Positions 1-64,000 of a stretch of 64,000 bases of DNA are shown here, piece after piece (position 1 is the first letter of the stretch; each line of letters opens with the position of its first letter). The stretch covers positions 3,286,001-3,350,000 of the forward strand of contig OZ251225.1 of assembly GCA_965240325.2 (NCBI GenBank). Reading direction: 5' to 3'. Made by a program: the position numbers and the translations under genes. Source of the stretch: Rebecca billardiae RCC1528 (lineage: Eukaryota > Protista > Haptophyta). A model generated the notes under the pieces. The model was not told the DNA's origin. It saw only the letters and a list, made by a program, of their open reading frames with translations, and made no database searches.

Positions 1-1
1 G

Positions 2-70
2 TCCACGCTTGTGGACCGGCTGGAGGCCGAGTTCACCGCCGCTCAGACACAGCTGAGGTCCAAGCTATGA
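2..70 (+). CDS. 3' end of a gene entering from the left (STLVDRLEAEFTAAQTQLRSKL*)
   Basis: Open frame with GC3-rich codons ending TGA at 68-70, followed by AT-rich 3' sequence and a (TA)-rich tract. Confidence 0.4.
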   Translation, partial: STLVDRLEAEFTAAQTQLRSKL

Positions 71-365
71 AGTATGAGTCACTGGCGTCACTGCTTTAGT
101 GCTTAGCTCATCGAAAGAACAATTATATATATATGTGTATATATATGTATGTATATATATATATACATATATATACTGAGTCACTGACGGTCTGAGTGAG
201 ACTGTCTGTGAGTGACGGGACATCGGAGTATCCGCATGGATCGCGACCGTACTGGCACGCGGACTCGGTCAGCACGGACTGCTCGGGTTGATGACTCGTC
301 GGTCATTCCGAAGATCATCCAGCCATCGCATGCTGGATGATGACGAATGACGATCTGAGCCAGAT

Positions 366-3312
366 TCAAGCGACCGAGGCGGAGGCACTCGCGGTTGCGG
401 TCGTCGAGGTTGCGGGCGTCTCGGCCGCTGACGAGCCGGTGGCAGTCGCCCCGCCTCTGCCCGGCGCTGACGTGGCTCGTCGGACTGACGATGAACCCGA
501 CGTTTCCTGCACCGCCGGCGGGTCGATTGGCTTCTCTGCGAGCGCAGCTGCACGCTGCGTCAGCGTGAGGACGGCCGAGGGCTGGTACCACTGCTGACTC
601 AGCGACGGGCTGCGCGCGCGCGCCTTTGTGCCCGAGCCGCGCCTGTCGTGCGGGATTGACTGCGGCTGCTTTGGGTCGAGCGGCATCATCCTCTGGTGGA
701 TCACCTCGAGGATGCGCTCCTCGACCGTTGGGTGGCGGGCGATGACCTCGCGCATGTCCTGGATCGTGAGCCTGAGCAGCAGCGCGAACGAGATGGTCTC
801 GATGGTCGCGCTGCGCACGCGCGCCGACTCGACGCCGACTACGGCCATCTCGCCGAAGAAGTGGCCCGCGTACAGCGTCGCCACGCGCCCCTGCCGCCGC
901 GGGCGCCGCGGGCGTCGCACGCGCGCGCCGTGTGAGCACGACACGCACGCCTGGGCGCGCGCGCACGCCAGCGCGCGCACGCCGGGCGCGCGACGGCGCT
1001 CGAGCGCGCACCCGGTCGCGCTTGGCCACGCGCACGGAGCCCTGCTTGATGACGTACATCGCGTCGCCGTCGTCGCCCTCGGCGAACACAAGCTCGTTGG
1101 GCGCGTACAGCAGCGGCTTGATGCGCCACAGCACGTCGACGACGGCGGCCTCGGGCACGTCGCGGAAGAAGGGCACCTTGACGATCAGCTCGCCGTGCGC
1201 GGCGAGCAGCGCCTGCGCCTGCAGCTTGGGCGAGACGCCCTCGAGCACCTTGGACTCGTCGAACATCAGGTTGGACTGGCCGTAGAAGCGGAACCACTCA
1301 CGCAGCGCCTGCCGCGTGCCGAGCGGCAGGTTGTTGCGCTCCATGTAGCTGTTGAGCTCGTCGATGCGCTCGATCATGCGCAGCTGCGCCTTGTTCTTGT
1401 CCGTGACCGCCTTGATCGTGTTGGTGATCCCAAACGTGAAGGTGAACGCGCCGATGCCCATCACGAAGATCGCAAAGCCGCGCTCAAGCGTGTTGGACGG
1501 GTAGATGCCGCCCGTGCCCGTGCCGGGCGACATCTGGCTGAACGCCCAGAAGAGCGAGGCGACGTACTGGTCGAGCGCGTCGGCGTCGGCGAGGTCGGAG
1601 TTCACCAGCCAGCTCGAGCCGTAGTGCTCGATCCTGCCGAGCGTGTAGTCGCCGCACAGGAACCACGCGGCGGCAAACCAGTGCGCCACGACGAGCGTGG
1701 CGAATGCGAACTTGACGACCACGCGCGTCGAGCGCGGCACGAGCAGCATCACGCCCGAGCGCATGAAGACGTGGAGCAGGCCGGGCAGCCGCAGCAGGCG
1801 GACGAGCGTGAGCCAGTGCCGCCGCATCCACGCCGGCTGAAGCAGGTCCCACGGGATCGCCGAGACCAACGCCACCGGGAACTCGGTGCGCGCGTACTGG
1901 CGCGCAATCTCGACCGGCTCCATCGAGACGCGACCGGTCGGAGTGATCACGCCTGTGCGGAAGCCGAGCACGACGTCGAGGAGGAAGAAGGCGTCGTTGA
2001 TCCGGTCCCACGCGAAGACGGCGGGGTCGGCGCCGTGGTGCACGTCGAGGAACGCGATGCGGAACGGCGTGTAGAAGAGCGCGAGCACGAGCAGCGTGAT
2101 GAGCAGCATATCCCACAGCAGCCGCACCTGCGAGAACGGGTGGAGCACGATCGCCTCCTGCCGCGCGCGCTTGCCGCCGGACTCGTCGGACTCGCCCTCC
2201 CGCTCGAGCTGCTCGTCCGCGACGAAGCCCACCGTCTCGCGCTGCGCGAGCACCGCCATCACAGCCTGCGTCGCGAGCGTCGGCTTGCGCAGCTGATCGT
2301 AGCTCATCGAGGCGGGGACAGGGCTGTTGGGCGTGTTGGTCGACCAGCGCGGCCGCGCGCGCCGCGAGCGGATCAGGCCGGTGAGCGGGCGCTCGTTCTG
2401 CCGCGGCAGGTCGTCCGAGCCGGACGCCGAGACGCGCGCACGCCGGCCGGCCTTGGGCGAGAAGAGCGAAGCGCGCTGCGGGCCGAAGAGTGCGGACGCG
2501 TCGCTCGAGGCGCGCCGGCGCATCAGGACGTCTGGGGCGTGCTGCTGCGTGCTGCCGTCCGACGCGAGCGGCTCCGCTTGGCCGCCGGCGCCGTGGCGCG
2601 GCCGCATCACGGGCATGCCGATGGGCGGCAGCGTCTGCCGCGGTGCCAGCCGCTGCGGGCTCTGCGTAGATCCGCTTGCCCCTCCTGCGGAGTTGGCCGC
2701 AAGCATCGGCGCGTCCGCGCTGACTGCCGCTCTCCTCGGGCCCGCCACCGGGAGCTGCGCGAACGAGTTCGCCGGTACCAGCAGGCCTGACGCAGGCCGC
2801 GGCTCATCCCCGGGCGTCGGCGGCGGCGACGACCCCTCCGACCCACGCTCGCTGCCCGAGATGAGCGAGAGCACAGACGGGCGCCCCGGCTCGCCGGCCG
2901 TGAGCCGCTCGTCGGGAAGCGAGGACTGGCGCGCTTTTTGCTCGTTGGAGTGCGTCGACGGGTGATCGTCGCCACCAGACGACTTTGAGGTGCAGTGGCT
3001 CGTCGGCGGCGGCAAGGGGCGGCTCCCATCAAAGTCAACTGCGGCGTGCGCCGGCACGCTCAGCGCATCGTGCAGCACCTTGTTCACGGAGATAGCAAAG
3101 GAGTTTTGGCTCGGCTGCTTCGAGAGCGGCTCCTTGGGACCCTCACCATGCTGTGTCTCCGACAGCTCGACGAGACTGCGCGACCTGCCGTGTGCGTCAC
3201 CGCCGTCGTGGTGAGGGGTGACGGTTCTCATGACGGCGCCGAGGGGGGGAAGGTACGGTATACCCGCCGCCGGCCCGCCGCCCTTTCCGTCGTCGAACAG
3301 GTCGCGTACCAT
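366..3312 (-). CDS. Cyclic-nucleotide-binding-domain cation channel (CNG/HCN/KCNH-like); exons 3312-1012 and 890-366
   Basis: S1-S6 helices (LLWDMLLITLL..., YVASLFWAF pore helix), C-linker (ELNSYMERNNLP), CNBD (VPFF...EGDDGDAMYVIKQGSV). Removing GT-AG intron 1011-891 joins KRDR to GRVATLYAGHFFGEMA...RSATI. The 3' end may contain a further intron. Confidence 0.85.
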
Positions 3313-3811
3313 ATAATAATGAGATTCGATCTCGCCGAGCGTGAATGCGTGATGTCATCCTTGGTCATCCAATCAACCGCTGGTGAATGAAGCGATTCAG
3401 TTCTTCAGCGAACCTTCCCTTGCCGATGGCGACCGGCAACTAGGGCTAGGCCAGGGGCTGTGATGCAGGTGCGCTGCGCGCATGCCTATCTATCCAACGT
3501 CGCCCACCGTTCACAGTGGCGCGGAATGGGCCCCACGGCTGCGGTTGCTGAGGTCCGAGCAGCCCGCGGGCGAGCGGATCCGCAGCGGGCAAGGTTGACA
3601 GTTCCACCGCCCGTGGCGCCGGAACTACAAACTCGCCGCCTGCGTGCAGGCGAGCCCTCCTCATCGGCCCATCCGTCTAGCTCGTAGATTCCACAGCGCG
3701 ACTACGCGAGTCAGATGAGCGCTCACTATTCAGTACGCTCTGAGGCGCGTACAGTACGCATAACTCGGCGAACATCGTGGCCCACGACCGAGTCCGAGTA
3801 TAGTCTAGTTA

Positions 3812-5189
3812 ACGTCTTAACCCTAAACCCCTATTGTGGAACGATTTTCGGGTTTTCCGCCCCTAGGGCGAGGTAGTGCGGCTCGGCGAGCGATCTTAAG
3901 GTGTCAGGTACTGGCCATGGGTCCTACCGAAGGGACCATACACCGCTGAGGGTGCGGAGCTCGGAACTAGCCCGCGCGCGCGCGCGCGCGCGCGCGCGCC
4001 CGCGAGGTGCGTCGACGGGTCGACTGACCCCTATTGTGGAACGATTTTGGTTCCTCGCTCAGGACGGTGCCACTGCTGGCTCCTGAGCGTTCGCAGTCGG
4101 CCCACTGGCGCTCGCCGGCGTGCTGGTGGTGTGGGCACCCGCCCTCGACCCCGCAGCCGCCGGGGGGCACGTCTTGCCCGCGCGAACCCTCTCCACGATG
4201 AGTGATGCGGTCGACGAGCGTGTCCGTCATCGACGCTCGCTCGCCTTCGCGTGGCGCCTGAGCCGCCGCCGACACCACCGCTTCCAGGGCATGCTGGAGA
4301 GCGTCGAGAAGGGCGCGCCGCTACGCAGGAAGAGAAGCGCCGCATCGATGCAGACCTGCCGCGTGGTCGGCGCGAAGCCGAGTAGCGCTATCTCCGCGAC
4401 CCAGTTGGTGTGCATCTGCTCGACCGTCACAGCCGCTCAGCCGCGGCTTCAGCCCCAGCGGCCTCGACGGGCTGGTCGGGTCCTTCACCATCCGACAGAG
4501 CGTGGCCCGTTGTCACGGCATATGAGCCGAAGTCGGCGACAGCTGTGCCCTCACGCCAGCTCCCCGCTCTACACACAGTCCCTGATGGCTGCATCCGGCG
4601 GGTCGTAGTCCACTCGCGCCCAGCCGCTTCGCGCGGCGCGGCTCTCGCGCGGTCGGCAGGCGATGCAGCTGCTTTGCGGGGTTGGGCGTCGCCTGACGGT
4701 CCGGCACCTTCGGCTACGCGTTCATCATCGCCACCAGTCAGCTCGCGCCGCCGCACCGCCCCCCGCCGCGGCGGGGCGTCCTCGACCCTCCAACCCAGGA
4801 ATCAGCCATGCTGACCTGACCCAATTCGTGTCACTCGCGCTCCATCCACGAGTGCGGCAGCGGCAAGCCGGCTTGATTCCCTGCCCGGGCTGCTTTCGGG
4901 GAGCTCCCAAAAATACCGTGCGCGCCCTCCCGGCCGAAGCTTCGGCCTACAGGAGCCGAAAACCATTTTTTCACACCAGATTCTCAGCTCTGACTCCAGC
5001 AAACGATCGGCAGCGGACGGCGCTGGGGTGGGGCTATGGCGACGTTCTTGGGCTCGTTGGACGCGCCTTGGCCAGGCGCACACGGCGGTAGCCGCCGATC
5101 TCATCGCCTCCGCGACATCCGAGCTCTACATAGGAAAAACTGGCGCCGTTCCACAATAGGGGTCCGTTCCACAATAGGGGTTAAGACGC
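3812..5189. mobile_element. Non-autonomous or degenerate TIR DNA transposon (~1.38 kb)
   Basis: Inverted ends CGTCTTAACCC...GGGTTAAGACG; motif CCCCTATTGTGGAACG at ~3828 and ~4028 and inverted twice at ~5147-5180; internal peptide DAALLFLRSGAPFSTLSSMPWKRW resembles a transposase N-terminal segment. Confidence 0.65.
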
Positions 5190-5626
5190 TAGGCTCAGTG
5201 AGTCAGTTTACAGGAAACTACTCTGAGACGCTGCGCCCGTCTGTGCCCGTGCGACTCGGGAATGGCGTTTCATTAGGCCGCCATCAGTTTGTGTTTGAGT
5301 TAGACATAGCCTGCTGCATCACTGTGACTGTGCATGACAGTGGGCAGCTGATTAAGTCGGATTATACTGATCAAATTCTCAGATCTTGCTGCATTCATCC
5401 GTTGGCGTTGCTGTCCGCATCAGTGCCAGCGGAGTCCGTCGGACGGGCGGACGAGACTCACCGGACCGACTGACACGGTCTACTATCAGGTGATGCTGAC
5501 TCCCACAAACATTTTGACTGGAGGGTGTCTGAGCTGTGTATACACAGCTTATTCATAATCAACTGCTGTAGTACACCGGCATACTGGCCAAGGCTGCCCA
5601 GGCTGACTGACACGGTCTCGTCGGAG

Positions 5627-5980
5627 CTACGATGACAGTCTCGTCGGCCGCGCTCCGGGCTCATGCAACCTCAACGCGTCGTTGGGGCTAGCCGGGTAGA
5701 GCTGCACCGGCACTGTGATGTACGTGATAGCCTCCTCGTCCTCTGCGACGGCAACGACGACTGCCTCGCCGGTGAGATCAGCGGCGCGCGCAGACCACGC
5801 CTGCGCATGCAGCATGTCGATATCGTCGCCGGCGGCGAGCGCCACCACGAAGCGCCGCGCACCATCCTCCTCCGAGCGAACAACGAAGCCCTCGACCCCG
5901 CCCACGAGTGTGCGCGATTCAAGCGCCCATCCTCTGCACGCCAGGTCGGCTTCGACGAGCGCCCGCACAGCCGACGCCAT
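5627..5980 (-). CDS. Small protein resembling tRNA-splicing endonuclease subunit Sen15 (117 aa)
   Basis: ATG at 5980 (MASAVRALVEADL...); C-terminal VVVAVAEDEEAITYITV resembles the Sen15 LAIVxxDxxIxYY motif; divergent from PA200. Confidence 0.5.
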   Translation of the reverse strand: MASAVRALVEADLACRGWALESRTLVGGVEGFVVRSEEDGARRFVVALAAGDDIDMLHAQAWSARAADLTGEAVVVAVAEDEEAITYITVPVQLYPASPNDALRLHEPGARPTRLSS

Positions 5981-6187
5981 CGTGCGATAGCTCTGACGGG
6001 TGCGAGCGCGGTCTTCGGTCTCGCGTGAGCTCTCGGCGAGGACCCTCGGCGTCGTCCGGAAGCGTCGGAGGCGGCAGGCGCGGGCGCGCGGGAATTGCGA
6101 CCAGGCTTTCCGCGCCACGTTTTCGCCCCGCTCGCTCGGCCTTCGCGCCCGGAGGAGTCCGCGCCCACCCGAAGACCGCTGGGCAAG

Positions 6188-8942
6188 ATGTCGACCCGCT
6201 CGCGCTGGCTCCTCGCCGAGCTCCCCGCCGGCGAGGGCGACGACGCTGCCGTCCTCGTGCCGGCGATCATCGACGGCCTGCGCGCCGCGGCCGATGCGCC
6301 GGACGCGCTCGCGGAGGGGCGGCCCTTTGTCTCTGCGCTCAAGCACGCACTCGAGCGCAAGCTCTCGTTCGACGACGCGACGTGGCGCGAGCTGGTCCGC
6401 CTGCTCTACGCCTTCTCCACCCGCCCGCTCGCCGCGGACGCGCCCCTCGCCGATCAAACGCGGTACATCCGCGTGTGCGCTCGTCTGGCGAGCAAGCGCG
6501 GCGGCGGCGCGGCGGCGGAGCTCGAGCTGCCGTGGCGCCCGCTGCTCGACGCGATGTCGCGGTGGCACTTCTCCGCGCGCGAGCGCCCCATGCCCGACCA
6601 CATCCTCTCCTCGAGCACGCTGCGCAAGCACGCGAGCGCGCTCGGCACGCTCGCCATCGCGTGCCGCGAGTTCTTCTCGAGCGCCGCCGCGCAGGAGGTG
6701 CTCGCCGCGACGCGGCCGCTGCTGTACCCGCACGGCCAGGCGTTCGGCTTCGGGTCGTACGCGCTCGCGCTACTCATGCCCACCAACGAGCGCCTCCGCG
6801 GCTCCGCCGCGGCCTGCGTCGACGCGGTCGTCGGCGTGGCCGCGCACACGGACGTGTCGTCCGAGCTGCTGCGCAACTGCGCCGACACACTCGCGCGCGT
6901 GGCGAAGCGCGCGTTCGTGGGCGAGCTCGAGGCGGTGGAGTGGGGTGCGCACGTGCCCATGCTGTACACGCGCACGCTCGCCGCGCTCGGCGTGGCGAGC
7001 GTCCTCGACGAGTCCGCGATGAGCGTGCTCGCCGCGCACTCGCGGCTGGTGCCTTCCGAGGCGGGGGTTCTGTCGCACGCCTTCCCGATGCTCACGCTCA
7101 CCAAGCGGCTGGCGCGGCTGCTCGTGCTCACGCTCGACGGGCGCGAGCCGGCGGCGTCGGCGCTGGCGCGGCTGCTCCAGCTCGTCCGCGCCGTCGAGAC
7201 CTTCTGCCACCCGTCCAACGACGGCTGGTGGGTCGTGCGCCTCGGCCACTTTGTCGCGTGCCTCGGCAAGGCGATGGAGTGGCGGCTGGCGGACGAGGCG
7301 CGCGCGCCGGCCGGCCGCGCGTACGCGCCGCTGTCGCGCGAGCACGTGCAGCTGTTCGTCGACGCGATCCTGCCGCTCGCGCTGCACGGCGTGCACTCGC
7401 GCCACTCGATGATGCGCGCGTTCAGCCGCAAGGCGCTCCACTCGCTGCGCCTCATCCGCCCGCACGCCGTCACAGACGCTCTCGCTGAGCACGCGCTCGA
7501 GGCGCTCACGACCGAGACGGCCACACACCAGACGGAGACGATGCTGCACGTGCTCGTGCGCCTCGCGCCCGAGCTCGTGTGCGCGCGCGCGCCGGGCTGG
7601 GCCATCCCGCTCCAGGCCCCGCCGCCCGCCCGCCCCTCGGACGCCGCCGCCCCGTGGGAGTTCCCGGACCTGCGGACGAGCGCGCTGCTGGAGCTGCTGC
7701 TGCCTGCGATCGGCGCGTCGACGGGCGGCAAGGCCAAGGCGGCGTCGACGGTGGTGCAGGCGGTGCTGATGTGCGTGCCGCTCGCCGGCATGGACTGGCG
7801 GCCGCCCGCCGACGCGCCCGCGCCCGCGCGCGCGCTCACCGACCTCGCGCACGTCCCGCCCCTCGAGCCCGACGCGGAGTCTCGCGCGCGCGCGCTCGCT
7901 GAGAGCCTGCCAGACTGGGCGATGGCTTTGCTCGAGCGGCTGCTGCGTGGCGCGGAGGACGCGAGCGACGAGGGCGTGGCGACGGGGGGCGGCGCGGGCG
8001 GCTCGGAGCGCGCGATCCCGCTGCCCATCGCCGCCGCCTTCGAGCCCGACGAGCCGTGCGTCGCGCTCGCCATGCAGGCCCCCGAGCCCCTCCTGCGGCG
8101 CATGCTTGCGCGCGTGTGCGCGTTTGTGGACTCGGCTCTGCTGCCGCACGCCGGGCTCGTCGAGCTCAGCCGCGTGGTGTCCGCGCTGGCGCGCGCCGCG
8201 CCCGCCGCGGCGCTCGGCGCGTTCGTGCCCCTCGCCGCCGGCCGGCTGCTTCAGCCCGCGGCGCGCGCCGGCGCCGAGCCCGCGCTCGCGCCGCAGTCGC
8301 GCCGCTCGCTCGTGCACTGGCTGAGCGTGCTCGCGATGAGCGTCGTGGGCGTGGGCGCGGCGCTGCTGCCACACCTGCCGACGGTGCGCGCGGTGCTGCG
8401 GCTCACGCGCGGGCACGAGCACGCCGAGGTGGCGACGCTCTCGGCGCACGTGCTCCACGCCTCCCTCCACGCCCTCTGCCACACGTACCTCGCCGAGGAG
8501 CGCTCGCACGCCCCCGAGCTGTGGGCCCACCCCGAGTTCCGCGCGGCGCACTGGCGGCTGTGGGGGGCGGTGGCGAGCGTCGCGGACGCGGCCGTGGACC
8601 CCGCGGGCGCGGCGGCGGAGGCGTGCCTGCCGAGCACGCCGGTCGCGTCGTGCTGGCACGTGCCCTCCGCCGCCGAGGTCGAGGCCGCCGTCGCGCTCGC
8701 GGAGGAGGCGCTGGCGCACACCGAGTCGACTCTCGCGGCATGCGGCGCGCTGCCCGGCGAGGGCGGCGGCGCGGCCGCGGCCGCCGCGGCCGCGGTGAGC
8801 GCCGCGTCTGCCGACCAGCGCGCGCAGGGCGCGCTGCAGCAGGTGCAGGCGGTGATCGGCGGGATCGCCGCGATCGCCGCCGACCCGCCCTTCGCCGAGG
8901 CGGACGAGGCCATCGCGCGCGCGATGGATCTCGAGGTTGCGC

Positions 8943-8976
<34 letters not shown>

Positions 8977-10144
8977 TGGCGGCGACGACGACGCCGACGC
9001 TGACGCCGATCAGGACGCGGAGGAGGCGGAGGCGGACGTGCTCGACGGCGGCGCGCGCACGGGCGCGCAGTGGCGCGAGCTGCGCGCGCGCATGCCCCGC
9101 GCGCGCGCCACGCGGCTGCAGCACGACGGCGCCACCGCGGTGCGCGTGCGCGTGCGTGCGCTGCTGCTCAGCTGCGCCGATCATCTCGCGCCGCGGATGA
9201 CGTTCAGCGGCGCGGGCGTGGCCGACGCGCCGCCGCCGTCGGACGCGGCGTCGACGATGGTGCGCGCCGCGCTCACGCTCGCGCGCTGCCTCGGCGCCTT
9301 CCTCTGCGACCGCGGCGGCGCCGTCCTCGCCAAGCTCGACAAGTCGCAGAAGAACCTCCGGCAGCGGGGCGAGACGCGAGGCGTCGGCCGGCAGCGCGCC
9401 CGGTGCCGCTACATCGCGCTGCAGCGGCTGAAGGGGCTGCACGTGCGCCACCTGCTCGACGCGTCGTTCGAGCGCGCGGCGGGCGGCGGGCGCGAGCAGC
9501 AGCGCGCGCTGCGCGCCCTCCTCGCCCTCACCTGCCACGTCTCGCCCGAGGTGCGCTCGGCGGCCCTCAAGCACGCCGCGGACGCGAGCAAGCGGTGCGC
9601 GCGCTCCGCGGTCGCCGTGCACCTGCGCGAGTGCATCGACGCCGTGGGCGAGGTGGGCGCGGGCGGCGCGGCGGCGGGCGGGCCGAGCGCGCCCGCGCCC
9701 ACCGCGCCTGCCGCACCCGCCACCGACGCCGTCGGCGGCGGCGGCGCCGTGCCCAAGCATGAGACGGAGGGCGCCATCGGCGTGCTCGCCAACCGGCACT
9801 TTGCCCGCACGGTGGCGAGCAACTGGCGGCTGCTCGCTCCGCTGCTCCAGGCGCTCGTGTGCCCGCGCGAGCACGGCTCCGACGCCGTCCGCCTCCTCCT
9901 CCGCGACCTGGGCGCCGTGTACGCCCGAGCGTCGCTCATCGCGCCGCCGCCCGCGCGTGAGCACGCGCGCTTCTCGAGGCGGGGCGGCGCCGCGCACTTC
10001 GAGCAGGCGAAGGCGCAGCTCGTGCGCGGCGCGCTCGCGGCGCTCGGCGACGGCGCGCCCGCCGCGACGCGCGCGCACACGCAGCTCTTCGCCCTCGCCC
10101 TCCTCCTCGATCCGGTGGCGGACGGCGGGCCGGACGGAAGCGGC

Positions 10145-10183
<39 letters not shown>

Positions 10184-12695
10184 TCGACGGCTGCTGCGCT
10201 CGCGACGGGCGGCGGCGGCGGCGGCGCGGGCGGCGGCGGCGTGGGCGAGCAGCTGGAGGCGCTGCTCGTGCGCTCGCTCACCTCCGCCATCCGCTCGTGC
10301 CGCATCGGCGCGGCCGCGGCCCTCTGCCGGCTGCTCAGCCGCGACGCCGCCGCCGAGTCCGCGCCGCCCGCGCCGCCGCCGTCGGCGCGGCTCGAGTCCG
10401 CGCTGCCCGCGCGCGCCTTCCCCGCTGCCAAGAGCGCGCCCGCCCCCGCCGAGCTCGTGGACCCGCCGTGGGCGTGCTGGGCGTCGGCGGAGGCGGCGGA
10501 GCTGCCCGCGCCGCCGCCGCGCCGCGCGCGCCCCGCGCTGCGCGCGCCCGCCGCCACCGCCCTCGCCGCGCCCGACTTTCTCCCCGCCGTCCTCGCGTGG
10601 CACGCGGCCGACCGCCACGAGTCTGCCGAGGTGCCCTCCGGCGCGGACATGATGCTCGAGCGGCTCGGGCAGTCCGCGCTGGACGCGCTGACCGAGCAGC
10701 TCGCGCAGAGCCCGGCGGGGCTCGGCTGCTTCATCTCCGCCTCCGCCGCGCCCGCGCTCACGCCCGAGCTCTCCGCGGTCAACGTCGGCCTGTGGACCGC
10801 CCTCACGCGCGCGGCGGGCGGCGAGGCGTTTGCGACGCGCACGCTGCTGCCGGCGGCGCGCGCGACCGTCGCGCCGGCCGCGGCGGCGGGCGGCGGCGGC
10901 GGGCCGGCGGGCGGCGGCGCGGCGGCGGCGGCGCCGCCGCCCGACGGCGCGGCGCCCGCCGCCACCGCGCGGCGCGACACGCAGCTCGTCGCCATCGAGG
11001 TGTTCGTCGGGATTGCGCTCGGCAGCGCGCACTGGGCTGAGCGCTCGGCGGTGGAGGGCGTGCAGGCGGAGCTGAGCGCGCTGCTCGCGGACGCGCTGGG
11101 CGCGACGGCGGAGTGCGCGCCCGAGTGGGCGCGCGCGGCAGAGTTGCTCTCCTCCGACGTCCACCCGGCGCGCTGCGAGTGGATCGCGCGCCTCGCCCTC
11201 GCCCAGGCCGTGCGACTGAGCAGCGCGGGCGGCGCGGGCGGCGGGCCGGCCGGCGGCGCGGCCGGCGCGGGCAGCGGCGCCGGCTCATCCGTCGCCCTCG
11301 CCAGCTGGCTGCGCATCCTCGCCAAGCCGCTCGACGCGGGCTGGCGCGCGAGCGCGCTGCACACGCACGTGCTCTCATTGCCGCAGCTGCGCGCGTGGCT
11401 CACGCACCCGGCTAAGGCGGTGCGCGCGCGCGCGGCCGCGGTCGCGGCCACCGCCATCCGGTACGTCGCACCGGCGCCGCCCTCGGCCCTCACCGAGCAC
11501 GGCGCGCTCGTCGCCGCGGCGGACGAGGTGCTCGAGAGCGTCCTCGCCGCGGCCGAGGCGGCGGGCGCGGCGGGCGCGGCGGCGGGCGAGTCTGGCCCCG
11601 GCACCACGCCCGCGGTCGACGGCTCCGCCCCCGGCGGCGGCGGCGGCGGCAGCTCGAGCGACCAGCCTCACGACAGCGTGCTGCAACTTGTGCTGGCCGT
11701 GCCGGCGGCGAGTGCGTCGCTCCGGCCGGTACTGGCGCACGCGCCGCAGCTGCTCCGAGCGGCCGTGCGCGCCGCCACCACGTGCCGCGCGCCCGAGCTG
11801 CGCAACACCGCCAAGCTCTGCGCGCTCGCACTCGCACACCAGCCGCTGAGCGCGCCGCCGGACAGCCGCTGGCTCGACACCATCGACGCCATCGCCACGT
11901 CCGACCCCGAGTGGCGCGCGCGCGGCGCGATGGCGGCGCTGCTCGGGCCGTGGCTCTTCCGCATGCAGTTCGCCCTCTCCGACGCCGAGCTGCGCCGCAC
12001 GTTCGAGATCGTGCTCACGCTGCTCGTCGACCCGCAGCAGGAGGTCGGCGCTACGCTCCGCGCACGCGCGCGCGCGCACGCCCGCACGCGCCGAGGCGAC
12101 GCGTGCGCGCGCGTGCGCGCTGCGCTCACACCGCGCGCCGAGTGGCCCGCCCCCTCTTTGCGCGCGCGCAGGTGCGCGAGGCGTGCGTGCCGCTCGTGTC
12201 TGGCCTCGCGCGCCTCTCGGACGACGAGGGGCGGGCACGGCTGGAGGAGCGCATGCGCAAGCTCGCAGGTGCGCACGCGCGCCCCGCGCGCCGGCGCCCT
12301 GGCAAGTCGCAACGCCCCGGGAGGCGCGCACACGCGCGTCACACTCCGCGCTGCCCCCTCTCGGCGCGCGCGTGTGCGCAGACACGCCCCTGCCACGCTC
12401 CAAGCTCGCGGACGACCACGGCACGCGCGTCGCGCAGCGGCACGGCGGCATCCTCGGCCTGTCGGCGCTCGTGCGCGCCGCGCCGTACACCGTGCCGCCG
12501 TGGCTCCCATCGGTACTCGAGCGGCTGGCGCTCCACGCCAACGACCCGTACCCGCTCAACTCGGCGGTGAAGGCGACGGTGGCCGAGTTCAAGCGCACGC
12601 ACCAGGACAACTGGGAGGAGTGCCGGGCCGCCTTCTCCGAGGACCAGCTCAGCCACATCCTGGAGAGCACGTCGGCCCTCGCGCACTACGCCTGA
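6188..12695 (+). CDS. PSME4: Proteasome activator PA200/Blm10; introns 12044-12171 and 12269-12381
   Basis: Very large HEAT-like protein with VETFCHPSNDGWW and spliced C-terminus RHGGILGLSALVRAAPYTVPPWLP...FKRTHQDNW...AHYA (HbYX-type end). Confidence 0.88.
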
Positions 12696-12973
12696 GCGCA
12701 GCTGTGGGACTCGGATCGGAGCCGTGATGGCCTCCCGGCGGAACACCGCTCCGCGCGCTGAGTGAGCGGACTGAGTGAGCCGGCATCACTGCTGACGACG
12801 ACGACTCCTTCCTCGCGGCGCGAGGTTTCATAGACGACACCCTCGTAGTCCGTGTACGTCTGTGATAGCAGCAGCGTCAGACGTCGGCAGTCAGCAGCTA
12901 GACTGCGATTAGACGATCAAAAAGGGCGCGGCGGTTTTCAGATGATGCTATATATATATATACTACTGTATTT

Positions 12974-13736
12974 TCAGAAGACGGCGGACTTGCCGATGAA
13001 CTCCTCCGCCACGAAGGCGGTGATGGCGACCATCGCGAGCCGGCCGTTCGCCAGCTCCTTGTCCTGCATCTCGCGCCTGCCGCGCGCGTCCATCTTGCCC
13101 CACAGACCCAGCGGGTCGAAGCCAAGGTCGCCGGCGATCTTCTGCTCCGGCGCGAGCGGGTTGATCTCGCCCACCTCCGCAAACACCGCAATGCCCACCA
13201 CGAGCAGCCAGAAGACCGCGCTCACCTGGCCGAGGCCGCCGTTCAGGACCGATGGCGCGCGCCCGCCCGTCACGTCCGTGATCGCCGGCAGGTTCAGCAC
13301 GTTCGCGATCGGCTTGTTCAGCAGCTCCGCCAGCGGCCAGTTCGCGGCCGCCAGCATCGCAAGCCGGCAGTGCCGGATCTCCGCCTCGCGGTAGAAGTCG
13401 AGGCGCGACTTGCTCTCCGCCAGGTTGAGCGGGTCGAAGCCTGTGCGCGGCATGGGCGCGAGCGTGAACGTGAGTGACGGCGAGCGCGCGCGCGTGCCAC
13501 GCTCGCGTTGGTGCGCGCGTGCGCGCGGCTCGCGCACCGTTGTCGCCGGCCATCGCGCCGTCGAGGAGCGCGGGCGCCTGCGCAAACGGCAGCGCCTTCG
13601 ACATGCGGTTCTCGGGCTCGGGCGGCGGGGTGGCCAGGTCCTCCATGCGCACAGAGACGGACGATGGCACGTTGGCGCGGGCGGGCGCGTGCACGCCGCT
13701 GAAGCCGAGGGTCGCGAGCGAGGAGATGGCGAGCAT
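12974..13736 (-). CDS. Light-harvesting chlorophyll a/c protein, Lhcz-like, copy 1 (one 97-nt intron, 221 aa)
   Basis: GFDPLNL, REAEIRHCRLAMLAA, GDLGFDPLG, KELANGRLAM; WPLAEL...GGRAPSVLNGGL is typical of Lhcz; signal-like N-terminus. Confidence 0.92.
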
Positions 13737-14611
13737 GACGATGAACGGAGAGGCGGTGTGATGCGCGTGCGGACGGTGGGTGGCGAGTCTTCGAGAACTC
13801 GACCGAAGGTCGCCGTCCGCGTCGTCGTCGCCGCGCCGCCGCGAAGGCCAGCCCAGGACCGAATCTCAAATCTGAAATCTCAAAATAATCTGAAATCTCA
13901 CAGACCACCGAACGTTGGCCGGCGCGGGGCGGGAGGCCACCGCCCGGACCCAGCGCCGACCACGATGGCCGGCTTTAGACGAGACGTGTTCCCGCGAGCC
14001 TCGTGCCTGCCGCTGCGCGTGTCGTAGATTGGAGGTGAGGTGTTCGGAGCGCGCTCAGCACAACGCAGACAAGCGAGGCTTGTCATGTGCCGTCGAAACC
14101 GAGATGCGCTGATTGCTGCGAGCGGGTGGAGTGGCAAGAGCATTGTGTTTTGCGGGCGCTGGGCGGCAGGATCGTGAGTGAGTTCGGGCGGTGGCAATGC
14201 ACTCTCTCGGTGATGATGCCACCGAGGACACACTGCAACGGCGGCGAGTACGTTCGATCATACGCCTTAGCGAATATAGTGGGAGAAAAAATCACGTCGC
14301 TGGTAATAAGCACTCTATCGTCACCGTAGCAGCCTGATTCCGCCAGACCTCCGTGCCGAGTGCGCTCGTCGGCTCGTGCAACCGACTAGTGTTGGCACCG
14401 TCGGCACCATATTGACTGAAGTGCTGGTCCCAAGACCCAACTCTGCGGTCCGCGCCAAACTGCCCTGGGGGTTCTGCTGATGAACACGATCTGGATGACA
14501 TGGCGGCGGCAGATAGAGATCTATCCACTCATTGTGGCATCGTCGGCGCTGACTGCTACAGTAAGTGCACTGTATCATCAGGCATTGCGTTTACAACGGA
14601 CCGGCCCAAGC

Positions 14612-15374
14612 TCAGAAGACGGCGGACTTGCCGATGAACTCCTCCGCCACGAAGGCGGTGATGGCGACCATCGCGAGCCGGCCGTTCGCCAGCTCCTTGT
14701 CCTGCATCTCGCGCCTGCCGCGCGCGTCCATCTTGCCCCACAGACCCAGCGGGTCGAAGCCAAGGTCGCCGGCGATCTTCTGCTCCGGCGCGAGCGGGTT
14801 GATCTCGCCCACCTCCGCAAACACCGCAATGCCCACCACGAGCAGCCAGAAGACCGCGCTCACCTGGCCGAGGCCGCCGTTCAGGACCGATGGCGCGCGC
14901 CCGCCCGTCACGTCCGTGATCGCCGGCAGGTTCAGCACGTTCGCGATCGGCTTGTTCAGCAGCTCAGCCAGCGGCCAGTTCGCGGCCGCCAGCATCGCAA
15001 GCCGGCAGTGCCGGATCTCCGCCTCGCGGTAGAAGTCGAGGCGCGACTTGCTCTCCGCCAGGTTGAGCGGGTCGAAGCCTGTGCGCGGCATGGGCGTGAG
15101 CGTGAACGTGAGTGACGGCGAGCGCGCGCGCGTGCCACGCTCGCGTTGGTGCGCGCGTGCGCGCGGCTCGCGCACCGTTGTCGCCGGCCATCGCGCCATC
15201 GAGGAGCGCGGGCGCCTGTGCGAACGGCAGCGCCTTCGACATGCGGTTCTCGGGCTCGGGCGGCGGAGTGGCGACGTCCTCCATGCGCACAGAGACGGAC
15301 GAAGGCACGGTGGCGCGGGCGGGCGCGTTCACGCCGCTGAAGCCGAGGGTCGCGAGCGAGGAGATGGCGAGCAT
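14612..15374 (-). CDS. Lhcz-like LHC protein, copy 2
   Basis: Near-identical to copy 1, including the intron. Confidence 0.92.
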
Positions 15375-15641
15375 GACGACGATGAGCGGGAGTTGCCTCT
15401 GGGGTTCGCCTGCTGAACGCGGCCGTTTGTTGCGAACATGCCCGACACGAGTGCGCACACGCGGCTGCTGGGCAGCCCATGCATCTTGTCGAGAATCGTG
15501 AACAAGGTTCCTGAAAGTAAGCCGGAAGGTTCGGGACAAAAGCGCACAGTTGCCCTGATCCAGTCGGAAACTCTCGAAGACACGCATCCCGCACAAGCAC
15601 GCCGGCCACAGCCCTACCAACGCCCTTCCCGTCTCGTCGTC

Positions 15642-16404
15642 ATGCTCGCCATCTCCTCGCTCGCGACCCTCGGCTTCAGCGGCGTGCACGCGCCCGCCCG
15701 CGCCACCGTGCCATCTTCCGTCTCTGTGCGCATGGAGGACGTGGCCACCCCGCCGCCCGAGCCCGAGAACCGCATGTCGAAGGCGCTGCCGTTCGCACAG
15801 GCGCCCGCGCTCCTCGATGGCGCGATGGCCGGCGACAACGGTGCGCGAGCCGCGCGCACGCGCGCACCAACGCGAGCGTGGCACGCGCGCGCGCTCGCCG
15901 TCACTCACGTTCACGCTCACGCCCATGCCGCGCACAGGCTTCGACCCGCTCAACCTGGCGGAGAGCAAGTCGCGCCTCGACTTCTACCGCGAGGCGGAGA
16001 TCCGGCACTGCCGGCTCGCGATGCTGGCGGCCGCGAACTGGCCGCTGGCGGAGCTGCTGAACAAGCCGATCGCGAACGTGCTGAACCTGCCGGCGATCAC
16101 GGACGTGACGGGCGGGCGTGCGCCATCGGTCCTGAACGGCGGCCTCGGCCAGGTGAGCGCGGTCTTCTGGCTGCTCGTGGTGGGCATTGCGGTGTTTGCG
16201 GAGGTGGGCGAGATCAACCCGCTCGCGCCGGAGCAGAAGATCGCCGGCGACCTTGGCTTCGACCCGCTGGGTCTGTGGGGCAAGATGGACGCGCGCGGCA
16301 GGCGCGAGATGCAGGACAAGGAGCTGGCAAACGGCCGGCTCGCGATGGTCGCCATCACCGCCTTCGTGGCGGAGGAGTTCATCGGCAAGTCCGCCGTCTT
16401 CTGA
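15642..16404 (+). CDS. Lhcz-like LHC protein, copy 3 (intron 15841-15937)
   Basis: Near-identical inverted copy, head-to-head with copy 2. Confidence 0.92.
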
Positions 16405-16590
16405 GCTGGGACTGAATAATTGATACAGTAAAGTCATCTGTCACAATCTGGCTTCCTCAGTGCCGATGCCACTATAGCACTAGTACATGTTACTAATAAC
16501 GGATAGTTGTACTAACGGAGAGTGCGACCGCTTGTAACCCCCACCCTACCGCGCGCTCACCCGCCGGCCGCCTGCGTTCGGAGCCTGAAC

Positions 16591-19500
16591 TTAGCGGTCC
16601 TCCGGTGACGATGAAGCGGGCGTGGCCACGGCCCGCGAGCACACGAACGGCAGCGGTTGAGCGCACTGCCACCACGCGCCGAGTCCTCCGCCGATCAGGT
16701 GAGCGCACTGCTCCTGCCGCCGCAGCAACGAGCCAGCGTCCATCCAGCTCCGCTGCCACGCCGCACGCCCGGGCGTCGGGACGCGCGCGCGCGCAGCGCC
16801 GTCGCGCCAGCGCCAGCCCACCTCCACCCGCCGCCCCGCCCCAGCCGAGAGCCAGCGCGGCACCCAGCTCCGATCGCGCGGCGTGCGCACGAGGCCGACC
16901 CACGCTGCGGCCGAGACGCCGTCAAGCAGGCAGAGCGCGGCGCGCAGCGCGTCCGGCCCGGGCAGGACGGCGAGGGCGGCGCCCATCGCCGCGCACGCCT
17001 CCGCCGCGCGCGCCGCGGGCCGCGGGCGCGGCTCGAGGCGCAGCTCGAGCTCGCCCGCGCGCACCCAGCGCCCGGCGCCCGCCTGCCCCCGGGCCTCGCA
17101 CGCCGCGCACTCGGCGCGCGCGCGCGCGCTCGCGTGCGCCCAGAGGGCCAGCGCGAGGCTCAAATACGCCAGCACGACGAGCAGGCTGCCCAGCACCGCG
17201 CGGTTGCACAGCAGCCGCTGCAGCCGGCCGAGCGCGCTCGTCTTGAACTGCTGGCTCCTCGTGCGCGTGTACTCGCGCGGGCGCCGAGGCGGCCTTTGGC
17301 TCGGCTCGGAGAACGTGACGGCGCCGCCGTGCGCACCTGCGGCTGCGCGCGCGCCTGCCGTCGTGTGCGAGGGTCCGGCGCCCAAGCCGTGTCCGGAGCG
17401 CAAGCTTGGCTTTCTGGGCGGCTCGGCATCCGCGCCGCCGCCGTCCCCGCTGCCGCCGCCGTCCCCAGGATCTGCGCCGAGCACAAGCCTGCTCACGTGC
17501 CGGCTGAACTCCAGGGCGCCCCCCGTCGCGTCCACGACCGCCATCAGCCGCGAGTAGTCTGCCGCACTCGTCGCCTTGCACGCGCGCACATCGAAGGGCG
17601 GGGCGCGCGGCCGCCGGCCTTTCGCGCCGTCGGCGTGCGCGCCGTCCTCCGGCGCGCCGATGTGTCGGACCTCCACCTCAATGCCGCGAAGGTGTGTGAA
17701 CGTGAAGAGCTCCACCACACACCAGAGCCTGCGCAGGCGCCGGGTGAGGAGCGGGGCGCGCCGCGGCCGAGTGTGCCGCCGCGGACGCCGGCGGGGGCGA
17801 GGCGGGCGCGCGCAGAGTGAGGGGCGGGGGCCGCCCCCCGCACCCACCGCCTCCCCCGCGCCCCCGCCCAGCCCGCGCGCGTGCGCCGCGCGTGCGCCGC
17901 GCGTGCGCCGCGCGTGCGCCGCGCCAGCCGCACACACCTGTCGAGGTAGGTCGCCCCCTTGAGAACCACCAGGCTGGAGCAGCCCGCGAGATACAGCGGC
18001 AGATTGGGCAGGTCGCGGCCGATGTCGGCCTGGTCGATGCTGCGGGCGCGCCGCCGCGCGCCGCGCGCGGGGTGGGTGGTGTGGCGCGGCGTGTGCGGCC
18101 GTGCGGCGTGCGCGGGGCTGCTGCCGGGCCGCGGTGCCGCGGAGCCGAGCGGTGCGCTGGCCACCGCCGGTGCAGTCGCTCTACATGCGCTGCTGGGTGC
18201 GAGAGGCGGAGCCAGCGGCAAGAGCGCAGGGCCGGCCTGCCGCCTAGCTCTGCGCAATCGCGCGCCCGGCCGAGGCGCGGCGCTCACGAGCGTCGTGCGC
18301 ACGCACGCCCCCTGAACGGCGCCGCCCGCTCCGCCGCGCGCCGCGCCGGCCGCCCCGCGCGCACCAGCAGCGGTCGAGCCAAACTACCGGCTCGCGGCCG
18401 TTGTGCGTGTCTCTAAAGTCGTGCCGCCAGCCCTCGAAGGCGGCCCACTTGAGCGCCGGGTCGTCGTGCCAGCTGGGGTGGGCGCGGGGCGCGGAGGCGC
18501 GGCGCGCGCGCAGCGAGCGCCTTGCAGCGCGCACGCCCGCAACGTGCGACACAGCCGGGCGCACCGCGTGCGCGGCCGCGCGCGCCGCCCGCGGCCGCGC
18601 GCCGCGCGCCGCGCCGCGCGCACGAGTGGCTAATGAAAGCGTCCACGTCCGCGAGGGGCCACGGCGTGGAGAGCTGGTAGAAGCGGTTCGCCATCTCGAC
18701 GGGCGTGTCCGGCGCGTCTGGCGTGAACACCTCGACGCTGAGCAGCTCGGCCGGCACGGCGCGCATGCGCGCGGTCGCGGACGCGATGATGGCCGCCGCG
18801 CCGCCGTGCGCCGCTGGCGCAAACATGGTGGCGATGGCGGCGGCCGACGCGATGCCCTCCGTGCGCGAGGCGACGAGGGCCTGCGTGCGTCGCTGCAGCC
18901 CCGGCCACAGGTAGTTCACCAGCCCTGCGAGCTGCGCGCCCACCACCGCCGCGATCGCCGCGCTGCTCGAGCCGCCCCAGAAGCCCGGCAGGCTCGAACC
19001 GAGCAGCGCGCCGTAAGGGAGCATGCCGCACAGCAGGCCGAAGACGGCGGCGCTCGCGGTGGAGGAGTGCATGCGGCGGTGGAAGCGGCGGTTCGAGCGC
19101 GGGCCGTAGCCTCCCTTCCACAGCCCCCACACCATGCGTGGCGCGTAGTCGACCACGATGAGCAACGCACCCAGGCCAAACAGGCCACAGTACGCCGCGC
19201 GCGCGAGCGGCCATGCGCTGCGGCACGCACTCGGCGAGCTGAGCGCGTCGGCGACGATGCGCACGGCCGCGCGGATACACTGCGCGAAGATGAGCGTGTT
19301 GCCGTACGCGGCCCACAGCGAGATCGCGATGACCGGCGCCGAGTGCGTCGGCACGATCGCGTGCATGAGCAAGATGTAGTTCAGATAGTAGGCACTCATG
19401 CACCAGAAGAACGCATCGGAAGCGGCGGGCGTGACGTGCAGCGCGACGAGGCTGGGCACGCCGACGAGCACGAAGACGAACGCAAAGGGCGCCACCGCCC

Positions 19501-19768
19501 AGAGGTGCAGCCGCCAGCTGCTGCGGTGCGCCTCCTGCAGCCGGTCGCGGATCACCGTCGCGTGCGAGATCGACACGTCATCAAGCGCGTCGGAGACGTG
19601 CGCCGATGGCGAGCGCTGCGCTCGCGCCCCGGCTGGGGAGGCGCCCTCCTCGTCAAAACGCGTGTACGACGACGAGGGCCGCCGCGAGCGGCGCGCCCAT
19701 GCGGGAAGGCGTTGCCGCCGCTCGGTCTCCCCTGGCGGCGCTCGCCGTGTCCACCGCCATGTTTTCAT
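16591..19768 (-). CDS. Multi-pass membrane protein with TIR-like domain and C-terminal C-type lectin domain (830 aa; exons 19768-18624, 18472-18365, 18039-17938, 17728-16591)
   Basis: Three GT-AG introns splice in frame to DAFISHSWHDD...WLDRCCIDQ...LPLYLAGCSSLVVLKGATYLDRLWCVVELFTF; then TM (AVLGSLLVVLAYLSLALALW) and CTLD motifs (AAEAC, AWVGL, CAHL...WWQC...PFVC). Confidence 0.78.
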
Positions 19769-19828
19769 TGCCTGCTGGCTGCTCGTTGAAAGCCGGCTCT
19801 CTCTGGGGAGCCCCGGCTGGCTCTGCCG

Positions 19829-19923
19829 GCTACAGTTTATTTGTTTTAACGTGCGTAAGGCTCACGGTGGCAGGTTGCCGCGCCATCCTTCATCGCACGC
19901 TCTCCGAAGAGAGACCTGGAAAC
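19829..19923 (-). repeat. 95-bp dispersed structured repeat, copy 1
   Basis: Exact reverse complement of 58962-59056. Confidence 0.9.
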
Positions 19924-20991
19924 AGTGACGAACGGCTCGGCTGCCTTGGCGCCAGGAGTCCGGGAGCCAGGCGGCTGGGACGCTGGTGCGTACTTGAATC
20001 TCGCCTGCCTGAGCTGTGTGCGTCTCTTATTCTTAGTAAACTGTACTCCTACCATCCAGCTACTGCCGGCTTGACGGGGGGCCGCCGCCGCCGCCCGGCC
20101 GGGGCGTGTGCTTCACATCGCGTGTACAAGGGTGGTACGCCCAAAGGAACGCCGGTACCGCCCTTGGCTTGTATATAGTTGCAAGGGGGGCCCTCGGTTG
20201 GTACGCCCCACAGGCCACACCGGGGGCTGGCGACGGACACCGACAACCGCAAGTTCGCGACGAGCACTACCTGGCCCTTGTCGCCGCAGCAAGGCCATGG
20301 AAACTTACAACAGTAGCTTATTGAACGCATCCAATGCTACGAGTGAAGAAGCAATGCAAAGCGGCAGCTACAGTAGAAGACGCAGCCGATCGACCAGTCA
20401 TACGCGCGTCGGCCAGCGGGCTGTGCCTGTTGCGCGGAGGTCTCAGGAATCGGGCTGCTACTCGGCGATAGACACCAGTGACATGATGTTGTTCGTGCAC
20501 TACATCTCCTAAGGCGTATGATCGCACGTACTCGCCGCCGTTGCAGTGTGTTCTCAGTGGCATCATCACCTAGAGTGTGCATTCATCATGAAGGATCGCA
20601 GCAATCAGAGCCCAATCAGCGCATCTCGGTTTCGACGGCACATGACCAGTCACGCTTGTCTGCGTTGTGCTGAGCGCGCTCCGAACACCTCACCTCCAAT
20701 CTACGACACGCGCAGCGGCAGGCACGAGGCTCGCGGGAACACGTCTCGTCTAAAGCCGGCCATCGTGGTCGGCGCTGGGTCCGGGCGGTGGCCTCCCCGC
20801 CCCGCGCCGGCCAACGTTCGGTGGTCTGTGAGATTTCAGATTATTTTGAGATTTCAGATTTGAGATTCGGTCCTGGGCTGGCCTTCGCGGCGGCGCGGCG
20901 ACGACGACGCGGACGGCGACCTTCGGTCGAGTTCTCGAAGACTCGCCACCACCGTCCGCACGCGCATCACACCGCCTCTCCGTTCATCGTC

Positions 20992-21754
20992 ATGCTCGCC
21001 ATCTCCTCGCTCGCGACCCTCGGCTTCAGCGGCGTGCACTCGCCCGCCCGCGCCACCGTGCCATCGTCCGTCTCTGTGCGCATGGAGGACGTCGCCACCC
21101 CGCCGCCCGAGCCCGAGAACCGCATGTCGAAGGCGCTGCCGTTTGCGCAGGCGCCCGCGCTCCTCGACGGCGCGATGGCCGGCGACAACGGTGCGCGAGC
21201 CGCGCGCACGCGCGCACCAACGCGAGCGTGGCACGCGCGCGCGCTCGCCGTCACTCACGTTCACGCTCGCGCCCATGCCGCGCACAGGCTTCGACCCGCT
21301 CAACCTGGCAGAGAGCAAGTCGCGCCTCGACTTCTACCGCGAGGCGGAGATCCGGCACTGCCGGCTTGCGATGCTGGCGGCCGCGAACTGGCCGCTGGCG
21401 GAGCTGCTGAACAAGCCGATCGCGAACGTGCTGAACCTGCCGGCGATCACGGACGTGACGGGCGGGCGTGCGCCGTCGGTCCTGAACGGCGGCCTCGGCC
21501 AGGTGAGCGCGGTCTTCTGGCTGCTCGTGGTGGGCATTGCGGTGTTTGCGGAGGTGGGCGAGATCAATCCGCTCGCGCCGGAGCAGAAGATCGCCGGCGA
21601 CCTTGGCTTCGACCCGCTGGGTCTGTGGGGCAAGATGGACGCGCGCGGCAGGCGCGAGATGCAGGACAAGGAGCTGGCAAACGGCCGGCTCGCGATGGTC
21701 GCCATCACCGCCTTCGTGGCGGAGGAGTTCATCGGCAAGTCCGCCGTCTTCTAA
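20992..21754 (+). CDS. Lhcz-like LHC protein, copy 4
   Basis: Near-identical; also shares ~0.5 kb of upstream sequence with copy 1 in inverted orientation. Confidence 0.92.
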
Positions 21755-21844
21755 ATTCGTCTAAACATATTGTCATCATGTACTACGATAAGTTATGATC
21801 TACGTACGTATGCTACTCTAAGGTACGCCCCCAGCTTTTCATAA

Positions 21845-23517
21845 TGGCCCGCGGTGCAGGGCGGAGCGCGCAGCGTGGAGCCCGCACCAGCGGGCCCGAA
21901 CAACGTTTCAAAAAGATCTTTGATCAAGAAAAAAGGGACGGGGGACGATTTTCATGGCTGGAGGAGACCGAGTTTCGAATTTTGAGACCCTCTCTAACCG
22001 ATGCATCACGGCCGAAAAAGGTCGCGCCCACGGCAAGTTCATAGTAAAGCGTGGAGTGACGCCCGTCCAAAAAACTTCACGCCCTTTAGGATCCCTAACG
22101 TAACGAATAACCGTTACAAGCGATTTTTCCGGCCAATGAGATTGCAGCAAGGTCCAAGGAGCGATGACGTATCTAGATACAGATTGCCGCGAACCGATGT
22201 GACCATGTACGTCCCTTGAATCAGTTGAATCAACTATTCAATCGCGCCGTGTCTGTATCAGGAGCCGACGAGGCAAGGGTCAGTAGCCGATGGGCCAACC
22301 TCGGCGAATCTCAATACTATCTGACGCGAACGGACTTGGTTGGGCGCGCGCGTGGCCCCGGGCGGCGGCCCACCAGAGGCGGCCCGCGTTTGGAGGCGAG
22401 CCACGGGCACGAGGCTCGAGGACCGACGGGTGAGGACGGCGATGGGCAGGTGCGCGCGGCGAATGGCGCCTGGAGCGCGCGGCTGCGGCGGGTCCCGACT
22501 GCCGTCGACATCGCGTTCGTCGAGTGCCCCCGCTCACTCCGCGCGCCCCCGCCGCCCCTGCCGCCCTGTCGATGCCTCGGCGCGGCCTTGCGCGGCCCCG
22601 GCGTGTCCGCGAGCCGGCGCCGCAGCCGCCGCCCTGTGTTCGGGCTCTCGCAAGCTCGGGGGCAGCGGCGCCTGATGCCGGACTGATCGATCTCTGAGCC
22701 TTCGACTTCACCACGCGCCGCCCTTGCCATGCCTTTCCGGGGTCTCCCAGAACTCTTCTTGATTGAGAGAGAGCAGGCGCGCCGACGATCCGAGTCCATC
22801 GTCGGTCGACTCTGAGCGAGGGCTACGCCTCGGAACTGAACGGTACTCTACGAGGAGGACGAGCTGCGCGGGCGACGGTGGTGCGTGACGTCCCCAGAGC
22901 TGGCCGTGCCTCTGCAACGCGTGCCGAGCCTGATCGAGGTGTGTCAGCTGCCCGTGCACGCGCGGCGAGTGCGCGAACCGGATCACCGGTGCCCTCGCAC
23001 CTCGGCACCGTGCTCCCTCGGGCTGTCAGCTCCGCGTGGCCTGGCGTGCACGTAGAGTTGCGCTCATGCGTCGATCGCGCCTCGCGCCCGCCTGTCGGCC
23101 GTCGCGCAGGCGCTGGTCGAACCCTACTCGGACCCTACTCCTCCAGCCCTACTCCCCCGGGCGCTGCCGGCGCGGGGGGTGACCCCGGGGACAGCGGTCA
23201 GCAGCAGCGGCCCGAACGAATCCGCGGCCCCGCACCGTGCTCCCTGGCTGTCAGCTCCGCGTGGCCTGGTGTGCACGTGGAGTCGCGCTCATGCGTCGAT
23301 CACGCCTCGTCGCATCCGCCTGTACACAATCGGCGCCGCGCCGGCGGCTGCAATGGGCCCGCCCGGCGCGGCGGGCGGCGGCGCGCCGCTGATGGAGTCT
23401 AGTTGTACGGGCATATGCAACTGGTCTGTCAATAGACGACTGCGATGGAGGGTGCACCGCCACCGCGGGCCCTGAACTACGTTCGTTCTACGGAAAAAGG
23501 ACCGCGGAACGCGGTCA
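21845..23517 (+). mobile_element. Family A non-autonomous element, copy A1 (Helentron/Helitron2-like)
   Basis: 5' TGGCCCGCGGTG; subterminal inverted copy CACCGCGGGCC at 23461-23471; terminal hairpin GACCGCG-GAA-CGCGGTC; homologous to 40354-41934 and 56941-58691. Confidence 0.8.
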
Positions 23518-23888
23518 TAATATCGTCGTCAGCATCAGCGCCTGATTCTGACATTCAATACGCTGCTGCTGTTAGTATCGCATCACACTGTCACGTATGT
23601 CTTATTACTCACGTCGTTACTCGTTAGACTCATTCTATGATTTAACGCCACACGTCCGGTCTCGGTCAGTCAGACGTCGTATTATAATAAAAATATATTC
23701 AATAACGACCCCCTCCCATGTATACTGCTCACTGCTATACTAGAATCGTCAGTCAGAGCTAGTCACCTAGCTCAGTTGAGATAGCCGTCAATCTTGCCTC
23801 TTAAGAGCGCTGCGAAGCCTGGGAGCCCTCAGAGCCAGAGGCACCAGCAGCTCAAGGCTAGAATTGACCCGCACTTCCAGGTGATGCT

Positions 23889-24593
23889 TCAGCCCGTGAC
23901 CACGTCCACGATGGCGTCGGGGTGTCGCAGCACCTCGTTGGCGCCCGCTGCGCGCAGAACGGCCGAGTGCATCTCGAAGTCGAGGTACGGCGGCACCACG
24001 CCCACGGCGTACATGCCCGCAGCGCGCGCCGCCACCATGTCGTCTCCGGTGTCGCCGACATACACAGCCCGCTCTGGTGGCACCGGGGTCGCGAGCTGAC
24101 TCATGGCTGTCGTCAGCGGGAACGGGTCCGGCTTACCGCGACCCTCTTGCTGTTCCATCGCGATGACGATGGGCAGATGCTTGTCCCACCCGAAGCGACC
24201 GAGTGTCCATCGTGCCTCGTCCTCTGGCCGGCCGGTCACAAGTGCCATCTGGCAGCCAAGGCCCGCAAGCGTGCCGAGTGTCGCGTCGCCGTTGATGACG
24301 GCGGGCTCGCTGGCGATGAGCCCATCAAAGGACTCGCCTTTGTAGCGCTTTTGGAAAGCCGCCACCACGTCGTCGTAAGGCACGTTCACCCCAGTCTCCT
24401 CCACGAGCGCAGCGGTGCACTTCCAGTCATTGTTGAAACCGCCGCGGTCCTTGAGCCTCTGCACGGCTCCCGGCTCGACCGGCTTCCCGATGAATTCGGC
24501 CGCAGTCTCCTCGATCGCCTTTCGATATGAGCCCGAGACGTCAACGAGGACCCCGTCCATGTCCCAAAGCACCGCGTCGAATCGTCGCGCCAT
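23889..24593 (-). CDS. HAD-superfamily hydrolase, subfamily IA (TIGR01548-like), intronless, 234 aa
   Basis: WDMDGVLVDVSGSYR, GGFNNDW, VTGRP, KPDP, YVGDTGDDM motifs. Confidence 0.88.
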   Translation of the reverse strand: MARRFDAVLWDMDGVLVDVSGSYRKAIEETAAEFIGKPVEPGAVQRLKDRGGFNNDWKCTAALVEETGVNVPYDDVVAAFQKRYKGESFDGLIASEPAVINGDATLGTLAGLGCQMALVTGRPEDEARWTLGRFGWDKHLPIVIAMEQQEGRGKPDPFPLTTAMSQLATPVPPERAVYVGDTGDDMVAARAAGMYAVGVVPPYLDFEMHSAVLRAAGANEVLRHPDAIVDVVTG

Positions 24594-24761
24594 CAAACCT
24601 GATGTGGCGCGTGTCCACGGCCTTGGTGCGCGGCAGCTGCGCCCGCACCGGATTCCACGCGGTCGCGACCCAGGCTGCAGCCGGGAGCACTCGTCCCCGG
24701 ACCACGTGCTTTCAGCTTTCGGCTGGCAAGCGACTGCGCGATAGCTTTTCACACCGAGGCC

Positions 24762-25448
24762 ATGACGGAGGCCGGGGCCCAGCGCGTGGTCTCGCTCGTC
24801 GGGCAGGTCGTGCGCGTTGAGGTGTCCGGCTCGCAGCCTGTGGAGGGTGAGCTGCACTCCTATGACCCGCCCTCGCGCACATTGGCCCTCAGCGTCACCA
24901 CGGATCCCACCTCGGCGATGAAGCACTGGACTATTGTGCGCGAAGAGCACGTCACGTCGATTGAGCCTGTGCCGGGTGCCAGGCCAGCCGATCCGGAGGC
25001 GGACGATCTGCCGCAGGTGAGTGAAGAGCTCATTCGTAAGCGCGAGAAGCGCACGCTCGAGCGTGCGGCCGAGGACGTGCGGCACATCAACGAGGAGGTG
25101 ACCAACTCGACACAGAACATCTACAACGCGCTGCGTAAGACGATGCCCTGCACGTGGAATGGGAATGACATCGAGGTGATGGGGCTGGTGACGATTCGCG
25201 GGCCAAAGTACACGCCCGAATCTTGCGAGGGTTCCGACGAGAGCGCTTTGACTCGAGTGCGGAAAGTGGTGCGCGCGCTTGCGCGCGTTCTCGCACATGC
25301 CCCATGCCTGTGTGTCCGCACTCTCGCGCCAACGTGCACGACCCCTCCCCCTGCGCTCGCGTTGTGTGTGCACCACGCTTGGGTTGCTCGGAGCCAGCTC
25401 GAGGGCGAGAGGCAGAGGCTGATCGCCGCCGGTGACATTTTGGAGTAG
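24762..25448 (+). CDS. LSM12: LSM12-like protein (Sm-like domain + anticodon-binding domain); probable in-frame intron 25269-25397
   Basis: VEGELHSYD; QNIYNALRKTMPCTWNGNDIEVM...PKYTPESC...ALTRVRKV|LEGER. Confidence 0.78.
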   Translation: MTEAGAQRVVSLVGQVVRVEVSGSQPVEGELHSYDPPSRTLALSVTTDPTSAMKHWTIVREEHVTSIEPVPGARPADPEADDLPQVSEELIRKREKRTLERAAEDVRHINEEVTNSTQNIYNALRKTMPCTWNGNDIEVMGLVTIRGPKYTPESCEGSDESALTRVRKVVRALARVLAHAPCLCVRTLAPTCTTPPPALALCVHHAWVARSQLEGERQRLIAAGDILE

Positions 25449-26400
25449 CTGTCGGCAGACCGGGCCGTGCTCCATGCTCATCCTGACCTTCTCTCGTGGA
25501 GGTGCGGAGTTTGCGTGCTCAGTCAGACCACAGTCTGACAGGCCGGTGTTCGCCTTTCGTCTTGGTCTTACAGGTTGGCATCCGCGCGACTCGGCCGGCC
25601 ACGCGGCGTGGCGTTTGTGCTCACAGTGGCCACGATCATTGTACTAATGGTCCGATCGTTTCGGTCCGATCGCGGACATGCAATCACAGTGTCACGGAGC
25701 CAATGTACCGCCGGCTGCTTTCCAATTGGACATGGTGGCGAAGCCTCCAAACATGCGCATGTCCCGAATTGTGGCGGCGATGGCAGCCCCGGCGATCACT
25801 CCGATGATATGCGCGGACCGGATGATCAGAGTCCGTCTGACTCTCCGTAGCCTAGCTTAGGGCAGCCGAGCTGGCACCGTCAGCCCGAGTGTACTGTGTA
25901 GTGTGACGAGTTATCGGAGTGACAGGCCCGCGGCATCAATCACACTCATTACTGTTAGTCACTCGCGGGACGACACTCAGCATCATTATCAAGCTGCTGA
26001 CACTATGACTAGCTAGTACCGTGAGTGAGTAGTAGTAGTGAACCGTATAAGTTACTTCAGAGTAGCAGCAGTCGTAGCTACTCTTATTAGACTCAGCGGC
26101 ATGCGCCGATGGCGATGCGCGGCCTACTAGTATTTAATTAACAGCAGGCTACGGAGTAACGGAGTACGGTCTGCTGTCGTAGACTAGTAACACTGTAGTC
26201 AGTGATAATGTCACAGCATCATCCTGAGTCCGGTCAGTTATATATATATACTACGGCATCATAACACTTCCGTCGATCGTCAGTAGTTAGCATCATCGAC
26301 GATCGTCGGCCATCAGTGACCAGCCGCCACGCCCACGTGGCACGTCTGACATTGCCGACCCCATGCAGCGTGCTATGACCAGGTCAAGACACCGAGTTCG

Positions 26401-28801
26401 TCAGCCCGACGGAGCGCTCGCCGCGTCAATGTCCGGCTCAACCTCGCCGAGGTCGGGAGCGCCGAGCCCGTCGATCGTGCGCCCATCCGACTCCTCCTCC
26501 CACGTGGGCGTATCTCTGGGCTTGCGCTCGGCGCGCATGCGCGCGGCAACGCTGCCGCGCTCGGCCGCCATCTTGCGGTGCAGCCATGTGTGCTTGTTCT
26601 GCAGGTGCGCGGCGCAGCGCGATTCGGCCTCCGGGCTGGACATCTCGGCCGAGATCCCGTTCGAGCCCTGGATCGCGCCGTAGGTGACCACCATGCGATC
26701 CGCGTCCGAGCCGCCCGAGCCCTTGGCCGTGCAGCAGGTCGCATGCTGGCCGTTGAAGTGCACGGCAAAGCAGTGGTCGCCCGCTGCGATGCGAGCGGCC
26801 CATGTGTGCAGCGTGCGCACGTGCGCCTCGCCGCCGCCGTTGTGCTCGCGCGCGCGCTCGACGATGACCTTGGCGTCGGCGTCGAGCACCTTCTTGTGCA
26901 GCGTGTACACAGGCGGCGAGTCCGCGTCCACGAGCGCGCACAGCTTGCCCATCAGCTGCTGCACGTCGCGGTCGGGCGAGACGGCGCGGCGCTCGCCCGC
27001 GCGGTGCTCGAGCCAGCGCGCCCACAGCCGCTGCGCGCCCTCGCTCAGCTCGCGCAGCCGCTGCGAGGAGCCGTACAGCCGCAGGATCACGCTGGCGAGC
27101 TTGGCCGACTTGTCCGCCACGTACACCACGCCCGAGATGGAGTCGTACCCGTCGACGGCCTCGCCCAGCTGCAGCGCGGCCGAGGTGGGCGCGACCACCG
27201 GCACCCCTATCGACAGCGGCAGCAGCATCTCCTCGGCGGGCGCGCCCGTGTCCGCGGGCGCGAGCACGACGGCGATGCGCGAGCGCACGAGCGCGTCCAG
27301 CGCTTGGCGGCGCGTGCGGTACACGACGCGCACGACGCCGCTGTCCGCGCCGGCGGCGAGGGCGCCGGCGCCCTTCGCCGCGCTCGGCGCGCGCGGTGTG
27401 GCCGCCTGCTCCCACTCGGCGCTGGCCGGTGCGCGCGTGAGGATGTGCAGCGTCGGCGCGAGCTCGGCGCCGCCCGCGTGCGACAGCCGCGCGCGCACCG
27501 CCGGCCACGTGTCCTCCAGGAAGAGCCGCAGTGGCGCGAGCCCGAACGCGGACCAATCGCAGAGCAGCGCGATGTCGGTGGGCGGGCGCGCGCCGGGCTT
27601 CTGCCGCGTGTCGGCCGCGGCGATGTGCGCGCGCTCGGGCGCGCTCGGGCCGAACTCGGCCGGCGAGAGGTGCAGCACGTGTGTGTGCCAGTTGGGCTTG
27701 CGCTCGTCCACCCACGCCGCGTCTGGCAGTAGCCCCTTCTCCGCCTTGGCGTCCGAGGGCGTGCGGTGCGCGACGAAGTCGGCGTAGCGGTACAGCGACT
27801 GCAGCCGCCTGCCCACCTCCTTCGACCACTCCGTACGGATCGTGCGCGCGCGCTCCCACAGCCCGAGGGACGTCTCGCTGCCTGGCGCCGGGCGCGCGGC
27901 ACAGGTGCAGCCGGGAACGACGGGGCGCGCGGCTCAGCGCGCGCGGGACGCGCACCGCTGTGCGAGCAGACGCGCGCGCCGAGCGCGCACTCTCTCGGAG
28001 CTGGGCGACGCTCTTCTCGAGGTGCGAGTGCGCGCGGTCGCTGAGCAGCACGACGAACGGCTTGATGTCCGAGCCGTTCAGGCTCTTGAGCAGCCGCGGC
28101 ACCACGAGCTCGGCGGTCGAGAGCGCCGAGCTGCCGTACTCGAGCTGGACCGGAGCGAGCACGGCATCAAACTGCATGGCCGAGCAGAGCGCCGCGACCT
28201 TCCATGCCGAGCGCATGCGGTACAGCCCGTTCCACCGGCGCGGAGAGCCCACGTACGCCTCGAGGTCGCGCCTGTACACCTCGCTCGCGCCGAGCATCGC
28301 CGCCATGCGCGCGTCGTACTGCGCGTCTGAGAACGGGTCGCGCTCGCCCTCGGGCACCGGGTGCAGCAGCGTCACGTTGTGCGTGCACCGGCGCATGCTG
28401 CGCACGATCATCTCGAGGCGGCGGTCTGGCCCGGGTCGGCCGTCGGTGAGGACGAGCACGCGTAGCGCACGCTTGCACGGCACGCGGTTGAACGCCGAGC
28501 ACACCTTGGGCGCGGCAGCGACGCTCGGCTCTGCGGCAGCAGGGGCCGGGGCGTTGCCCACGACGACATCAGCCCCGGCGAGGCGTGCGCGAGGGGGCGG
28601 CTCCTCCTCCTCGAGAGCGGCCGAGTCAGAGAGCTCGACGCCACCCTCCTCGCCATCCTCAGCATCGCTGCTCTCCGCCACGGCCTCTCGTCGCCTGTCT
28701 GGCCGTTCGCCGCGCGGGCGCGTCAACGCCGCCGGCCGCGTCGATGTGTACGTGGAGGTGAGCCAGAGCTCGACGAGCACCACGAGCAGGGCTGCGCGCA
28801 T
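26401..28801 (-). CDS. Signal-anchored GT-B/GT4-like glycosyltransferase; intron 27990-27882
   Basis: Hydrophobic N-terminus, RVLVLTD...HNVTLL, C-terminal SRIAVVLAP...LSIGVPVV...LASVILRLY...LSEGA pattern of GT4-like folds; intron joins two long ORFs in frame. Confidence 0.55.
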
Positions 28802-28996
28802 CAGGTGGGTGGGCGTGGCGCCGTGAGCACGCACGCGGCGCCAGGAGACGCCTCGCGACGACGCGCTGCCGCCAACGCACCCACAACGGCTATGGCCAAC
28901 AGCCGCTTGCGTGACGAGGACGCCATCGTTGTGGCGAGCTGGCCAACGGGCGCAGGCTGCCCGAGCGCCAAGCTGGACGACGTGCGGCGGCACGAC

Positions 28997-31162
28997 ATGT
29001 TTGGGGGGCGCGGGCCACTCTTCGCGCTGCTTGCGCTGAGAAGTGGCGCGGCGACGCTCCTGCCGCACGCGGCCCCACGATCTACGCTCCAAGCGCTCCC
29101 TGCACTGCACGCGCGCGCCCATGTGCGGACGCGCTCGGCAAACGCACGGGCGAGCGCCACTGACACGAGCGTCGACAAGGTGTGCATGCCCGCGCCAACC
29201 GACCCTCTGCCGTACGCCGCGCTGGCGCAGCTGCTCGCGCGGCTGGAGGCGGAGAGCTCGCGCCTTCGCATCACCGCGGAGCTCGCGACCTTCTTCCAGG
29301 ACGTTCTGCACCGCTCGGCGCGCGGCTTGCAGTCGGCGCGCGACTTCTGGGTGTGCCTGCAGCTGTGCACTGCGCAGGTGGGGCCGAACTTCTCGGGCGA
29401 GGAGCTCGGACTGGGCGACGTGGGGATCGCGCAGGCCATCTCGCTCGCGACAGGGCTGTCGACCGCCGAGGTCGATGCCGAGTACTCACGCCTCGGCGAC
29501 CTTGGGCTGGTCGCGCAGGCGGCGGCGGCTGCTCCGACGAGTAAAGGCCGCGCGCCCGCGCAGCCGCCAGACGTGCACGCCGTGCACGCCACGCTGCGCG
29601 AGATCGCGATTATGGAGGGCGACGGCTCGGTGGAGCGCAAGGCCGAGCTCGCCGCGAGCCTGCTGCGCGACTTCTCCCCGCTCGAGCGCCTGTACTTCGT
29701 GCGGACACTGCGCGGCTCGCTGCGCGTGGGCGCGTCCGAAGCGACCGTGCTATGCGCGATCGGACGCGCGTGGCTCGCGAGCCACGGCGGTCTGCGCGTG
29801 GACGAGCTGCCGGCGGCCGACGCGCGGCAGGCGGAGCGCGCCATGCAGGACGCGTACGCGCGCGTGCCGGACTTCAACCTGCTCGTGCCCACCCTGATCA
29901 GCTGCCCAGACCTGGAGTCGCTCGCCGAGCGCACGCAGCCAGGCCTGCACCTGCCGGTGCGGCCGATGCTGCCGACGCCGGTCAAGGGCGTCGCCGAGGT
30001 GCTCAAGCGGCTCAAGGGCGGGCCGATGGCGTGCGAGTACAAGTACGACGGCGAGCGCGTGCAGCTCCACATCGCACGCGCCGAAGGCGAAGCCCGGGTC
30101 TTCAGCCGCTCGTGCGAGGACGTTTCCGAGAAGTATCCGCAGCTGTGTGAGCGCGCGATCCAGTGGCTGGCGTCTGGCACCGACGAGCTGATCATCGAGG
30201 CGGAGGCCGTGGCGTACGACCGCGAGGGCGGGCGCATCCTGCCCTTCAACTTGATCGCGCGCCGCCCGCGCAAGAAGGCGCGCAAGGCGGACAAGCCCGG
30301 CGCGGGGCCCGCCTCGGACGCGCCCGCTGTGGCGAGTGTCTGCCTGTACGCCTTCGACTGCCTCTCGCGCAACGGGGACTCGTGCCTCGAGCTGGGCCTG
30401 CGCGCGCGGCGCGAGCAGCTGCGCGCGAGCCTCTCGCCGATCGACGGCGAGCTAGCCTTCGCGTCCTCGCTCGACGTGCCCGAAGGCGTCGACGCCGACG
30501 ACGCGACCGTGCTGGTCGACGCGTTCATGGACAATGCGCTCCGCGCCGGCTGCGAGGGGCTGGTCGTCAAGTCGCTCGCCGACGGCGCGGTGTACGAGGC
30601 TGGAAGGCGCACGCTGCACGCGCTCAAGCTGAAGCGTGACTACTTGGACGGCGCGGTGGACACCGTCGACCTCGTCCCGGTGGGCGCGTACCACGGACGC
30701 GGCCGCCGCGCGGGCCTCTTCGGCGCGTTCCTGATGGCGTGCGCCAAGGAGGGGCTGGGCGACGCGCCGACCCGCGCGGCCGGGGAGGGCGACCTCGCAG
30801 TGATCTGCAAGTTGGGGTCGGGCTTCACGGACGAGAACCTCGCCACCCTCACAGCACGACTGCAGGAGGCGGACGCGATCGCCTCCGCACCCGCGCCGGG
30901 CCTCGACCTCGGCTCCATGCCCGCCGCACGCCAGCCGGACGTGTGGCTGCGCCCCGTGGCAGTGTGGGAAGTGCTCGCGGCAGAGATCTCGCCGTCGCCA
31001 ACCTACCCAGCCGCGCGCGGCGCGGGCGGCGGGCCGAAGAAGGGGCTCGCGCTGCGCTTCCCGCGATTCGTGCGCGTGCGCGACGACAAGGCGCCGCGGG
31101 ACGCCACACCCAGCTCTCTCATTGCGCATATGTACGCGCAGCAGCAGCTCGATGACCGCTGA
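28997..31162 (+). CDS. ATP-dependent DNA ligase I-like, possibly organelle-targeted
   Basis: CEYKYDGER (motif I), YAFDCL, CEGLVVK, LKLKRDY, LRFPRFVRVRDDK; start codon uncertain. Confidence 0.92.
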   Translation: MFGGRGPLFALLALRSGAATLLPHAAPRSTLQALPALHARAHVRTRSANARASATDTSVDKVCMPAPTDPLPYAALAQLLARLEAESSRLRITAELATFFQDVLHRSARGLQSARDFWVCLQLCTAQVGPNFSGEELGLGDVGIAQAISLATGLSTAEVDAEYSRLGDLGLVAQAAAAAPTSKGRAPAQPPDVHAVHATLREIAIMEGDGSVERKAELAASLLRDFSPLERLYFVRTLRGSLRVGASEATVLCAIGRAWLASHGGLRVDELPAADARQAERAMQDAYARVPDFNLLVPTLISCPDLESLAERTQPGLHLPVRPMLPTPVKGVAEVLKRLKGGPMACEYKYDGERVQLHIARAEGEARVFSRSCEDVSEKYPQLCERAIQWLASGTDELIIEAEAVAYDREGGRILPFNLIARRPRKKARKADKPGAGPASDAPAVASVCLYAFDCLSRNGDSCLELGLRARREQLRASLSPIDGELAFASSLDVPEGVDADDATVLVDAFMDNALRAGCEGLVVKSLADGAVYEAGRRTLHALKLKRDYLDGAVDTVDLVPVGAYHGRGRRAGLFGAFLMACAKEGLGDAPTRAAGEGDLAVICKLGSGFTDENLATLTARLQEADAIASAPAPGLDLGSMPAARQPDVWLRPVAVWEVLAAEISPSPTYPAARGAGGGPKKGLALRFPRFVRVRDDKAPRDATPSSLIAHMYAQQQLDDR

Positions 31163-31466
31163 CGCGCCGCGCGGCCCGCCTCATCGTCATCTTAGCTCAA
31201 CGACTGTCTGTAACTGCAGCTTGATGGCTGCTTGCTGATGATGATTGACTCAGACACTCAGTGACGATTACTGTCAGAGTCCATGATGATGACGATGCTG
31301 ACGATGATGATGATGACGCGATGATTGATGTCACAGCCTGACGCCCTGACTCCTGAGGCTGTGCCAGCACTCAGCAGTATTAGTCGGACTGTCGGAGAGT
31401 GTGAGCAGGGCCGGTCAGCTAGCAGCGCTGAGACTGCTAGTAGCTATATATCAGCAGCGTATAGAC

Positions 31467-31977
31467 GTAGTACGGAGTACCGGTAGCAGTAAGCGCGCTG
31501 CTCGTCACTCGGTAATAGCAGTCTCTAATCAGCACTGCGCCCATCATATGACAGGTGATTCGGATATATAGCCGGACCGGGTCCGGGTTGACGAATGATC
31601 AATCAATATGATCATGATGACGGCGTAGTTGACGACCACACGACGAGTGTCATCACGAGTTCAGGTTACTGAGTTCATGCACGAATCACGACCACGCGGG
31701 TCGCGGCGGACGCGCCGGCGCCGCACGCGCCGCGCACGGCGGCGCCCGCCGCCGGCGCACGCGGCCGGCGCCCACGAGTGTGACGAGTGAGTGGGCCCAC
31801 GACGGCTCGGAGGTCAGCACGCACGATCCTCGCGGGCTCCTCGGCCCATAAAGTCATAAACTTAGAAACGCTAGCAGTACCGGTAGTAAGCTACTCATCG
31901 TCACTCGGTAGTAGTATCTATCTGCTAATCAGCACTGCGCCCATATGATAGGTGATTGATAGCGACCGGGTTGACGT
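31467..31977. repeat. Degenerate direct duplication (~31477-31593 vs ~31877-31977)
   Basis: Shared blocks GTACCGGTAG, TCGTCACTCGGTA, CTAATCAGCACTGCGCCCAT, AGGTGATT, CCGGGTTGACG. Confidence 0.65.
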
Positions 31978-32338
31978 CGTTGAGCCACACCACGCGGCCC
32001 ACGCACGATCAGCCCCGGTACGTCCATCACATTCACTGCATGGGCATGTGAGCTGTGACAAAGCCGCGCCAGTCGTGAAGGGAGAGACTAGAATTCGGAG
32101 AGGAACCTCGTCCGAATCGTGAACGCCTGCGTCGCGAGCCAGCGTTCGTGCTGGGCGCCGCATGACGGCCTTTCGCACGGTGCAGGCAGTCGAGTATGGG
32201 TCCGCCGGCCTCGTGGTGCGGCGTGGAAGTAGAAGAGAGCCCATCGTCGATCCAAGCACGTGGCACGATGAATGAATGAGGTGATGATCAGGGTCTTCCG
32301 GCTCGCTCGAGCGTGCCGGATCGATGATGCCGCGGCAC

Positions 32339-33307
32339 CTAGGCCGTGCCAGTGCTCGCCGCGACCGCATCGGACAGCACAACAAAGTCCTCATGTGCTG
32401 CGCCCTCGCAGGTCTCCTCCTCGTCCACCTCCTGCGGAATAGGGCCGCGCTCACCAAGCAGTGGCCGAAAGACGGAGCCGTCCGCCTCCGCAGCGGCAAG
32501 CCTGTGCGTGCATAACGCGCGGGGGCACGAGTGTGAGCTGTGGCCGGCCACGCAGAAACCTCTCGCGGCGCGGGCGCAGTCGCACCTCATCGGCCCTCGT
32601 GACAGCACAAAGGGGCCACTGGCCGGCCCGGCTGAGGCATGCGCGTTCTCCTTGTCCTCGCCACCAGTGAGCGCATCGAGCGCAAGGGCATCTGGAGCGG
32701 CTGCGTGTGCTGGCTTCTCCGCACGCGGCATGCCCGCGCCTGCACCTGCGTTTTCCTTGTCGGCTGCGAGCTTGCCGCCACCTCGCTTCTTGTCCGCCGA
32801 AGAGAGTGCGCGCGCGGCCGAGTCTGCAAAGCTCTTGGCCGCATGGAGACGAGGCGTGTTTGACTGCGCCGGTGACTTGAGTCCGAGAGCAGGCGAGCGG
32901 AGCTGCTCGCGGTCGGGCTCCGCCGGGCACGACTGGCTGCGGTCGACGCGCGGCGGCACGATCCGCTCCTCAGATTCGGCGAACACGGGAGCAGGCACGT
33001 GCAGCGTCAACGGGTCTAGCTTGTCGAGCTGAGCGCGGGGAGCGACGCCCGCGTGCGCGCCTGCAGCGGTGCGCGCCATCGCGCGGATCGCCAGGGACGG
33101 CTTGCCGCCATCGGGGACACGGCCTCGCAGCAGCAGCTCGCTGCACGGCGAGCAGGACTCGTCCGTCGGGCTCTTGGTCGCGAGCTCCGAGGGCAGAAGA
33201 CGAGAGTTGATCGGCTTAGGCAGCGTCGACCGGCGCGTCGACTGCTTTGCGTGCGTCGGCGTGAATCGTGTGTTTGCGTAGGTGGGTCCGTCCTCGCCGT
33301 CGTGCAT
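32339..33307 (-). CDS. Hypothetical low-complexity protein with two KEN-box-like motifs; probable intron 32585-32502
   Basis: Long ORF, Ser/Pro-rich, DKENA twice, GT-AG in-frame intron candidate. Confidence 0.5.
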   Translation of the reverse strand: MHDGEDGPTYANTRFTPTHAKQSTRRSTLPKPINSRLLPSELATKSPTDESCSPCSELLLRGRVPDGGKPSLAIRAMARTAAGAHAGVAPRAQLDKLDPLTLHVPAPVFAESEERIVPPRVDRSQSCPAEPDREQLRSPALGLKSPAQSNTPRLHAAKSFADSAARALSSADKKRGGGKLAADKENAGAGAGMPRAEKPAHAAAPDALALDALTGGEDKENAHASAGPASGPFVLSRGPMRCDCARAARGFCVAGHSSHSCPRALCTHRLAAAEADGSVFRPLLGERGPIPQEVDEEETCEGAAHEDFVVLSDAVAASTGTA

Positions 33308-33696
33308 GGCGTCGACAGCGGAGGGCGACGGCGGCGGTCGCGAGGATGAGGGCCGAGCGTGTGTGATGAGTTTTGAAGCCTGATGGGCCGTTTCGGTGGC
33401 TCCTGGCATCCCAGCTTTATTCGCATTTTTTCGCAGGCTGCTGGTTCAATATTAACCGCCGGACGACTGACGCCTATGTGACCCGTCGTCACCAAGGGCC
33501 CTTGCCGTCACGTCGGAATCCAGGCTCACGCCTCATCCGGTGATAGGCCTGATAGGGGAGGCCCGGGGATATGACCATCCACCCATGACAAAATCGCATG
33601 GCAGGCGCCCAGTGGCAGTGAGTAGTCGGACTGCCGACGCCGGGCCCGGTCACGGTGGCGGGTCACGGCAGCCGTGGAAATACGGTGGAAGTGGCT

Positions 33697-34746
33697 TCAT
33701 TGCAACTGTCGGCTGCGTCGCGACGCGTGGGCACTCTGCTGGCGCGACCTTCTGGGTGACGGGTTTCTCCCGGAGTTGATGCCGTCGTCCAGCGTGTACA
33801 CCGCCTGCGACGGGTAGAAGGCGCCTGTGTGCACCTGCGCGGCGTGGGCAGCGGCCGCGACCGGTCGGCGCGGCGCGGTTGGGTGAGCCAGCGCGGCGGG
33901 CGCGGCGTCGCAGGGCTACGCGCGCGCGCACCTCGTCAATTTTGAACTTGGTCGCCACGTAGTGCGCGTGCGTCAGGATCAAGTAGAGCGACGTGAGCAT
34001 CAAGAACGTGATGCCCAGGTTGGTGAGCAGCTGCGGGTGCCGCTGCGACCACGCGTACGTGAGCACCATCAAGTGGAACGAGACGATGCCACAACCGAAG
34101 AAGAAAACAGCCGTGCGGTACTCGACCATGATAGACTCGATGGCGATGTGCACGCTGCCATCCGGACCGCGGAGCGCCAAACCTGCCGAGGGGGTGGGTG
34201 CGCATCGGAGAGGGCGCGCGTGGCGTGTGATGACAGGCGCCGCGGCGCGAGAGCGCGAGGGCGGGTCGGCGCGCACCAGGGCCAAGCATCGCGATGAGCG
34301 TGAAGTTGTGCAACGAGAGCAGGGTGCTGCCGACCAGTAAGCTGATCATGAACGGGTAGAGCAGCTGCATCCAGAAGCCACCCTCCTGGTAGTAGCTCAT
34401 CTTGCAGTACACAAGCGCCGCAAAGCCCGAAACCGCCAACACTGCGTTTTGGAATCCCAATGATCTGCGTGCGTCCGCAGGGCAGGGACGAGGAGGACAG
34501 GGACGTGGGCACGATGTGGACAGGTGCTCTGAGGGGCGCGACCCACCTCCCGCCCTCGCGCGCGATCCCCCTCGGCGCTCGCCGGCCAATACACGGTGCG
34601 CCGTCGGCGCAGCCAGAGGCAGAACGAGACGCGGGGCGAGCGGCGCACCTGCTGTTGCGCGTGTAGAGCTCGAGCTCGCGCTCGCGGATCTGGAGCATTC
34701 GCAACCGCGCACGGTTCGCCAGGGCAACCTTATCGGCGTACAGCAT
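33697..34746 (-). CDS. 4-TM membrane protein (Orai/PGG-like, GPGLALRGPDGS family); introns 34648-34465, 34276-34183, 33931-33835
   Basis: Spliced product MLYADK...RERELELYTRNSRSLGFQNAVLA...LGPGLALRGPDGSV... with four hydrophobic helices; all introns are GT-AG and frame-consistent. Confidence 0.68.
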
Positions 34747-34920
34747 GGTCGCCTAGGCCGCAGGCCGCAAGGCACTCACACACGCGTTGCCCGGTCAAAC
34801 AGTGCTGGGCGATGGCGGCCCTACAGTGTACAGGCTCGCCGTCGAATCAGCCGCTGATGTGGCGCCCCAAATTCGGCGCCGGTCGGCGTCGAAAAAGACG
34901 AGTACATCCGATTCGTCACG

Positions 34921-36441
34921 ATGGCTGCCGGTCGCGAGCCTACCCATCTGGTCGTGCTCGCGCACGGCGTGGGCGGCCTGGCGAGCGACCTCGCGTACCT
35001 TGCGAAGCTGCTGCGGGCGTATCCAGACGTGCTTGTCTTCGCACCGCGATGCAATGAGCCCGTGCTCGCGCCGTTCGAAGGCGTGGCCGTCGGCGGCGAG
35101 CGGATCGTGAGCGAGGTGCTGGCCGAGATCAGCCAGCGGCCTGCGTTGCGGAAGCTGTCGCTCGTGGGGCACTCGCTCGGCGGTCTGTACGTGCGCTATG
35201 CCGCGGGTGTCCTCTACGGGCGATGCGGCTGCACGCTCATCCCGCTCAACATGGTGACACTCGCAACGCCACACCTTGGAGTCACCCGGCCACGGACGCG
35301 GCCACCGCTGCGCGGCGGCGCATTCAACCGCGCCTTCCAGGTCGTCTCGGAGCGGATGTGCGCACAGCTTGGCGTCGAGCTCAACCTGAGTGATACCGCC
35401 GACGGCATGGTGCCTCTCCTCGTCCGCCTTGCGCACGGGGACTTCCTCCGCGCCCTTCGCTCCTTCCGGCGGCGCTCGCTGTACGCGAACGTGTACAACG
35501 ACTTCCTGGTGCCATTCTGCACGGCCGCGCTCCAGCCGTACAACCCGTACCGCCGCGGCGAGGCTTCGCTGCTCACCTCGGAGCGCTACCCGCACATCAC
35601 GCTGCACTCCCTCTACCAGGCCGCTCTTGGCACGGACGACGCGGGCGTGAATGGTGGCAGTGCTGTGGGCGAGCCCGCTGAGCGGATGTGCGGCGCGGGC
35701 AGGGGCGATGGGGAGCCCGTGCACGGCGCGGCGCGGCACGTGTCAGCTGCCGCCACACCCTTGGAGCATCGCCAGCCGACGAGCGCGGGCGCACGCCGGC
35801 TGGCCTGCGCGCTGGACGAGGCTACAGCCACCGTTGAGCGCATCAACTCGGCCCCCGCAAGTGCGCCGCAAGCGGGACGCTTCGAGCCGCTCGGAGCGCC
35901 GCCCGTCCGCACCCTCACGCGAAGCCGGACAGCGCCTAGCTGGTCTATGGGCGCTGACGGCGAACATCCGGGCGTGCAGCGCCATGGCACCGAGCGCTTC
36001 TCGCTCTCTGGGCGCAGCCGGCCATCTCAAGCCTCGCTGGCCATATTTGCCGGCGCTGATATCGGCGCACGGGGTGTTGCCGGCCCATTCTCCCCCACGC
36101 AGCTCAGCGTCTCTCAGCCGCGCAGCATGCTGCAGCGAGCCGCGTCCTTTGGCGGCGAGCACGCGCGGAGCGAGTACCTGCAACGCGTGCTCCTCGACCT
36201 GAACTCGGTGCACTGGCACCGCTTCGACTGCGTATTCTCGACGCTTGCTGCGCACGAGCAGATCATCAACAAGAACGCCTGGACTGCAGCCATCGGCGTT
36301 GACACGTCTGACGTTTGCCGCCACATCGTGGACCACTTCGTCTTCAACGATGACGAGCTCGGACCACGGCAGTCCCACCCTCTGTCGCCGTCGGCCTCGG
36401 CCTCGGCCTCGGGCTCAGCAGGCCTCTCGCCTTCAGGATGA
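34921..36441 (+). CDS. DUF676 putative serine esterase/lipase
   Basis: HLVVLAHG, SLVGHSLGGLYVRYA, TLATPHLG, RRSLYANVYNDFLVP. Confidence 0.88.
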   Translation: MAAGREPTHLVVLAHGVGGLASDLAYLAKLLRAYPDVLVFAPRCNEPVLAPFEGVAVGGERIVSEVLAEISQRPALRKLSLVGHSLGGLYVRYAAGVLYGRCGCTLIPLNMVTLATPHLGVTRPRTRPPLRGGAFNRAFQVVSERMCAQLGVELNLSDTADGMVPLLVRLAHGDFLRALRSFRRRSLYANVYNDFLVPFCTAALQPYNPYRRGEASLLTSERYPHITLHSLYQAALGTDDAGVNGGSAVGEPAERMCGAGRGDGEPVHGAARHVSAAATPLEHRQPTSAGARRLACALDEATATVERINSAPASAPQAGRFEPLGAPPVRTLTRSRTAPSWSMGADGEHPGVQRHGTERFSLSGRSRPSQASLAIFAGADIGARGVAGPFSPTQLSVSQPRSMLQRAASFGGEHARSEYLQRVLLDLNSVHWHRFDCVFSTLAAHEQIINKNAWTAAIGVDTSDVCRHIVDHFVFNDDELGPRQSHPLSPSASASASGSAGLSPSG

Positions 36442-36583
36442 GGGAGTCTACGGTGACATCAGCACTGAGTCACTTGTCATCATATGTAAGGCGTGTATTC
36501 GTCCGTCACTCTGATGCGGCTGGAACTGGAATTATAACGGAGTGCGGGCCCTGACGGGCCTGAGTCCGAGGGTCGTCAGAACT

Positions 36584-36586
<3 letters not shown>

Positions 36587-36676
<90 letters not shown>
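36587..36676. repeat. (TA)n microsatellite
   Basis: Directly visible. Confidence 0.98.
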
Positions 36677-36679
<3 letters not shown>

Positions 36680-37457
36680 TAGCCACTCCGCCATGCCCGG
36701 CTCGTACAAGGCGTCGGGTACGAATGGACTCTGGAGCTGGATGGTCGCGGCGCGCGGCGTCGTGGAGTAGACAGACCACAATGATCAATCATGGAACGAT
36801 CAGGTTAGCTATGTTGGGATTTGAGCAACGAACGACAGCGGGCGCTGGCAGCGGCGTGGCGGTTGAGCTGCTGCCCGAGGTCGAGAGGGCGCCCGCGAGT
36901 CGTCAGTCACTGAGCAAGGTCGATTAAGGCTGATGGCTCGCTGACACTGCAGTGCTTCCATATCCGCCAGAGGCCGAGGGTGGGCGGGCGGGCAAACGAT
37001 GAAGCGTGCGGGTTGACGCGACAGCGGCGAGAGCAAGAGACCATTGCATGAGGGGCGACGCGGCGAAGACAGATGATGACGTCGCGCCGCCGAACGATCA
37101 GGCGGGGAGCCGGGCCACACAGACAGCCAGCGACCTTACCGAGCAGAGGGGCTGCGGCGACTGCGGTGCACCTCCTGCAGCGGAGCGTGCACCCGGCAGT
37201 GCCCGATGCAGGCGATTCCCTTGCCCAGCTCGGCGCCTTCGTCGTGAGCAGCCCCATGGCGCCCCCGAGAGTGAAGCCTGATCGATCCGATGTGAGCGGT
37301 AACCAACCGAGTCCTGCAGGTGCGCCGCTGTGGGCCAGATTGGCAGCGCACCAGGACTCCTGCGCGCGGCGGTGCGCACAGGACAACGCAGGAATGCCGT
37401 GCGAGCCGGATTCTTGGCGTCGCTCATAGACACTCAGTTATAGGTTCCCTATAACGC

Positions 37458-37461
<4 letters not shown>
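36676..37461 (+). mobile_element. Putative element embedded in (TA)n, with subterminal hairpin
   Basis: Bounded by (TA)n on both sides; TG...CA ends; hairpin GTTATAGG-TTC-CCTATAAC at 37437-37455; TGTCTA start with inverted TAGACA at ~37427. Confidence 0.5.

Positions 37462-37518
<57 letters not shown>
37461..37518. repeat. (TA)n microsatellite
   Basis: Directly visible. Confidence 0.98.
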
Positions 37519-37521
<3 letters not shown>

Positions 37522-39368
37522 CGGCTACGCCGGTCTTCGGGTAGTGAACAACGAGGTTGAGGGCGCACGGCCCTAGCAGCCGGCTTGTGACGACACGGTC
37601 GGACGGTCGGACGGTGCATGCGCCGTGCAGCCGAGTCACACTGGCGAGTCAGCCGACTGCCAAGTGCTCGGCTCAGTGTGAACGGCGACGCAGCTGAGGC
37701 AGAGCGGCGCGCAATAAGATCCGACAGCCGGGCGGCGGCGCCGGGGGTGCACGCGAGCTCGCACGCGCGTTGTGTGCGCAGCCGCGCTGCGCGCAGAGCA
37801 GCCACAGCGCCGCGCCCGACCACTTCGCGAGAAGGCAGAAGCCGCTCGGCGCCGCGCGCGGCGGCCGAGCAGCGGCGCCTCCGCGGCGCGCGCCGCGCCG
37901 CCGCCGCCCGCCTCAGCCAGGACCACGGCGCGCGAGCGGCTTGCGGCTTGCGGCGGCGGCGGGCAGCGGTGGCTCGGCGAGCGCGCACAGCGCTGGCCCT
38001 CGATCGAGCGAGTCCATAGCCGCGCGAGCGCGCCCGCACGGCCGAGCGCCGCGGGTCGCGCGCCGCGCGCCATCGCCCACACGGCCGCGGCCGCGTGCGC
38101 CGCCGTCCGCCACGAGGGCGCGGTGCAGTGGTGCGAGCCACAGCGCCGCGCCCGACCACTGCGCGAGAAGCCGCTGCGCCGCGCGCGGCGGCAGCAGCGG
38201 CGCCTCCGCAGCGCGCCACGCCGCCGCCGCCGGCGCGCCTCGCCGCGGCCGCGGCGCGCGAGCGGCCTGCGGCTTGCGGCGGCGGCGGGCAGCGGCGGCT
38301 CGGCGAGCGCGCACAGCGCTCCCTCGAGCGAGTCCATAGCCGCGCGAGCGCGCCCGCACGGCCGAGCGCCGCCGCGTACGTCGGGTCACGCGCCGCGCGC
38401 CATCGCCCACGGCGGCCCGGCGGACGCCGTCACTCACGCCGGGCGCCGCCGTCCGCCACGAGGGCGCGGTGCGGTGGCGCACGCGGCGGGCTTGGCGGGG
38501 TCGAGCGCGCAGTGCGCAATCACCTCGAGCAGCAGCTGCGCCACCTCGTACGCGTGCAGCGTCGGCGCGCCTCGCACGGGGGTCCGATTTTAAAAGTGAC
38601 GGTTCACGACTCGCAACTCGCGCTTATTATTATAGTTTCAGGCTGCTCACAATAATCACATCACGCGGGTGATCACTAATAACCTTTACAATTTACAGGT
38701 GATTAACAAGCTAGTTGGAGACCACGCTGATTGGCTTTCACTCGGATCTCGATATCAAGAAGCCAGGCTTCTTGATTCTGTTCACCGATGAATTGTCCTA
38801 TGACTACTCATGCTGAATATGGGCATGAGAATCTTGGGTTAAAACCACAAAATTTGGATTTCCCCTTTCAAGCTGTCCAGGACACACTCGTTTTCAGAGA
38901 GCTGTTAATCCTCGCAGATAGAGGTACGTCGAATGCCACCCACATTAGGCCAAGACTAAGGCCAGGGCGCGCGGGAACGTCGATTCAAGCTACCCGCGCA
39001 ATACCATATCGCGTCGCTTTGATGAATCTGAGGAGTGAACAGCTATCCAGAGAATTAGTTCGATATCTCACCTTTTTTAGGGTCAGTTCAACACACGAAT
39101 CTTGACTATCAGAATGGTATCAGAGATGACTTCGTCCCATTTGATTCCGATTTCTTCTATTACTTACTATCCAAGGATTAAGGAGCAGTACCGGCAATCA
39201 TGAGCAGCGATATGGACTGAAATGCTGCGGTTTCACACCTAAATCCACCTACAAAAATCCCCCAAATCCTGCGCGCATCCTCTTTTTTGATTTTGCGGAG
39301 CACGTGCGCCGCCCCCCCCCGGCTTTCGCTCACGGCCACGCTCAGACCTTTCGGGGGGCCGTGCGCCA
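37518..39368 (-). mobile_element. Family B non-autonomous element, copy B1
   Basis: Both ends and an internal AT-rich block (~38865-38945) are homologous to 45850-47716; asymmetric IR GGCGCACGGCCC; terminal hairpin; internal GC-rich imperfect tandem duplication ~37790-38410. Confidence 0.8.
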
Positions 39369-39466
39369 TTACGGCGAGGAGCACTGATCCTGGTGTTTGT
39401 CTCTGCTGCTCGATCTGCTGCTACAGCTTGCTGACTCTGACGCCTGCCCGTTGCATACCAACCACG

Positions 39467-39468
<2 letters not shown>

Positions 39469-39558
<90 letters not shown>

Positions 39559-39572
39559 GTGTGTGTGTGTGT
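39469..39572. repeat. (GT)n microsatellite
   Basis: Directly visible. Confidence 0.98.
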
Positions 39573-40353
39573 AGTGGTCGTAGTTATATACGCGACTTAT
39601 GACCCGCGCCGCTATATCGAACGCGCGGACCGCCCTGTGACCTGTCATGTTCGTCCGCTGATTGTCAGTATAACTATCGTCACGCTCACATCTCACTCCG
39701 ACGAGTCAGTACGCTCACTCCGAGGCGTGAATCAATGTGACGCAGCAGACCGGACGCATACTGCCTGACGTACACTCACGCGGTCCGACTAGGGCCACTG
39801 TCGAAGTAGTCAGCATACATCTAGGGATGATTAGGGCGTTGACCAGGAGTCCAGGACCACGTCCACTGACTGCGCGTCGACTGACCGCGTGGCGGACTCC
39901 GGACTCCGCCGGAGTGATCGTGGAGTGTCTCAGTCTGGAGTCCGCCCCTGGAGTCGGGCCTCTCAGTAGTCTCACCCTGGTCTCACTCTCAGTGGGAGTC
40001 AGTGGCATTACACTCGGATGGTGTAGTGTCAGTTACAGGGGCGTTGCGCCAGCTGGACAAAACACGGTTCCGAATAGTCTGTTCAGATCTTGCTGATCTC
40101 GCTTCTCAAAGAGAAACGTTCGGATCCGCGCTCTACCACCTCGTAACTACACTGTACTGTAACTATGCATGTAATTTTACTAAACTTAATTTACCCACCA
40201 CAGCTTCGTGTCTTTACGAAGCCTAGGTCCCTCGCGTTTCGCCCGTTTGTCCAGCTGGGCGTCAACGCTCTCAACTCTCAGTCTCAAGCCGTGAAGCCCT
40301 CAGTACGCTCCGCCGTCACGTCACTCGGTCACGTGTATATGAATTATGATGTA

Positions 40354-41934
40354 TGACCGCGTTCCGCGGTCCTTTTCCGTAGAACGAACGTAGTTCAGGG
40401 CCCGCGGTGGCGGTGCACCCTCCGTCGCAGTCGTCCATTGACAGACCCGGAGTTGCATGCCCGTACAACTAGACTCTCCACCAGCGGGCAGCGGCGCGCC
40501 GCCGCCCGCCGCGCCGCGGGCGGGCCCATCGCACTTCGCAGCCGCCGGCGCGGCGCCGATTGTGTACAGGCGGATGCGACGAGGCGTGATCGACGCATGA
40601 GCGCGACTCCACGTGCACGCCAGGCCACGCGAAGCTGACCGCCAGGGAGCACGGTGCGGGGCCGCGGATTCGTTCGGGCCGCCGTGCTGCTGACTGTGAC
40701 CGCTGTCCCGGGTCACCGCGCACCGGCAGCGCCAGGATAGTTGGATGATTTGCACTGGTCCGAGTAGGGTTCGACCAGCGCCTGCGCGACGGCCGACAGG
40801 CGGGCGCGAGGCGTGATCGACGCATGAGCGCAACTCTACGTGCACGCCAGGCCACGCGGAGCTGACAGCCCGAGGGACGGCACGCAGTGCCGAGGTTCGA
40901 GGGCACCGCAGTCACAGATCGTTCGCGCACGCCGCGCGTGCACGGGCGGACACACCTCGATCAGGCTCGGCACGCGTTGCAGAGGCACAGCCAGCTCTGG
41001 GGACGGCACGCACCACCGTCGCCCGCGCAGCTCGTCCTCCTCACAGTAGAGTACCGTTCAGTTCCGAGGCGTAGCCCTCGCTCAGACTCGGTCGACCGTC
41101 GACGATGGACTCGGATCGTCGGCGCTCCCCGGAAAGGCATGGCAAGGGCGGCGCGTGGTGAAGTCGAAGACTCAGAGATCGATCAGTCCGGCATCAGGCG
41201 CCGCTGCCCCCGAGCTTGCGAGAGCCCGAATACAGGGCGGCTGCCGCGGCGCGGCGGCGGGGCGCCCCGGGCGACGCGCGCGGCCGCGCGCAGGCATCGA
41301 CACGGGGCGGCGGGGGCGCGCGGAGTGAGCGGGGGCACGAACGCGATGTCGACGGCAGTCGGGACCCGCCACAGCCGCGCGCTCCAGGCGCCACTCGCCA
41401 CGCGCACCTGCCCATCGCCGTCCTCACCCGTCGGTCGCTCGTGGCTGGCGCCTCCTTGAGCTCCTGTCGCCGCAGCCGCGGCGTACAAACGCGGGCCGCA
41501 CACGCCGCGCGCCGCGCCCCCTCCGGCTCCGACTATACGGATAGCTGCGGCGGGTATTTTCAATCTCTCGCACTATTGGAGTCACTGGTTGGACGATTAT
41601 GTCAACGGTCGTTCTTGGCATCTTGCAGCGGCGAGGCCATATTATTTTACTATGGTCACACTACATTAAGGAGAGTCTACCCACAATTACCCTGCCTCGC
41701 ACACTTGGGCGCGGGTTTCGTTGATTCCTCTGTTCACTATTCAAGACGGCGGACGCGCCCTTTTTCGACGAGGATGCACCTGTAAGGGAGTCTCAAAATT
41801 CGAAACTCGGTCTCCTCCAGCCCTGAAAATCGTCCCCCGTCCCTTTTTTCTTTGATCAAAGATCTTTTTGAAACGTGGTTCGGGCCCGCTGGTGCGGGCT
41901 CCACGCTGCGCGCTCCGCCCTGCACCGCGGGCCA
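40354..41934 (-). mobile_element. Family A element, copy A2
   Basis: Inverted homolog of A1 over ~1.1 kb at the hairpin end and ~150 bp at the 5' end; shares ~300 bp of 5' sequence with A3. Confidence 0.82.
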
Positions 41935-42104
41935 TAACGACCGGCCGGTCACGGTATGATTAACTAGCAGTAAGCGTATGTTACTACTAAGCAGTATAGA
42001 CTATCGTCATCATGGACATGCATCCGTTCGATCCGAGCGGACTGGCCGCCGTCGCCGTCGGGCCGCCGCGCGCGCGGAACTTCAACTTTTTTTGGCGGGC
42101 CAAG

Positions 42105-43094
42105 TCACTGTTCAATATCGGCCGACATGAAGTATGCGCTGAGCAGCATGCCTGTGGCCCACACCTCGAACGAATTTGGCGCAAGACTCCTTGCGATGAA
42201 ATCCAGCCAACTCCTCGATCGTGCTCGTAGCCGGATCTCGTTGGCGAGCCACTCAGAGGTGGGCTCGATGCCGTCGCCCGTGAACGCCGAGCAGGGCTGA
42301 ACGTGCATGCGGTGTGATGCCGCGCGTGGCGACAGGGGCTGGACCACGCGCCAGAACAGGTCCTGCAGGATGCACGGCGGCAGCTCCGGCACGGCGCAGC
42401 TGCCGCGCGCGCGGGGATGCTGCGAGTGCAGGAACGTGCGGAAGGCGCGCATGTCCATGCAGCGGTCGAGGCGGAGTGCACAGCTCAGCTCGAGCGCAGC
42501 GCGGCTCGGATGAGAACTGACCGCATCCATCTTATTGCACACGATCAGGAACGGGACATCTTCGAGCTCTTGAACCTCAAGCAGACGTTCGAGCTCAGCA
42601 ATCGACTCCGTCCAGCGAGAACGATCGGCGCAGTCGATGACAAAGAGGACAGCGTCTGCTGCGCTGTAGTACTCTCGCCATAGCCGTCTCGGCCCGCCGT
42701 CCCAGCCACTGCGTCCAGACAGATCGTACGTGCGGCAGGCGATCGGGCGCCCACGGCCGCGAACGCTGAACTCCTTCGCTGCCGGCACGAACGGCACCGT
42801 GGGCTGAACGTCACCGGCGTCCAGCTTCCCCATCTTGCCATTCAGCCTTCGGATGAGCGTTGACTTGCCCGATCCGTCGATGCCGAGCACGAGCACCTTT
42901 GCATTGGAAGCGTCGCCGTTTCGCCATCGGAGCCAGGTGCGCCCGAGGATCGCCGCGAGCACACTCACTGCGACATGACGCGCGCGTAGTAGCGTCACGC
43001 TCACAGCGATGCTGGTCCCGGCGAGTCGCATCGCTGCTCGAGACAAGTGCTTTGCGCACGCGGCCCCGACCGCTTTTGCAGCCTCAGTCGCCAT
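42105..43094 (-). CDS. Divergent Sar1/Arf-family small GTPase
   Basis: G1 GIDGSGKST, G2 QPT, G3 YDLSGR, RRLWREYY, G4 NKMD, G5 CSAFTGDG. Confidence 0.82.
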   Translation of the reverse strand: MATEAAKAVGAACAKHLSRAAMRLAGTSIAVSVTLLRARHVAVSVLAAILGRTWLRWRNGDASNAKVLVLGIDGSGKSTLIRRLNGKMGKLDAGDVQPTVPFVPAAKEFSVRGRGRPIACRTYDLSGRSGWDGGPRRLWREYYSAADAVLFVIDCADRSRWTESIAELERLLEVQELEDVPFLIVCNKMDAVSSHPSRAALELSCALRLDRCMDMRAFRTFLHSQHPRARGSCAVPELPPCILQDLFWRVVQPLSPRAASHRMHVQPCSAFTGDGIEPTSEWLANEIRLRARSRSWLDFIARSLAPNSFEVWATGMLLSAYFMSADIEQ

Positions 43095-43479
43095 CGTTTC
43101 GGGCCTCCGCGACCCGCGCCAAAAAACCGGTGAGAGGATTATTGGGAAATCTCAAAAACAATAAAATCTTGCGCGCATTCAAACGGTGTCAGCACGACGG
43201 CCGTTGGCTGGCCTCGGTCGCCTCGGCGGGACCTGCCATCGCCTGTCTCGTGCCGGAAGCAAGCAGGGCGCGGCGCGCGACTGCTCCGCGATGCTGCAGC
43301 GCGGGACTACGCGCTTCCCCGCGGTGACGTCCATCCTATGGTACGCCCAGCAGCACCGCGAGTAGCGCCGCGGCGCCGCTCGAACCGGCCCCAGAGTGAT
43401 CCACGCGTCTGTCGCACCCTGCGCTCTGCACTCGCGACTCGCCGCGCGCAGGGACCGTGCCGCGCAGGGTGCGCCGACG

Positions 43480-45653
43480 ATGGTGGCGCCAGTGCAGCTC
43501 GTCGTGGAGGTAGATCACGAGCTGATCCGAGAGTTGCGCTCCGTGCACATCGACAACACTGCCGATGCGGATCGTGTGGGCTGGCTCGTGTGCGCAAGCC
43601 ACTCTATTGGTCTTGTCGCTCACCAGCCAGCGGTCCTGCGCGCCATGGCGTTCGTGCCTGACACGGGCGTGGAGGAGGGCGCGCCTGGATGGCTCGCGCA
43701 AGCTGCTGCGACGCTCGAAAGCGTGCCCGCGCACGAGCGCGTCGTCGTCGCCGTGCACACAGCTGCGCGAGGTGAGGCTGGGCGCTCCGCGCGCCTGGCT
43801 GAGCTGCGCTCGCGGTGCGAGCACAACGCGGCGATGCGCTCCGCCGTGGAGCTGGCTGATTTTGCCCCGCTGGTCGCGGTGCTGGACGGCCCGAACGACC
43901 ATGGGCCGACCGCTCTCGCGTTCGAGGGCGTGATTCCCGCCACGACTCTGCGCGCGCAGCCTGTGCGCCCGCTGCGAGTCGCGAGCAATCCGCTTGCGCA
44001 CGCCCTTCTGGACGAGCGCACGCCGCCGGCGCTGGCCAAGTGCGGGTACATCACGATGGACCAGGGGCGCAAGGCGGTGCTCCTCACGCACGCCGACCCT
44101 GCGGCGTACGAGGTGCCGCTCATCGGCGTTTGGGTCGCGCTCGTCGGCGGCCCGCACGAGCCGCTGGCCTGGGCCGGCTGCGCCCGGTACTTGCTCGCGC
44201 GAGACGTGCTGCAGCGCGCCACGCCCGACCCACACGACAGGCCCTTCATCCTGCTGTGCGTGCCCGAGGATCCGTCGGCGAGGCCGGAGTGGTACGAGTG
44301 CGTCGCCACCGACGGCGCCGATGGCGAGACGATCGAGCTGCTCGCGCAGGGCGCGCTCAGCCTGGCCTCAGAAGACGGCGCGTGGCGGCTCTCTTCGTCC
44401 CGCTACCACGGCCACGCGCGGCGCGCCCAGCCCGCGGCGCCTGTCGCACCATCGCCGGCGGTGACGAGCAGAATCGCGCCCGTCACGCCGCTTTCCACCG
44501 TTGTTCACTCGAGCCTCCGCGACCTCTCCGTGGGCAGGCGCCCACAGCGCCCCGGGGGCGAGGACGCGCCCAGCACCGCCCGATCCGACTACCTCACGCG
44601 CCCCCGCGAGACGGCGGCGGCAGCCGCCGCCGACTTGCGCGGCGCAAAGCCGACCGACCCACCCGCGCACACGCGCACGCCCGCGCGGATGGTCCTCGGC
44701 TTTGATGGCGTGCCTGCAACCGCCACGTCGCAGGCAGGCGGCCCGAACGCGGACTCGAGCTCGCCGCCCATCGGTGCGATGCCGCCATCGCCGCCGGACC
44801 AGGGCGCACAAGACGCGGCAGCGTGTGGCGGCTCCGCGGATGCGCATGCCGCTGACGGCCCCGCGGTGCGTGCGGAATACTCGGGCAACGGCGCGACGAC
44901 GTCGACGGCCCCAAGTGATGTGCGCCAGCTGCAGCAGCAGGTCGCGGCGATGGCAGAGGCCATGCGCACCGTGCAGCAGCAGCTCGTGCAGCTCCAGCTG
45001 CAGATCGCGCAATCGACATCGGCGGCGGCACGGCGCTCGCCGCCGCCGCGCGCACGGGGCGCCGTCCCCCCGCGCTCGCCCGCGCCCTCCTCGAGCGAGC
45101 CTGACCGTCGGAGCAGCCTCGGCAGTGAGGCTGGCCGCTCCGACACAGGCGATTTCCGGCTCTCGAGCGCCCAGCTCGAGCGTGGCGCACGGACGCCCAC
45201 TCGCCCCGCCGGCTCCCCAGCTCCGGTGCTTGGCGGCCGGGGCGGGTCGCGGCCGGGCTCTCCGACCACCGGCTCCGGCCACGACGGCGCAAGCGGTGTC
45301 CACCAGCCCGCGCCGCCACCGATGTCGTCGCGCAAGACTCTGGAGCATGAGCACGACGACGAGCTACTGCGCATCCGTTACGTCCCTCTCAGCGAGCTCG
45401 ACGGCGACGAGGATGACGAATTCGATGGCGACACGGTGCGCAGCAGCTCACTCTCTCCGCGCGCGGCCCAAACGCACATCGCTCACAGCTGCCCTTGCCC
45501 CCTGCCTGCGCCCGCGATCCCTTGCAGGACGATGATGACGGGTACGACGTGTGGCGCTACTCGAAGGGCTCGCCGTCGCGTCGTGATGGCCTGGGCGCTA
45601 GCAGCGGCGCATCGTCGTACAGCAGGCCGAAGTTGATGGTCCCGGTGACGTGA
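43480..45653 (+). CDS. STIL: STIL/SAS-5-like centriole assembly protein; intron 45436-45527
   Basis: GYITMDQGRKAVLL...DP...VPLIGVWV...WAGCARY matches STIL N-terminal domain; central coiled coil (VRQLQQQV...LQLQI). Confidence 0.72.
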
Positions 45654-45849
45654 TCGATACAATATCATGCTCATAAGATTGCGCTTGCGCTGCTGATTTT
45701 TAATTTGATTGATGCTGACTGACGTACTGATCACTCATGCCAATCGTCTGACTCTCACGAGTCTCAGACTGTCTGTCATGACTGATACTGACTACAGTAC
45801 AATGATGATATAGCTAGTAACTAATAACTATATTAGTATATATAAATAA

Positions 45850-47716
45850 TGGCGCACGGCCCCCCCGAAAGGTCTGAGCGTGAGCGAAAGCCGGGGGGGG
45901 CGGCGCACGTGCTCCGCAAAATCAAAAAGAGGATGCGCGCAGGATTTTGGGGATTTTTCGGTAGGTGGCCACCGCGTATGAGTGGATATCGCTGCCGCAA
46001 TGATTGCGTTTGTACTGCCCCTTAATTTTAACGATAGTAACACTTAGGGGAATGCAGGGTGGAATAGCACATAACACCAGCCGTGTGTTAGAACATTCCG
46101 TCATAGTAAGATGCCTGAATTGTAAGAGCCTGAAACAGCTCGCCAACCATAGAAACGATAGGTTGGGTCGTCAGCTTTGATTCACGCGCTTCTGAAAAAC
46201 AGCGGTTTAGATTAGACGCATCCCTCTTCTCTTAAGAGAACTGGTGGGCCGTTCGTGATGGTGGGCCGTTCGTGATTCTCCTGCTGATATACACTTCTGG
46301 TTTGCTGTTTCCAATTCAAAGAGTAAAGTATCGTCTCCTATTATCCTTCTCCTCTGAAGAGAACCACACTTCAAAAACAACGTTTCAGTATCAACGTATT
46401 ACAATGCGGGTGGGATTCGACATCTCTATCTGCGAGGATTAACAGCTCTCTGAAAACGAGTGTGTCCTGGACAACTTGAAAGGGCAGCGATCGGCTTTGA
46501 TTCTGCCTCTTGTAGTAAAGTTTTATGGTACGAGTTAACGAACCGTCACTTCTGGTATCTCTGGTCGCGAACAGTCACGATCCAACCGCCGCCCGCACGT
46601 CGGCGCGAGTCCGTTGCGATGCGGCGGCCTTTGTAGCGGCCAGGCGGAGGCGTCGGGGGCGGCGGCTGAAGGGAGCGAGGGCGGTGGTGGCGGCACGGAC
46701 GAGGGAGGCGCGCCGAACGGCATGTCCGTCCTCACCCTCGCCAGCGGCGGCCGCCCGCGCGTCACCGCCGCCGGCTCTCAGCCGACGCCGCCGCCCGCGA
46801 GTGCCGCCTGAACGGCGCGCGGCGAGCGCGTCACGGCAGGCGGCGGGGGCGGCGACTGCAGGGAGCGAGGGCGATGGTGGCGGCGCAGTCGAGGGAGGTG
46901 CGCCATCCGGACAGCGCGGCGGCGCGGCGCGCGGCCGAGCGCGGGAGCCTGGGCGGCGGCGGGCGCGCGGCGGGGCATGTGGCGCATGTGCTGCCCGAGA
47001 GGCTGGCGCACTCGCCCAGCGCCGCCGCGCACACCGCCGCCGACCTCGCGCGCACGACCTCCGTCAACTCCTCCGTCAGCGGCGGAGAGCGCGTCGCCTC
47101 GCCGCCCACGCTGCCGCCCAGCCGGTTCGTCATCCGAGCGCTCGCCGGGCGCCCGCGGCGTCACGGCGGCGTGCGCCGGGCCGCGGTCGCCGCCTACTAA
47201 GTGGTGGGACCGCCGCTGGGGGGCGGGGCGGGCGGAGGAGATGGCGGTGGCGAAGGAGGACGCGGTGGTGGACGTGGACGTCACGCAGTCCGAGCTGCAC
47301 TGGCTCATCCACCTCCTCTCTGCACTCGACCCGCCGCCGTCACCGACGGCGCAGCAGCTGGCGGCGGCGCGACGGATGGTTGGTGGCGGGCGCGGCCGCG
47401 GCCGAGGCGGGCGCGCGCCGCGCGCGCCGCTGCGGCGGCGTGGAGCGGCGGGAGCTGAGCGGCGCGCTGCTGCACACGCAGTCACGCTGCGCACGTGCTG
47501 CAGACGCTGTACGAGCGCGCCACCGCCGACGCCGTCGCGCCGCCGCTGCCCCCGCCGCACCGGCACCGTCCGACCGTCCGCGTCCGACCGTGTCGTCACA
47601 AGCCGCGGCTGCTGCTCACATTCACAAGCTCACTAGCTGCGTGATGGTGACTAGCCACTAGGGCCGTGCGCCCTCAACTTCGTTGTTCACTACCCGAAGA
47701 TCGGCGTAGCCGATCA
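45850..47716 (+). mobile_element. Family B element, copy B2
   Basis: 5' TGGCGCACGGCCC; subterminal GGGCCGTGCGCC at 47661-47672; hairpin GATCGGC-GTA-GCCGATC; followed by (TA)n. Confidence 0.82.
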
Positions 47717-48013
47717 TATATATATATATGAGATAAAGATTGAAGTAACTTAGTCAACTCAGTCTCAGAAGTATGATGATGATTCATTGATTATTTATAA
47801 TGATGATCGCGCATCATCTGTCATCAAACTGTTGTCACATGGAGTGTCCTCTGACGATGACTTCAGATGGCGCGGAGGCTTATTTAATTATTTAATTCGG
47901 AATATGGCTGATATGAGTTATTATTGATTATGTGCGGCGGACCTACTAGTTATTTCTGCTAGTATAATAATAGATCGAGTAGTCCGAGTTATCATCAGAT
48001 CCGTATCCGCGTA

Positions 48014-48529
48014 CAGGCAATCGCGGGCAATAAGGAGCTGTCACGTTAAGAAACTGGGGCTTGCTATCTGCGGATCTGGCCTAGAAACTGAGACTAGCGA
48101 TTGGCTGGTTCGCTATATACGCATAGGCACACTAAGAAACCGGGACTACGTCGTCCCGGCTGACGACTACGTGAGTCGGGTCCGCCGAGGGCAAGGCGCA
48201 GTCGGCCAGTCGGGGACGCGGCGCGCGGCCCGACTACGAGTACAGGCCAAGTCCCGACTTCTCCTGATGACTGACTCCTGGCCAGTGCACCGCAGCATCC
48301 ATGCAACATCATGCCAGATTTGCTCCAAAAAGGCCCAAAAATTTCTTCGGCCTCGCCGGCCGGGCCTAAAGAGTCAGCGGGTGGCTCTGCCCCCCTGCGC
48401 CCCCCGCGCCTGCGCGGCGGGCGGACCTAGCTAAGAAACTGAGACTCCGTAGGCGCTCGGGCTACCGAACGGCTAAGAAACCGAGGCTAGCCGCGAGATC
48501 TCTGACTTCTTATTGCCCGCGATTGCCTG
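48014..48529. mobile_element. Tc1/mariner-type MITE (516 bp)
   Basis: Perfect 21-bp TIR CAGGCAATCGCGGGCAATAAG, TA on both sides, five internal AGAAACYGRGRCT repeats. Confidence 0.88.
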
Positions 48530-48778
48530 TATGTCAGATCCGTATGACTATTAAAGAATTCTGCCGTGCTAGGGAACCCGCCGAGCTAGGACCCGGCTTA
48601 CTAACTACTAGTAATACTACGACTCAACTGTTAATAAATATGCCTGCTGATGGCATATTCAAACTACTTTAAAAGACTTATAGTTACGACTTAATTAATA
48701 ATCGTTGAAGTAGAAATAATCAAAATGGAAGGGCCCAACCGTCCAAGGCCGGTTTGCCGCCGCCCGTCTTGCAAGCTG

Positions 48779-49462
48779 TCACCGCTGGTCAGATGATCTT
48801 GGCCGATATGCACAAACCTCGATCGAATACTCGACTGCTGCCTTGCTCGTCATATCGTCAGTGCCAACGGTGCCAGTGGTCCCATCTGACTCGGAGAGTG
48901 AGAGAACGACGCGGCCATCGACAGTGAGAGTGGCCTTCCCGCAGGTCTCAAGGTCATTACGAAAGCTCTCACGCTCAGCCAGAGGGGGAAGTCTACTGCA
49001 TGCCACGATGAATGCGCTCCTGACAGGCCTGCGGTAGCGCACAGTCCCGGCTTTGGCCACAAGCTCGTATCCGGCGTCTGCCAGGCCCACACGGCGCATC
49101 CACGAGCGCACCACATAGTATGAAGCGAGCACGCCAATCGAGTAGAGCGAGCCCGCAAAGGCTGTACCATGCACATTGACGTTGAGATGAAGGGGCGCAC
49201 GCAGCGACAGCGACTCGTCGTCCATCGCCTCGACTTCGATGCCAAGCAACCTTGCAGGCACCTGTGTGCCCCAGATGTGACCATCCGTCTCGCGTGCCTC
49301 GGCTGATAGTGCTGCGCCCTCGTGCCGGTGCCCACGATACCGTCGACGCTGTGACCACATATGCCCAACAGCGCCCACCGCGGCCCCGATGAGCGCACAG
49401 GTCAGGTGGACGAGACCGATGGACGCCAATGCGTGCACACAGTCCCGGCCGCTCGCCGCCAT
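48779..49462 (-). CDS. YiiD C-terminal-type hot-dog fold protein with N-terminal hydrophobic segment
   Basis: VPARLLGIEV...LRAPLHLNVNVHGTAFAGSLYS...VRYRRPV. Confidence 0.8.
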   Translation of the reverse strand: MAASGRDCVHALASIGLVHLTCALIGAAVGAVGHMWSQRRRYRGHRHEGAALSAEARETDGHIWGTQVPARLLGIEVEAMDDESLSLRAPLHLNVNVHGTAFAGSLYSIGVLASYYVVRSWMRRVGLADAGYELVAKAGTVRYRRPVRSAFIVACSRLPPLAERESFRNDLETCGKATLTVDGRVVLSLSESDGTTGTVGTDDMTSKAAVEYSIEVCAYRPRSSDQR

Positions 49463-50154
49463 CTCGAGGTGGCAGGATCGCCGGTGGCCGGCTGGCCGCC
49501 CCGGCGGGTCGCGATCGACGCCGCCGGACAGCATTGGCGCGTTAATCCGGGGCCGCCTGGCGTCCTCAGTCCGGCGGTCCGAATTCGTCAGTCTGAATCA
49601 GGATGATGATGATCGCGGCCGAGAGATTCTAGACGATGTAATGCTACCGCGTACATGCTGCTCTCTATAAACAATATGGTCACAATCGTAGTAGCCTGGC
49701 ACCGTCAGCGTAGTAACGACAGAGTCTCAGTGTCTCACAGTCTGTCACTGTCAGAGACAGTGAGTGTCGCGCGTCAGAGTTGCCGTCCGGGTCAGTGAGC
49801 CCGGTCAGGTCCGTTTACGTAGTACCAGGATAATCAGGATGCATGTCAGACAATCATCAGCAATATTCCGAATTATAATTCTCTCGATCACAACGGAAGG
49901 ACGATATTGCCGTCATTATAGTTCTGCTAATTGCTATCAATAGTTGACAGACGACGAGGGTCCTTCCCATGAGCCTGCCGCCTCAGCCGCAGCGAGCTGC
50001 TGCCTGACACTGCCCGCAGCCGTCCGTCCATCCGCCCATCAGGCATCGGACTCCCGAGACCGTACCAGTCAGAGCGTACATATCGACGGCACATGGCTAA
50101 CTGTTCGACGGATAGACTGAAGCGGCGCGAAACCAACTGTACGTGGCAACGCGC

Positions 50155-51630
50155 TTACAGGTTTTCGAACGAGCTGCTGAGCTTCGACCATTCGGGCGTG
50201 AGGACGACGATCATGACGCCGCCAAGGAATTGTAGCACGGTGGCCTTGAAGATGCCCATCCCCGAGAGGCCAACGAGGTCGAAGCTGAGCGGCAGCGTGG
50301 ATATTGCGGCTCGCACCGTGCGCCATTCGCCGCATAGGCCTTGCGTGGCGGGCGCCACGCCGTCCACACCCGGGAGGTAGGTGGCGAAGGAACGGCGGAT
50401 GCACGCATGACTTGCGTCGCGCACGGCCGAGCCCAGTTGCACCAGCCCGGCGCTCACGATGAGCTGCCGCACGAGCGTGAGCCAGCCCGTCGAGAGCGCA
50501 AACACGAGGTCCTCGAGCTTCCACGGCATGAACCCCACGGCCACGCCTCTCGCCTGCCAGTCCACGCGCCAGTCGTCGGGCAGCACGTCGGCGCTTGGCA
50601 TGCGCACGTACAGCGCCTGCACGATCAGGAGTGTCGAGCCCGCGAGGTCACCCAGCAGCAGCACCATGAGCGGCACTTGCCACGCGCGCGCCTTCGAGGT
50701 GAGCTGGCCGTGCAGCAGCAGCTGCAGCCGGACGAAGGCACTCGGCTCGGCCTGCCCGCACGCCGCCGACTCGGCCATGCCGTTGAGGATCTGCGCGTAC
50801 GCCCGTGTGCGCAAGTAGAAGATGGCGCAGCCGAGCGTCACGCCGCCGCCGCACCACAGCTGGATCCAGCGGTGGCAGAAGCGCGAGAGGTACGAGTTGA
50901 CCGTCATGTGCCGCCAGTACCACACCGGGCCGTCGAATCCAGACGTGCCCAGCGCGGTGAACGAGAAGTTGAAGGCGCTCGTGAGCACGGCGACGGCCAG
51001 CATCGCCTGGACATCCTTGCGCCCGACGACCGCGGCTGGGTCGGGCTCCTCGGAGGGCTCCCGACGGAAGGCGACGCTTGCACGGACGAGAGGGCTGCGC
51101 GCGGGCTCATCCGACGATCGATGGGCGCCCGTCAGCGCATGCGCGCGCGCGCGCGTCTGGAGCACGGTCAGAAGAGGCAGGTCGCGCGGGGCTGTGACGG
51201 AGAAGAGGCCGAAGGACAGCAGCATGCCCAGCCGTAAAAGAAAGATCCCAAGGAAGTGCAGTCCATTTGGGAACGAGGAGAGGCGGGCGCCCGCGTAGGG
51301 CAGGCTGAGGATCGCGTTGGCTGGCCATGTGTAGCCCGTAGCGAGTGGCTGTGGATTTGACGAGCAGTCGTACGCGAGGTCGTTGATCGTGATCAGCGTG
51401 AAGCTGATGGCGTTGAGCACATTCACAACAACGCACCACGCCCGGGCGGGCCGCGACGGTGACTGCAACATCGCCGCGAGACCGTGGGCCGCGAGGATGA
51501 ATCTCAAGAGACCCATCATCGGCCTGGTGACTCGATCCTGGACGTATGCATCGACGGGCTCTTCTCTGTCGCTCCGCTCTCGTGTGGACGGAAGCATCCG
51601 CGACGACACACTGTCGGCTGCAGTCGCCAT
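50155..51630 (-). CDS. Polytopic (~7TM) membrane protein, gustatory-receptor-like/DUF3537-like
   Basis: About seven hydrophobic helices; C-terminal LPLSFDLVGLSGMGIFKATVLQFLGGVMIVV resembles the split TM7 of 7TM ion channels. Confidence 0.5.
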   Translation of the reverse strand: MATAADSVSSRMLPSTRERSDREEPVDAYVQDRVTRPMMGLLRFILAAHGLAAMLQSPSRPARAWCVVVNVLNAISFTLITINDLAYDCSSNPQPLATGYTWPANAILSLPYAGARLSSFPNGLHFLGIFLLRLGMLLSFGLFSVTAPRDLPLLTVLQTRARAHALTGAHRSSDEPARSPLVRASVAFRREPSEEPDPAAVVGRKDVQAMLAVAVLTSAFNFSFTALGTSGFDGPVWYWRHMTVNSYLSRFCHRWIQLWCGGGVTLGCAIFYLRTRAYAQILNGMAESAACGQAEPSAFVRLQLLLHGQLTSKARAWQVPLMVLLLGDLAGSTLLIVQALYVRMPSADVLPDDWRVDWQARGVAVGFMPWKLEDLVFALSTGWLTLVRQLIVSAGLVQLGSAVRDASHACIRRSFATYLPGVDGVAPATQGLCGEWRTVRAAISTLPLSFDLVGLSGMGIFKATVLQFLGGVMIVVLTPEWSKLSSSFENL

Positions 51631-51738
51631 CGTTGATACGTTGATTATTTTGGACTCTTGGTTTGTTTTTTCCGAGTCCGGCCCGCCACGCCGCCGCGAG
51701 GCCGGACACGTGCGCACGGACGCCGAGAGGCAGCCAGC

Positions 51739-52488
51739 ATGGTGTGCGCCCTCCATGCATAGGTCGCTCGGCGCCCGGGCGCACTCGCCTGCTCACGCTC
51801 GCGGTGCCCCTCCTTGCGCTCCGCGCGTGCCACAGGCGAATCGCACGGATCCCACCGCCCAGACGATCCATGGCACTAATCCGCAATACCTCGTCGAGAA
51901 GATCCTGCGCACGAAGATCTACAACCATCCATACTGGAAGGAGCACTGCTTCGGACTGACAGCCGAGACGCTGATCGACCGCGCGATCACCCTCAAGTAC
52001 ATCGGCGGCAGCTACGGCGGGGCGAGGCAGCCAACGGAGTTCATCTGCCTCGTGCTCAAGATGTTGCAGATCCAGCCCGAGCAGGAGATCGTGCTCGAGC
52101 TGCTGAAGAATGAGGACTACAAGTACGTGCGCGCGCTCGGCGCCTTCTACCTGCGGCTGACCGGCCGCGCGGTCGACGTGTACCAGTACCTCGAGCCGCT
52201 GTACAACGACTTCCGCAAGCTGCGCAAGCGCCTCCCCGAGGGCGGCTACACCATCGTGCACGTGGACGAGTTTGTCGAGGACCTGCTCGACGCGAGCTCC
52301 AACTACGCGCTCGACATCGCGCTGCCGACGCTGCCCAAGCGCGAGCAGCTGGAGGCGAGCGGCCAGCTCGACGGGCCGCGGGTGAGCGCGCTCGAGGACG
52401 AGCTCGATGACGAGAGCGAGAACGAGGGCGCAGACGCCGATGCCGATGCTGACGCAGGCCCGTCAGGAGGCATCCCGCCTGGAGAAGG

Positions 52489-52527
<39 letters not shown>

Positions 52528-53035
52528 GCCGCCGCCACCGCCAGCTGAGCGCCCCGGCGCGGCGCGCCCCGACGATCTCGAGCGCGAGCAGCACGAACCC
52601 GGAGCACGGGCGGACCGTGGCTGGGGCCAGCCTCCGGAGCGCTCGCGTGATGAGCGCGGCAGGGGCAGCAGGGATGAGGGCGCGCGAGAGCGCTCGGCTG
52701 AGCGCGGCAGGGGGGCTGGAAGCAGCCGCGACGACGCAGATCGGTTCGACCGAGGGCGGCGGGAGGAGGGCGGCTGGCGCGAGGGCCGAGGTCGCGATGA
52801 GGACTTCCGCCGGTTCGACCGCCGCGACGAGAGGCGCCGCGATTACGACTACGATCGCAGGCGCGACGATGGGCCTCGACGGCGGTACGACGACGACGAC
52901 GATCGCGATCGTCGCGGGGCGCGGCATGACTCGGGCCGCGGGCGGGGGAGCCCACCGCCACCACACGCGCGAGAGGGCTCGGGGCGCGAGCGCCACGGCG
53001 GCAGTGGCTCGGGACCCGGGGATCGGCGAGATTAG
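51739..53035 (+). CDS. PRP38: Pre-mRNA splicing factor PRP38A; ATG-only first coding exon, intron 51742-51835
   Basis: M|ANRTDPTAQTIHGTNPQYLVEKILRTKIY...YWKEHCFGL...FICLVLKMLQIQP; RD/RS-rich tail. Confidence 0.95.
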
Positions 53036-53251
53036 AGAATGCGCGCCCCTGTGTCGATGAGCGCGCGCAGTGTGAATCAGCATCGCAGAGCCCGACGATG
53101 ATGACTTGCTTCGGCGAACGGTGCGTCGATCTGAACATCGCGCGCCCGATCGCGCGATTGATTTTGGCCGCCGCCAACGATGGCGTCCGCCCGAGCGTCG
53201 TAGCACTGGGCGTGAGGAGGGACTGGCGGAACTTCGCCGTTCGCCGTACGG

Positions 53252-54574
53252 ATGGCCGAGGCAGACGATGACGACGCGTATGCATGGGAGCGGCGGTACG
53301 AGCGGACGTGGGAGGACATCACCGTCGCCAAGGACGGCACCTTGCGCGTGCGGCAGGCCGAGGGCACCGACTGGCGGCTGCAGCGCGCGGCCATCCCGCT
53401 TGACGCCAGGCGCGGCGTGATCCGTCACGTGCTCATCGTGTGGGACATCTCGCGCAGCGCGGGCGGGATGGACGGCGACCTCAAGCCGTCGCGCGCCCTG
53501 GCGGTGTGCACCGCCCTCACTAAGTGGGTGGAGGACTTCTTCGATCAGAACCCAATCTCGCGGCTCGGGATTGTGCTCGTCGGCAGAGTGAAGGACAGTG
53601 TGAGCGGCGTGGAGCGCGAGCTCGAGGCGGGCGCCGAGCTCTGGTCGCAGCTCTCGAGCAGCGCGGCCGACCACGTCCGCCGGCTGCGCGAGTTCGCCGA
53701 CAGCCCGCGGACCGAGGGCCTCTTCTCGCTGCAGAACGCGCTCGAGCTCGTGAGCGCGGTGCTGATGCCGATGCCCGCGTACGGCACGAAGGAGGTGCTG
53801 CTGCTCGTCTCGTCGCTGGCGACGTGCGACCCTGGGGATGTGATGGCGAGCATCCGCCGCGTGGAGGAGATGCGCGCGCGCTGCTCCGTGCTCGAGCTCC
53901 AGGCCGAGACGCACGTGTGCAAGGTGCTCGCGCACCGCACGCGCGGCCGCTTCGCCGTGATCTGCGACTTTGCTCACCTGTGCGAGGAGCTGCGGGAGCA
54001 CCTCACGCCGCCGGCGGTCACGAAGGGCGCGGGCACCATGGAGAACTGCCTCGTGCAGATGGGCCTGCCGCCGCGCTCCACCAGCCTCGCGCCCAGCCTC
54101 TGCGCGTGCCATGGCGAGCTGACGCACACGGGCCACGCGTGCTCGCAGTGCGGCGCCAAGCACTGCCAGCTGCCGACCTGCTGCGTCGTGTGCGGCCTCA
54201 CGCTCGTCTCGTCCTTCCACCTCGCGCGCTCGACGCGCCACCTCTTCCCGCTCCCGCCCTTCGAGCGCGTGCGCGGCGCGGAGGAGGCAGCGGCCGCGGC
54301 AGCCGGCGGCGCGGCGCAAGGCGCTGCTGCTGAGCCGATGGACACGGACGCAGCCGCTCAGCTCACCATGTGCGGCGCGTGCTGGGAGGAGATCGACGCG
54401 GACGACGCGCGCTGGCGGTGCGAGCGGTGCAAGCTGGAGTTCTGCGAGACGTGCAACCGCTTCATGCACGACGTGCTCAATAATTGCCCCGGGTGCGAGG
54501 CGCTCGGGCTTGTGCTCGCCAACGACGACGGCGCAGACGCCCCACAGCCCGCCGACTCGACACGGGGAACGTGA
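53252..54574 (+). CDS. GTF2H2: TFIIH subunit p44/SSL1
   Basis: YAWERRYERTWE, vWA domain (FFDQNPISRLG, SLQNALE, LATCDPGD), C4 zinc finger, HLARS, C-terminal RING-like HDVLNNCPGC. Confidence 0.95.
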   Translation: MAEADDDDAYAWERRYERTWEDITVAKDGTLRVRQAEGTDWRLQRAAIPLDARRGVIRHVLIVWDISRSAGGMDGDLKPSRALAVCTALTKWVEDFFDQNPISRLGIVLVGRVKDSVSGVERELEAGAELWSQLSSSAADHVRRLREFADSPRTEGLFSLQNALELVSAVLMPMPAYGTKEVLLLVSSLATCDPGDVMASIRRVEEMRARCSVLELQAETHVCKVLAHRTRGRFAVICDFAHLCEELREHLTPPAVTKGAGTMENCLVQMGLPPRSTSLAPSLCACHGELTHTGHACSQCGAKHCQLPTCCVVCGLTLVSSFHLARSTRHLFPLPPFERVRGAEEAAAAAAGGAAQGAAAEPMDTDAAAQLTMCGACWEEIDADDARWRCERCKLEFCETCNRFMHDVLNNCPGCEALGLVLANDDGADAPQPADSTRGT

Positions 54575-55494
54575 ACGACTGCCAAGACTCAAAAGCGGTG
54601 GCGGTTGGGCCTTACAGTAGCAGCAGATTCATGTGCGAGCAGCAACCAGACGCGCCCGCAAGGTTGCTTCGTTGACGACTCCGATGCTTGTGCAACGCGT
54701 GCAATCGCGTGCAATCGTCGCAATCATCGTCGCGATGACGAGAATCATGTCTGGTCTGAATGTACGTACTGTAGCTACCGGCGGACGTTAATATTATAAA
54801 GTTTCGGTACGAGCACAGTACCCGTACGGTCGGCATCGTACAGTGAGCAGCGCTACATGAAGACGATCCGGACGGCTGGCAACGCATCGGCTTATTACTG
54901 TCACTCGCCTCGATGGGGCGTGGGGCCGCGTCTGGCCCTGCTCACAAGGTGTTTGTGTTCGAGGCAGGCAAAGGCCCTGTGCCACATCCGGGGTAGGTGG
55001 GCCGTGGGCAGCCAGGGGCTGGCGGCAGCCGAGAGGGGCCGCTTTCCCCCGCCCCCGCTGCTGCGATGGCGGCGGGGGTGCGCTGCTTGCCTCTGCGGGC
55101 GAGCAGCGCGCAGTTTACGCCGGGCATGTGGACCTGCCCACCCTTCATCTTCCAGTTCTTCCCTTTGGCTGGGGCTCGATCAGTCGACGCGGCGTCGCTC
55201 ACAGCGCAGGCAGGTGTTTGGCGCGGCTGCACTCTCGAGGTGGCTGGGATACGACATCCAGGTGCAGCACCCTCCCCGTGTGGTGTCAGAGCGCGCTCTC
55301 GAGCGCGTGCCTCCGAGCGCGGGGCGGCCGCTTGCTGCAATGGCCGCCTCGATGAGGTGCGGCAACGCGCCCCTCACCTCCCTGCGCCGGTCTTACCAAT
55401 AATATTGTGCACATCGGTAATTTTAAAACTGAAGAAGTCCCGTGCGTTTTCGTATCCCTCCCCATCGAGGACGAGAGCGAGCAACACAAGCGCG

Positions 55495-56844
55495 ATGCGC
55501 GCTTCCGCATGGCGGATTCTCGCCTCCGACGACGACGCGCTCGCGTGCGTCGTTGCACGCGTACCCGACGACTACCTGATCGCGGCAGCTCTCACGTGTC
55601 GCTCGATGCACGCTGCTGTGCGTGCGACTGTGACCGATACGAAGACGATGTCCACATCTTATCGAGCCATGCTTGCCGCGCCTACGCCCTTCGTCATGTG
55701 GGCATTTGCGCGCGGCGGCGCTCCTCGTGAGTGGGCTTGCGAGTTGGCTGCATCTGTGGGGCATCTCGAGGTGCTGCGGTGGGCGCAAACGCAAGGCCTG
55801 TTTGAGCAGACGTCTGCGCACATGTGTGCATATGCAGCGAAGGGAGACCAACTCGAGGTGCTTCAGTGGCTGCGTGCACAAGACCCGCCGTGCCCCTGGG
55901 GCGAGGAGACGTGCAACATTGCCGCGCGTGAAGGCCATCTTGAGGTGCTCCAATGGCTGCGCGCGCAAGACCCGCCGTGCCCCTGGGACGAGCGGACGTG
56001 CGAGTGCGCCGCAGCTGGAGGCCACCTCGAGGTGCTGCAGTGGATGGACGCAGAAGGCCCGCCTTGTCCCTGGGACGAGGAGACGTGCAACAGTGCCGCA
56101 GTGGAAGGCCATCTCGAGGTGCTCCAGTGGCTGCGCGCGCAAGACCCGCCTTGTCCCTGGGACGAGCGGACGTGCTACGAAGCCGCAGCTGGAGGCCACC
56201 TCGAGGTGCTGCAGTGGATGCGCGGGCAAGATCCGCCTTGTCCCTGGGACGAGGAGACGTGCTACAGTGCCGCAAACACGGGCCATATCGAGGTGCTCCA
56301 GTGGCTGCTTGCACAAGACGACGCGCAAGTAGTCCCCTGGGACGAGGAGACGTGCACATGGGCCGCGGATGGAGACCAACTCGAGGTGCTCCAGTGGCTG
56401 CGTGCGCAGGACCCACCGTGCCCCTGGAGCACGCAGACTTTTGCCACTGCTGCATATTCAGGTCGGCTCGAGATGCTCCAGTGGCTGCGCGCGCAAGACC
56501 CGCCGTGCGCCTGGAACGCAGGGGCGTGCGGCAGTGCCGCACGTGGAGGCCGTCTCGAGGTGCTGCAGTGGCTGCGCGCGCAAGACCCACAGTGCCCCTG
56601 GGACGAGCAGACGTGCACCCACGCCGCAAGTGGAGGCCATCTCGAGGTGCTCCAGTGGCTGCGTGCGCAAGACCCACCGTGCCCCTGGGACGAGCAGACG
56701 TGCAACAGAGCTGCACGTGGAGGCCGTCTCGAGGTGCTGCAGTGGCTGCGCGCGCAAGACCCGCCATGTCCATGGAACAGGCAGGATTGCACCCGCGCCG
56801 CAAAAGATCATCCAGATGTACTTCAATGGCTGCGTGTAAACTGA
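55495..56844 (+). CDS. F-box-like + ankyrin-like (CPWD...GHLEVLQWL) repeat protein, copy 1 (449 aa, ~13 repeats)
   Basis: 29-aa repeat PCPWDExTCxxAAxxGHLEVLQWLRAQDP; N-terminal DDALACVVARV...AALTCRSMHAAV F-box-like segment; intronless. Confidence 0.85.
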   Translation: MRASAWRILASDDDALACVVARVPDDYLIAAALTCRSMHAAVRATVTDTKTMSTSYRAMLAAPTPFVMWAFARGGAPREWACELAASVGHLEVLRWAQTQGLFEQTSAHMCAYAAKGDQLEVLQWLRAQDPPCPWGEETCNIAAREGHLEVLQWLRAQDPPCPWDERTCECAAAGGHLEVLQWMDAEGPPCPWDEETCNSAAVEGHLEVLQWLRAQDPPCPWDERTCYEAAAGGHLEVLQWMRGQDPPCPWDEETCYSAANTGHIEVLQWLLAQDDAQVVPWDEETCTWAADGDQLEVLQWLRAQDPPCPWSTQTFATAAYSGRLEMLQWLRAQDPPCAWNAGACGSAARGGRLEVLQWLRAQDPQCPWDEQTCTHAASGGHLEVLQWLRAQDPPCPWDEQTCNRAARGGRLEVLQWLRAQDPPCPWNRQDCTRAAKDHPDVLQWLRVN

Positions 56845-56940
56845 AGCAGAAGGCGTGCTCGAGCGTGACACGTGCGTGCATTAGAAGGTTTTATAAGTGC
56901 CACTCCCAGCATATTTAATTATGTCGTCAGGTAATTATTA

Positions 56941-58691
56941 TGGCCCGCGGTGCAGGGCGGAGCGCGCAGCGTGGCTAGCCCGCTCCGTGGGCACTAACCA
57001 CGTTAACGTTTCAAAAAGATCTTTGATCAATAAAGAAAAAAGGGACGGGGGACGATTTTCAGGGCTGGAGGAGACCGAATTTCGAATTTTGAGACCGCAA
57101 AGAGACATCCATTAGCGAGAAATGGGCACGTCCGGCTTGTTTGTATTCAGAGGAATCAACGAAACCCACGTCCAAGTGTGCGAGGGTGGGTAATTGTGGG
57201 TAGACTGTGACCATAGTAAATAAGCACATGACCATAGTAAAACAAGCCTCGCTGCCGCTACTAGGCGCGCGCCAGACACGGAGCGCGCGCACCAGTTGCG
57301 TCGCGCTGCGCACGGCCACGGAGCATGCGCGACGAGATTGCGGCGGGGGCGGCGAGATCGCGGCGGGGGCGACGGGCAACAACCTGCCCGCGGGCGCGTT
57401 CGTCACTCGAGGAGCAGCGCGCAAGGGCGAGCCGAGTCCGGAGCACGCGAGCTCGTCGCTCGCCGCCCGGAGCAGAGCGCGCCGCTGCGAGCAAGCGGCG
57501 CGGCAGAGCTGATGAGCCGGATGCGCCCGGAGCTCGCGCGGCTGAAGGGCGAGCTCGAGCACGCGAGCTCGCGCCTCGACGCCGAGCGCGAGCTCCTCCT
57601 CAACTCGGTCGACGGCGGCGCGGAGGTGCAGCAGCGTGAGGACGAGCAGGAGCATCAGTGAAACGCGCGCCGGTTCCGGGTCGCGCAGCGGTGCCCAGCT
57701 GCCTGCCACGCGAGCGGCGGCCACGTGGCGCGAGGAGCTGCGTGGGGAAATCGCCGCGCGCGTCGACGCGGCGATCACCGGGCTGCAGGCCTCGGCAATC
57801 GACGCGGTGCGCACCCTCGCCGCCAGCCGCGACGACTCCGCCGTCGAGCTGCAGCAGCTGCGCGCGCAGATAGATGCCAGAAGTGCCGATGGGCCCGTTG
57901 GGCGGCGGCGTATCAGCAGGCTGACGTGCACGAGCACGTGACACGCGGAGGCGCTAGGCGCCAAGCTGGCGAAGTGCGGCGCCGAGCTCGACGAGCTGAG
58001 CGACGCGGCAACGGACGCGCTGGGCGCCCGCGCCGCCATCGTCGCGGCGCCCTCCAGCAGCTCGAGCAGCTGTGGATAGTTGGCCGTCGAGGCGACCGCG
58101 GGTGTGACTCACTCACAGTGTGAGTGAGCCGGCGCGCGGCTCAGCCTGCCGCTGGCAGCCGCCGTCTTCGAGGCCGACGCGGCGGAGGAGGCGGCGGGCG
58201 AGCACGGCGGCGCGGTGGAGCAGGCGCGCACGCGCGGCGGCAGGCGCGACGCGCCGCTCGCCTCGTTCCACCGCCCCGAGCTCCGCTCGGTCGGTCTCGG
58301 TGCGAGGCTGCGCAGCCGGCAGGCCGGGGCCAGCAGTGGCGCGCGCTCTCGCTCTGCCGGCACGAGCGACCAGCGGCCCGTCGTCGAGCGCATGGCGCAG
58401 GGCGAGTACCTCAAGCAGGTGCGCCCGCTCGCGCGCACGCGCCGGCTCGCGCCGCGCCAGCGCCTCTCGCCCTGCCTGCGCGCGCGCGCCGGCCGCTAGT
58501 CCCCGCGGCGGCCCGCGGACCCGCGGCGACAGTCCTCGGCCCGCCGGCCCGGTGGGCGGCAGTGACTGAGTTGGCGGTGGCAGCTCAGGCGAACTGTTAC
58601 ACATGTCAGACTGAGACAGCAGCCGACGGAGGGTGCGCCGCGGGCCCCGAACTACGTTCGTTCTACGGAAAAAGACCGCGGAACGCGGTCA
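56941..58691 (+). mobile_element. Family A element, copy A3, carrying unrelated GC-rich gene-like cargo
   Basis: Same 5' end and terminal hairpin as A1/A2; sits within a (TTA)n tract; interior not homologous to A1/A2. Confidence 0.8.
57250..58560 (+). pseudogene. Fragmented coiled-coil coding sequence inside element A3
   Basis: Broken GC3-rich ORF pieces (ELARLKGELEHASSRLDAERELLL; WREELRGEIAARVDAAI...ELQQLRAQID) separated by stops and frameshifts. Confidence 0.45.
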
Positions 58692-58961
58692 TTATTATTA
58701 TTATACAATCTTATAATTCTTGCATATTATTCGTCATCATTGAAGTTTTAGAACTCAAACTGAGTCGCATCGGCTGCTACTCCTAGCTGGTCCTAGGCGC
58801 ACGCCTCTTTGCTCGAGCGCGCTTTTCGTCAGCAATAATAAGGCGTGCTCGAGCGTGACACGTGAGCGCATAATATAGCAGCTATCGGATTGAATCCATA
58901 ATACTTATAAAAACATTTAATTCGCGACGATCATCACTGTGGTCATGGGTTCAAACCCCCA

Positions 58962-59056
58962 GTTTCCAGGTCTCTCTTCGGAGAGCGTGCGATGAAGGAT
59001 GGCGCGGCAACCTGCCACCGTGAGCCTTACGCACGTTAAAACAAATAAACTGTAGC
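58962..59056 (+). repeat. 95-bp dispersed structured repeat, copy 2 (SINE-like)
   Basis: Identical to the reverse complement of 19829-19923; preceded by B-box-like GGTTCAAACCC; A-rich tail. Confidence 0.9.
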
Positions 59057-59226
59057 TACCGGCGGACGTTATTCCTCTGTACAATGCACAGTACCCGTAC
59101 GTACGGTCGGCATCGTACAGTGAGCAGCGCTACATGAAGACGATCCGGACGGCTGACAACGCATCGGCCAAGATCGGCTTAGTCCCGTATTCCCCATCGA
59201 GGACGAGAGCGAGCATCACAAGCGCG

Positions 59227-60843
59227 ATGCGCGCTTCCGCATGGCGGATTCTCGCCTCCGACGTCGACGCGCTCGCGTGCGTCGTTGCACGCGTACCCGA
59301 CGACTACCTGATCGCGGCAGCTCTCACGTGTCGCTCGATGCACGCTGCTGTGCGTGCGACTGTGACCGATACGAAGACGATGTCCACATCTTATCGAGCC
59401 ATGCTTGCCGCGCCTACGCCCTTCGTCATGTGGGCATTTGCGCGCGGCGGCGCTCCTCGTGAGTGGGCTTGCGAGTTGGCTGCATCTGTGGGCCATCTCG
59501 AGGTGCTGCGGTGGGCGCAAACGCAAGGCCTGTTTGAGCAGACGTCTGCGCACATGTGTGCATATGCAGCGAAGGGAGACCAACTCGAGGTGCTTCAGTG
59601 GCTGCGTGCACAAGACCCGCCGTGCCCCTGGGGCGAGGAGACGTGCAACATTGCCGCGCGTGAAGGCCATCTTGAGGTGCTCCAATGGCTGCGCGCGCAA
59701 GACCCGCCGTGCCCCTGGGACGAGCGGACGTGCGAGTGCGCCGCAGCTGGAGGCCACCTCGAGGTGCTGCAGTGGATGCGCGCGCAAGACCCGCCTTGTC
59801 CCTGGGACGAGGAGACGTGCTACAGTGCCGCAAACACGGGCCATATCGAGGTGCTCCAGTGGCTGCTTGCACAAGACGACGCGCAAGTAGTCCCCTGGGA
59901 CGAGGAGACGTGCACATGGGCCGCTGATGGAGACCAACTCGAGGTGCTCCAGTGGCTGCGTGCGCAAGACCCGCCTTGTCCCTGGGACGAGCAGACGTGC
60001 AACAGAGCCGCAGCTGGAGGCCACCTCGAGGTGCTGCAGTGGATGCGCGCGCAAGACCCGTCTTGTCCTTGGGACGAGGAGACGTGCAACAGTGCCGCAG
60101 TGGAAGGCCATCTTGAGGTGCTCCAGTGGCTGCGCGCGCAAGACCCGCCTTGTCCCTGGGACGAGCGGACGTGCAACAGAGCCGCAGCTGGAGGCCACCT
60201 CGAGGTGCTGCAGTGGATGCGCGCGCAAGACCCGTCTTGTCCCTGGGACGAGGACACGTGCTACAGTGCCGCAAACACGGGCCATATCGAGGTGCTCCAG
60301 TGGCTGCTTGCACAACACGACGCGCAAGTAGTCCCCTGGGACGAGGAGACGTGCACATGGGCAGCGGATGGAGACCAACTCGAGGTGCTCCAGTGGCTGC
60401 GTGCGCAGGACCCCCCGTGCCCCTGGAGCACGCAGACTTTTGCCATTGCTGCATCTTCAGGTCGGCTCGAGATGCTCCAGTGGCTGCGCGCGCAAGACCC
60501 GCCTTGTCCCTGGGACGAGGAGACGTGCACCGACGCCGCAAGTGGAGGCCGTCTCGAGGTGCTCCAGTGGCTGCGTGCGCAAGACCCGCCTTGTCCCTGG
60601 GACGAGGAGACGTGCACCCACGCCGCAAGTGGAGGCCATCTCGAGGTGCTCCAGTGGCTGCGTGCGCAAGACCCACCGTGCCCCTGGGACGAGCAGACGT
60701 GCAACAGAGCTGCACGTGGAGGCCGTCTCGAGGTGCTGCAGTGGCTGCGCGCGCAAGACCCGCCGTGTCCATGGAACAGGCAGGATTGCACCCACGCCGC
60801 AAAAGATCATCCAGATGTACTTCAATGGCTGCGTGTAAACTGA
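59227..60843 (+). CDS. F-box-like + ankyrin-like repeat protein, copy 2 (538 aa, ~16 repeats)
   Basis: Paralog of 55495-56844 with near-identical N- and C-termini and flanks. Confidence 0.85.
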   Translation: MRASAWRILASDVDALACVVARVPDDYLIAAALTCRSMHAAVRATVTDTKTMSTSYRAMLAAPTPFVMWAFARGGAPREWACELAASVGHLEVLRWAQTQGLFEQTSAHMCAYAAKGDQLEVLQWLRAQDPPCPWGEETCNIAAREGHLEVLQWLRAQDPPCPWDERTCECAAAGGHLEVLQWMRAQDPPCPWDEETCYSAANTGHIEVLQWLLAQDDAQVVPWDEETCTWAADGDQLEVLQWLRAQDPPCPWDEQTCNRAAAGGHLEVLQWMRAQDPSCPWDEETCNSAAVEGHLEVLQWLRAQDPPCPWDERTCNRAAAGGHLEVLQWMRAQDPSCPWDEDTCYSAANTGHIEVLQWLLAQHDAQVVPWDEETCTWAADGDQLEVLQWLRAQDPPCPWSTQTFAIAASSGRLEMLQWLRAQDPPCPWDEETCTDAASGGRLEVLQWLRAQDPPCPWDEETCTHAASGGHLEVLQWLRAQDPPCPWDEQTCNRAARGGRLEVLQWLRAQDPPCPWNRQDCTHAAKDHPDVLQWLRVN

Positions 60844-60911
60844 AGCAGAAGGCGTGCTCGAGCGTGACACGTGCGCGCATTAGATGGTTTTATAAATAAG
60901 TGCCACTCCCA

Positions 60912-60946
<35 letters not shown>

Positions 60947-60966
60947 ATTATGTCAGGTAATAATAA

Positions 60967-62400
60967 TGATCGGCTACGCCGATCTTCGGGTAGTAAACAA
61001 CGAAGTTGAAGGCGCACGGCGGCCCTAGTTGTCGCGTTCCGATTACGGCCCTTGACCGTTGACGCGGTCACGGTCGGACGGTACGATCGAGTCTCGACGC
61101 ATGAGCGGATGAGCCGTGCAGCCGAGTCCGAGCCCGGACCATGCAGCCATGCTGCTGCTCAGTGTAACGGCGACGCAGCGAGGCAGAGCGGCGTGCAAGA
61201 TCCGACCTCACGGCCGCAGGAGCGCACGGCGCGAGCGGCCCGTGCACGGCGGCGAGCAGCCGAGCCGAAGCAGGGTAGGATAACCTCGACCGATGGCCCC
61301 GAGGCGGACTCGCGCCGACCCGAGCCGACCCACACCAGTCACCACACGTGCGCGGGCTGCTGCCACAGTGCCCGAGATTCCGAGACCCGTGGCCAGGCGG
61401 CGCACGCGTGCGCGCTGGCCTGGAACGCAGCAAGAGCGCCGCCGCCGTGCCGGTGCACGGCGGCGAGCAGCCGAGCCGAAGCACTGGGTAGGCCATAACC
61501 TCGACCGATGGCCCCGACGGACTCGCGCCGATCAGACCGCCCGCACCACACATGCGCGAGCTGCTGCCACAGTGCCCGAGATTCCGAGACCCGTGGCCAG
61601 GCGGCGCACGCGTGCGCGCTGGCCTGGAGCGCAGCAAGAGCGGCGCGGCCTGCAAGGTGCCAGTGCCTGCGCTGCTTTTTAGTGTTCGGCGCCGTGCGTG
61701 TGCGTGCTGCTTCATTCAATCAAGGCACGGAGGAGGTGAGGACGTGAGGAAGGCGCGCGGCGCAGAGAGATGTGCGAGGGCCGCTGCTGCTGCGCGCGTC
61801 GGCGCCGCGGCGTCGCGCCGCTGTGCTGTCGTGAGTGTCGGCCCGGAGCGCGAGGGCGACTCGGCGAGCACGCCATCACGTCGCGGAGTCGCGGACTCGC
61901 CGCCGCACCCGACCGCTGCTCGTGCCGCGCTGCATCATGCTTCAACATGCCGTGAGTTCAGCTGCGCGGCGTGCGGCGTGGCGCGCGCGGGCGCGCGCAT
62001 GGTCAGCTAGAAGCACAGCGAGAACGAGAACCGCGTCCTCGGCCCCCGGGTCCGGGACGCGGCAAGACCAGTCTCTCACGCGCAGACGATGAAGTTGGGG
62101 ACGAAAAGGCTTGGCAGCGGGGCGCGTGACCCGAGCTTGTGCCTCGGGGACGAAAAGGCTTGGCAGCGGGGCGCGTGACCCGAGCTTGTGCCTCACATCC
62201 AGCACCGCTCTGCCCCGAGCCCGAGTCGGACGGAGCGTGAGCGCGGTCCGCACGCGACGCCGGTCCGTGCCGTTCGGCCGCAGTGGGCCCCTCCCTCGCC
62301 TCTGGCTTCCGGGCGGGCCGCGGCAGCTTGTATTCACTGAATAGCATTTTCGTGAAAAATACCCGGAAAGCTCAGCTTTGAAAGCTGTCATATACTCTGT
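60967..62400 (-). mobile_element. Family B element, partial copy B3 (hairpin end at 60967; other boundary unclear)
   Basis: TGATCGGCTACGCCGATCTTCGGGTAG end; 61110-61206 homologous to 37620-37725; internal ~205-bp and ~49-bp tandem duplications. Confidence 0.6.
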
Positions 62401-62409
62401 ATATATTAA

Positions 62410-62465
62410 TGATCGGCTACGCCGATCTTCGGGTAGTGAACAACGACGTTCAGGCGAGTGAGGTG
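62410..62465 (-). mobile_element. Family B-type hairpin terminus B4 (variant subterminal IR; partner end not found in window)
   Basis: TGATCGGCTACGCCGATCTTCGGGTAGTGAACAACGACGTTCAGGCGAGTG next to an AT-rich tract. Confidence 0.7.
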
Positions 62466-64000
62466 CCCCGGGCACCTCAAGCGCGCGTTCGCGCAAAAGT
62501 CCGCACCGCCGATTTTTCACAGTGGGCGGCAATTTCTGGCGCGCTATTTTCTGATTTTCCGCCGTGCGTGGCGCCGCCGCGTCGCGCGCGCTCTCGACGC
62601 GCGCGAGCTGCGCGCGCGTGGCGGCGGGTTTGGCCGCGCGGCACTGGGACGGCTGGGTCCGCACGGCCGAGGAGGCCACTCTTGCCGCGGTGGTCGTGGC
62701 GCGGGGATGTCTCCGCCGCTCGCAAACCTCCCGCGAGCGCCTCGCGCCGCCTCGCGCCGCCTTCACGCCGTCTCCGCGCGCCAACTGCACGCTCTGGACG
62801 CCTCGGCGGCAGAGACGCGCGCGGCGCGGTTGTGTGCCGCGTAGACTGGGCCCATGCGCGTCCGCTGCCGGTGCGCCCCGACCACGCGCGCGCGCATCCC
62901 AGACCTCTCGCCTCACGCGTCGCCGCCGAGCACGGCCGTGCACCGCAGTCCGCCGTGGTGCCGCCCGCGCGGCCGAGCGAGCAGGCGGCGCGTTGTGGAG
63001 CGTGTGACGCGCGAGGCGGGAAGGCTTCAGAGCGCCCGAGCCACCGCCGACCGGCGGCGCGCACGCGATTGGCTCGAGCCATGGGCGCCGACGGCGCGCG
63101 CGCGCGCTGAGCCAGCTGAAGACTTGTGCGCCATGGCACGGCAGCCGCCAATCGCGGCGCGCGGGCGTGCTGTGCGGCAGGCGCGCTCGGTGCGGGCGCT
63201 TCGGGGCGTGGCCTCACGAGAACGGAGCCCCTGGAAGCGCGACGCCTGTGAGCTCGCCCCGGCCCGTGTGAGTGTGCGCGCATCTGTCAGCAGCACGGGG
63301 TGGCCGTCATCATGAGCCATGGCCTGGTCACTGCCGCGCTGGGTGTCGAGTGTCGACCAGGCACAAAGAACAAGCGAGCATGCGCACTTTTGAAGTTCTC
63401 GCATGCGTGGTGCGGCGCTGTGCGTGCACGATCATGCTGGTGCATGCGAGACCATTCAGCAGGGCTGTGCGCGTTATTGATCTCCGTACCGGCAGAAGGC
63501 TGCCGGCATCCCGGTGTCCAACGCTGCACCTACGCTGACACCTTGAGACGCTCTTGTCAGCCAGAAACGCGCGCTTCGAGCGCCGCGTGCCCAGGTAGCA
63601 CGACCCACTACTTCCTGGCTTACGTCAGACCATGTCGGATGACCTGAGCAGCAGTTGGCGTCATCGTGCGCGGGGGCGCGCGCAAGCCGGCTCTCACTCT
63701 GCCCAACGTGCGAGGGCGTAAGGCGGGGGCGTGTGCGCACGAATCGAGTGTCAGCAGCAGCGCTCGCTCGCGCTCACCGGCGAGAGACGTCTGCTCGCAA
63801 GTCGTCTGGGTCAGCAGGCTACCAGCCGTGATAGACGTTGCAGCAGATGGGTTGGAAGGCTCCACCGCACGCCGGGCACCAGGAGGGCGTGAGCGACCGC
63901 AACCGCAGCCGCGCCTGCGTCCGCGAGAGGGCTGAGCACCTGGACCTTGCGCGTCGCCCTGTCTGGGCGTTGGACCAGATGTCTGTACCCCGCCCTCAGC

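Follow-up and report, generated by a model that had tools for sequence, protein, structure and literature searches.

On the minus strand of the window, by which is meant the whole stretch of 64,000 nucleotides of Rebecca billardiae RCC1528 DNA that was analysed, there is a predicted gene of four exons and three introns, and its 830 codons join a six-transmembrane (six-TM) module, a divergent domain of TIR fold, a seventh transmembrane helix (TM7) and a C-type lectin-like domain (CTLD) in one polypeptide. Judged from its sequence, the gene is an intact member of its family. In the preferred reading it belongs to a family of haptophyte membrane proteins that has expanded within the lineage, and its product would serve as a membrane receptor with an enzymatic TIR domain on the inner side and a CTLD on the outer side; as a whole, mechanism included, this reading is given a probability of about 0.55. 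The predicted features are as follows.

19768-18624, minus strand: exon 1 (381 full codons plus 2 bases), with an Arg-rich N-terminal tail, six hydrophobic segments, a linker motif and the first TIR strand (VDAFISH)
18908..19495, minus strand: six-TM module, with segments at aa 92-110, 121-139, 144-162, 192-210, 238-256 and 269-287
17479..18661, minus strand: TIR-fold (HET/TIR-like) domain, to which all four exons contribute (alignment A2)
18473..18623, minus strand: intron 1, GT..AG, 151 nt
18365..18472, minus strand: exon 2, WHDD...WLDRC (alignment A2)
18040..18364, minus strand: intron 2, GT..AG, 325 nt
17938..18039, minus strand: exon 3, IDQ...YLD (alignment A2)
17729..17937, minus strand: intron 3, GT..AG, 209 nt
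16591..17728, minus strand: exon 4, with the remainder of the TIR-like domain, a linker rich in Gly, Ala and Arg, TM7, the CTLD and the stop TAA at 16593-16591
17710..17724, minus strand: W-x3-E motif, opening the helix that follows strand C; the Trp codon is at 17724-17722 and the Glu codon at 17712-17710
17143..17199, minus strand: TM7, exon 4 aa 177-195, hydropathy 2.47, helical in the model and conserved in alignment A4
16636..17019, minus strand: CTLD, exon 4 aa 237-364, with four canonical Cys and WVGL

The predicted gene model and its junctions are real as far as homology can support them. All three introns begin with GT and finish with AG when read from the sequence, and at each junction a codon is split after its second base (tc plus c for S, tg plus c for C, ag plus g for R), the motifs FISH-S-WHDD, WLDRC-C-IDQ and YLD-R-LWCVVEL being assembled across the junctions. 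Laid onto the alignment of 14 homologs (A2), the four exon pieces tile a conserved domain of about 200 aa and are exactly one residue short at each junction, and the family consensus at these three residues is S, C and R, the same as the split codons give. Introns 2 and 3, or even the full set of three, are absent from paralogs of the same genome: intron 1 lies at practically the identical place in L014, L015/L021, L019 and L020, introns 2 and 3 are missing from L014, L016, L019 and L020, the equivalent of exons 2-4 is a single open frame in L014, and the entire protein of L016 sits within one open frame of 800 aa. In addition, the complete MMETSP transcript ORF P0007 (810 aa), from a Pavlovales relative, has the same architecture as the window gene. 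The ATG at 19768 is the sole in-frame start upstream of TM1 in the open frame of exon 1, and the linker motif of that exon, TEGIASAAAIA in the window gene, is conserved in the family with the consensus RGE.VSAAAGIA. The sequence-only reading had already proposed an 830-aa frame joined by three canonical introns, and a multi-TM, TIR, TM and lectin order within it; the junction codons and the paralogs without introns agree with the former, and the latter, with the TIR domain recognised by fold, is real and conserved.

The GC content of the region is about 75-80%, and many overlapping long ORFs are present on both strands; because long open frames are cheap at such a composition, the continuity of exon 4 rests on homology, that is, on the C-terminal TIR-like part and the CTLD standing in one frame in the window gene and in five paralogs. 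The same abundance of ORFs, together with a CTLD that carries an Arg-rich insertion and passes its Pfam cut-off by just 1.3 bits, would suit a pseudogene or a mis-joined model whose open frames arise from a GC content of about 78%, but all invariant residues of both domains are kept, neither a stop nor a frameshift is present, the introns have canonical splice sites and joining the split codons yields the consensus residues, so that such an explanation is considered highly improbable.

The six hydrophobic segments ahead of the TIR-like domain are conserved in the family alignment of 14 sequences, and the module matches no Pfam family and no known transporter or channel family. TM7 is the single transmembrane segment after the TIR-like domain. 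When the orientation with the N-terminus inside is assumed, the count of Lys plus Arg on the inner and outer sides is 14 vs 4 for the window gene and 123 vs 32 over eight members, and hydropathy together with the positive-inside rule would place the TIR domain inside and the CTLD outside. The conserved Cys pattern of the CTLD (alignment A4) also fits an oxidising compartment. Under these two rules, the argument made earlier that the two domains probably lie on opposite membrane faces holds.

At the level of sequence, Pfam TIR, TIR_2 and HET reach their cut-offs neither in the window gene nor in its relatives; no window exon scores with them at all, and exons 1-3 gave nothing in the exon-wise Pfam search, where the splitting of the domain over exons lowered the scores. 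Among the relatives, the best TIR_2 (PF13676) bit score is 13.8 (P0005) against a cut-off of 28, and the best E-values are 0.0053 for TIR_2 (4 of 13 members match) and 0.017 for TIR (PF01582; 1 of 13). When the domain profile was compared with PDB sequences, TLR15 alone was retrieved (E 0.92), and the HET and TIR_2 family scans across the genome did not pick up the window gene; hhalign against the genome's own TIR_2 domains ran in register with a probability of 11.5% and P 0.0026. The label of a canonical TIR was rejected since the Pfam cut-offs are not reached.

The fold was tested on the homolog segment P0003:285-480, with the window exons as rows of the alignment. Its AlphaFold2 model has a pLDDT of 93.2 and a pTM of 0.89, and rows 1-49 of the Foldseek result are all TIR domains, led by the plant TIRs RUN1, SNC1 and RPS4, with E from 1e-3 to 3e-2, probabilities of 0.63-1.00 and TM of 0.45-0.55 for the plant TIRs. 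Against 48,161 chains, VIA-align put TIR domains at ranks 1-12 (Z 9.6-7.4), with 9.6 for the TIR of IL-18Rbeta and 9.4 for that of SARM1, and the structural matches include the enzymatic TIRs RUN1, SARM1, SpbK and ThsB. On the strength of this model, the fold identifies the middle domain as a divergent HET/TIR-like variant; the TIR identity proposed from the sequence alone thus stands by fold, as seen in P0003, but not by sequence.

Among 13 relatives (alignment A1), the catalytic helix has its Trp (W401) and Glu (E405) without exception, and the window gene reads LWCVVEL there. In hhalign, this Glu falls opposite the one that is invariant in the genome's own TIR_2 set. In AbTir, the pair W204/E208 touches the substrate, and both cyclisation and catalysis depend on it (bioRxiv 10.1101/2022.05.07.491051). 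A Glu at the catalytic TIR position had been read from the window before; it is confirmed, with its partner Trp four residues ahead. The sequence signature of an NAD-cleaving TIR (Glu plus an aromatic residue four positions earlier) is thus present, and the domain may possess NADase activity.

The same domain can be read in another way, as a scaffold or death domain of HET type rather than an enzyme, which would assemble homotypically with other TIR-like family members and perform no NAD+ chemistry; one possible setting is the distinction of self from non-self between cells or gametes. Its three blocks (F.SHSW / W.D..CIDQ / R.WC..E) follow the HET pattern, about 119 loci would offer many potential homotypic partners, and HET homologs in Haptophyceae and a remote relation between HET and TIR have been reported (Dyrka et al. 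2014, PMC4986451). HET (PF06985) also matches block 2 weakly in 5 of 13 relatives. The HET scores recorded are 12.9-17.6 bits and span profile positions 43-66 only, the top score of 17.6 bits belonging to a related own-genome locus; the cut-off of 22.5 is never reached, the invariant Trp and Glu are hard to square with a pure scaffold, and enzymatic TIRs stand among the top structural matches. This scaffold reading is therefore regarded as rather unlikely. In comparison with HET proteins and their non-fungal homologs, the window domain shares the three conserved blocks and the weak profile matches on W.D..CI.Q, but stays below the HET cut-off and has no NACHT/WD40 architecture.

In the C-terminal part, Lectin_C (PF00059) scores 23.9 bits on the window gene against a cut-off of 22.6, and reaches 29, 27.6, 38.8, 33.8 and 40.3 bits on five own-genome paralogs and 55.9 on the homolog P0003; the CTLD alignment (A4) shows no variation in its Cys and W/G columns. 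The AlphaFold2 model of window:16594-17220:- has a pLDDT of 70.8, with the long-loop or ligand region below pLDDT 50. Foldseek on this model gave 414 PDB matches at E <= 1e-3, of which LOX-1 is the best (1.4e-6), with NKR-P1 and langerin also among them (E about 1e-6), and the best structural matches form the calcium-independent LOX-1/NKR-P1/CLEC9A group. A CTLD fold with canonical cysteines and a WIGL core is thus indicated by the model, and the lectin-domain assignment made earlier is upheld. Neither the EPN/QPD nor the WND calcium/sugar motif was found in the window CTLD, and the paralogs have QPR or EPA in place of EPN/QPD and lack WND (alignment A4). Because these motifs are absent, 'glycan-binding lectin' was rejected as a label, and the glycan-sensing role first suggested was not borne out, the fold being closest to the calcium-independent group.

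Compared with known systems, the predicted protein resembles Toll-like and IL-1 family receptors in having an extracellular sensor, a cytosolic TIR fold and a single membrane pass that separates the two, and solved TIRs of IL-18Rbeta, IL-1RAcPb, MyD88 and TLR15 were retrieved in the structural searches. It differs from them in that its sensor is a CTLD instead of LRR or Ig, the order is reversed (TIR on the N-terminal side of the helix and sensor on the C-terminal side), an extra six-helix module is present, and the TIR sequence is far from Pfam TIR/TIR_2; no LRR match was found in the window gene or in the relatives searched, so it does not qualify as a Toll-like receptor. With the animal type II C-type lectin receptors (LOX-1, NKR-P1, CLEC9A, CD69 and the Dectin-1 group) it shares the N-in/C-out orientation and a CTLD directly after the helix, and its CTLD finds its best fold matches there. 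The calcium/sugar motifs that the window CTLD lacks are also missing in most of this animal group. Unlike the short cytosolic tail of ITAM/ITIM type in the animal receptors, the window protein carries a TIR-like domain and six helices, and there is no evidence for common descent of the whole proteins. The enzymatic TIRs (plant RUN1, L6, ROQ1 and RPP1, bacterial AbTir, ThsB and SpbK, and SARM1) share the fold and the Trp-x3-Glu pair of the helix, whereas the window domain has no NB-ARC/LRR, SAM/ARM or Thoeris context and is tethered to the membrane on both sides.

In the 72-Mb genome there are about 119 loci with the TIR-like domain, and a profile of the six-TM module finds it directly upstream at 58 of them; 20 of these 58 are followed on their own strand, no more than 3 kb further downstream, by a TM plus CTLD. 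Further family members were picked by open frames. Since about 38 of the 58 have no CTLD, the core must be able to function without it. The TIR-like domain is also partnered with nucleoside-hydrolase-like and HNOB domains. The paralogs are 24-42% identical, for which reason recent repeat or transposon copies were rejected as an explanation. For the closest paralogs, the one pair tested, the CTLD and the TIR-like domain have equal dN/dS values of about 0.45.

These data also bear on whether the protein is a housekeeping surface or secretory protein rather than a danger sensor, serving adhesion, the assembly of scales or cell covering, or the capture of prey or bacteria, or acting as a six-TM channel or transporter under control of the cytosolic domain, with a CTLD that binds a self component. 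Most family members being a six-TM plus TIR-like core without CTLD, the missing lectin motifs, the equal dN/dS of that pair, which gives no hint of a faster-evolving ectodomain, and partner domains that hint at general nucleotide or small-molecule signalling all speak in its favour. Large, divergent and locally duplicated families with swapped sensors are, on the other hand, typical of recognition repertoires, and the six-TM module resembles no known transporter or channel; a housekeeping role is accordingly thought improbable, though not remote.

In the preferred receptor reading, the cytosolic parts would be the N-terminal tail, the loops that follow TM2 and TM4, and the whole stretch from TM6 to TM7, including the divergent TIR-fold domain, and TM7 would lead to a disulfide-bonded CTLD that faces the cell exterior or the secretory-pathway lumen. 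The CTLD may bind an external ligand, probably without calcium, and clustering driven by the ligand would unite the TIR domains. Known enzymatic TIRs are activated by bringing TIR domains together. The clustered domains would then cleave or cyclise NAD+, leading to a signal or to NAD+ depletion, and the six-helix module may be a mere anchor or an effector. A role in immunity or recognition may follow from these proposed steps, and one in pattern recognition is speculative. As a bolder variant, the protein could be a self-contained immune sensor, enzyme and effector of the alga, in which the CTLD (or a swapped sensor) clusters the protein, the TIR makes a signal of cyclic ADP-ribose type and the product gates a six-helix pore or channel; one polypeptide would then do the work of several proteins of Thoeris or plant TIR pathways, but we hold this to be quite unlikely.

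No immune signalling module is more widely shared among living things than the TIR domain, but to our knowledge almost nothing is known about its use in haptophytes, which drive ocean carbon cycling and whose blooms are under viral control. If the receptor reading is right, this alga has evolved a class of surface receptors of its own, with a lectin-like sensor and a probably catalytic TIR in an orientation opposite to that of Toll-like receptors, and has expanded it to dozens of genes. Such a class would offer a concrete way to study how algae recognise viruses, bacteria or mates, and an extra data point on how often sensor-TIR receptors arose independently.

The word-indexed homolog search with exon 4 as query had no match within a length band of 0.55-1.75x. 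With exon 1 as query, the exhaustive representative search yielded just two weak matches, one of which is an unspliced read-through of an own-genome paralog, and the language-model Atlas searches returned nameless haptophyte or perkinsozoan clusters alone, at values below 0.9. The architecture had been thought undescribed, and a literature search aimed at the architecture or the domain likewise found no description. The earlier reading had missed the multigene family (58 six-TM plus TIR-like loci, 20 with CTLD). The annotation now in use also overlooks the family: at 90% identity, P0007 clusters with records of Pavlovales sp. CCMP2436 that are just 337 and 350 aa long, and one of the two is named 'C-type lectin protein'.

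The minus strand of 16300-20100 was read directly, and the four exons proposed for the receptor gene were translated one by one:

19768-18624, minus strand, exon 1, direct read
18472-18365, minus strand, exon 2, direct read
18039-17938, minus strand, exon 3, direct read
17728-16591, minus strand, exon 4, direct read; TAA at 16593-16591

All three introns start with GT and end with AG, each junction interrupts a codon after its second base (tc/c, tg/c and ag/g), and the exons add up to 2493 nt: 830 codons and a stop. Since the GC content of the gene region is 68-84% and both strands carry overlapping long ORFs, an open frame alone is little proof here. In alignment A2 of the TIR-like domain, the four exon pieces tile the domain with exactly one open column per junction, and the family residues at these columns, S, C and R, are those encoded by the split codons. 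Moreover, intron 1 lies in practically the same place, one base off, in the own-genome paralog L014. The 830-codon frame with three canonical introns, predicted in the sequence-only reading, is confirmed by this homology.

An exhaustive search with exon 1 as the query gave only two weak matches: P0001, a fragment with the end ...FLSHSWHDEPGEK that continues without a break through the site of junction 1, and P0002, an unspliced read-through of an own-genome paralog. The paralogs were found by searching the genome's 41 contigs (72 Mb) in six frames. L014 (contig C18) carries exons 2-4 in a single open frame (WHDD...WIDRACIDQ...RLWCVFEIF...TM...CTLD), and L019 and L020 resemble it; L015/L021 has more introns still, and L016 (C23) holds the entire protein in a single 800-aa frame. 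With L016 as the query, the database proteins P0003 (722 aa), P0004 and P0005 were found, and the P0003 domain led to P0006-P0014. One of these, P0007, comes from an MMETSP transcript with a complete ORF of 810 aa. It clusters at 90% with two short GenBank models from Pavlovales sp. CCMP2436, of which one is labelled 'C-type lectin protein'; database entries for family members are all either hypothetical proteins or partial 'C-type lectin' ones. P0005 has a second, N-terminal three-block domain (residues ~170-270; LSYGW / WDFGCLPE / RGWCVFE) before the six-TM module, that is, two TIR/HET-like domains in one protein.

Six hydrophobic segments are conserved in the family alignment of the N-terminal part. 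Over eight members, K+R residues total 123 in the two flanks and loops 2 and 4, versus 32 in loops 1, 3 and 5 (14 versus 4 in the window's gene). From hydropathy and the positive-inside rule only, this fits an N-in protein that crosses the membrane six times and has its TIR-like domain in the cytosol, in which TM7 would put the cysteine-rich CTLD outside; the placement of TIR and lectin on opposite membrane faces is thereby also predicted.

The C-type lectin-like domain is real. For Lectin_C (cut-off 22.6 bits), the window's domain reaches 23.9 bits, the five own-genome paralogs 27.6-40.3 bits and P0003 55.9 bits. The model of the window's own piece (window:16594-17220:-, alignment A4) has a pLDDT of 70.8, falling below 50 in the long-loop region (residues 111-166), with TM7 as a long helix and then the customary succession beta-alpha-alpha-beta ... 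beta-beta-beta. Of its 414 Foldseek matches in the PDB at E <= 1e-3, the top ones are LOX-1, langerin, NKR-P1, LLT1, CLEC9A and CD69. A4 has the four canonical cysteines and WVGL/WIGL, with an additional C..C immediately after the helix. The calcium/sugar motifs EPN/QPD and WND, looked for through A4, are absent from the window's CTLD, and the paralogs have only QPR or EPA at this site; the glycan sensing first proposed for the protein is not borne out.

Sequence profiles leave the TIR-like domain unplaced. Pfam, run exon by exon, gave no match for it in the window's gene, and in full-length relatives HET (5/13, on the W.D..CI.Q block), TIR_2 (4/13, best E 0.0053) and TIR (one match) stayed sub-threshold; against PDB sequences, the domain profile found only TLR15 (E 0.92). 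Canonical TIR_2 domains, distinct from this divergent family, occur at 24 places in the genome in large open frames, with up to 69.9 bits. Aligned by hhalign to nine of this genome's bona fide TIR_2 domains, A2 gave a weak match (probability 11.5%, P 0.0026) whose register holds over strands A, B and C; the Glu of the family falls on the one Glu that is invariant among these TIR_2 domains.

The modelled structure of the P0003 domain does place the middle domain with TIR, as first read, though the Pfam TIR profiles stay sub-threshold. For the AlphaFold2 model of P0003:285-480 (with A2; pLDDT 93.2, pTM 0.89), Foldseek rows 1-49 against the PDB are TIR domains without exception (E 1.2e-3 to 3e-2), RUN1, SNC1, RPS4, RPP1 and ROQ1 first, then ThsB, SPARTA, SARM1, MyD88 and TLR15. 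In an independent all-against-all alignment to 48,161 chains, ranks 1-12 are TIR domains, led by IL-18Rbeta (Z 9.6; SARM1 9.4) and followed by the related deoxyribosyltransferase/LOG folds. W401 and E405 of P0003 are invariant in 13 relatives and correspond to W and E of LWCVVEL in the window. In the bacterial enzyme AbTir, their equivalents W204 and E208 lie on the alpha-C helix and touch the substrate; E208A abolishes activity, W204A loses cyclisation, and the plant mutants L6 W131A and ROQ1 W82A are inactive (bioRxiv 10.1101/2022.05.07.491051). The fold matches, the hhalign register and the invariant W/E pair support both the 'TIR-like' label and the Glu at the catalytic position; the domain is a putative enzyme.

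A surface receptor is the best-supported reading: the outer CTLD would capture a ligand, clustering would switch on the inner TIR domain, and the activated domain would act on NAD+. One main rival is a non-enzymatic HET-type scaffold. Dyrka et al. 2014 (PMC4986451) described homologs of HET in Haptophyceae and linked HET remotely to TIR via three blocks, and the six-TM + TIR-like family fits that description. Another main rival gives the protein a task outside immunity, in adhesion, in the secretory pathway or as a channel; the six-TM module matched no known family in Pfam or ESM Atlas. The third is a dead copy.

In this genome, the A2 profile matched at least 169 stretches at E <= 1e-3, with 150 of 342 candidates scored; the 150 stretches listed form about 119 separate loci, also a lower bound. 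The six-TM profile (A5) matched 61 stretches at 58 loci, each directly upstream of a TIR-like match on the same strand. The TM7+CTLD profile found 21 loci with the helix included, 20 of them within 3 kb downstream of a TIR-like match on the same strand, and 16 of these 20 also have a six-TM match. By these counts, the six-TM + TIR-like family has 58 genes, ~20 of them CTLD-bearing and the window's gene among these, and the family sits inside a larger TIR-like set. Most six-TM + TIR-like genes have no CTLD, so the core works alone, with the CTLD as one among several sensor modules that have been swapped. Other partners of the TIR-like domain include a nucleoside-hydrolase-like domain; haptophyte clusters of the ESM Atlas combine this fold with Lectin_C, HNOB and Ank, those from oomycetes and ascomycetes combine it with TPR, and one cluster without recorded taxa combines it with DUF285. 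In the closest paralog pair, L014/L019, dN/dS is ~0.45 in both domains, and the linker is unconstrained. Genome-search matches to two CTLD paralogs, L019 (C13:527323-527874) and C23:1237433-1237981, carry a flagged in-frame stop (TAG and TGA). These stops probably lie at the gene end or past it, because the ORF lists keep the frames intact to the CTLD end. The literature searched on this architecture, the domain and the AbTir catalytic residues describes neither a TIR + CTLD membrane protein nor this six-TM + TIR family, in agreement with the first reading; the family is a variation on already known kinds of protein.

At two loci, C7:2985508-2985960 (L027:1519-4893:+) and one on C22 (L023:333-5222:+), carriers of the TIR-like domain begin with a domain resembling inosine-uridine nucleoside hydrolase (45.4 and 31.5 bits; cut-off 34.2). 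Head-to-head or tandem pairs and triplets of members at C14:197699-205333, C11:494020-498075, C12:124884-133605 and C12:950018-969524 suggest recent local duplication. The linker from TM6 to the TIR-like domain (window ~18800-18900) carries a short motif conserved throughout the six-TM + TIR-like family, with the consensus RGE.VSAAAGIA and with E, A, A and I invariant. Convergent with the receptor gene is a light-harvesting gene of the chlorophyll a/b-binding family at 15817-16404 on the plus strand (Pfam Chloroa_b-bind, 109 bits); a spacer of lower GC content (16400-16590) keeps the stop codons of the two genes ~190 bp apart.
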